Shown piece after piece: positions 1 to 4,589 of a stretch of DNA of 4,589 nucleotides; position 1 is the first letter of the stretch, and every line of letters begins with the position of its first letter. The position numbers were made by a program, and so were the translations under genes. The stretch lies in IMG/VR virus record IMGVR_UViG_2724679543_000008; one strand, written 5' to 3'. The notes beneath the pieces were generated by a model. The model did no database searches, had not been told where the DNA came from, and worked only from the letters and a program-made list of their open reading frames with translations. The DNA comes from a virus. Taxonomy: Duplodnaviria; Heunggongvirae; Uroviricota; Caudoviricetes.

Positions 1-58
1 TGTTGTTCTGAGGTGAGCATATCACCTCTGTTCAGGTGGCCAAATTCAGTGTGCCACT

Positions 59-205
59 TCAGGACGGTAAGCCTGACAGGTAGCCCGGAATGAGGGTCTT
101 GATAGCGAGCGACAACGGATAGGACTGACCGTCCAGACTCACAGTGTTTTCATAAAGGTTGATGTCGGTGACTGACAGCTTCCAGTTGTTGTTGTTGAAC
201 ATCAT
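59..205 (-). CDS. hypothetical small protein, 48 aa (MMFNNNNWKLSVTDINLYENTVSLDGQSYPLSLAIKTLIPGYLSGLPS)
   Basis: Hand-translated minus-strand ORF, ATG at 205-203 (second in-frame ATG at 202-200), TGA stop at 61-59. Strong SD GAGGAG 8 nt upstream of the ATG (rc of ctcctc at 214-219). Same strand as the Rha operon. Absent from the ORF track, which appears to list only ORFs of about 60 aa or more. No recognisable domain. Confidence 0.35.
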   Translation of the reverse strand: MMFNNNNWKLSVTDINLYENTVSLDGQSYPLSLAIKTLIPGYLSGLPS

Positions 206-324
206 AGGTAATTCTCCTCTTGAGAGTTGAGACTATCGGTATCGCAGGCACAGTAAGGCCTACGGGTCTCCCCGCATCGGTCATCTCAAAAGGTGTTTAA
301 ATTAGGTATTGAGTAGGTGAGCTA

Positions 325-501
325 CTAACGGTTAAGCGGCAGTTTCATAGCGACCAGTTGGGCTATTAGCTCGTCTCGGGATTGGTGCTGGCGGGTCTCA
401 TCTTCCGGGTCTAGACCAAGCTCTCTGAGGAGGACTTCAGTCCGGTAGCCACGGTAACGGAGAGTCATGCGCCCCTCAGGTGTGCGCGGGTCAATCATCA
501 T
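325..501 (-). CDS. hypothetical small protein, 58 aa (MMIDPRTPEGRMTLRYRGYRTEVLLRELGLDPEDETRQHQSRDELIAQLVAMKLPLNR)
   Basis: Hand-translated minus-strand ORF, ATG at 501-499, TAG stop at 327-325. The ATG lies 1 nt after the TAA stop of the upstream Rha-like gene (503-505), with a GGAGG SD inside the Rha 3' end, suggesting translational coupling. Absent from the ORF track (below length cut-off). No recognisable domain. Confidence 0.4.
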   Translation of the reverse strand: MMIDPRTPEGRMTLRYRGYRTEVLLRELGLDPEDETRQHQSRDELIAQLVAMKLPLNR

Positions 502-502
502 C

Positions 503-1249
503 TTAGATTCCCTCCACCTTACCGGATTGTGCCAGCTTCAGGAGGTGCTCTTGCTTCTGCTGGTCGGTGCCAGTGAATGCAATAAGGATGCCTCGCATCT
601 TGTCAACCATCTCAGGCTTACCGAAGACCTCCAGCCCCTTAGCGTTGAACCGGAAGTTATACCCACCTGCTGAGAACTTCTGGTCTGACGGCTTAATGAT
701 ACGAAAGCAGTCGGAATACTTCGGATTTACAGACCACTCGTTACTGATTGGGTTCTTACGAAAGAGGCCACGATGCTGGAGAAGTGCGGTCATTAGCTTC
801 TGAGCGGGCAGACCATAGGTTTTGCAGTAGTCGCCCCAAGTCACGCCTCGGCGGTTAGCGGACTGAATGGCTGCTCGCTTCTTCTGGTCTTCCAGTTGAA
901 GGACTCGACGCTCTAACGTCTGAATATGGTCGTAACACTTGGCGCGGAGGTGAACGGAATAGCCAGCGACCAGAATGAAAGTATGCTTACGGTCGAGACG
1001 ATACATTGTTCGGCTCTCACCTTTCGCGTCCTTGTATACTTCCTCGCCAACGAGCCCAAATTTGGACCCGTTAAGCTCGCTGCTCAAAGTTGAGCAGTGC
1101 TCAGTTTTGGCCCCGTTAAGCTCTTCGACCATATTACGAATATCTCGTAAAACGTGTTTATGTTCTTTTCCTGTCAGCTCAGCAATTTCAACTGAGGTCA
1201 TGGACACAAGCTGGTCGAGGTTAATGATGCTGATTTCTTGTTGGGACAT
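503..1249 (-). CDS. Rha-family phage regulatory protein / antirepressor-like protein, 248 aa
   Basis: ORF-track ORF with ATG start. Canonical SD AAGGAG (rc of ctcctt at 1259-1264) 9 nt upstream. N-terminal segment SMTSVEIAELTGKEHKHVLRDIRNM resembles the conserved core of the Rha domain (recalled motif of the form ssrEIAELtGKrHdnVlRDI). C-terminal half is compatible with an antirepressor-type (KilAC/ANT-like) domain, but that is a weaker, memory-based call. Confidence 0.8.
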   Translation of the reverse strand: MSQQEISIINLDQLVSMTSVEIAELTGKEHKHVLRDIRNMVEELNGAKTEHCSTLSSELNGSKFGLVGEEVYKDAKGESRTMYRLDRKHTFILVAGYSVHLRAKCYDHIQTLERRVLQLEDQKKRAAIQSANRRGVTWGDYCKTYGLPAQKLMTALLQHRGLFRKNPISNEWSVNPKYSDCFRIIKPSDQKFSAGGYNFRFNAKGLEVFGKPEMVDKMRGILIAFTGTDQQKQEHLLKLAQSGKVEGI

Positions 1250-1563
1250 TTACGTGTACTCCTTTTGTTTGCACCCTGAAGTCGCACCCCACTGACCTAC
1301 TCAAGCCCCCACGTAAAGGGAGACCAGCAGGCAACAGGACGCAAACAGAATGACTTGAGGTAATTGGGGTTAGTGGTCTGCGATGACCATAGAGATGAAG
1401 GTTCGACAGCATGTCCGAGCGTGTGTGGTGATAGACTTAAGTCACGAGACCAAAGAACACACAGGCTGACCAGAGGCTGTCTTGCCTTAGGCTGGTGGCT
1501 AGCTTGCTAGCGTGGACCACGGTTTCTCGCTTGCCGTCTCTCAGGAGGTCAGAGGCGAGATAT

Positions 1564-1586
1564 GGTCCCTATAGTGATAGTTTAGT
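1564..1586 (-). promoter_or_regulatory. T7-family phage RNAP promoter-like site P1 (-17..+6), predicted +1 G at 1569, transcribing leftward
   Basis: Minus-strand sequence ACTAAACTAT CACTATA G GGACC. Positions -8..+3 (TCACTATAGGG) are identical to the T7 class III consensus TAATACGACTCACTATAGGGAGA; the -17..-9 region diverges. Lies ~320 nt upstream of the Rha-like gene on the same strand. Confidence 0.6.
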
Positions 1587-2124
1587 CAAACAGGAATGAA
1601 CTTCGGAGAACTTGACGCGAAAGTGTTCAGTACTTCCAGTAAGACCCGAAGCATGGAGACCACATCATAGCGACCATAATTTTACTTCGGGTTGGCGGGA
1701 GTGGAGGCTGGACTTAAAGTTCTTCTTATTGGAATTGTGATAACACAATCCATAACAAGATAAACTCATGGTCTCCTCCAGCCTGCTGGTCAAGACTCAA
1801 AGCTCCAACCTCAGACACCACTGATCTAACCTCTTTGAGTTTCCGCCTGTCCACAAATGGATGGCAGACCTCAGTAATGGTGTCTTGGTTCTTCAGTTAT
1901 CCGCGCAGCGATTATCACAGAGCCAACTTAAAGTCGGATGTGGTCTACTGCTCCCCGCCTGTCAAAAGGGAAGATAGCTTACGTTAAAAGGAATGGTCTC
2001 AGGCCAAGGTGATTTAACACTAGGCGTCTGCGGATGGTTTCCAATCGGTCCGCTACCGGAAGCCTGAGACTTAATGAATGTGTGTATGGGTCGTGACTGC
2101 TATTAAGGTGGGGACTTAGGGTCT

Positions 2125-2147
2125 CTCCCCTATAGTGATAGTTAAGG
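2125..2147 (-). promoter_or_regulatory. T7-family phage RNAP promoter-like site P2 (-17..+6), predicted +1 G at 2130
   Basis: Minus-strand sequence CCTTAACTAT CACTATA G GGGAG. Shares a 16-nt identical block with P1 (plus-strand ccctatagtgatagtt). Core -8..+3 identical to T7 consensus. Confidence 0.6.
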
Positions 2148-2152
2148 GTCCA

Positions 2153-2175
2153 TTCCTCTATAGTGAGGTGTATTA
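2153..2175 (-). promoter_or_regulatory. T7-family phage RNAP promoter-like site P3 (-17..+6), predicted +1 G at 2158
   Basis: Minus-strand sequence TAATACACCT CACTATA G AGGAA. Differs from the T7 consensus TAATACGACT CACTATA G GGAGA at -11 (A for G) and -10 (C for A), plus +2 (A for G) and +5/+6 in the initially transcribed region; 19/23 overall. Directly tandem with P2 (start sites 28 bp apart). Confidence 0.65.
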
Positions 2176-2367
2176 TCGCTCAAGCACTGGGCCACATTGA
2201 CACACCACTGACGCCAAAAGCTAACATCAGACTTCTGCGCTCGGCTGCTGGAAGGTAACCTTCAGAAGGCCTGTAACCATTATCAGAAATCTCATGGTCA
2301 ATATGCTTTGCCATTTCAATGTATTTTGCAAGGCGCTCAACAGTTAATCCCCGAAATTGTTCAGAGT

Positions 2368-2787
2368 TTACCGCCAGGACACTTTTGCAATATCGTCTTG
2401 GTTATCCAAATGATCCGCCGAGAAATTAAAGCTCGAAGTATACGAATCGCCGTGAGCAATAGCGTCTCTTACCTCAAGACACTCTTTGATAATTTGGTAA
2501 GGTTTTGTCCCCATATAATTGTTTATACCGCACAATTTTAACGTATTCTTGTGCATTGTCTTTCTGCACTCTTTCTGCGTCTTATCGTAGCCGGGGTCAA
2601 CCTGTTTTCTATAGAAGATGAACATTGCCTCAATAGCAAAAGCAGTAAATATTATACCTGTGCGGCAATGATGCTCACGTTGCCAATCTTCCGAAGCCAT
2701 TCCAGCCAGCCCCAAACAAGTTTCAGCAGTATTCATACATTCATATGAAGGCTTATTTTCTTTGCTAACTAAAAATTCTTTGACCAT
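2368..2787 (-). CDS. hypothetical protein, 139 aa (AT-rich accessory/cargo gene; possible HEPN-like Rx4H motif)
   Basis: ORF-track ORF with ATG start at 2787 and SD-like GAGGA 4 nt upstream. Starts 31 nt downstream of the integrase stop on the same strand. Markedly lower GC than flanking genes (hand count: 23/60 GC in 2521-2580 versus 36/60 in 3421-3480). Contains EVRDAIAHGDSY near the C-terminus, which fits the R-x4-H signature used by HEPN-type RNases, but a single motif is weak evidence. Confidence 0.6.
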   Translation of the reverse strand: MVKEFLVSKENKPSYECMNTAETCLGLAGMASEDWQREHHCRTGIIFTAFAIEAMFIFYRKQVDPGYDKTQKECRKTMHKNTLKLCGINNYMGTKPYQIIKECLEVRDAIAHGDSYTSSFNFSADHLDNQDDIAKVSWR

Positions 2788-2818
2788 TACGTCCTCACAT
2801 TCCGCTATCCCTATGCGA

Positions 2819-4429
2819 TTACTTTCCGTCTATTTTTTTTACTGACAATGACTCCGCTAATTTTTCTTTCAGCGTTTCCACCTCGACCTCTTTCGCGTAA
2901 CGGTCGTAAGTTATAGACCCTGAGCTATGACCCATAATCGCCTGAGCATACGCTAACTCGACCCCATGTTGTTTTAACTGGGTCGCAACTGTATGTCTAA
3001 ACGAGTGAAAAGCTAAGCCGCTACGGTCAGCGAGGACTTTGGGCAGCAACGTTCGGTTAAACCACTTGCTAACCTGCTCACCGTAGCCGTTCTTCATTAG
3101 CTTGAGGCCATTGAACACCATAGCATTATCACCCTCAGTCTTTCTACGGTCTTCCACGAGTGACATAAAGTCAGCCAATACAAAACCATAAGCACCATCT
3201 ACCAACGGGACACAGCGGTCACTGTGGGCGTTCTTGATACTCTTACCCGGCAGGCTGCTATCGTCTTCGTTGATATGGATAAAAACGGTCCCAGCCTCAG
3301 TGGTCCTGACATCTTTAACCTGAAGTTGGGCCACCTCGTTAAGTCTCGCACCTGTAATCGCAGCCAGAGCGGTGACGTAATAATGGTATGGCTTACCTGA
3401 GGTCTTCTGCGAGTACGCTTTAGCTGCGACCAGTAGTTGCCCTACCTGCTCAGGACTGAACGCATCACGAGCGTCGGAGGCTTTACGCTGAGGGACTTTC
3501 AGCTCAAGACCTTCGGTCAGGTTCTTAGCTATCAAGTCGTTGCGTACCGCCCACTTAAACACAGCAGCCATCTTGATAAGATATTTATTGTTAATGGTAA
3601 CGACGTCCAGACAGTCAGTCTTAGACTCCCGGTTCAGCAAGTCAGACAGCGGCATAGACTTAAAGCGTTGCTTGCGGTTCTTCGGTAGCTGCTGGAGGAC
3701 TTCACGAACTCTGAGCATATCTGCACGGGTCGCCTTGCCGACATCCTGAATATCCAGATAGTCGAATATCTCGATTAGCGTAGAGTGTGACGCTCGGTTT
3801 TCGCTTAGGGTCGCTGGCTTCCAGTTCTGGGCGTTCTCCTGCTCGTACTGCTCAATGAGAGACGCGAGGGTCAGTGCTTTAGGTTCAGGGACTTCAGGTT
3901 CCGCCAATACAGATAGGGAGACGGACGGTCTTAGACTGCCAGTCTCAGGCTCAAGGTAAGACAATAGGCCAGAGCTATCGCCATTGAGTCTATCCTGACA
4001 GGCCTTAAGCACACCGATAACGTCATTAATATAGCGATGCTGGTCTACAGTCAGACGCTCGGTCGCTACAGCTTCCCGAAGGTTGGACTTAATGTCATCG
4101 TACTGGTCAACGTAAAGCTGGTAGGACTCCGGGTCGTTCAGGTCATCACGGCTGACACTAAGTTCCCACTCGACAATGGTCTTCAGGTGCTCCCGTAGCT
4201 CCTCATAAGAGGCGTTAGGGTTGTCTGCATGGATTGCTTTAAGTGCTGACTTGATGTGCCGTGAGTGAGCCATAGCGGTACGTCTATCCTTGGTCCGTAA
4301 AGATACTGACGCTAGTTTATAACGGTTGTGAGAAGGAAGCGAAGCGGTCAGGCGACTAGTGGTCTTCATCCTAAGACGGATGTAAAAGACACCATTACGC
4401 TGATAAAGGTAGGTTCTTGACTTGAGCAT
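2819..4429 (-). CDS. int: tyrosine site-specific recombinase (phage-type integrase), 536 aa
   Basis: ORF-track ORF with ATG start and AAGG SD 9 nt upstream. C-terminal catalytic domain carries the recalled tyrosine-recombinase signatures: TGARLNE (box I Arg), HSFRHT (H-x-x-R box II), GHSSGSITYDRY (catalytic Tyr). N-terminus (YLYQRNGVFYIRLR) resembles integrase arm-binding N-termini. Sits immediately downstream of a tRNA 3' end on the same strand, the classic island/prophage arrangement. Confidence 0.9.
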   Translation of the reverse strand: MLKSRTYLYQRNGVFYIRLRMKTTSRLTASLPSHNRYKLASVSLRTKDRRTAMAHSRHIKSALKAIHADNPNASYEELREHLKTIVEWELSVSRDDLNDPESYQLYVDQYDDIKSNLREAVATERLTVDQHRYINDVIGVLKACQDRLNGDSSGLLSYLEPETGSLRPSVSLSVLAEPEVPEPKALTLASLIEQYEQENAQNWKPATLSENRASHSTLIEIFDYLDIQDVGKATRADMLRVREVLQQLPKNRKQRFKSMPLSDLLNRESKTDCLDVVTINNKYLIKMAAVFKWAVRNDLIAKNLTEGLELKVPQRKASDARDAFSPEQVGQLLVAAKAYSQKTSGKPYHYYVTALAAITGARLNEVAQLQVKDVRTTEAGTVFIHINEDDSSLPGKSIKNAHSDRCVPLVDGAYGFVLADFMSLVEDRRKTEGDNAMVFNGLKLMKNGYGEQVSKWFNRTLLPKVLADRSGLAFHSFRHTVATQLKQHGVELAYAQAIMGHSSGSITYDRYAKEVEVETLKEKLAESLSVKKIDGK

Positions 4430-4563
4430 GTACTGAGACCTTAGGTCTGCTCACTACTTCAACAAAGTTAGTCACAGTGTTGGTTACAGTGAGTAAAACT
4501 ATCGGAAGGCGTTAAGCCGTATCCCTTAGGATTCAGTAAGTTAGTAGACTTTAAGAAGTGTCA

Positions 4564-4589
4564 TGGAGCGGGCGAAGGGAATCGAACCC
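4564..4589 (-). tRNA. glyU: tRNA gene, 3' portion only (T-arm, acceptor 3' strand, discriminator, CCA); consistent with tRNA-Gly (CCC, glyU-type); 5' part lies beyond the window edge
   Basis: Minus strand reads GGGTTCGATTCCCTTCGCCCGCTCCA: T-loop TTCGATT, T-stem 3' strand CCCTT, 7-nt acceptor strand CGCCCGC, discriminator T, encoded CCA ending at 4564. This matches my recollection of the 3' end of enterobacterial tRNA-Gly(CCC). The anticodon is outside the window, so the isotype is recalled, not demonstrated. Confidence 0.65.

Follow-up and report, generated by a model that had tools for sequence, protein, structure and literature searches.

The capsid-forming PICIs (cf-PICIs) of Enterobacterales are larger than the island described here. 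Besides replication genes they encode a head module that is complete (portal, protease or scaffold, connectors and small terminase); from their temperate helpers they take nothing but tails, and their regulation is of the host type. Capsid-size redirection by SaPIbov5 Ccm, or in SaPIs generally, concerns other bacteria and helpers, and SaPIs are induced when helper proteins derepress a repressor, not through promoters for a helper polymerase. PICMIs and PLEs, the Vibrio satellites of virulent phages, are small integrative elements that exploit such phages, and PICMIs have a similar size (~6 kb). By their descriptions, they carry no phage-polymerase promoters and PICMIs have no capsid protein, which sets them apart from the island. 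Temperate T7-like phages (such as Pseudomonas phages vB_PsyP_3MF5 and vB_PaeM-G11) share with the island a related integrase, the same promoter grammar and single-strand polarity; however, they measure 40-42 kb and encode their own RNA polymerase (RNAP) and full sets of virion and replication genes, none of which is found in the ~6 kb island. The laboratory plasmids that Chung and Hinkle built in 1990, with a T7 promoter/origin and a concatemer junction, were reportedly replicated and packaged by T7. As a precedent, they illustrate how dependence on a helper can rest on cis signals alone: T7 can replicate DNA that carries its promoter and, given end sequences, package it. Those plasmids are artificial, whereas the island seems to be a natural arrangement, for which no end or junction sequence was recognised.

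The DNA analysed here, called the window, is a stretch of 4,589 nucleotides from a virus record of the Caudoviricetes (IMGVR_UViG_2724679543_000008). A sequence-only reading had proposed that it belongs to an element dependent on the RNAP of a helper phage, and the comparison with related loci supports this hypothesis. The window copy is a broken version of a mobile island of ~6 kb that sits at a tRNA-Gly gene (Table 1). Rather probably it comprises the two thirds nearest the integrase of a small integrative island that is of the phage-satellite type and lies in the tRNA-Gly 3' end. Homology of the E. coli relatives to the window begins at base 63, next to the IS911 terminus. The insertion removed the scaffold-like gene past codon 48, the capsid gene and attR, and the copy is probably no longer complete. 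The IS911 terminus and the frameshifted open reading frame adjoining the integrase had both escaped the sequence-only reading.

Table 1. Annotated features of the 4,589-nt window, in order of position.
Feature	Positions	Strand	Evidence or remarks
IS911 terminus	1..61		100% identity over 61 nt to IS911 annotated in Shigella phage Sf6
Scaffold-like gene, first 48 codons	62..205	-	tblastn 94% identity to residues 1-48 of the L001 163-aa protein
Small protein, 58 aa, IDPRTPEGR motif	325..501	-	Homologues at same position in relatives
Rha-family DNA-binding protein	503..1249	-	Pfam Phage_pRha E 1.5e-18; PHROG 10324 E 2.6e-62
Structured 5' leader	1250..1356	-	Conservation and RNAalifold
P1, K1F-type (Kayfunavirus) promoter	1564..1586	-	-17 to +6; start site 1569; CTAAACTATCACTATAGGGACCA
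Conserved non-coding segment	1592..2130	-	Downstream of P2/P3; identity to relatives, RNA folding
P2, K1F-type promoter	2125..2147	-	Start site 2130; CTTAACTATCACTATAGGGGAGA
P3, T7-like promoter variant	2153..2175	-	Start site 2158; TAATACACCTCACTATAGAGGAA
Cargo slot, frameshifted 202-aa gene	2180..2787	-	tblastn to intact L005 protein
Tyrosine integrase, 536 aa	2819..4429	-	Pfam Phage_integrase E 1.6e-18; PHROG 1 E 4e-45
tRNA-Gly 3' end (glyU locus), attL side	4564..4589	-	Core TCCCTTCGCCCGCTCCA at 4564-4580

The integrase, the Rha-like gene and the tRNA attachment that had been read from the letters were all recovered, and every named element lies on the minus strand, in agreement with the uniform polarity noted before. 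A tRNA-Gly is annotated at the corresponding place in 95%-identical E. coli loci; ARAGORN gave no tRNA match in the window because the window end cuts this gene. Homologues of the integrase number more than 600 in Enterobacterales. Its closest phage relatives are found in the temperate T7-like phages of Pseudomonas (31% identity over 94% of the length), which points to an integrase lineage common to both and counts in favour of a satellite. Intact relatives of the island occur in E. coli, Klebsiella, Enterobacter, Citrobacter, Proteus and Pectobacterium, and the family extends over more than 10 genera. They are discrete elements of 4.3-6.65 kb with their own integrase, bounded at both ends by direct repeats (17-27 bp) of the tRNA-Gly 3' end, and, as is general for satellites, they lack a gene set sufficient for a virion and replication of their own. 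The typical order is integrase, variable defence slot, one to four phage promoters, ~0.9 kb of conserved non-coding DNA and then an operon that codes in turn for a Rha or KilA-N DNA-binding protein, a small protein, a protein resembling a scaffold and a capsid protein with the HK97 fold. In some relatives the capsid module is absent, and the promoter is followed by KilA-N with an unknown 157-aa protein or by a Phd/Doc-like pair, an arrangement that looks more like triggered defence.

No match to T7 RNAP was obtained by tblastn in 25 loci or in the window, so that the absence of an RNAP gene noted in the window holds for the att-bounded relatives as well. Portal, terminase, tail, polymerase and primase were without matches in the element, the only virion-type genes being those for the capsid and scaffold-like proteins. 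With about six genes and no portal, terminase or replicase, the island differs from cf-PICIs, whose complete head and replication modules were not seen in the gene content of the 25 loci; its operon stands behind promoters for T7-group polymerases, and virulent T7-like helpers are thus indicated. Profile searches of the island for AlpA, Fis and a replication initiator gave no matches, and no genes shared with PICMIs or PLEs were detected. A size of at most 6.65 kb and the lack of an RNAP match in any locus also separate the family from temperate T7-like prophages (Autographiviridae). Among viral contigs, relatives with the capsid gene were confined to predicted prophages of 18-73 kb from isolate genomes, and none came from a virome. 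Short contigs proved to be chromosomal fragments. No excised circles were found, nor other sequence evidence for excision or packaging.

The phage-RNAP promoters claimed ahead of the Rha-like operon are borne out by statistics. The motif CACTATAGNGR has three minus-strand sites in the window against 0.01 expected, and none of 200 shuffles reached three. T7-group promoters were defined as 23-bp sites (-17 to +6) that carry the conserved CACTATAG from -7 to +1 and have a G-rich start, and P1, P2 and P3 all conform, P3 with A at +2. P1 is identical over 22 nt to the K1F promoters at 17177 and 20996, and P2 over 20 nt to the K1F promoter at 25321. Their specificity region (-8 to -12) is of a type present at nine sites in the K1F genome, and their core recurs in four to six copies per genome, on a single strand, in 39-40 kb T7-like (K1F-like) phage contigs. 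P3 agrees with the T7 consensus at 18 of 23 positions; its core is not reused within any IMG/VR viral contig, and its slot is occupied in relatives by other promoter variants. The position of P1 is kept in relatives.

Such promoters, one to four per locus, stand at the same place and in the same orientation in 22 of the 23 relatives examined. Relatives from E. coli carry the exact T7 consensus (23/23), with 26-28 nt including flanks identical to T7 phi13, phi10 and phiOR; those from Klebsiella have KP32-type, Pharr-type and T7-type promoters stacked together, and those from Proteus and Kluyvera have SRT7-type promoters. The promoters are thus co-oriented with the operon and fixed in position across genera, and their specificity region varies to match different T7-like phages. 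The minus strand of the window has no sigma-70-like site in the interval from the promoters to Rha, which upholds the view that phage promoters are the only strong signals there. In the whole L001 element such sites are scarce (one found against 5.8 +/- 2.1 expected). On this cis evidence, which is strong, the main operon would be induced by a helper phage and read only by RNA polymerases of T7-like phages.

The conserved non-coding segment is 88-96% identical to relatives from Citrobacter, Buttiauxella and Enterobacter, and its divergence (0.04-0.13) is below the synonymous divergence of the integrase (dS 0.16-0.32). It contains an invariant palindrome, ATTGTGATAACACAAT, at 1734-1749, and has an RNA folding z-score of -3.55, with no conserved open reading frame and no Rfam family match. 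The segment may serve in replication or packaging, or act as a structured RNA. Where relatives have T7 promoters, their non-coding region contains an excess of short motifs characteristic of the left end of the T7 genome (10-18 observed against 1.5-2.9 expected, promoters masked), and their tandem T7 promoters are followed by T7-end-like repeats and an AT-rich array. For the window's subfamily, an unbiased motif test for mimicry of the K1F genome end was negative. Apart from the promoters, nothing resembling the genome ends of T7 or K1F was found, nor any pac-like or end-like match in this subfamily.

Rha is the first gene of the operon in the window; elsewhere in the family KilA-N or a 163-aa protein takes its position. 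The 58-aa protein has homologues at the same place in 14 of 15 capsid-bearing loci, with no match in the Pectobacterium locus L097. Its AF2 model contains four helices (pLDDT 77), for which no significant fold match was found, and profile searches returned no family. The scaffold-like protein, of 163 aa in relatives, is homologous to DUF6971 proteins (Pfam DUF6971 E 3e-36) and has a charged coiled-coil C-terminus; its position and composition suggest a role as scaffold. In intact relatives the capsid gene follows it and ends the operon. The predicted structure of the capsid protein shows the HK97 fold, with spine helix, E-loop and P and A domains, in a model of only moderate confidence (pLDDT 63). 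The capsid gene has a dN/dS of 0.06-0.14 and the scaffold-like gene one of 0.11-0.37, and both genes are therefore maintained. Neither protein has sequence similarity to gp10 and gp9 of T7 or K1F, so that their fit with a T7-type portal is only putative.

In many relatives the slot between integrase and promoters holds RAZR/PD-T7-4, a protein with a zinc ribbon and DUF4145 (HEPN), recognized by a full-length match to the PD-T7-4 model; the L016 protein matches residues 1-209 of 211 (PADLOC E 2.4e-101). RAZR/PD-T7-4 is a published and validated anti-T7 abortive-infection gene (PMC9519451, PMC13017515), and RAZR aborts T7 infection upon sensing the portal (PMC13017515). It overlaps the integrase stop codon in these relatives, in line with the statement of Vassallo et al. 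that PD-T7-4 genes 'often overlap an integrase gene'. What has been described is a single cargo gene, not the whole island: promoters, a capsid gene or a satellite are not mentioned in this literature (PMC9519451, PMC13017515), and one RAZR text contains no occurrence of integrase, satellite or mobile. RAZR/PD-T7-4 is not in the window, whose slot has a different gene of 202 aa, present as two tblastn pieces in different frames that are 98.5% identical to the intact L005 protein. This gene has a low G+C content (37-41%) and a weak HEPN likeness (Pfam RiboL-PSP-HEPN only at E 0.04). The slot may be expressed independently, with defence genes as its exchangeable cargo.

The reading we favour, with some reserve, is a small satellite-type island expressed via the polymerase of its helper phage. 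It is probably silent until a T7-like phage infects, and then parasitises or blocks that phage. In the uninfected cell the main operon would be silent because it has no host-type promoter. Upon infection by a virulent T7-like phage, the single-subunit RNA polymerase of the phage would recognize the island promoters, in the window copy two of K1F type and one T7-like variant, and would transcribe the leader region, Rha, the small conserved protein and the scaffold-like protein, and in intact copies also the capsid protein. T7 replication begins at phage promoters, and the island promoters may likewise act as origins, with excision set off by a presumed trigger. Lacking genes for replication, portal, terminase and tail, the island would need the replisome, packaging motor, portal and tail of the helper, while its own capsid and scaffold proteins would build or remodel shells. 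The island would spread and the phage yield would fall, and stacked promoters of several specificities would broaden the range of usable helpers. A wider proposal, to which we give even chances, is that these elements form an undescribed, Enterobacterales-wide group of ~6 kb satellites that parasitise virulent T7-like phages via promoter arrays for several phage RNAPs, with the helper RNAP as induction signal, transcription engine and probably replication primer, with small HK97 shells of their own and with RAZR as anti-T7 cargo. The literature searched held no description of such an island.

Parasitism and abortive-infection defence had both been considered in the sequence-only reading. The HK97-fold capsid and scaffold-like genes tip the choice to a satellite, and the defence half was partly right, given RAZR/PD-T7-4 in many relatives. 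A pure defence island, doubtful in our estimate, is the main rival. It would not be mobilised: the phage RNAP would switch on the operon, whose DNA-binding, capsid-like and scaffold-like products would abort or cripple infection as assembly poisons or decoys, or as toxins in variants, and the integrase would serve only for acquisition. A validated anti-T7 gene in the promoter-adjacent slot fits this explanation (PMC9519451, PMC13017515) and is awkward for an element that depends on a productive helper, which counts against the satellite reading. The capsid-less variants, the lack of sequence evidence for packaging and the absence of pac- or end-like similarity in the window's subfamily point the same way. 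However, an HK97-fold capsid and a scaffold-like partner under strong purifying selection across many genera are satellite-type content, and we know of no defence system built from such a pair. The T7-end-like motifs and AT-rich array of T7-type relatives have no obvious role in pure defence. The small size between att sites and the distribution over more than 10 genera agree with an element that transmits itself.

Decay of a temperate T7-like prophage, leaving its integrase end and promoters that once served its own polymerase, is unlikely, and considerably more so than a defence island. The nearest phage integrases do lie at the genome end of temperate T7-like phages, the polarity is uniform, the promoters are real members of the T7 group, and the window alone shows just an end fragment. 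Independent decay would not be expected to give att-closed relatives of one gene order in many genera. The genes are under purifying selection, no other T7 gene is present, the capsid protein is unrelated in sequence to gp10, and promoters of two or three polymerase specificities, as in single elements, never occur in one phage. That the promoter-like sequences are fortuitous or non-functional, in a cryptic integrase island of the ordinary kind that the host polymerase expresses, is hardly credible. P3 has no known cognate phage and promoter function is predicted from sequence, but such an origin is at odds with the excess of sites over expectation, the perfect T7 consensus and flanking identity in relatives, the kept position and orientation, and the absence of a host-type promoter ahead of the operon.

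No non-coding block of the family is better conserved than the leader, which immediately precedes the first operon gene and ends in the Shine-Dalgarno sequence of that gene. The leader is 90% identical between the window and Klebsiella, whereas the proteins are only 30-50% identical, and RNAalifold predicts 23 pairs, with compensatory changes in eight of them.

Every gene in the window lies on the minus strand, and the uniform polarity, integrase, and tRNA attachment noticed in the sequence-only reading were all confirmed. The integrase is a tyrosine recombinase of 536 aa, and the tRNA is the 3' end of a tRNA-Gly, annotated in E. coli loci with 95% identity. ARAGORN made no tRNA call because the window edge cuts the gene, and an Rfam scan of the window gave no match except this tRNA end. 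At the opposite side the element adjoins an IS911 terminus and is therefore truncated in this genome. The last ORF of the window is the start of a 136-163-aa DUF6971-family gene of relatives, here called scaffold-like from its position and composition. Since IS911 cuts it after codon 48, the capsid gene of the relatives and attR are absent from the window. The source genome is probably that of a Shigella or of an E. coli rich in IS elements. The 58-aa product of the neighboring ORF is predicted to be helical, and a fold search with it found no significant match.

In relatives, the tRNA-Gly 3' end (17-27 bp, core TCCCTTCGCCCGCTCCA) recurs 4.35-6.65 kb downstream of the tRNA; this att-type repeat was seen in E. 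coli, Enterobacter, Citrobacter, Klebsiella, and Proteus. The usual order is an integrase, an optional cargo gene, 1-4 promoters, a non-coding stretch of about 0.9 kb, a DNA-binding protein, which is Rha, KilA-N, or one of 163 aa, the small IDPRTPEGR protein, the DUF6971-family protein with a charged coiled-coil tail, a protein of 328-384 aa, and attR. The proposal of an element dependent on a helper-phage RNA polymerase hinged on whether the complete element also lacks such a gene, and the relatives bear this out: tblastn with T7 RNAP gave no match in 25 loci reaching up to 9 kb past the integrase. The E. coli element sits between glyU (tRNA-Gly) and the ETT2 type III secretion island (16000-24600 in the intact relative L001; also L002 and L010-L015), so it was probably inserted after ETT2. 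Capsid-less variants carry a Phd/Doc-like pair downstream of the promoter in Edaphovirga, a serine recombinase in Citrobacter braakii, and KilA-N with a 157-aa protein in the E. coli type represented by L010.

Features of the window and of loci from its relatives (handles beginning with L)
Feature	Location	Strand	Remark
tRNA-Gly 3' end	window 4564-4589	minus	
Tyrosine integrase	window 2819-4429	minus	
Cargo gene, 202 aa	window 2180-2787	minus	low G+C; frameshift near 2383-2386
P3 phage-type promoter	window 2153-2175	minus	TAATACACCTCACTATAGAGGAA
P2 phage-type promoter	window 2125-2147	minus	
Palindrome	window 1734-1749		ATTGTGATAACACAAT; non-coding region between promoter clusters
P1 phage-type promoter	window 1564-1586	minus	
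Conserved leader	window 1250-1356	minus	upstream of first operon gene
Rha-family gene	window 503-1249	minus	
Small IDPRTPEGR protein	window 325-501	minus	58-aa ORF
Start of scaffold-like gene	window 62-205	minus	first 48 codons
IS911 terminus	window 1-61		
Intact 202-aa cargo gene	L005 11666-12274; L094 8036-8644		Enterobacter; Kluyvera
RAZR/PD-T7-4	L016 11628-12266; L001 22095-22754; L010 11628-12269		DUF4145 gene
Membrane protein, 96-102 aa	L005 13769-14077; L096 12629-12919; L097 12437-12727	opposite in L005	predicted
Capsid-less variant genes	L098 12041-12645; L095 13596-14183; L010 12770-13924		
Tandem arrays, L015 type	L015 11637-12704		13-bp GATGACCATAGGC x4.5; 10-bp CCTGTGTGGT x4.8; AT-rich 12-bp TTAAATTAAAGA x15; 13-bp CTATAGGGTCTCT x16; 9-bp CACCACTAG x5.6

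The motif CACTATAGNGR occurs three times in the window, always on the gene strand, against 0.01 expected, and none of 200 shuffles reached three. P1 and P2 show 20-22 nt of identity to promoters of coliphage K1F. Their 17-nt core recurs in viral contigs of 39-40 kb from Kayfunavirus, a K1F-like genus (PE3-1, vB_EcoP_F, ST31, and Citrobacter phage CR44b), at 4-6 copies per genome that all lie on one strand. P3 resembles the T7 consensus; a cognate phage for it was not found in IMG/VR. The specificity region of the P3 slot varies among otherwise near-identical elements (AATAACCCCTCACTATAGGGGAA in L084, GAAACCCACACTATAGGGGAA in L001), and this slot appears to turn over quickly. Phage-type promoters had been proposed as the only strong expression signals ahead of the Rha-like operon. 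This holds, as the gene strand of the window shows no sigma-70-like site from the promoters up to Rha; the whole element of L001 has one such site against 5.8 +/- 2.1 expected.

Co-oriented T7-group promoters follow the integrase or the cargo immediately in 22 of 23 loci. E. coli relatives possess the exact T7 consensus TAATACGACTCACTATAGGGAGA once or twice, with 26-28 nt of identity to T7 phi13, phi10, and phiOR. Three classes make up the three or four promoters of Klebsiella relatives, namely ATTAGGGCACACTATAGGGAGA, used by KP32 and also by K11, ATTAGGTAGCACTATAGGGAGA, used by phage Pharr, and the T7 consensus; single phage genomes of the KP32, Pharr, and T7 classes hold one class each. Proteus and Kluyvera relatives use TTAACCCACACTATAGGGAGA, which reaches 6-8 copies per genome in phages such as SRT7. 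These repertoires argue for an island that would listen to several phage polymerases.

The 328-384-aa product of the last gene in relatives has no match in Pfam, PHROG, or NCBIfam. An AlphaFold model based on an alignment of 31 members of the family (pLDDT 63, pTM 0.63) retrieved capsid proteins exclusively in Foldseek, with 130 viral matches at E <= 0.001. Going by this modeled fold, the last gene of intact relatives encodes a capsid protein. The capsid and scaffold-like proteins showed no sequence similarity to gp8, gp9, or gp10 of T7 and K1F. Purifying selection is evident from dN/dS values of 0.06-0.14 (capsid gene), 0.11-0.37 (scaffold-like gene), and 0.05-0.20 (integrase), which indicates that these genes are maintained and are not debris. 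As to packaging, the capsid gene was found in prophage-type viral contigs from isolate genomes only. Logan contigs of 6.4-6.6 kb, considered as possible circles, were rejected as chromosomal fragments.

The cargo slot holds different genes. In many relatives, the gene overlapping the integrase stop codon matches PD-T7-4 over its full length (PADLOC, E 2.4e-101). The window has another gene in this slot, with a weak HEPN-like match (E 0.04). Vassallo et al. recovered PD-T7-4 in a T7 selection and remarked that it "often overlap[s] an integrase gene" (PMC9519451). A 2026 paper renames it RAZR and shows it to be an abortive-infection RNase that responds to the portal of T3 and T7 (PMC13017515). 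The accessible portions of both papers make no mention of promoters, a capsid gene, or a satellite (PMC9519451, PMC13017515). If RAZR/PD-T7-4, a defence gene that has received much study, were the cargo of a satellite island, its evolution and its conflict with T7 would be seen in a new way.

Taken together, the facts fit an island of the satellite type, with an operon that would be transcribed by the polymerase of a helper phage. Replicase, portal, terminase, and tail genes are missing from the island, which would thus have to take these functions from the helper. T7 replication starts at phage promoters, and T7 packages plasmids that bear its origin and junction; the island promoters could therefore double as replication origins. 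The main rival is a defence island that is triggered by the phage polymerase and not mobilized. It is favored by the RAZR cargo and by those capsid-less variants in which KilA-N and its companion, or the Phd/Doc-like pair, stand behind the promoter. Both readings overlap, because interference with the helper is normal for satellites.

A decayed T7-like prophage could account for the integrase, whose lineage is shared with temperate T7-like phages of Pseudomonas. Such an origin is unlikely, however, given the several promoter specificities within single elements and the genes kept under purifying selection. The family is filed here as a probable kind of phage satellite, with an unusual induction logic proposed for it.

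The non-coding region was also found to be conserved. Around 540 nt between the two promoter clusters of the window are 88-96% identical to their counterparts in relatives from Citrobacter, Buttiauxella, and Enterobacter, a divergence lower than the synonymous divergence of the adjoining genes. This segment folds better than 100 of 100 shuffles (z = -3.55). The palindrome is invariant in the K1F-promoter subfamily, except for one variant each in L009 and L084, and is absent from the other subfamilies; a protein may bind to it. Escherichia-type and Klebsiella elements share 90% identity over the leader, about 110 nt long, that precedes the first gene of the operon. The predicted structure of this leader shows compensatory changes at 8 of 23 pairs and has no matching Rfam family. 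The leader may serve as an RNase III site, in the control of translation, or as a site on the DNA.

Comparison of the 0.95 kb non-coding region with 50,697 phage records showed no DNA similarity, and short-word BLAST against T7 and K1F, with the genomes and the concatemer junctions as targets, gave matches at promoters only. Neither ATCTGT, the pause signal of the T7 concatemer junction, nor TCTCACAG, the conserved sequence of the left end, occurred consistently. The window has no AT-rich origin-like stretch in this region (minimum 42% G+C) and no tandem repeats. The region of the T7-promoter relatives is packed with short tandem arrays (L015, also L013 and L014), including an AT-rich TTAAAG array downstream of both promoters. 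T7 left-end 6-mers number 10-18 there against 1.5-2.9 expected, with promoters masked, whereas an unbiased test with the top K1F left-end 6-mers was negative for the subfamily of the window. End mimicry is thus a lead for T7-type relatives only. TAAGTC, shared with the K1F left end (4 against 0.24 expected), was rejected as a motif picked post hoc, in light of the same unbiased test.

T7-like phages are textbook virulent phages, and phage therapy makes wide use of them against E. coli and Klebsiella; to our knowledge no satellite of them is known; a full-text literature search found no description of such an element. If the satellite reading is right, infection would be sensed without a dedicated sensor protein, through genes read only by the invader's own polymerase, and stacked promoters of different specificity would widen the helper range. 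With about six genes and no replicase, the island would be among the smallest capsid-encoding satellites. Strains bearing it may change the yields of T7-like phages in therapy, and natural isolates with exact chromosomal T7 promoters would respond to T7 RNAP expression systems.

Among 5,426 complete E. coli genomes, the window-type element (at least 80% of the query) is present in 28, the capsid-less T7-promoter type in 44, and the capsid-bearing T7-promoter type in 2. Genome searches, among them one with the integrase alignment, extend the family to Klebsiella, Enterobacter, Citrobacter, Buttiauxella, Shimwellia, Proteus, Pectobacterium, Serratia, Yersinia, Erwinia, and Lonsdalea. In one assembly (L105 1-6432), ynf-region genes (molybdopterin oxidoreductase, DUF1161, speG-like) replace the usual flank behind the capsid gene, which suggests a rearrangement or a second location. 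Some relatives contain, between the small gene and the scaffold-like gene, a predicted membrane protein gene that is absent from the window; it occurs in either orientation, and its insertion site looks like a second variable slot.

Follow-up and report, generated by a model that had tools for sequence, protein, structure and literature searches.

The locus raises the question of why sites resembling promoters of T7-family phage RNA polymerases (RNAPs) lie beside a tyrosine integrase gene and a tRNA attachment site. The stretch analyzed here (the window) comprises 4,589 nucleotides (nt) of the viral sequence IMGVR_UViG_2724679543_000008. A first-pass annotation offered two explanations. The sites might mark one end of a temperate T7-like prophage whose polymerase gene lies elsewhere in the element, or they might belong to an island that lacks a polymerase and depends for its transcription on one provided by an infecting T7-like phage. 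T7-group phages are textbook examples of strictly lytic phages and are used heavily in biotechnology and phage therapy. If the second explanation is true, a dormant element of E. coli and Shigella would be read by the polymerase of its invader and would thereby sense infection very directly, and the satellite concept would extend to lytic podophages.

Predicted promoter sites of two phage types

The 9-mer TCACTATAG is present at positions 1569-1577, 2130-2138, and 2158-2166, on the minus strand only, and our recount thus agreed with the three copies and the +1 positions (1569, 2130, and 2158) reported previously. Dinucleotide shuffles of the window contained a mean of 0.04 copies, and none of 200 shuffles had three, in line with the earlier statement that the copies are not random. 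The complete sites, all on the minus strand, are P1 (1586-1564, +1 at 1569; ACTAAACTATCACTATAGGGACC), P2 (2147-2125, +1 at 2130; CCTTAACTATCACTATAGGGGAG), and P3 (2175-2153, +1 at 2158; TAATACACCTCACTATAGAGGAA). They are co-oriented within 612 bases (1564-2175) and are aimed away from the integrase gene and toward a Rha-family gene (503-1249, minus strand), as had been proposed.

P3 is identical to the T7 consensus TAATACGACTCACTATAGGGAGA at 18 of the 23 positions, one fewer than the 19 counted in the first-pass annotation. With a weight matrix derived from 17 annotated T7 promoters, P3 scored 27.2 bits, which is at the low end of the range of T7's own promoters (26.0 to 39.2 bits); the runner-up site in the window scored 0.7 bits. 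With a matrix derived from the 11 annotated promoters of phage CR44b (genus Kayfunavirus, Studiervirinae), P1 scored 34.5 bits and P2 scored 29.5 bits, compared to 29.6 to 35.4 bits for CR44b's own promoters and 4.7 bits for the runner-up in the window. The copy of P2 in the E. coli 31B19CPO012 genome (L001) reached 31.0 bits. Because the scores match those of the phages' own promoters, with P2 just under the CR44b lower bound, P1 and P2 are, as predicted by the matrices, Kayfunavirus (K1F/CR44b-type) promoters, and P3 is a predicted weak-to-moderate T7-type (Teseptimavirus-like) site. The earlier assignment to the T7 family therefore holds at the level of the family, but P1 and P2 are not T7-type, and only P3 is T7-like.

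In line with this assignment, P1 and P2 have exact 22-nt matches to CR44b promoters. The 16-mer AACTATCACTATAGGG, which P1 and P2 have in common, occurs in three to five co-oriented copies in many T7-like viral contigs of 39 to 40 kb, where it is embedded in [AC]CT[AT]AACTATCACTATAGGGA. One of these contigs is 94 to 97% identical to Citrobacter phage CR44b, Escherichia phage ST31, and their relatives. The likely helpers for P1 and P2 can thus be named as K1F/CR44b/ST31-type phages.

P3 departs from T7 at -11 (A for G) and -10 (C for A), two positions that matter for T7 RNAP specificity. Its best database matches were promoters of T7 and of phage Ebrios, and no phage with its exact consensus was found by BLAST against phages or by a 16-mer search of IMG/VR. 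When variants of P3 were compared to phages by BLAST, promoters of T7/Ebrios and of Vibrio phages ICP3/N4 were nearest, and none was exact. An exact search of IMG/VR with the P3 16-mers of the window and of the E. coli types returned scattered single matches, none of them island related. In a separate contig scan for the tandem arrangement CACTATAGG...CACTATAGGG, the matches listed belonged to a dispersed palindromic repeat of one Kiritimatiellaeota metagenome-assembled genome (MAG).

Island structure and relatives

Intact islands have the order integrase, defense-gene slot, promoter array, structured leader, Rha, small open reading frames (ORFs), and a 329-amino-acid (aa) protein. Compared to them, the window is, as judged from its sequence, a degraded copy of an approximately 6.4-kb island at tRNA-Gly (glyU). 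The integrase (536 aa; 2819-4429, minus strand; Pfam PF00589, Phage_integrase, E = 1.6e-18; PHROG 1, integrase, E = 4e-45) is encoded upstream of P3. The last 26 nt of the window (4564-4589, minus strand) are the 3' end of tRNA-Gly, which is annotated as such in L001, and the tRNA 3' end contains the 17-bp att core TGGAGCGGGCGAAGGGA (4564-4580, minus strand). The proposed association with an integrase and a tRNA was therefore correct. ARAGORN reported no tRNA in the window because the tRNA gene runs past the window edge, and an Rfam scan of the window gave just a subthreshold tmRNA-like match at the tRNA end.

At the opposite end, 61 nt (1-61, strand not assigned) are 100% identical to the IS911 ends in Shigella phages Sf6 and SfII, and homology to intact islands begins at base 62-63. 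IS911 has cut the gene of a 163-aa coiled-coil protein, of which the first 48 codons remain (62-205, minus strand; ORF 59-205), and has deleted the operon beyond this codon, including a capsid-type gene. In addition, the cargo gene in the slot (2180-2787, minus strand) is frameshifted. It has lost one T in the T-run at 2383-2386 relative to L038, a 99.9% identical copy in which the 202-aa frame is intact, and is now split into ORFs of 139 aa and 44 aa. Because of the IS911 truncation and the frameshift in the cargo gene, the window's own copy is probably nonfunctional.

We compared islands from E. coli genomes, IMG/VR, and metagenomes. The same element, at approximately 95% identity and adjoining glyU, was found in about 28 complete E. 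coli genomes. In L001, TGGAGCGGGCGAAGGGA is present at 18139 and 24513, 6.4 kb apart, and delimits a complete island with the integrase, a DUF4145 gene, promoters, leader, Rha, small ORFs, and proteins of 164 aa and 330 aa. The repeat similarly bounds islands of 6.4 kb in L080 (4079/10475), 4.2 kb in L082 (5530/9733), and 9.1 kb in L079 (218/9302; including IS66), and it also delimits several metagenome copies. It was found at both ends in L001, L079, L080, L082, L205, L207, L209, L212, L213, and L217, while the window has only the tRNA-side copy. The same island resides at different sites (glyU and ynfE/F) and in other genera.

The first-pass annotation had suggested that the host genome and related phages be scanned for the promoter model. 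In the islands compared here, the motifs are conserved across dozens of relatives, with their specificities swapped. The array is always co-oriented and downstream of the integrase, usually as two clusters approximately 450 to 560 nt apart. P1 is identical in L001 and L079, and in L037, L207, and L213 it is replaced by the variant CACCTTAGG, also one of the natural sites of CR44b (position 9838). Nearly every relative that covers the P2 position has a Kayfunavirus-type site there. The P3 position is the most variable in the array and holds other T7-group promoter types in relatives; homology between the window and the E. coli islands breaks at base 2168, within P3.

The array of L080 contains one exact T7 consensus TAATACGACTCACTATAGGGAGA, one site of a fourth type, and two exact K11-type sites (AATTAGGGCACACTATAGGGAGA, the K11 consensus). 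An exact T7 consensus is also present in L082. In many metagenome copies, the Kayfunavirus-type site is paired with ATA[AT]ACCCTCACTATAGG, a promoter type present in a contig that is identical to Cronobacter phage GW1, a relative of Citrobacter phages SH4/SH5. Since T7, K11-type, and GW1/SH4-type sites are swapped among relatives, the arrays track several phage lineages. The comparison provides evidence that the promoters are maintained by selection.

Leader RNA, operon genes, and cargo slot

Approximately 880 nt, with P1 inside, lie between the Rha gene and P2 and contain no conserved ORF. Between P1 and the first codon of Rha, positions 1250-1568 (minus strand) form the predicted 5' untranslated region (5' UTR), in which no ORF has a conserved frame. 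Upstream of it, folding and conservation point to a structured noncoding transcript of 561 nt between P2 and P1 (1570-2130, minus strand). Its minimum free energy (MFE) was -180.1 kcal/mol, compared to -154.4 ± 6.9 kcal/mol for shuffled sequences (z = -3.72). In four variants, the 561-nt leader consists of long invariant blocks and one variable patch, which in L079 forms a different local hairpin. The minus strand of the leader has four copies of TAAGTC, and the Rha-proximal part of approximately 107 nt is common to many more island variants. No sigma-70-like site was found on the operon strand of the leader, and the leader showed no similarity to the genome ends of T7 or Kayfunavirus. As candidate roles, the leader could be an origin or a region for priming, could signal packaging, or could act in processing or timing. 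A 34-aa ORF in the leader with a strong ribosome-binding site was rejected as a gene, because neither its C terminus nor its stop codon is conserved and, in the part that is conserved, the nucleotide sequence itself does not vary.

The first gene downstream of the promoters encodes a Rha-family, DNA-binding, anti-repressor-like protein (503-1249, minus strand; Pfam Phage_pRha, E = 1.5e-18; PHROG 10324, "anti-repressor Ant," E = 2.6e-62). In other islands, a KilA-N protein or unrelated ORFs are found in its place. It is followed by a 58-aa ORF (325-501, minus strand) that is conserved in relatives and had no family match in Pfam, PHROG, or PADLOC. The gene of the 163-aa protein, which is full length in L038 (5861-6352), lies directly upstream of the capsid-type gene in intact islands. 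Its product is rich in charged heptad-like sequence and had no Pfam, PHROG, or PADLOC match; from its position and coiled-coil composition, our guess is that it could be a scaffold.

The 329-aa protein encoded by the last gene also had no match in Pfam, PHROG, or PADLOC, and a profile search of PDB sequences was likewise negative. A word-indexed search returned close homologues only (E. coli, Shigella flexneri, Citrobacter koseri, and Rouxiella), and a full HMMER search of cluster representatives detected about 30 remote full-length relatives. Two of the latter have C-terminal Ig-like domains (Big_2 and He_PIG), which PHROGs ties to virion proteins. The last gene of L080 (375 aa) is a homologue with 28% identity (hhalign probability, 100%), and a profile search found the capsid-type gene in every complete island with the leader type of the window. 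The 4.2-kb island of L082, which has kept its exact T7 promoter, lacks it. A structure model from 14 close homologues had a pLDDT of 35, and the fold assignment rests on a second model, in which this conserved protein models as an HK97-fold capsid protein. The modeled fold suggests a minimal capsid-encoding satellite. The capsid-type gene is followed by a hairpin and a T-run. A site with TCACTAAAG at the end of this gene was rejected as a promoter because it lies in coding sequence and does not resemble one in its upstream half.

The slot between the integrase gene and the promoters differs in content between islands. In L001, it holds PD-T7-4, a zinc-ribbon plus DUF4145 (HEPN) protein (PADLOC model, E = 1.3e-102), and E. 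coli relatives have RAZR/PD-T7-4 at this location. PD-T7-4 was identified in a functional selection, and it "often overlap[s] an integrase gene" (PMC9519451). Now called RAZR, it is an abortive-infection zinc-finger HEPN RNase that becomes active upon assembling around phage ring proteins, including the portal protein gp8 of T7 and T3 (PMC13017515). The frameshifted low-GC gene in the slot of the window is unrelated to RAZR and had no PADLOC match; its intact 202-aa version is located at 9622-10230 in L038. A weak RiboL-PSP-HEPN match (E = 0.021, under the Pfam cutoff) and an RDAIAH (Rx4H) motif in its protein make it a candidate HEPN-like defense gene. Judging by these contents, the slot seems to behave like a defense hotspot.

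Proposed mechanism and alternatives

We consider it likely that the element is a small integrative island at tRNA-Gly that has no RNAP of its own, uses promoters for T7-group polymerases to have its operon read upon infection, and is a phage satellite or parasite. In an uninfected cell, the operon from Rha to the capsid-type gene would be silent. When a matching T7-like phage infects, the phage polymerase would transcribe the operon, and the island would then exploit that phage as a satellite or parasite. Conceivably, the island supplies its own capsid-type shell protein and the helper gives replication, portal, terminase, and tail. The promoters may also double as T7-style origins, by analogy to T7 promoters on plasmids, and the slot would carry anti-phage cargo expressed by the host. 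We propose, tentatively and with clearly less confidence, a more specific scheme, in which no smaller capsid-encoding satellites than the 6.4-kb islands would be known and strictly lytic T7-group podophages would have their first such satellites. Their arrays would be rematched by recombination to Kayfunavirus, T7, K11, and GW1/SH4 phages, the promoters and the structured leader would together serve as origin and packaging signal, the HK97-type capsid protein and the scaffold would build a small shell for island DNA, and portal-sensing RAZR would be the cargo.

A temperate T7-like (Autographiviridae-type) prophage that ends in the window and has its polymerase and structural genes beyond it would agree with an integrase beside a tRNA, phage-type promoters, and the T7-like style of the sequence; moreover, IS911 cuts the window, and its own far end is unseen. 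Against this, the att-bounded relatives of 4.2 to 6.4 kb end at the second att and contain no RNAP gene, for which, at 2.7 kb, they are too small. The search out to the second att that the first-pass annotation had proposed also revealed no DNA polymerase (DNAP), portal, tail, or terminase gene in these relatives. Promoter 22-mers were the sole sequence that the island DNA had in common with CR44b and T7, tblastx of the island against both phages detected no similarity, and near and distant DNA searches of 50,697 phage records found no island relative, just IS911 and a 54-nt patch. Using the CR44b polymerase gene as a blastn query, we detected a T7-type RNAP gene in 28 of 5,426 E. coli genomes; all 10 of the matches listed (28 in total) were DE3-type laboratory strains, and no natural E. 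coli genome was among the matches listed. The island leader, for comparison, is present in 377 E. coli genomes. Because there is no room for the polymerase gene and this gene is rare in E. coli, the prophage explanation is refuted for the island family, and for the window we regard it as very improbable. Comparison of the relatives supports the other explanation, that of a polymerase-less island read by the RNAP of an infecting T7-like phage, which fits all comparative evidence. It is similarly hard to believe that the motifs are nonfunctional, as chance matches or relics. The copy in the window has indeed decayed through an IS insertion and a frameshift, but the number of copies far exceeds the shuffle expectation, the full 23-mers score like genuine phage promoters, and the sites are conserved with an orderly exchange of specificities.

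A phage-triggered defense island that is not itself transmitted is a stronger competitor, which we nevertheless judge to be rather unlikely. Here, the promoters would be an infection sensor and the operon would sabotage the infection; for example, the Rha-type binder, the structured RNA, and a capsid-fold decoy could poison assembly or soak up the polymerase, and host-expressed RAZR-type cargo could be a second layer. On the strength of its modeled fold, the capsid-type protein could be such an assembly poison and not a shell for the island's own DNA. The promoter evidence applies equally to this explanation and to a satellite, and the island slot contains a proven anti-T7 abortive-infection gene. 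Furthermore, no recognizable replication initiator, excisionase, terminase, portal, or pac site was found in the island, and the four to five ORFs behind the promoters had no Pfam or PHROGs match to portal, prohead protease, connector, small terminase, or replication families. Circular or excised forms were absent from 23 leader-bearing metagenome contigs, several of them 6.2 to 6.6 kb long, all of which represent integrated islands; those contigs of 6.2 to 8.3 kb that contain the island all have chromosomal flanks. The island of L082, with its exact T7 promoter and no capsid-type gene, also fits a defense role. However, the integrase, the precise att repeats, the varied sites, and the occurrence in other genera point to repeated horizontal transfer, for which a purely defensive cassette would not account, and the capsid-type gene is conserved beside its scaffold-like partner across variants that are only 28% identical. 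Defense is also compatible with a satellite lifestyle, since known satellites defend their hosts as well.

As a satellite, the island would resemble capsid-forming elements such as EcCI2 (cf-PICIs) in having its own HK97-fold capsid protein, in its case according to a structure model. The cf-PICIs are larger, encode a complete set of head and packaging proteins (portal, protease, terminase small subunit, and connectors) together with a replication module, and parasitize temperate siphophages. In contrast, the island comprises 6.4 kb, with one capsid-type and one scaffold-like gene and neither rep nor terS. Induction of cf-PICIs is by derepression, whereas that of the island would be by the helper RNAP acting on its promoters. 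P4-like and PICI satellites also have a variable anti-phage slot beside the integrase; they are described as carriers of defense hotspots by Rousset et al. 2022, as far as cited in PMC9519451. In the island family, cargo has been exchanged between homologous islands, with RAZR in relatives and a different HEPN-like gene in the window. Unlike P4 and PICIs, the island has no P4-type primase, Sid/Psu, cos site, or PICI-type regulators, and its helpers would be strictly lytic podophages.

For promoters acting as origins, there is a reported precedent. Chung and Hinkle are said to have observed in 1990 that DNA with a T7 promoter was replicated by the phage replisome during infection, and their plasmids reportedly needed, in addition, the T7 concatemer junction for packaging. 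The island, in contrast, is without similarity to Kayfunavirus or T7 genome ends.

The first-pass annotation called the combination of such promoters with an integrase unusual and thereby overlooked islands with tandem T7-like promoters and an upstream tyrosine integrase that were published in 2006. In that computational study, by Chen and Schneider (NAR 34:1133-1147), 12 islands of 4 to 13 kb from nine enteropathogens are said to have been described. They reportedly have two to three tandem T7-like promoters within 150 to 620 bases, no RNAP gene, an upstream tyrosine integrase, and terminal direct repeats of 17 to 24 bp. Mosaic recombination among the islands was reportedly noted, and satellites of T7-like helpers are said to have been proposed. 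The family of the window shares the promoters, the lack of an RNAP gene, the integrase, the repeats, and the mosaicism, all found here independently. Since the class had been published by Chen and Schneider in 2006, the first observation at this locus was a rediscovery, and the literature searched contained no experimental follow-up of the class since then. The window itself is truncated and frameshifted in comparison to those islands and carries a modest message, since it is a degenerate representative of an island type already described. For its intact relatives, the capsid fold, the presence of the now mechanistically understood RAZR/PD-T7-4 in the slot, and the named helpers make the island class directly testable. 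The proteins of the 2006 islands were reportedly unlike known phage structural proteins, while the last gene of the present islands models as an HK97-fold capsid protein. The element class is already known, and the link to RAZR cargo, the HK97 fold, and the breadth of promoter types matched to named phage lineages appear to go beyond the 2006 paper.

Inactivated genes and IS insertions in the window and in L038

The cargo gene of the window is a pseudogene (positions 2180-2787, minus strand) with a run of four T residues at 2383-2386, whereas L038, a copy of this island with 99.9% identity, has five. The intact cargo product of 202 aa contains the motif RDAIAH (Rx4H) and shows a match to RiboL-PSP-HEPN that is below threshold. 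The 202-aa protein may be the product of an uncharacterized HEPN defense gene, located in the slot that RAZR occupies in E. coli.

The 163-aa gene, which in intact islands lies directly upstream of the capsid-type gene, was also found to be disrupted. It is interrupted after codon 48 by an IS911 end that adjoins the island (window positions 1-61) and is 100% identical to the copies annotated in the Shigella phages Sf6 and SfII. Furthermore, the Rha gene of L038 carries a different IS inside. Together, the IS911 in the window and the other IS in L038 point to an IS-rich, Shigella-like host.

Sequence elements in the leader

The 881-nt leader preceding Rha contains four TAAGTC hexamers and one TAAGTT (window positions 1439-2118), all on the minus strand, which is the transcribed one. 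Four TAAGTC copies were reached in none of 5,000 mononucleotide shuffles. These hexamers differ from the CCTACAGT repeats present at the genome ends of the Kayfunavirus phage CR44b. The leader also harbors a 34-aa ORF (MSLSCYGLCYHNSNKKNFKSS...; approximately 1666-1770, minus strand) with a strong GGAGGAG ribosome-binding site; across relatives, the nucleotide sequence of its first approximately 22 codons does not vary. This ORF is probably not a gene, since its C terminus and stop codon are not conserved in the relatives.

Variant islands and their promoters

E. coli 14EC001 harbors a mini-island of 4.2 kb (L082, 5530-9749) at the same glyU att site. Besides an integrase and two small ORFs, it carries a single promoter that matches the T7 consensus exactly; the capsid-type gene and a cargo gene are both absent. 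Either L082 is a reduced island, or it belongs to a different functional type. In the island of E. coli 51008369SK1 (L080), four tandem promoters are arranged within 556 nt (7517-8072) and represent three specificities: two are of the K11 type, one is an exact T7 consensus, and one is AATTAGGTAGCACTATAGGGAGA.

A related island in E. coli UMNK88 (L081) is located in the ynfE/ynfF region and not at a tRNA gene. It comprises an integrase, a 155-aa ORF, two promoters, a KilA-N protein replacing Rha, and the 163-aa and 329-aa genes; no flanking repeat of at least 12 nt was detected in the stretches compared. In O157-like genomes, a second integrase in divergent orientation (L079, 9409-10629) lies just past the island att site, which suggests tandem islands at glyU.

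Distal end of the intact island and an unrelated repeat

In the intact island L001, the region 3' of the capsid-type gene (18395-18560, minus strand; outside the window) contains a hairpin, GGTCAGAC / GTCTGGCC, followed by TTTATTTT. Between these elements and attR, there is a 27-aa ORF (MDLHKVYLVVFLLKLGLVVWLWAIRR) encoding a very hydrophobic peptide and provided with an AGGAGG ribosome-binding site.

Separately, the genome scan revealed a palindromic repeat containing GACCACTATAGGGTC, which is unrelated to T7 promoters. It forms a striking repeat family within the Kiritimatiellaeota MAG CALXOF01 (L084-L163), with more than 100 dispersed copies among the matches listed.

Follow-up and report, generated by a model that had tools for sequence, protein, structure and literature searches.

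Phage satellites such as the cf-PICIs, P4, the PICIs and the PLEs are integrase islands at tRNA genes, with a conserved small size of 10-18 kb and a cargo of defence genes. The cf-PICIs carry an HK97-fold capsid gene of their own, and the PLEs have a virulent helper, ICP1. The VEIMEs, mini-satellites that are packaged as concatemers, consist of a 5-7 kb unit with a tyrosine integrase and are marine elements without capsid genes (PMC9618062). An overview from December 2025 does not name T7-like podophages as helpers (PMC12772148), and our full-text literature searches found no satellite of any T7-like phage. Genes of a related context are known from work on anti-phage defence. In the text that matched our searches, PD-T7-4 is said to "often overlap an integrase gene" (Vassallo 2022, PMC9519451), and RAZR is described as aborting infection upon assembly of the T7/T3 portal (Nature 2026, PMC13017515).

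The window analysed here, a stretch of 4,589 nucleotides, belongs to an integrative island of ~6.4 kb, inserted at tRNA-Gly and found across Enterobacterales. The island has the tRNA-borne integrase, conserved small size and defence cargo of the four satellite families, shares an own HK97-fold capsid gene with the cf-PICIs and, like the PLEs, presumably has a virulent helper. At 6.4 kb, however, it is much shorter than any of them, and homologues of their portal, head-tail connector, small terminase, primase and Sid/Cpm proteins are missing from it. The full cf-PICI capsid module, composed of major capsid protein, portal, protease or scaffold, head-tail connectors and small terminase, is absent, the island having only the HK97-fold protein and a scaffold-like protein and no portal, connector or terminase matches. 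Induction apparently runs through promoters for the RNA polymerase (RNAP) of the helper, in contrast to the derepression used by those satellites. With the VEIMEs it shares unit length and a tyrosine integrase, but differs in its capsid gene and in not being marine. We consider it probable that the promoters described below belong to a satellite island of T7-like phages, are keyed to the polymerases of the infecting phages and induce the island through an OR gate.

An integrative island at tRNA-Gly

The window ends inside the tRNA-Gly gene glyU, whose 3' end lies at 4564..4589 on the minus strand; this end gives a weak tRNA-like acceptor and T-arm match, and tRNA-Gly is annotated there in E. 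coli relatives. The attL core CCCTTCGCCCGCTCCA occupies positions 4564-4579, and the same 16-mer is present at attR in complete islands. The spacing between the two copies is 6336-6476 bp despite swaps of whole modules, with a second type of island at ~6712 bp. Island copies occur in at least eight genera and at two integration sites; dozens of complete E. coli genomes have one adjoining tRNA-Gly and the ETT2 region, and others come from further genera and metagenomes. E. coli 31B19CPO012 is one carrier of an intact island, and LR-29-1 has an island of the ynfE type. The order of elements is integrase, a slot for a defence gene, a tandem promoter pair, a structured RNA and promoter P1, followed by an operon of a Rha-like gene, a small ORF, a scaffold-like gene and an HK97-fold capsid gene. 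The island ends with a mimic of the Kayfunavirus concatemer junction and then attR.

The genes of the window are given here with their minus-strand coordinates. The tyrosine integrase (536 aa, 2819..4429) matches PF00589 (E=1.6e-18) and the PHROG integrase family (E=4e-45). The first gene downstream of P1 encodes a Rha-family/Ant-like regulator (248 aa, 503..1249; PF09669, E=1.5e-18; PHROG anti-repressor Ant, E=3e-62), which in some sister islands is replaced by an unrelated 161-aa gene. The small ORF that follows (58 aa, 325..501) is shared by every island copy, with identities of 53-100%, and had no family match in domain and PHROG scans. Of the scaffold-like coiled-coil gene the window holds the first 48 codons (62..205), and their product is 94% identical to residues 1-48 of the intact 163-aa protein. 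The PGAP name of that protein, "peptidase M16 family", is without support, and its T7_gp14 matches are weak and below threshold. The gene is cut by an IS911-like end at 1..62, 100% identical to the IS911 ends annotated in the Shigella phages Sf6 and SfII. This insertion removes the capsid gene, the junction mimic and attR, and has probably made the window copy defective. Complete islands combine an integrase and att sites with the absence of most virion, replication and lysis genes: we found no portal, terminase, replication protein or recognisable excisionase, and scans of Pfam, PHROGs and NCBIfam gave no member of the Sid, Psu, Delta or alpha primase-helicase families.

The cargo gene of the window, orf139 (139 aa, 2368..2787, minus strand), matches no family at threshold. 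A weak match to HEPN_RiboL-PSP (E=0.019), which spans an RDAIAH (Rx4H) motif, suggests that the product is possibly HEPN-like; it has no similarity to RAZR. In most sister islands the same slot holds RAZR/PD-T7-4 (PADLOC PD-T7-4, E=1e-102), and there the gene overlaps the integrase, matching the published context as given in the matched text (PMC9519451), whereas the window has orf139 instead. As far as that text goes, RAZR-bearing copies of the island appear in the literature only as PD-T7-4 overlapping an integrase. The promoters, RNA, capsid gene and pac-like site of the island are unmentioned in the matched text of the RAZR papers (PMC9519451, PMC13017515), and our full-text literature search found no description of them. 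RAZR/PD-T7-4 is an anti-T7 defence gene, and defence cargo is common in satellites.

The island was seen in its integrated form in all 13 metagenome contigs (13/13). Contigs of ~6.4-7 kb with the capsid gene had been candidates for free elements, and the single one inspected is chromosomal. Together with the cargo, these observations bring in a different reading, in which the island is a defence element that does not transfer. Its promoters would then act as an infection sensor, the RNA, decoy capsid and scaffold proteins and HEPN-type cargo would interfere, and the island would never be packaged. RAZR/PD-T7-4 of the relatives is an RNase that acts against T7 and T3 by abortive infection, the island lacks packaging and replication genes, and the pattern of an attP junction, the mark of an excised form, was not found in IMG/VR or JGI metagenomes, assemblies being weak negative evidence on this point. 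However, the intact integrase and att sites, the spread over at least eight genera and the two integration sites point to mobility, and both a unit length held at 6.34-6.48 kb through module swaps and a conserved mimic of the helper junction by attR are hard to explain without packaging. We regard a purely defensive, immobile island as unlikely.

Three phage-type promoters of two kinds

The core TCACTATAG is present as three exact copies in the window, each of them on the minus strand; their +1 G lies at 1569, 2130 and 2158. Chance would give 0.04 matches, and three were reached in 0 of 200 dinucleotide shuffles. The cores are non-random, and the window has three genuine T7-style promoters that fall into two kinds. 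P1 (CTAAACTATCACTATAGGGACC) spans 1564-1586, or -17..+6, with +1 at 1569, and sits ~320 nt upstream of the Rha-like gene. P2 (CTTAACTATCACTATAGGGGAG) spans 2125-2147 with +1 at 2130, and P3 (TAATACACCTCACTATAGAGGAA) spans 2153-2175 with +1 at 2158, reading TAATAC CACCT CACTATAG AGGAA. P3 is the upstream member of a tandem pair, the start site of P2 lying 28 nt downstream of its own. No sigma-70-like promoter was predicted on the minus strand from 2180 to 1250.

An earlier note on this DNA had placed three promoters at 1564-2175, and its coordinates are accurate. The letters it reported can be read directly: the -8..+1 core is common to all three, P1 and P2 are identical over 16 nt (AACTATCACTATAGGG) and both have ACTAT at -12..-8 with AA at -14/-13, and P3 has CACCT at -12..-8. 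Absent from that note was the placement on the minus strand, which matters because the promoters face position 1, away from the integrase.

P1 and P2 were scored on a position weight matrix (PWM) built from 10 K1F promoters. P1 reaches 33.9 bits, the median of K1F's own promoters, and P2 28.4 bits, where K1F's own range from 30.7 to 36.2. The K1F consensus is ACTAAACTAT, and both promoters have its ACTAT at -12..-8 and its A-rich stretch at -17..-13. Their common 16-mer is found several times per genome in many viral contigs of ~40 kb, which are Kayfunavirus. In the literature, ACTAT is known as the specificity region of K1F, whose RNAP has 756N (PMC3458549, PMC11880802), and is listed as the K1F cognate (PMC11880802). 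The CGACT, ACCCT, ACTAT and ACCCA classes are experimentally orthogonal, the K1F class having been separated by experiment from T7, T3 and N4 promoters (PMC3458549, PMC11880802). Judged by sequence, P1 and P2 are promoters of the K1F (Kayfunavirus) class. They have the same core and the same ACTAT at -12..-8 as PK1F (Temme et al. 2012, PMC3458549), with like scores. Unlike K1F-class promoters in phages, they are chromosomal and have no adjoining RNAP gene, and the K1F-class promoter of the island is paired with a promoter of another class.

The earlier note was right that P1 and P2 match none of the T7, T3, SP6 and K11 sequences, yet their class was already known: the comparison with promoter sets of T7-like phages that it had proposed leads to K1F/Kayfunavirus. 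Its idea of a cognate RNAP with a specificity of its own holds for P1 and P2 as regards the K1F scores and the 16-mer in Kayfunavirus, but the island itself has no such polymerase.

P3, which had been called T7-like upstream, scores as a weak T7-class promoter. It reaches 27.2 bits on the T7 PWM, where natural T7 promoters range from 26.0 to 39.2 (a weak criterion), and at most 11 bits on the T3, K1F and GW1 PWMs. TAATAC at -17..-12 and the core CTCACTATAG are identical to T7, and the AGAGG start is common to T7 phi1.1A. The closest phage sequences are the phi1.1A/phiOL promoters of the T7 group, with a single mismatch to phiOL of the T7-group phage Ebrios. Residue N748 reads positions -11 and -10, which are G and A in T7 (Teseptimavirus) promoters but A and C in P3; an A at -11 is known in the natural T7 promoters phiOL and phi3.8, and a C at -10 in 0 of 17. 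In IMG/VR the exact 16-mer of P3 was found only in one island copy. We rejected the idea of a phage with P3 as its consensus in IMG/VR, because matches to the 14-mer are single and scattered.

Since it has A/C at -11/-10 and is the consensus of no phage, P3 could be a decayed promoter of the GW1/T3 type, and the window would then have the K1F class as its only functional one. The slot is orthologous in the sister islands, with a conserved spacer GGAATGGACCCTTA, and the step from AATATACCCT to AATACACCT needs one T>C change and the loss of one C. The +1..+4 letters of P3 are G-A-G-G, against GGGA in class III promoters. A product of decay would, however, have come to equal T7 at all six positions from -17 to -12, to score within the natural T7 range and to lie one mismatch from a T7-group phiOL, and the identical P3 is retained in five independent copies (the window, L045, L119, L128 and L148). 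The "bridging" types AACCT and AATAT also occur in islands, and natural T7-group phages share them with the T3 and K1F groups. An origin by decay seems to us possible but doubtful.

Promoter repertoire of the sister islands

We compared 17 island copies, from Escherichia, Shigella, Salmonella Typhi, Citrobacter, Enterobacter, Leclercia, Buttiauxella and Serratia. They hold 28 distinct promoters, 18 of the K1F class, one of the T7 class and nine scored as GW1/T3 class, one of which reads ACCCA at -12..-8 and is of the N4 class. Most form tandem pairs that combine two classes, and the pairs occupy the same slots. The P3 slot of sister islands holds a T3/GW1-class (ACCCT) or N4-class (ACCCA) promoter. 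The RNAPs of K1F and GW1 share 89% identity but differ at known specificity residues: in the specificity loop, K1F RNAP carries R756N, and GW1 RNAP carries N748D, as does T3. These differences fit those of the promoters at -9 and at -11/-10. The window, and the island anywhere, has no RNA polymerase gene, and therefore an infecting phage must supply the polymerase.

Deliberately graded promoter strengths had been suggested as an alternative. This idea, which implies design, is not supported: the island is natural and chromosomal, and in its sister copies the slot is occupied by other orthogonal classes. One might imagine a construct, engineered or derived from a vector, in which graded T7-type promoters had been designed, as K1F- and T7-type promoters have been combined in synthetic circuits in the literature; its probability is negligible, and it is refuted by the genomic context, the sequence being present in natural chromosomes of dozens of complete E. 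coli genomes, other genera and metagenomes.

A structured RNA downstream of the promoter pair

The predicted transcript from P3/P2 includes a structured noncoding RNA or structured leader at 1715..2130 on the minus strand. The RNA is ~450 nt long, with its paired domains at ~2070-1715. From an alignment of nine sequences in five genera 114 pairs were predicted, and 94.7% of the cells are paired, compared with ~40% when the partners are slid. Changes on both sides are seen at 25 pairs, a count attained in 0 of 500 shuffles, and the G-U pairs fit the minus strand only. At the tip of the last hairpin (helix 18) lies the palindrome GGATTGTGTTATCACAATTCC (1733..1753), invariant or nearly so in all nine aligned islands. 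The covariance model matches every island copy and gave no match in the K1F, GW1, T7 and T3 genomes. A cmscan of Rfam (E<=1) found no family for the RNA, the tRNA-like end of the window being the sole match, and in the 930-nt non-coding region the promoters alone match phages.

Capsid-fold protein and concatemer-junction mimic

In intact sister islands the scaffold-like gene is followed by a gene for a 329-aa protein. A model from a shallow alignment was unusable (pLDDT 42); with distant homologues added, the final model has an HK97 fold at pLDDT 83.6, and its top Foldseek matches are capsid proteins and encapsulins (E~1e-8). On the strength of this model, we take the protein to be an HK97-fold capsid protein. 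Its distant homologues also have Ig-like domains, a feature typical of virion proteins. Sequence and profile searches against PDB sequences gave no match, and neither did hhalign against gp9, gp10, gp13, gp14, gp18, gp6.7 and gp7.3 of the T7 group; the capsid and scaffold-like proteins have no sequence relationship to T7 gp10, gp9 and gp14. Distant homologues of the capsid gene are found in similar integrase mini-islands with repeated T7-family-like motifs of their own. On the satellite reading discussed below, such distant relatives with other promoter types suggest that the strategy is widespread. For two of these distant islands, L154 and L155, the search for helper phages gave single scattered matches only.

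Near attR, and outside the window, the intact islands have the sequence that mimics the Kayfunavirus concatemer junction, oriented as it is in the phage, with the conserved blocks GACGATGAGTTTTG..AAAA.T.TGAGACC.CA|TCT, CCCCCATAG and CCAGACCAAAGG. The P3-P2 region, in turn, resembles the phiOR region of Kayfunavirus SH4. In T7, the tandem promoters phi1.1A/phi1.1B and phiOR with the concatemer junction are replication origins and packaging signals. The island is like them in its tandem pair 28 nt apart, and its pair and spacer are like those of the Kayfunavirus phiOR region, but ~4 kb of genes separate the pair from the junction where the phage has ~0.65 kb, and the terminal repeat starts with TCTAATA as opposed to TCTCACAG. 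From this resemblance we infer that the elements may serve as an origin or a pac site. Together, six units of 6.4-6.7 kb make 38-40 kb, as much as one Kayfunavirus genome, and packaging of the island as a concatemer is only an arithmetic possibility.

The likeness of the promoter pair to the phiOR region and of the island end to a Kayfunavirus genome end would also be left by a decayed T7-like prophage, with the promoters as fossils. Such a remnant is highly improbable: other T7-like genes (RNAP, DNAP, portal, terminase) are absent, the capsid-fold protein has no sequence relationship to gp10, and the compact architecture, intact ORFs and compensatory RNA changes have been kept in many genera.

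Discussion

Helper-type RNAP promoters on an island without an RNAP gene are strong circumstantial support, at the level of sequence, for activation by a helper. In the satellite reading that we prefer, P1 and P2 would be keyed to the K1F-type polymerases of Kayfunavirus and P3 weakly to T7-type polymerases, with the same slot in sister islands keyed to those of the T3/GW1 or N4 type. The tandem pair would act as an OR gate, because P2 is K1F-keyed and the P3 slot is keyed to T7, T3/GW1 or N4, so that any of several T7-like phages could activate the island with its own polymerase. As the island has no polymerase of its own, it is most likely switched on at infection by a T7-like phage, and would be silent until then. 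Transcription from P3/P2 would cross the ~450-nt structured RNA, and that from P1 would enter the operon for the Rha-like regulator, small ORF, scaffold-like protein and HK97-fold capsid protein, which ends just inside attR, where the helper's concatemer junction is mimicked. Replication would probably start from the region primed by the promoters, and the island would be packaged by the machinery of the helper. The analysis shows the promoter classes, the architecture and att sites of the island, the covariation of the RNA, the capsid fold, the likeness to the junction and the differences in the RNAP specificity loop; transcription by the helper RNAP, excision, replication, packaging and transfer are inferred.

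Several observations sit less easily with a satellite. The attP-junction pattern was absent from IMG/VR and the JGI metagenomes, where all 13 metagenome contigs are integrated forms, and genes for a portal, a terminase, replication and a recognisable excisionase are lacking. P3 departs from T7 at -11 and -10, the capsid and scaffold-like proteins are not related by sequence to T7 gp10, gp9 or gp14, and the window copy is truncated. T7-like phages degrade host DNA, which sits against this reading, and RAZR as cargo is awkward, since abortion triggered by the portal stands against the need for the helper's late proteins.

We see an even chance that the islands are the first family of satellites of virulent T7-like phages (Autographiviridae), induced through a promoter array and equipped with an RNA, a capsid protein and a junction mimic. 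As part of this same reading, there would be one promoter key for each helper lineage and no derepression, and anti-T7 defence genes such as RAZR would be ferried along. If this is true, promoters that only the polymerase of the invading phage can read would form a simple, tightly off, infection-specific switch whose specificity can be read directly from sequence, a natural counterpart of the orthogonal T7/T3/K1F/N4 promoter logic built by synthetic biologists. RAZR/PD-T7-4 would gain a mobile-element context, and the RNA would be a new structured RNA expressed during infection only. T7-like podophages, the workhorses of phage therapy and biotechnology, would join the phages that have satellites, with a bearing on therapy outcomes and on gene transfer in E. 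coli, Shigella, Salmonella Typhi and Enterobacter. The set of promoters on an island could then be read, from sequence, as a record of the phage lineages that prey on its strain.

Promoter classes in the window

TCACTATAG occurs exactly three times in the window without mismatch, each time on the minus strand. The expectation is 0.04 copies, and none of 200 dinucleotide shuffles gave three, which bears out the three cores that the earlier note had placed at 1564-2175 with their strand unmentioned. Read 5' to 3', the promoters are P1 (CTAAACTATCACTATAGGGACC, +1 G at 1569), P2 (CTTAACTATCACTATAGGGGAG, +1 G at 2130) and P3 (TAATACACCTCACTATAGAGGAA, +1 G at 2158), and all three fire towards window position 1. 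P1 and P2 have 16 nt in common, and P3 is unlike both at -17 to -9.

Exact copies of the P1/P2 16-mer turned up in 68 stretches of IMG/VR contigs. The contigs, mostly 39-41 kb long with several copies apiece, belong to K1F-like phages (genus Kayfunavirus). The consensus of the phage copies is (G/C)ACT(A/T)AACTATCACTATAGG(G/A)A, which P1 and P2 match. We built position weight matrices from T7 (17 annotated promoters), T3 (14 annotated), K1F (10) and Cronobacter phage GW1 (12). P1 scored 33.9 bits with the K1F matrix, equal to the median of K1F's own promoters, -6.6 with T7 and at most 19.8 with the others; for P2 the values were 28.4, 0.4 and at most 12.2. P3 scored -3.8 with K1F, 27.2 with T7 (own range 26.0-39.2) and at most 11 with the others. 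The proposed division into two promoter classes is confirmed. Judged by sequence, P1 and P2 are members of the already known K1F class, and for this reason they fit none of T7, T3, SP6 or K11, as had rightly been remarked. On a T7 scaffold, CGACT (T7), ACCCT (T3), ACTAT (K1F loop, 756N) and ACCCA (N4 loop, 748D/758A) form an orthogonal set in which the cognate promoter is preferred 8- to 75-fold (PMC3458549, PMC11880802).

The phage sequences closest to P3 are the phi1.1A/phiOL promoters of the T7 group, the one in phage Ebrios being 1 base off over 20 nt; no recurring promoter use of the P3 sequence was found among IMG/VR phages. A GW1-type promoter becomes P3 by one substitution and a one-base deletion, and P3 may therefore be a decayed promoter of that type. 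However, the product agrees with T7 at all six positions from -17 to -12, and the sequence is kept identical in five island copies.

An integrative island at tRNA-Gly

The DNA is neither phage nor vector. All genes of the window lie on the minus strand: behind the 3' end of tRNA-Gly (4564-4589) come a tyrosine integrase (4429-2819), orf139 (2787-2368, 139 codons) between the integrase and P3/P2, a P2-P1 interval of ~560 nt with no credible ORF, a leader of ~320 nt after P1, a Rha/Ant-like gene (1249-503), a 58-aa ORF (501-325) and the start of a 163-aa gene (205-62), which an IS911-type end (1-62), 100% identical to annotated IS911 ends, cuts after codon 48. At least locally, this copy lacks the capsid gene and pac-like end, and the truncated copy is probably inert. 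In Shigella flexneri SFBU1023 (locus L128, ~2785-4600), the upstream half of P1 contains a stretch of ~1.8 kb that ends in a match to the IS911 end (TCAGTGTGCCACTT).

In E. coli, full copies adjoin glyU, with the ETT2 region alongside. Of 5426 complete E. coli genomes, 114 contain most of the length of the 930-nt non-coding stretch, and none annotates it. We scanned a single genome of each species for the promoter motif and then looked up proteins and context, which placed this island also in Shigella, Citrobacter, Leclercia, Buttiauxella, Enterobacter, Salmonella Typhi, Serratia and Yersinia; 13 metagenome contigs carry it as well. Intact islands go on where the window is cut: they encode the whole 163-aa coiled-coil protein and then a 329-aa protein, after which ~600 bp of non-coding DNA lead to attR, a terminal repeat of the tRNA 3' end. 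A second type of island has ynfE as its insertion site and carries 16-bp repeats. Despite swaps of cargo and regulator modules, attL-attR measures 6336-6476 bp in ten glyU-type copies (L001, L116, L129, L139-L141, L144-L146 and L150, with a ~2.7 kb IS66-family insertion subtracted from L116) and 6712 bp in the ynfE type (L117). Six island units make 38-40 kb, about one Kayfunavirus genome, an arithmetic observation only.

The capsid gene has two distant homologues (24-33% identity), both within mini-islands of this kind, ordered as integrase, small genes, a ~140-155-aa protein and the capsid-fold gene. In one of these, L154, att-like direct repeats lie 6715 bp apart. The distant islands have their own T7-family-like 20-mer repeats, partly in tandem, namely AAAAACCC(T/C)CACTCTAAGG four times and TAAACCCCGACTATAGAGAG three times; the motifs AAAAACCCYCACTCTAAGG and TAAACCCCGACTATAGAGAG lie at L154 2423-3662 and at L155 5751-5806 and 9463-9482. 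The repeat motifs of L154 and L155 gave only single, scattered matches, which picked out no helper phage.

Promoter repertoire and polymerase specificity

We counted 28 distinct promoters sharing the CACTATAG core across 17 island copies: 18 of K1F class, nine scoring best as GW1/T3 class, one of which reads ACCCA at -12 to -8 as in the published N4 class, and a single T7-like key, P3 of the window. The slots are fixed. A tandem pair, with the variable class first and the K1F class second, is joined by a conserved spacer, CACTATAG(G)GGAATGGACCCTTA, and a second promoter site follows ~560 nt downstream. The Salmonella Typhi island has a GW1-type and K1F-type pair at both sites. This two-class arrangement is conserved across islands, and the simplest reading of the sequences is that every island would bear keys for more than one helper polymerase.

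The GW1-type promoter, (A/T)TAAACCCTCACTATAGG, is that of Cronobacter phages GW1 and Dev2 and Enterobacter phage EP1, which are Kayfunavirus too, with ~92% DNA identity to K1F-class members. Their RNA polymerases are 88.9% identical to that of K1F (89% for the GW1 locus L134, 13334-16000, against the K1F locus L135, 2566-5247) and differ at known specificity residues. Relative to the specificity loop segment of T7 (TRLNLMFLGQFRLQ), both T3 (KRLDMIFLGQFRLQ) and GW1 (TRLDLMFLGTFRLQ) carry N748D, and K1F (TRLNLMFLGSFNLQ) carries R756N. C-C at -11/-10 accompanies 748D, and A at -9, where other classes have C, accompanies 756N, a pairing that agrees with the published three-residue, five-base code. 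Kayfunavirus itself holds two polymerase/promoter classes, K1F with 756N and ACTAT, and GW1 with 748D and ACCCT as in T3. Two island promoters read AACCT and AATAT at -12 to -8; a 2025 survey describes AACCT as common to the T7 and T3 groups and AATAT as common to the T7 and K1F groups.

The earlier note's interpretation as a whole is partly supported. A cognate polymerase with its own specificity does exist, but it is encoded by the infecting phages, as an RNA polymerase gene is absent from all island copies; of deliberately graded promoter strengths we find no designed grading.

A structured RNA between P2 and P1

The P2-P1 stretch is 72-97% identical across genera, even where flanking genes are swapped, and it holds a multi-domain RNA structure of ~450 nt (1715-2130, minus strand) with strong covariation. 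RNAalifold predicted 114 pairs from nine sequences of five genera. Paired cells amount to 94.7%, against 37-43% with partners slid, and 25 pairs show changes on both sides, against 3-8; none of 500 shuffles attained the observed pairing and covariation values. The helix of columns 216-221 and 296-301 has another complementary sequence throughout in four islands, the Serratia sequence contributes independent compensatory changes, and many G-U pairs are compatible only with the strand transcribed from P3/P2. Searched with a covariance model built on domains one and two, every island copy bar the divergent Shigella variant L122 gave a match, and the genomes of K1F, GW1, T7 and T3 gave none. The RNA has no match in Rfam.

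As we saw no T7-type terminator ahead of P1, the RNA may be released by processing as a product of its own or may form a long structured leader. Candidate roles are replication priming, a cofactor for assembly or packaging, and helper interference. Conserved unpaired motifs include GAUUGGAAACC and the twice-repeated GACAGGCGG. The palindrome GGATTGTGTTATCACAATTCC (1733-1753), at the tip of the last hairpin, is invariant across genera and could be a protein-binding site besides an RNA hairpin.

Cargo, capsid-fold protein and genome-end mimic

In most sister islands the gene between integrase and promoters gives a full-length match to PADLOC PD-T7-4 (E=1e-102), which identifies it, at the level of sequence, as RAZR. 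RAZR is described as a zinc-finger/HEPN RNase that aborts T7/T3 infection on assembling around their portal ring (PMC13017515). On the context of PD-T7-4, the original screen remarks only, in the text searched, that it 'often overlaps an integrase gene' (PMC9519451). The orf139 of the window is unrelated to RAZR and occupies the same slot. It contains an Rx4H motif, RDAIAH, and matches HEPN_RiboL-PSP below threshold; it is possibly a further defence gene.

Sequence searches of the 329-aa protein against Pfam, PHROG and PDB gave no match. A profile search gave 66 relatives, some with C-terminal Ig-like domains, as is often the case in virion proteins. With these relatives in the alignment, AlphaFold produced a model with pLDDT 83.6, whose top Foldseek matches are all HK97-fold capsid proteins and encapsulins (E~1e-8, probability 1.0); the predicted structure is that of an HK97 fold. 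The centre of the preceding 163-aa protein is helical and highly charged, as in scaffolding proteins, suggesting a scaffold-like protein. Neither protein has a sequence relationship to gp9, gp10 or gp14 of the T7 group, the T7_gp14 matches of the 163-aa protein all being sub-threshold. No profile favours its RefSeq name, 'peptidase M16 family protein' (sister island L001, 11652-12143). In the ynfE-type island L117 (5778-5847) a 14-bp unit, AGGTCCAGACCCTC, is present in five tandem copies between the capsid gene and the pac-like site, and a related motif, GTCCAGACTCACAG, lies within the 163-aa gene and also at ~133-146 of the window.

About 250 bp inside attR, every intact island aligns to the right-end concatemer junction of the Kayfunavirus phages K1F, SH4 and GW1 and, less closely, to that of T7 (L001 10283-10432, L117 5451-5600, and sister islands L129 663-812 and L140 9762-9911). 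The block ahead of the terminal repeat is GACGATGAGTTTTG(G)AC..AAAA.T.TGAGACC.CA, followed by TCT at the position of the cut and then by CCCCCATAG and (G)TCCAGACCAAAGGCC. The BLAST value is E=5e-5 in a small search space, and the match recurs in every island; its orientation with respect to the promoters is that seen in the phage. The tandem promoter pair is most like the Kayfunavirus phiOR region, which in the phage lies just upstream of this junction. A degenerate promoter-like GACTATCACTACAAC, reminiscent of phiOL, follows the mimic.

A putative satellite of T7-like phages

Directly supported are the promoter classes with their phage counterparts, the absence of a polymerase gene, the island boundaries, the RNA covariation, the HK97 fold and the junction similarity. 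The reading we favour, with somewhat better than even confidence, is a satellite switched on by a helper polymerase, excised, replicated by the helper and packaged. In uninfected cells the late module would be silent; no sigma-70-like site is predicted on the promoter strand, which is weak evidence for silence. On infection, a phage polymerase would read the fitting key and transcribe the RNA and operon, and the integrase would excise the island. T7 origins are primed at tandem promoters. The helper replisome would copy the island, perhaps primed in the same way, the helper terminase would cut the junction mimic, and the island capsid protein would build or remodel heads.

The main rival, which we consider unlikely, is a sedentary defence element whose promoters serve only as an infection sensor. 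Against the satellite reading stand the lack of any attP junction in IMG/VR or the JGI metagenomes, where we found integrated forms only, and the absence of portal, terminase and replication genes from the island; the portal-triggered abortive action of RAZR also sits uneasily with a satellite that would need the helper's late proteins.

Like cf-PICIs the island has its own capsid gene, but it lacks portal, connector and terminase genes; unlike P4 it has no Sid, Psu or alpha primase-helicase. It shares with PLEs a virulent helper, presumed for the island, and with VEIMEs a similar size. The satellites covered in an overview of December 2025 (PMC12772148) are P4, PICIs, cf-PICIs, PLEs and one of a jumbo phage; none of them belongs to T7-like phages. 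The published full texts we searched held no description of the island. The promoter classes are already known, and the island is a putative phage satellite for which we found no description. What would distinguish it is induction through arrays of orthogonal phage-polymerase promoters, together with a new structured RNA.

Follow-up and report, generated by a model that had tools for sequence, protein, structure and literature searches.

A probable large structured non-coding RNA behind phage-type promoters in a satellite-like island of Enterobacterales

The CI RNA of P4 and the c4 RNA of P1 and P7 are immunity RNAs excised from the leader RNA of an operon, that of a satellite or of a prophage, at a position preceding ant. 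They are about 70-80 nt long, are made from promoters of the host polymerase and provide immunity in the uninfected cell; RNAs of the c4 / P4-CI type are tRNA-like and processed by RNase P. Among other structured RNAs, ColE1 RNA II is a structured pre-primer of roughly 550 nt and phi29 pRNA is a structured RNA needed for DNA packaging. The primary origin of phage T7 consists of the tandem promoters phi1.1A and phi1.1B plus an AT-rich region. Concerning satellites with a capsid of their own, cf-PICIs are 10-15 kb in length and equipped with a complete set of genes for head formation and packaging (portal, protease, terminases and connectors); only tails are stolen, and the helpers are temperate. 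PICMIs possess a core of integrase, AlpA and primase, have no capsid gene and are located next to fis, and VEIMEs are also without major capsid genes (PMC10803314, PMC9618062).

The locus described here belongs to a window of 4,589 nucleotides, by which the whole stretch of DNA that was analysed is meant (viral record IMGVR_UViG_2724679543_000008). A sequence-only reading had drawn attention to positions 1587-2124, about 540 bp between tandem promoters, as free of any open reading frame (ORF) of 60 codons or more. Scanning of both strands revealed none overlapping the interval, the longest being of 50 aa (1835..1987, plus strand), followed by three of 42 aa. The lack of a long ORF over 540 bp is unremarkable by itself; it is the conservation of the interval that exceeds chance. 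As discussed below, the interval is probably the gene for a large structured non-coding RNA encoded on the minus strand. No published description of the island, of the RNA or of any satellite of T7-like phages was found in the searchable literature, and annotation of the RNA region is absent from all genome records examined.

The host element is an integrative island of 6.2-6.7 kb that comprises the integrase, a slot for defence cargo, the promoters, the RNA, the Rha/Ant gene and the genes of a scaffold-like protein and an HK97-fold capsid protein. Islands are bounded by 17-nt tRNA-Gly att repeats lying 6372-6460 bp apart, and other relatives are integrated in ynfE or show a 16-nt repeat about 6620 bp apart. 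The cargo is variable; in many islands it is RAZR/PD-T7-4 (E = 1e-102), the gene of which often overlaps an integrase gene (RAZR/PD-T7-4 papers). In the window the island was cut by an IS and the capsid genes were lost, so that only the first 48 codons of the scaffold-like gene remain (59..205). The relatives encode the scaffold-like protein of 163 aa and the HK97-fold capsid protein, whose predicted structure (pLDDT 81) has as its top Foldseek matches exclusively capsids or encapsulins. For a 329-aa protein AlphaFold with a shallow alignment gave a pLDDT of 35; a profile search against PDB sequences returned no match and hhalign against K1F gp10 showed no relation. AlpA or a primase was not matched in Pfam, PHROGs or NCBIfam. 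The search for circular or excised forms yielded metagenome and Logan contigs of 6.2-6.7 kb without terminal overlap. One contig of this size is plain chromosome, and the termini of another fall immediately beyond the two att repeats, a suggestive but not decisive finding. It can be said that the island looks like a satellite of T7-like phages, its induction by a helper being predicted from the match to K1F-like promoters only.

The tandem promoters of the sequence-only reading, designated P1 (1564..1586) and P2 (2125..2147), do flank the interval, but they are not of the host type: they match exactly the promoters of K1F-like phages, members of the T7 family. Both are oriented leftward, on the minus strand, where AACTATCACTATAGGG is present twice (1582-1567 and 2143-2128) with 0.03 occurrences expected by chance. 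P2 (CTTAACTATCACTATA followed by GGGGAG) contains an exact AACTATCACTATAGGG match and has its predicted start at 2130, and P1, the second K1F-type promoter, with a predicted start at 1569, would drive the Rha operon. The 34-nt consensus of the P2 sites of relatives is identical in 27 of 27 bases to K1F-like phage promoters, which occur 7-11 times per genome in K1F-like phages (nine sites in the K1F genome) and of which some are annotated as 'promoter'. A third promoter-like site, TAATACACCTCACTATAGAGG at about 2175-2153, was designated P3 and resembles promoters of T7/T3-like single-subunit RNA polymerases (TAATACACCTCACTATA followed by GAGGAA; 2153..2175, minus strand, predicted start 2158). 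At its position relatives have TATACCCTCACTATAGGGA, which is similar to promoters of Enterobacter and Cronobacter T7-like phages. The spacing of P3 and P2 is 28 bp, and such tandem pairs of phage polymerase promoters exist in most relatives. No relative carrying the RNA lacks either promoter type around the interval, and in S. Typhi and Leclercia both types are duplicated at P1 too. On the minus strand no host promoters or terminators were detected beyond chance. Two, probably three, promoters of T7-family RNA polymerases (K1F type and T7/T3 type) point into the interval, and since P1 and P2 are promoters of phage single-subunit polymerases, the interval would be transcribed only upon infection with a T7-like phage. 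Promoter activity and stability of the RNA are predictions from the DNA sequence.

The transcript from P2 would begin with a 5' hairpin (GGGGAGAGACCCUAAGUCCCC; 2110..2130, minus strand), in which the minimum free energy fold pairs GGGGA with UCCCC and which may be a stabilising hairpin in the T7 style. From this hairpin down to 2086 the leader is variable among homologues, most of them beginning with a run of G and then a run of C. Next comes the conserved core of the RNA, 367 nt long (1719..2085, minus strand), and finally an indel-rich, variable 3' trailer between the core and P1 (1587..1718), which is about 90 nt shorter in four relatives (L035, L040, L041, L050) and only about 50 nt long in the one from Kluyvera (L075). 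The 367-nt core is conserved in several enterobacterial genera. There are 28 distinct copies of it, from E. coli, Shigella, Salmonella Typhi, Leclercia, Buttiauxella, Kluyvera and metagenomes, and 163 of 5426 complete E. coli genomes (3%) carry the core, O26 and O111 among them. A search of a plasmid collection gave one Enterobacter record, a further copy; within the search scope the RNA was found only in Enterobacterales, and a blastn search with 1250-2370 detected nothing similar in 50,697 phage records. When the whole window was searched with Rfam 15 at E<=1, the sole match was a tRNA/tmRNA-like 3' end (4561-4589), and for 1250-2180 at E<=10 there was no match of any kind, c4, phi29 pRNA, RNAI, STAXI, HEARO, tmRNA and ribozymes included. 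Nothing tRNA-like was reported by ARAGORN.

The mean column identity of the core in the 28 homologues is 84%, which equals or exceeds that of most neighbouring coding modules. Its identity amounts to 86-96% between islands with unalignable integrases and to about 88% where the 163-aa protein is only 55% identical. Such figures have to be weighed against the view that the interval has no function, as a spacer or the remains of a gene, and is conserved only because the island spread recently. In favour of that view are the young age and mosaic make-up of the island family, the many copies with identities above 95%, and a pseudogene remnant beside the core in two relatives (L022 and L055). Nevertheless, it is very unlikely, because the core keeps its identity where the proteins of the modules beside it share only 55-64% of their residues or cannot be aligned at all, a diverged allele of Domain 2 retains every pair, and the variable leader and trailer demonstrate how unconstrained sequence behaves at this place. 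The RNA is the best-conserved module of the island; because it is more conserved than the island proteins, it probably performs a step that the island cannot do without. One island (L068) contains a 122-aa ORF between its two promoters in place of the RNA, so that not all members of the family require the RNA.

Covariation analysis across homologous elements had been proposed as a check of the non-coding RNA idea, and in the 28 copies substitutions preserve base pairs. The fold of the core comprises four domains closed by a long-range helix. RNAalifold on the 28 homologues gave 100 pairs, 14 of them with compensatory changes. Base-pair cells are paired in 98.5% versus 35-45% when the partners are slid by 1-3 columns, double-change pairs number 14 versus 0-2 in the slid controls, and the observed covariation score was reached by 0 of 500 shuffles. 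With regard to the strand, there are 341 G-U cells (12.7%) versus 18 A-C cells (0.7%), and paired cells fall to 86.5% if the mirrored structure is placed on the opposite strand. The antisense alignment also gives a consensus fold, 10 kcal/mol weaker, and the folding energies of single sequences are nearly alike for the two strands (z = -3.8 and -3.6). The suggestion of a non-coding RNA is strongly backed by covariation, by strand-specific G-U pairs and by the position directly behind phage-type promoters.

Domain 1 (1996..2070, minus strand as all the following; helices 2-5) is built of a 10-bp stem (GUCUCAGGCU / GGCCUGAGAC) around three small hairpins and shows compensatory changes in the A1 pairs 23-89, 25-86 and 71-81. 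Domain 2 (1895..1979; helices 7-10) is a Y-shaped three-way junction with the hairpin loop UUUGACAGGCGG and exhibits the strongest covariation: its helices are 100% paired, nine pairs are changed on both sides, and pair 152-176 is found as AU, GC and UA. It exists in two alleles (15 and 13 sequences) which differ in about one third of columns and keep every pair, and 12 of its 14 distinct variants fold alone into the same Y shape. Domain 3 (1810..1888; helices 11-13) shows changes of the UG<->CG and GC/GU/AU kind and has a long stem (AAGACACCAU / GUGGUGUCU) with an inner hairpin, which bears the second GACAGGCGG motif; a direct repeat CCGCCTGTC is present on the plus strand at 1843-1851 and 1955-1963. 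Domain 4 (1775..1802; helix 14) is a hairpin with the loop ACCAG, the 'Shine-Dalgarno' GGAGG in its 3' strand and a nearly invariant ACCAGCAGGCU. The structure is closed by helix 1, whose 3' strand AUGAGU (1764..1769) includes the AUG of an ORF discussed below and pairs with AUUCAU (2074-2079); it is 95% paired and broken only in L022 and L055, where there is an insertion.

The compensatory changes come mostly from the two haplotypes of Domain 2 and may go back to a small number of events in evolution. Variation is low in the other domains, and pairs that never change are uninformative either way. Two long-range pairings, of 1729-1743 with 1912-1926 and of 1657-1666 with 1937-1946, were rejected as they are lost in the second allele. 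Two motifs were also rejected, namely a hammerhead-like CUGANGA/GAAA, the flanking helices of which misfit and which has no Rfam match, and an 11-nt GAAA-receptor (CCUAAG / UAUGG) with unpaired flanks.

A 34-codon ORF on the minus strand (1665..1769) had been mentioned as the best coding candidate of the interval, and its description was accurate: the ATG is at 1769-1767, the stop at 1667-1665, the translation is MSLSCYGLCYHNSNKKNFKSSLHSRQPEVKLWSL, and the Shine-Dalgarno sequence GGAGGA is separated from the ATG by the four nucleotides GACC. This ORF is nested in a TTG-started ORF of 42 aa (1665..1793). If translation from the GGAGGA-ATG signal yielded the 34 aa MSLSCYGLC..., or a leader peptide of lesser length, the strong Shine-Dalgarno sequence 4 nt before the ATG would be accounted for, and so would the ATG kept in 25 of the 28 copies and the frequent retention of the nine opening codons. 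However, the coding sequence is not conserved and the idea of a small peptide did not hold, the ORF being altered in 8 of the 28 homologues (frameshifted, truncated or without a start). In L005 CTG stands in place of the start codon, L022 and L055 have a different 5' part without the AUG, and in five copies 1-nt insertions in the hairpin loop cut the ORF to 14-15 codons. Most substitutions alter the amino acid (L>S, C>Y, Y>C, N>S, N>H, K>E), the Shine-Dalgarno sequence and the AUG are both paired within conserved helices (helix 14 and helix 1, respectively), no family in Pfam matches the 34-aa peptide, and there is no conserved stop-free frame. Translation as the function of the interval is therefore extremely improbable.

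The palindrome ATTGTG-ataa-CACAAT was located correctly at 1734-1749 by the earlier reading but was called imperfect, whereas its 6-nt arms pair without a mismatch and can be prolonged to TGGATTGTG / CACAATTCCA (1752-1730). In the transcribed strand it corresponds to the AT-rich hairpin UGGAUUGUG-UUAU-CACAAUUCCA (1730..1752, minus strand), the stems of which are identical in 28 of 28 copies, 1-nt insertions being confined to the loop (five copies). An invariant palindrome suits sequence-specific recognition, possibly at the level of DNA, better than a plain RNA stem. The only AT-rich stretch of the interval is 1710-1769 (GC 0.30); across the first 340 nt GC is 0.42-0.53, and an AT-rich region directly behind the promoters is absent. 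Taken at the DNA level, the interval would be an origin at which the phage polymerase provides the primer, and/or a site for packaging, on which the replication and terminase machinery of the helper would act, and the RNA fold would be incidental or only a primer. The T7 primary origin is itself built around tandem phage promoters, the 24-nt palindrome is invariant in all copies whatever their integrase or Rha-type gene, and neither a replication gene nor a terminase gene can be recognised in the island, which must therefore borrow both. This explanation is nevertheless rather unlikely. The compensatory changes and the asymmetry of G-U over A-C indicate a single-stranded fold of the transcribed strand, the AT-rich stretch is situated 360-420 nt downstream of the promoters, unlike in T7 where it is directly behind them, the similarity to the terminal repeat and concatemer junction of K1F is at the level of shuffled sequences, and neither an exact class II pause site nor a match in the 50,697 phage records was found.

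Mimicry of the K1F packaging site, considered on account of 11-12-nt identities to the terminal repeat and right end, was rejected with Smith-Waterman scores of 22-24 versus a shuffled null of 22.1 +/- 1.9. The class II T7 pause site ATCTGTT has no exact copy on the sense strand, only the near-misses ATCTTGTT and ATTCTGTTT; K1F has TATCTGTA at the end of its terminal repeat. Antisense targeting of K1F transcripts was rejected too, the best matches (14/15 nt, E ~4) being at chance level.

The first protein gene downstream of the phage promoters encodes a Rha / anti-repressor-like protein of 248 aa (503..1249, minus strand; Pfam Phage_pRha 1.5e-18, PHROG 10324 'anti-repressor Ant' 2.6e-62), and the core sits between P2 and this gene on the same strand. 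The gene has an untranslated leader of about 320 nt (1250..1563), the last ~110 nt of which are highly conserved; the leader contains GCCUGCUGGUC, 75-85 nt upstream of the Rha start. The GACCAGCAGGC of Domain 4 is perfectly complementary to it over 11 nt (1791-1781 with 1334-1324). In Domain 4 the complementary stretch is the hairpin loop with the adjoining stem strand and is near-invariant; the complementarity does not covary and is weakened, uncompensated, in islands with the other leader type. The interval might be seen as a long cis-acting 5' leader that controls the Rha/Ant-capsid operon by processing, stability, pausing or pairing with the Rha leader, a functional analogue of c4/ant and P4 CI. 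It shares a transcription unit with the Ant/Rha-like gene further downstream, terminator prediction gave nothing between the core and P1, and by estimate only about 0.03 matches such as that of GACCAGCAGGC and GCCUGCUGGUC are expected by chance. On the other side, P1, located past the RNA and ahead of the operon, can drive the latter by itself, the RNA stays unchanged where an unrelated 161-aa gene replaces Rha and the leader complementarity is weaker, a length of 367 nt in four domains is far above the size of known leader regulators, and Rfam has no match to c4 or another family. A role as cis-acting leader is for these reasons doubtful, about to the same degree as that of a DNA-level element.

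The preferred explanation, a gene for a large structured non-coding RNA, would imply the following course of events. In uninfected cells the RNA would be silent. An infecting T7-like phage would supply the polymerase, and the RNA would be made in bulk as the first product of the island, from a primary transcript of ~560 nt which would start at 2130 (or at 2158 via P3), form the 5' hairpin and continue through P1 into the Rha operon. The island would parasitise T7-like phages in the manner of a satellite and use mimicry of promoters to detect its helper, and the RNA would work in its RNA form without giving rise to a peptide. Its role may be to bind a protein of the helper or the island or to control the downstream operon, for which the 11-nt complementarity of Domain 4 and the Rha leader is the lead. 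It is further possible, as a tentative proposal, that the RNA is a signature component of an undescribed kind of satellite of virulent T7-like phages, in which the helper is sensed by its promoters, the capsid is the satellite's own HK97 type and a large folded RNA, made by the phage polymerase only, is required. In such a satellite the RNA might be a structured primer for the helper DNA polymerase, assist packaging in the manner of pRNA, or divert a helper protein as a decoy, and it would constitute a new functional class of satellite RNA. If true, an island that senses infection via the phage's own promoters would be a simple, general and engineerable trick. A large structured RNA has been overlooked in genomes as well studied as those of E. 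coli, Shigella and Salmonella Typhi. The island is also the natural carrier of RAZR/PD-T7-4 and gives this defence system its mobile-element context.

In comparison to the described RNAs, the island RNA is like P4 CI and c4 in its location within the leader, ahead of the coding part of the main operon, in a predicted transcript shared with a gene of the Ant/Rha type further downstream, and in having a short stretch complementary to the downstream leader, but this complementarity is not covarying. It differs from them by its 367 nt in four domains, phage-polymerase promoters, no Rfam match and nothing tRNA-like. The likeness to ColE1 RNA II and phi29 pRNA is in concept only, that of a large folded RNA with a primary transcript which would be ~560 nt long here; there is no similarity of sequence or covariance model, and no antisense partner promoter is predicted. 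HEARO, GOLLD, ROOL and STAXI are, similarly to this RNA, long, multi-domain and covariation-supported, and they occur on phage-related or integrase-linked elements; unlike them, the island RNA does not match their Rfam models, has phage-type promoters and is limited to Enterobacterales within the search scope. As in the T7 primary origin, two phage-polymerase promoters 28 bp apart head a non-coding stretch, but here they lead into a structured, GC-balanced core of 367 nt with no adjacent AT-rich region.

As regards the satellites, the island resembles PICMIs and marine VEIME mini-satellites in its very small size, integrase, few genes, defence cargo and apparent dependence on a virulent helper (PMC10803314, PMC9618062). 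In contrast to both, it carries genes for an HK97-fold capsid and a scaffold-like protein, promoters for a phage single-subunit polymerase and a large RNA; unlike PICMIs, it has no recognisable primase or AlpA and integrates at tRNA-Gly or ynfE. With cf-PICIs it shares the nature of a chromosomal island encoding its own HK97-fold capsid protein, but in place of their full head and packaging module it has just a capsid gene and a scaffold-like gene, and it is wired to promoters of the T7 type.

It was found that the coding-poor interval at 1587-2124 is probably a structured RNA gene under the control of a phage polymerase, a reading drawn from comparison of sequences. The sequence-only reading had found no ORF of 60 codons or more here, and this held when all ORFs of at least 30 aa were listed, the longest being 50 aa (1835..1987, plus strand) and 42 aa. 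From its list of options (non-coding RNA, small peptide, origin or binding sites), the RNA gained support from a conserved, covarying and strand-specific fold, the peptide reading failed, and an origin or binding sites may still apply. Rfam 15 returned no match, for the interval alone even at E<=10.

Copies of the conserved part, called here the core (367 nt, window 2085..1719, minus strand), were gathered by a genome scan with the Rha protein, viral scans and one metagenome scan with the pattern GACAGGCGG-N88-116-GGACAGGCGGAAAC, and 28 distinct copies were aligned. The core is conserved (mean column identity 84%), and variation is found in the indel-rich flanks, a 5' leader of ~45 nt and a 3' trailer of ~130 nt. 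The stretch 1250-2370 was found in E. coli genomes and in none of the phage records searched. Of 5426 complete E. coli genomes, 163 carry the core, always on the chromosome and in one or two copies, with no annotation under it in the E. coli records listed; further copies come from Salmonella Typhi, Kluyvera and islands in ynfE. It is 86-96% identical between islands whose integrases cannot be aligned, and ~88% identical where the 163-aa protein of the island is just 55% identical. On these alignments the core is the best-conserved module of the island family.

RNAalifold applied to this alignment gave 100 pairs in 16 helices, all on the minus strand: a closing helix (2079-2074 with 1769-1764), domain 1 (2070-1996), domain 2 with a Y-shaped junction (1979-1895), domain 3 (1888-1810), domain 4 (1802-1775) and a 3' hairpin formed by the palindrome (1752-1730). 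Paired cells amount to 98.5%, compared with 35-45% when partners were slid by 1-3 columns. The covariation analysis across homologues that had been proposed earlier came out in favour of the fold: 14 pairs have changed on both sides against 0-2 in the slid controls, these compensatory changes coming mostly from one two-allele domain and possibly from few events, with much of the remaining core invariant, and the covariation score was reached by 0/500 shuffles. Domain 2 exists in two alleles, represented by 15 and 13 sequences and differing in about one third of columns, between which all pairs are kept, nine with both sides changed and one appearing as AU, GC and UA; when its 14 distinct variants were folded alone, 12 took on the same Y shape. 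The fold is assigned, by comparison of the copies, to the strand transcribed from the phage promoters, because G-U cells greatly outnumber A-C cells (12.7% vs 0.7%), the mirrored structure on the opposite strand is paired in 86.5% only, and the consensus fold of that strand is weaker by 10 kcal/mol. Single-sequence folding did not separate the strands.

The 34-codon minus-strand ORF (ATG 1769-1767, stop 1667-1665, GGAGGA 4 nt upstream) is present as described, and its translation was considered as a rival explanation. It is altered in 8 of the 28 copies: the start is CTG in one relative (L005), two others (L022 and L055) have a different 5' part without AUG, and loop insertions shorten the ORF to 14-15 codons in another five. 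The changes seen within it are mostly non-synonymous. The AUG lies within the closing helix and the Shine-Dalgarno sequence within helix 14. No stop-free frame is common to the homologues, and the analysis shows the interval as a core module of a capsid-encoding integrative island, free of coding constraint.

The tandem promoters recognized previously were recovered as two exact minus-strand copies of AACTATCACTATAGGG, P1 at 1582-1567 and P2 at 2143-2128 (0.03 expected), their type being revised to that of a phage polymerase (K1F-like). A third related site, P3 (TAATACACCTCACTATAGAGG), lies 28 bp upstream of P2. The 34-nt consensus of the P2 sites of relatives agrees at 27/27 bases with sites present 7-11 times per genome in K1F-like phages (Kayfunavirus K1F, with nine such sites, EcoDS1, CR44b, SH3 and others), several of which are annotated 'promoter'. 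The second promoter type (TATACCCTCACTATAGGGA in relatives, TAATACACCTCACTATAGAGG in the window) is similar to promoters of Enterobacter and Cronobacter T7-like phages and also to the T3 and T7 consensus. Sigma-70-like promoters and intrinsic terminators were looked for on the minus strand and none rose above chance. Since P1 and P2 match phage promoters, P3 resembles them and host-type signals do not exceed chance, we infer that the interval is arranged for leftward transcription by the polymerase that a T7-like phage brings in on infection; starts are predicted at 2158, 2130 and 1569. S. Typhi (L070, 6034-6630) and Leclercia (L006, 5058-5645) carry a promoter pair of both specificities, ACCCTCACTATAGGG and AGCTATCACTATAGGG, at each end of the RNA gene, and it looks as if these islands hedge between two helper lineages. 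In E. coli ECMA0423 and S. flexneri SFBU1023 (L002/L003, ~4424-5673) an IS911-like element lies within P1, whose upstream half is replaced, which is a further sign of island decay through IS hits in Shigella-like genomes.

The palindrome ATTGTG-ataa-CACAAT was confirmed at 1734-1749. Insertions of 1 nt, seen in five copies, are confined to its 4-nt centre, which fits a hairpin loop. It is possible that the palindrome acts at the DNA level as an origin or pac site: the 60 nt around it are the sole AT-rich stretch of the interval. This stretch is situated 360-420 nt downstream of the promoters, in contrast to the primary origin of T7, where the AT-rich region lies directly behind them. Because the palindrome stays unchanged across islands with different integrases or Rha-type genes, any protein reading it must be a constant partner, coming from the helper, the host or the island capsid module. 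Mimicry of the K1F terminal repeat or concatemer junction was rejected, the similarity being at the level of shuffled sequence, and so was pairing with K1F transcripts, where complementarity was at chance level. A search for a class II pause site gave no exact copy.

A lead for regulation by the structured RNA may be seen in a perfect 11-nt complementarity between GACCAGCAGGC in domain 4 and the Rha leader, for which no covariation was found among relatives. This untranslated leader (~320 nt, 1250-1563, minus strand) is highly conserved over its last ~110 nt, with a hairpin (GGUCUCCC...GGGGGCU), and exists in two types, each paired with one of two downstream gene kinds; it may be a second regulatory RNA element.

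From right to left on the minus strand, the window carries the tRNA-Gly 3' end (4561-4589), a tyrosine integrase of 536 aa (2819-4429), a 139-aa ORF (2368-2787), the promoters and interval, a Rha/Ant-like gene (Pfam Phage_pRha; PHROG 'anti-repressor Ant'), a 58-aa ORF and the first 48 codons of a 163-aa scaffold-like gene (59..205), cut by an IS3-family IS end (1-60) with thousands of matching sites in E. coli genomes. In complete relatives the 163-aa gene is followed, beyond this cut, by a ~329-aa gene, and direct repeats 6.2-6.7 kb apart enclose the island at tRNA-Gly (glyU, adjoining ETT2), inside ynfE or at another site. The island of the window is crippled, the IS having removed the capsid genes, so its RNA gene, intact in its own sequence, is probably left over from an element that was once complete. 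Among nine islands (L001, L021, L050, L053, L070, L022, L068, L073, L075) four measure 6350-6375 bp, one 6460, and the others 6242, 6293, ~6620 and 6712 bp; the two smallest values may rest on a repeat other than the att site. Lengths cluster tightly despite differing gene content, which may reflect a size constraint from packaging; six island copies would make ~38 kb, near the 39.7 kb of the K1F genome.

At least three mutually unalignable integrase types (536-540 aa at tRNA-Gly, ~450 or 530 aa at ynfE, and others; compare the window, 2819-4429, minus strand, with L019, L006 and L073) are combined with one shared RNA and capsid module, which shows that the integration function is exchanged as a module. 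The cargo slot between integrase and promoters is variable. Many relatives carry here PD-T7-4, now named RAZR (DUF4145; PADLOC E = 1e-102), a HEPN RNase whose triggers are the T7 and T3 portal rings (PMC13017515); PMC9519451 remarks of PD-T7-4 just that it often overlaps an integrase gene. The 139-aa ORF of the window fills the same slot and is a candidate anti-phage gene of unknown type, having no match in Pfam or PADLOC and a weak PHROG match (E = 0.008) to a family of unknown function. Other relatives hold an unrelated 202-aa ORF there. The slot between promoters can likewise hold another module than the RNA, because L068 (2043-2500), whose promoters include a third variant (ATTAAATTATCACTATAGGGAACG), carries a 122-aa ORF (PHROG 23123, unknown function) between them where the RNA would otherwise lie, and L022 and L055 keep a remnant of this ORF beside the RNA. 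The L068 contig extends just 15-25 bp past each att repeat, as a mixture of integrated and of empty or excised forms in one sample would lead one to expect.

The 329-aa protein (L001 10579-11568, L002 7620-8609), a 'hypothetical protein' with no match in family searches, gave no usable model from a 12-sequence alignment. With a deeper alignment from a profile search for remote homologues, its AlphaFold model reached pLDDT 81, and since Foldseek matched it only to encapsulins and phage major capsid proteins, T7-like ones included (probability 1.0), the modelled protein is assigned as an HK97-fold major capsid protein. Profile comparison with the K1F gp10 capsid protein revealed no relation. The 163-aa protein, whose N-terminal part is conserved and whose C-terminal half is helical and charged, appears to be a scaffolding protein, its gene preceding the capsid gene; some RefSeq records label it 'peptidase M16 family'.

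The element as a whole has the appearance of a very small satellite-like island that encodes a capsid protein and is wired to T7-like phage promoters. When a K1F-like or T3/T7-like phage infects the cell, its polymerase would transcribe the island from P3/P2 and P1; the structured RNA, opening with a 5' hairpin as on T7 late transcripts, would be the first and most abundant product, and transcription would run on through Rha/Ant and the scaffold-like gene to the capsid gene. The RNA would work by its shape, through binding of a helper or island protein, in priming or packaging, or in operon control. No description of the island was found in the literature that was searched. The core RNA is rated as a structured RNA of a phage satellite; that it forms a new functional class tied to a new satellite type is a real, though lesser, possibility. 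It is most alike in placement to the leader-encoded P4 CI and P1 c4 RNAs, from which it differs in size, homology and promoter type, and its island is close in spirit to the PICMI and VEIME mini-satellites and to cf-PICIs, without the defining gene set of any of them.

Follow-up and report, generated by a model that had tools for sequence, protein, structure and literature searches.

A frameshifted gene of an uncharacterised family with a HEPN-like predicted fold, in an integrase-adjacent slot exchanged with RAZR

What kind of protein is, or was, encoded by the AT-rich gene lying immediately behind the integrase gene in this stretch of DNA (hereafter the window, i.e., 4,589 nt of the IMG/VR virus record IMGVR_UViG_2724679543_000008), and which role could such a cargo gene play there? 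Many immune systems rely on HEPN RNases as effectors, e.g., Cas13, Csm6, the toxins HepT and RnlA, Tha and RAZR, and most HEPN toxins depend on a partner or on a trigger. What keeps a stand-alone HEPN protein silent, and how phage then switches it on, is currently being investigated. A preliminary description of the window, based on its letters only, pointed to a 139-aa ORF with a HEPN-type motif as possible defence cargo. The reading favoured here, to which a probability of about 0.6 is given, is that the cargo is a frameshifted copy of a 202-aa gene belonging to an uncharacterised family of stand-alone HEPN-fold proteins, the intact alleles of which would be phage-triggered RNases and the window copy of which would be dead.

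A frameshifted 202-aa gene behind the integrase

The integrase gene and the successive elements of the cargo gene, all carried by the minus strand, are as follows:

2819..4429, minus strand: tyrosine integrase, 536 aa (Phage_integrase, E = 1.6e-18; PHROG 1, E = 4e-45)
2180..2787, minus strand: full cargo gene, encoding a 202-aa HEPN-like protein when intact and carrying a 1-nt deletion here
2368..2787, minus strand: 139-aa ORF with an ATG start, i.e., residues 1-135 of the real protein followed by VSWR
2383..2386, minus strand: frameshift site, with a coding-strand run of A4 (a T run on the plus strand), against A5 in intact alleles
2368-2370, minus strand: premature stop codon of the 139-aa ORF
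2180..2314, minus strand: out-of-frame C-terminal remnant, a 44-aa ORF corresponding to about residues 159-202

As the preliminary description had it, the 139-aa ORF (2368..2787) directly follows the integrase gene, the start codon of the cargo being located 31 nt downstream of the integrase stop codon on the same strand, and the base composition of the block is indeed lower in GC than the integrase and Rha genes, namely 0.415 over 2169-2876 against 0.50 for each of the two genes (and 0.49 for the spacer); in 200-nt windows, GC amounts to 0.39-0.41 over 2301-2900 and to 0.48-0.55 elsewhere. The extent of the gene, on the other hand, had to be revised at both ends. The right end had been set at 2820, which reaches into the integrase stop codon, and the ORF regarded as a whole gene turned out to represent only the first two-thirds of a 202-aa gene that spans 2180-2787 and carries a frameshift.

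All homologues of the cargo protein are about 200 aa long, among which one of 202 aa (P0001) is 100% identical across the 139-aa ORF. An intact CDS of 609 bp is annotated in Escherichia coli 13E0767 (WP_000237836.1, an accession of which no mention was found in the literature searched), and intact alleles are present in E. coli as well as in E. fergusonii. When aligned with the intact allele L002, the window gene exhibits one gap and two substitutions; as A4 stands where L002 has A5, the final four residues of the 139-aa ORF, i.e., VSWR, are out of frame. Beyond the premature stop, the 44-aa remnant still carries most of core helix 4 together with the conserved AFGVSGxSxW tail. An identical 139-aa ORF is found in E. 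coli ECMA0423 and S. flexneri SFBU1023 (L083 and L084), which points to a real mutation of a lineage and not to a read error of the window alone. Deprived of helix 4 and of the conserved tail, the window copy is most likely a dead pseudogene having lost its function.

Two ORFs of the plus strand, at 2308-2541 and 2551-2748, overlap the cargo gene in antisense. Respective to expression, a consensus scan for a sigma-70 promoter or a terminator of the cargo gene gave nothing above the shuffle background, so that co-transcription with the integrase gene is assumed.

The R-x4-H motif and the predicted fold

Two features of the coding sequence are relevant to the nature of the protein, namely:

2452..2469, minus strand: codons of R107-D-A-I-A-H112, the R-x4-H signature with invariant R and H
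2629..2631, minus strand: codon of E53, the acidic residue of helix 2 (AFxxEA), nearly invariant in alignment A2

The segment EVRDAIAHG, which had been put forward as a fit to the R-x4-6-H signature of HEPN ribonucleases, corresponds to residues 105-113 (R107 codon at 2467-2469 and H112 codon at 2452-2454). Taken alone, such a match is not evidence, since R-x4-6-H turns up in 48% of the sequences obtained by shuffling the 139 aa; it becomes meaningful because R107 and H112 are conserved across 37 divergent homologues. In the alignment of these homologues (A2, with a mean column identity of 21%), they constitute the sole invariant columns, and A49, F50 and E53 are nearly invariant (E53 at 90% or more). 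Across the 22 close homologues, the whole of RDxxAHGD is invariant, including D108, a position mostly occupied by D or N in the rest, and the C-terminal tail AFGVSGxSxW is conserved across the cargo family.

The HEPN fold is an up-down bundle of four helices, the second and third of which are often separated by an insert; the R-x4-6-H motif, usually with a polar residue (N/D/H) after the R, was placed at the end of helix 3 by Anantharaman et al. (2013, PMC3710099). The active site includes an acidic residue of helix 2, and the RNase activity is metal-independent and R/H-dependent (PMC3710099). In the cargo family, R107-D108-x3-H112 presents such a polar residue after the R, and the predicted catalytic signature of intact members thus comprises E53 (helix 2) and R107-D108-x3-H112 (end of helix 3). 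The preliminary description had added that several Cys and His residues could make the protein something else altogether; the 139-aa ORF does contain 6 Cys and 5 His, but these residues are unconserved in the wider family. A Cys/His metal site formed by C17, H40, C86 and C103 was discarded, as these four positions are invariant among the close homologues only and not across A2.

Structure prediction and profile searches had both been suggested as checks of the HEPN assignment. In an AF2 model of the intact protein (pLDDT 79, pTM 0.73), helices span residues 13-30, 34-63, 95-111 and 150-170, the latter at a pLDDT of 94-97, with an inserted helix at 75-85, i.e., the predicted topology is that of a HEPN four-helix bundle, in which R107-H112 falls at the end of helix 95-111 and helix 34-63 carries E53. 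Model confidence is low at residues 115-138, directly after the motif, and the model further shows two strands specific to the family, one N-terminal and one C-terminal (AFGVSGxSxW). The top Foldseek matches in the PDB are HepT toxins, at a probability of 0.97-0.98 with E-values of 0.075 or worse, bearing in mind that four-helix bundles draw non-specific structural matches; against viral structures (BFVD), Foldseek gave no meaningful match. On this model, a HEPN-like fold of the cargo protein is supported, and the original reading of the motif gains strength from an invariant R and H, a HEPN-typical position and a predicted fold matching HEPN proteins first.

The profile searches gave a more divided answer. 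No model of Pfam, NCBIfam, PADLOC or PHROG scored above threshold with either the 139-aa ORF or the full-length protein, the best HEPN family model reaching 15 bits (PF18735) for a cutoff of 28.4, and a sequence search of the PDB with the A1 and A2 profiles returned nothing significant. The sub-threshold matches nonetheless fall on HEPN families: in the Pfam scan of 37 members, 14 member scans matched one of three of them, namely RiboL-PSP (8), MAE_28990 (4, best E = 2e-4) and Cthe_2314 (2), and nearly all the non-HEPN families were matched by one member each. With the window protein, the RiboL-PSP match (PF18735, E = 0.02) covers residues 68-135, i.e., the part bearing the motif; the best match to PF18737 (E = 2e-4) comes from one member only. 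Matches to PADLOC Specificity_I (E = 0.01) and PHROG 14700 (E = 0.008), as well as single odd Pfam matches, were set aside as noise. The RiboL-PSP-HEPN (PF18735), MAE_28990-like (PF18737) and Cthe_2314-like (PF18730) families are the sole Pfam families matched repeatedly, at scores far below the gathering thresholds in every case, but the cargo family has none of the fusions to RiboL-PSP, ParB or methylase that typify them (PMC3710099), nor their typical N-terminal domains.

The exchangeable slot and its island

Besides the integrase and cargo genes, the following features delineate the surroundings of the cargo:

2169..2876, no strand assigned: low-GC exchangeable cassette; homology to the RAZR-bearing E. 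coli island L001 extends up to 2168 and is found again from 2877
2153..2175, minus strand: T7-class promoter-like site #1, TAATACACCTCACTATAGAGGAA, agreeing with about 18 of 23 T7 consensus positions (hand count)
2125..2147, minus strand: predicted T7-class promoter #2, CTTAACTATCACTATAGGGGAGA, K1F/Kayfunavirus type
1564..1586, minus strand: predicted T7-class promoter #3, CTAAACTATCACTATAGGGACCA, K1F/Kayfunavirus type
503..1249, minus strand: Rha/anti-repressor-like regulator (Phage_pRha, E = 1.5e-18; PHROG 10324, E = 2.6e-62)

Besides the cargo gene and the upstream half of promoter #1, the cassette includes the stop codon of the integrase gene together with the ~18 sense codons before it. 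As it holds one gene only, a hidden partner or antitoxin within it was dismissed for want of room. In E. coli islands, both flanks are present at about 93-96% identity, with a different gene in the block 2169-2876; as such, the separate acquisition first suspected from base composition finds its counterpart in a low-GC block coinciding with a cassette swapped between islands with shared flanks.

The anti-T7 gene PD-T7-4/RAZR, which was found by functional selection in 2022 and "often overlaps an integrase gene" (Vassallo et al., 2022, PMC9519451), is a proven anti-phage HEPN RNase activated by phage (Zhang et al., 2026, PMC13017515). It occupies the slot in 10 of 21 sister islands with a homologous integrase, plus L001, which agrees with the earlier expectation that integrase-adjacent slots carry defence cargo. 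RAZR/PD-T7-4 stands at the identical position in L001, L085, L086, L088, L090-L093, L099 and L101; the PADLOC model PD-T7-4 matches the slot occupants of L001, L086 and L092, the three of these islands on which PADLOC was run, at E-values from 1e-102 to 4e-97, and the RAZR of L001 carries R146/H154 as published. In L100, the slot occupant is a non-HEPN lipoprotein of 104 aa, and slot occupancy alone is therefore no proof of defence.

The two exchanged cassettes have much in common, namely a single gene of about 200-220 aa, stand-alone and without partner, a core of HEPN type in which R and H are conserved, and a location directly after or overlapping a homologous integrase gene and directly before tandem T7-class promoters. 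This likeness is positional, the slot being shared by analogy and not by homology, as hhalign of A2 against a RAZR alignment gave a probability of 1% and homology between the two was accordingly rejected. P0001 has no match to PADLOC PD-T7-4 or to DUF4145. While RAZR possesses an N-terminal Cys4 zinc ribbon and a C-terminal DUF4145, the cargo family has no zinc ribbon but N- and C-terminal strands of its own and an insert at 115-138, and the motif spacing is R-x4-H in the cargo family against R146-x7-H154 in RAZR.

The island amounts to ~6 kb and is located at a tRNA-Gly adjoining the integrase gene, with every island gene on one strand and no phage RNA polymerase gene in those ~6 kb. The window itself contains no complete tRNA; the sole Rfam match, sub-threshold and tmRNA-like, lies at the edge of the window and corresponds to the 3' end of the tRNA-Gly. 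The promoter core CACTATAG occurs in three copies, all on the minus strand and within 600 nt, against 0.15 expected. Site #1 begins a few nt past the cargo stop codon. The 16-mer AACTATCACTATAGGG is repeated several times per genome in Kayfunavirus contigs of ~40 kb, and #2 and #3 match the Kayfunavirus promoter 16-mer; the exact 16-mer of #1 was not found in phage contigs, so that #1 appears as the weakest of the three and may be degenerate. The gene that comes first downstream of the tandem promoters is Rha, which belongs to the island backbone. In the spacer, a 34-aa mini-ORF (1665-1769) with a strong Shine-Dalgarno was discounted, being broken in L085 and deprived of its start in L086, as was a conserved leader hairpin before Rha, the folding of which is no better than that of shuffles (z = -0.7).

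In 2006, Chen and Schneider reportedly described, by bioinformatics, small enterobacterial islands located by a tRNA gene, with a tyrosine integrase, T7-class promoters in tandem (two or three) and reportedly no phage RNA polymerase gene. The element surrounding the window fits, with predicted tandem T7-like promoters, a tyrosine integrase, a tRNA-Gly and no RNA polymerase gene; the work of 2006 came before HEPN and RAZR defence genes were recognised. The literature search retrieved no paper linking T7-like promoters with satellites.

The cargo family is not confined to this setting. In P0019, P0011 and L098, members occupy the same integrase-to-promoter slot in islands that differ in their integrases and in the types of their T7-class promoters. 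Members are also found outside T7-promoter islands, in defence clusters with TIR, pP_pnuc, HEPN_LA2681, putAbiC, Abi_C and SIR2.

Candidate role of the intact alleles

Intact alleles are most likely phage-triggered abortive-infection RNases. The intact protein would be made in an inactive state, and a phage component would trigger its assembly or dimerisation, from which a composite R/H active site would arise; the active form would then cut RNA without metal and shut down translation, with the infection aborting as a result. Tha, as described in PMC11087260, is a tail-activated single-gene HEPN defence of S. aureus prophages, which a phage structural protein switches from a silent to an active state. 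By this description, it is similarly a HEPN effector borne by a mobile element, with the logic proposed here for the cargo family, but it belongs to another host phylum and another element.

More tentatively, this reading may be extended to a family that would be a new single-gene anti-phage system, functionally interchangeable with RAZR but responding to a different phage cue, in a slot that would serve as a dedicated exchange site for HEPN effectors. This slot would be bounded by the conserved 3' end of the integrase gene and the conserved promoter core, and the islands would be multi-specific traps or satellites of T7-like phages, where an incoming phage would switch the island on by its own polymerase, thanks to promoter arrays read by several different phage RNA polymerases.

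It is also conceivable, if rather improbable, that the HEPN RNase serves the island as a satellite of T7-like phages by interfering with or processing helper-phage transcripts, in which case it might degrade phage late mRNAs or process the long transcripts that phage RNA polymerase would produce from the tandem promoters, thereby favouring replication and packaging of the island. In four island variants, the cargo gene abuts what look like T7-class promoters of several specificities, most islands of the type carry a HEPN gene of some family, and with the island genes on one strand, phage-polymerase transcripts would in an excised circle run on into the integrase and cargo genes. However, a plasmid bearing RAZR, the common occupant of the slot, and nothing else of the island suffices to protect E. 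coli (PMC13017515), and the 202-aa family also occurs in ordinary defence clusters outside such islands.

Unlikely as well is a toxin of a HepT/MntA-kind pair, the antitoxin being unrecognised or encoded elsewhere, which would mainly stabilise the island by addiction rather than defend against phage. The HepT toxins (e.g., PDB 5yep, 7bxo, 7ae2 and 8xdj) are the closest structural matches, but the cargo family is about 70 residues longer, and its motif R-D-x3-H-G-D/K differs from the R-x4-H-x-Y of HepT toxins. In MntA-HepT, the antitoxin gene is adjacent, whereas no MNT nucleotidyltransferase neighbour was found in the six contexts examined, and the one-gene cassette leaves 31 nt before the start codon and a few nt between the stop codon and the promoter-like site.

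There is likewise little likelihood that the protein, though of HEPN fold, is no nuclease but an adaptor that binds a ligand or another protein, or that it is incidental cargo outside phage conflict. The family is tiny, with 42 cluster representatives found among 1.84 billion, and mostly restricted to Enterobacterales, and some HEPN families are non-catalytic, but the domains of these typically lose R-x4-6-H (PMC3710099). In the cargo family, on the contrary, R and H are the very residues that never vary, the accessory D and E are retained and defence-type neighbourhoods are recurrent.

Least probable is a 139-aa product functioning as a short HEPN variant, or a full-length one restored by ribosomal or transcriptional slippage at the A run. 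Helices 1-3 and the R-x4-H motif are retained and at least two complete genomes have preserved the allele, but core helix 4 and the family-conserved C-terminal motif are removed, the A4 run is short where known slippage sites are far longer, no X XXY YYZ heptamer is present, and further truncated fragments of the cargo gene occur in Shigella (P0013 and P0017), as decay predicts.

For the window, the practical upshot is that the cargo gene is best annotated as a pseudogene. For the family, the phage-triggered reading of the intact alleles concerns a compact, unannotated and previously undescribed family of stand-alone HEPN proteins. Its context joins the tandem T7-promoter islands of 2006 with the PD-T7-4/RAZR of 2022, and a link between the integrase-proximal slot, RAZR and the cargo family was not found in the RAZR/PD-T7-4 literature (PMC13017515; PMC9519451). 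As the family swaps with RAZR cassette for cassette, the two offer a natural comparison, i.e., the same slot, the same likely enemy and a different sensor.

A frameshifted gene behind the integrase

The window features on which the analysis bears are listed below, the T7-class promoter-like sites pointing leftwards and sharing the core CACTATAG.

Features of the window
2819-4429, minus strand, tyrosine integrase of 536 aa
2368-2787, minus strand, 139-aa ORF
2180-2314, minus strand, 44-aa ORF, i.e., the true C-terminus of the cargo protein, out of frame (from alignment with the intact locus)
2153-2175, minus strand, promoter-like site 1
2125-2147, minus strand, promoter-like site 2
1564-1586, minus strand, promoter-like site 3
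503-1249, minus strand, Rha/anti-repressor gene

The preliminary description was accurate as to the 139-aa ORF, its EVRDAIAHG segment (residues 105-113) and its low GC content. A GAGG ribosome-binding site precedes the ORF, which starts 31 nt past the integrase stop. GC falls to 0.39-0.41 across 2301-2900, with 0.415 for the block 2169-2876 vs 0.50 for both integrase and Rha and 0.49 for the spacer. Since 48% of shuffled versions of the ORF contain R-x4-6-H, a match to this motif is by itself of small value.

As a cargo gene, the ORF exists but is only a fragment. The 25 homologues found are all about 200 aa long, and the best of them (P0001, Escherichia fergusonii) has 202 aa and is 100% identical across the ORF. 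Aligned with an intact locus, the window is short of one A where that locus has A5 (plus-strand T run 2383-2386), differs otherwise by just two substitutions, and past residue 135 reads VSWR-stop; the 139-aa ORF is a pseudogene fragment, the observation itself being real. The identical frameshifted allele is carried by E. coli ECMA0423 and Shigella flexneri SFBU1023, the integrases of which are 100% identical to that of the window, and other truncated fragments occur in Shigella (P0013, P0017). The cassette is rare, being present in 14 of the 5426 complete genomes of E. coli, ten of which have an annotated intact 609-bp gene (e.g., WP_000237836.1).

An exchange cassette and its occupants

At the shared tRNA-Gly/actS site, E. 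coli islands are 93-96% identical to the window across 63-2168 and 2877-4589 and carry unrelated DNA between 2168 and 2877, in agreement with the earlier proposal of separate acquisition. This DNA encodes a 219-aa zinc-ribbon and DUF4145 protein (Pfam E 1.5e-13), namely PD-T7-4, or RAZR (PADLOC E 1.3e-102), with R146 and H154, the reported catalytic residues of RAZR (PMC13017515). RAZR is a HEPN RNase that aborts infection by T3, T7 and others, its assembly taking place on rings of phage portal or recombinase (PMC13017515), and according to Vassallo et al. PD-T7-4 "often overlaps an integrase gene" (PMC9519451). The slot was surveyed at 21 Enterobacterales loci with homologous integrases; the earlier suggestion of a defence slot is borne out.

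Occupants of the slot at 21 loci
RAZR-type (zinc ribbon + DUF4145): 10/21, plus a truncated RAZR-like ORF in L089
202-aa family: 3/21, two frameshifted and one intact in Kluyvera
192-aa protein without family match: 1/21 (L087)
104-aa lipoprotein: 1/21 (L100)
No recognisable ORF, or slot unexamined owing to a truncated integrase match: 5/21

Because slot contents vary among islands with homologous integrases, the low-GC block, which takes in the integrase's last ~18 sense codons and stop codon, is on sequence comparison a one-gene exchange cassette. Its breakpoints lie inside promoter 1, at the conserved core (2168/2169), and ~55 nt inside the integrase 3' end (2876/2877), so that an integrase tail and the upstream half of a promoter come with each cargo; as the left boundary (2168) falls inside promoter 1, the sequences suggest exchange by recombination between promoter core and integrase 3' end. 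In RAZR islands, integrase end and cargo start overlap. Although RAZR occupies the slot that in the window island holds the 202-aa family, hhalign found no homology between the two, so their likeness is one of functional analogy by position.

The 192-aa protein of Citrobacter sp. Awk 4 (L087 7597-8175), without Pfam or PADLOC family match, has its own R-x4-H (INARGAEEHT) and could represent a third HEPN-like cargo type, though a single motif is weak evidence. The Rha region of the window (295-1567) is 93% identical to RAZR-bearing E. coli islands; cargo and integrase are 99% identical to the E. fergusonii/E. coli 13E0767 type (L002/L104), in which another gene, of 166 aa, stands where the window has Rha. 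By sequence, the window is a mosaic.

The 202-aa proteins as a candidate HEPN family

None of the curated models (Pfam, PHROGs, PADLOC, NCBIfam) captures the 202-aa family: PHROGs, PADLOC and NCBIfam gave nothing credible, and the sole Pfam match of the cargo protein, RiboL-PSP-HEPN, is not significant (E 0.02, 15 bits vs a cutoff of 28.4), leaving no significant profile match to a HEPN family model. Searched exhaustively with the profile, 1.84 billion cluster representatives yielded just 42 relatives at E <=0.001. In the alignment of 37 of these (mean column identity 21%), only R107 and H112 are invariant, while A49, F50 and E53 are nearly so; the 22 closer homologues all share R-D-x-x-A-H-G-D. 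When each of the 37 members was run separately against Pfam, sub-threshold matches were to RiboL-PSP-HEPN (eight members), MAE_28990-HEPN (four, best E 2e-4) and Cthe_2314-HEPN (two), nearly all other families being matched by one member each.

The HEPN signature described by Anantharaman et al. comprises R-x4-6-H with a polar residue following R and a conserved acidic residue in helix 2, with an insert frequent between helices 2 and 3 (PMC3710099). The AlphaFold model (pLDDT 79, pTM 0.73) has helices at 13-30, 34-63, 75-85 (short), 95-111 and 150-170, with E53 in the second core helix and R107-H112 at the end of the third, and the best Foldseek matches are HepT toxins (probability 0.97-0.98), with weak E-values. 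From conservation and predicted fold, we conclude that the 202-aa proteins probably make up a small family new to the HEPN superfamily, its catalytic signature apparently intact. The earlier reading as HEPN protein and defence cargo is thus supported by conservation, by the predicted fold and by analogy of the slot.

Lost through the truncation are the fourth core helix of the model (150-170, pLDDT 94-97) and the family-wide conserved C-terminal strand AFGVSGxSxW, predicted to pair with the N-terminal strand. Given these losses, and as an A4 run is an implausible slippage site, the window copy is most likely non-functional.

A promoter island and the proposed role

The core CACTATAG occurs three times on the minus strand (2158-2165, 2130-2137, 1569-1576) vs 0.15 expected. 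Promoter 1 begins a few nt past the cargo stop; promoters 2 and 3 include the K1F/Kayfunavirus-type 16-mer AACTATCACTATAGGG, of which ~40-kb phage contigs identified as Kayfunavirus (K1F-like; phage ST31, vB_EcoP_F) each have several copies, all on one strand. Sister islands have promoters of other specificities, mixed in some (arrays read at L092 8246-8376, L085 8252-8885, L106 6715-6750 and L077 7620-8352): Klebsiella pneumoniae ATCC 13883 has the exact K11 consensus AATTAGGGCACACTATAGGGAGA 27 nt from the exact T7 consensus TAATACGACTCACTATAGGGAGA, L106 a T7 consensus promoter, L077 T3/T7-hybrid promoters, and Citrobacter T3-like and K1F-like promoters in one array. To judge from these sequences, the islands seem made for responding to several T7-like phages.

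The promoters face a conserved 900 bp without ORFs, followed by Rha, and have the cargo behind them, so that in an integrated island they would not drive the HEPN gene. The ~900 bp (1250-2150), without conserved ORF or Rfam match, are 82-98% conserved across 440-900 nt in sister islands, and the ~100 nt ahead of Rha (about 1250-1355) are conserved even with a different downstream gene (Bro-N and others); a hairpin predicted before the Rha start is no better than in shuffles. The region might be a T7-type origin (tandem promoters and spacer), an RNase III site or a leader.

Nucleotides 1-61 are an IS element end, inverted relative to the rest, so that in the source genome the island is cut at position 62. 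The same IS end adjoins promoter 3 (window 1571-1581) in E. coli ECMA0423 and S. flexneri SFBU1023 (L083/L084 8860-10105). At the other end, 4564-4589 is the tRNA-Gly 3' end, the attachment site of the island, with actS/ygeR and the ETT2 region as its neighbours in E. coli; this tRNA end explains a sub-threshold tmRNA-like Rfam match at 4561-4589.

Elsewhere, P0011 (Hafnia/E. coli) and P0019 sit equivalently at different chromosomal sites, behind integrases of other kinds, and a 700-940-bp stretch without ORFs follows each of them. The cluster that holds P0023 (Brenneria) is borne by an ICE and also encodes a TIR protein, a pP_pnuc nuclease and a HEPN_LA2681 protein, and P0021 (Enterobacter) lies among putAbiC, protein kinase, Abi_C and SIR2 genes. 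These neighbourhoods support a putative role in conflict with phages. The island variant carrying P0019 (L077 9288-10841) encodes on the opposite strand a 517-aa reverse transcriptase (RVT_1), which may be a second defence gene of retron, DRT or Abi type.

We favour, with a probability of about 0.6, the reading that intact alleles are stand-alone HEPN RNases, which would be triggered by phage and act through abortive infection, by analogy with RAZR and Tha, the window copy being dead. Chen & Schneider (2006) reportedly described islands with tandem T7-like promoters, of which we take the window element to be one, and proposed a satellite hypothesis; that the intact protein is an RNase serving such a satellite seems unlikely. 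A toxin with an unseen antitoxin is more doubtful, as no MNT-type antitoxin adjoins a family member in any context looked at. Outside the T7-promoter islands (L076 6637-6975; L080 6301-6963), a small same-strand gene lies 25-37 nt ahead of family members, encoding a CdiI_2 immunity-like protein in Brenneria (Pfam E 3.8e-10) and a 220-aa protein in Enterobacter, possibly partners or antitoxins there. A non-catalytic HEPN protein or incidental cargo is equally doubtful, set against the conserved R107 and H112, and a functional truncated or slippage product, deprived of helix 150-170 and the C-terminal strand, is highly improbable. The RAZR-equivalent slot and the T7-promoter island setting raise the importance of the finding, which we consider moderate, and the frameshift lowers it.
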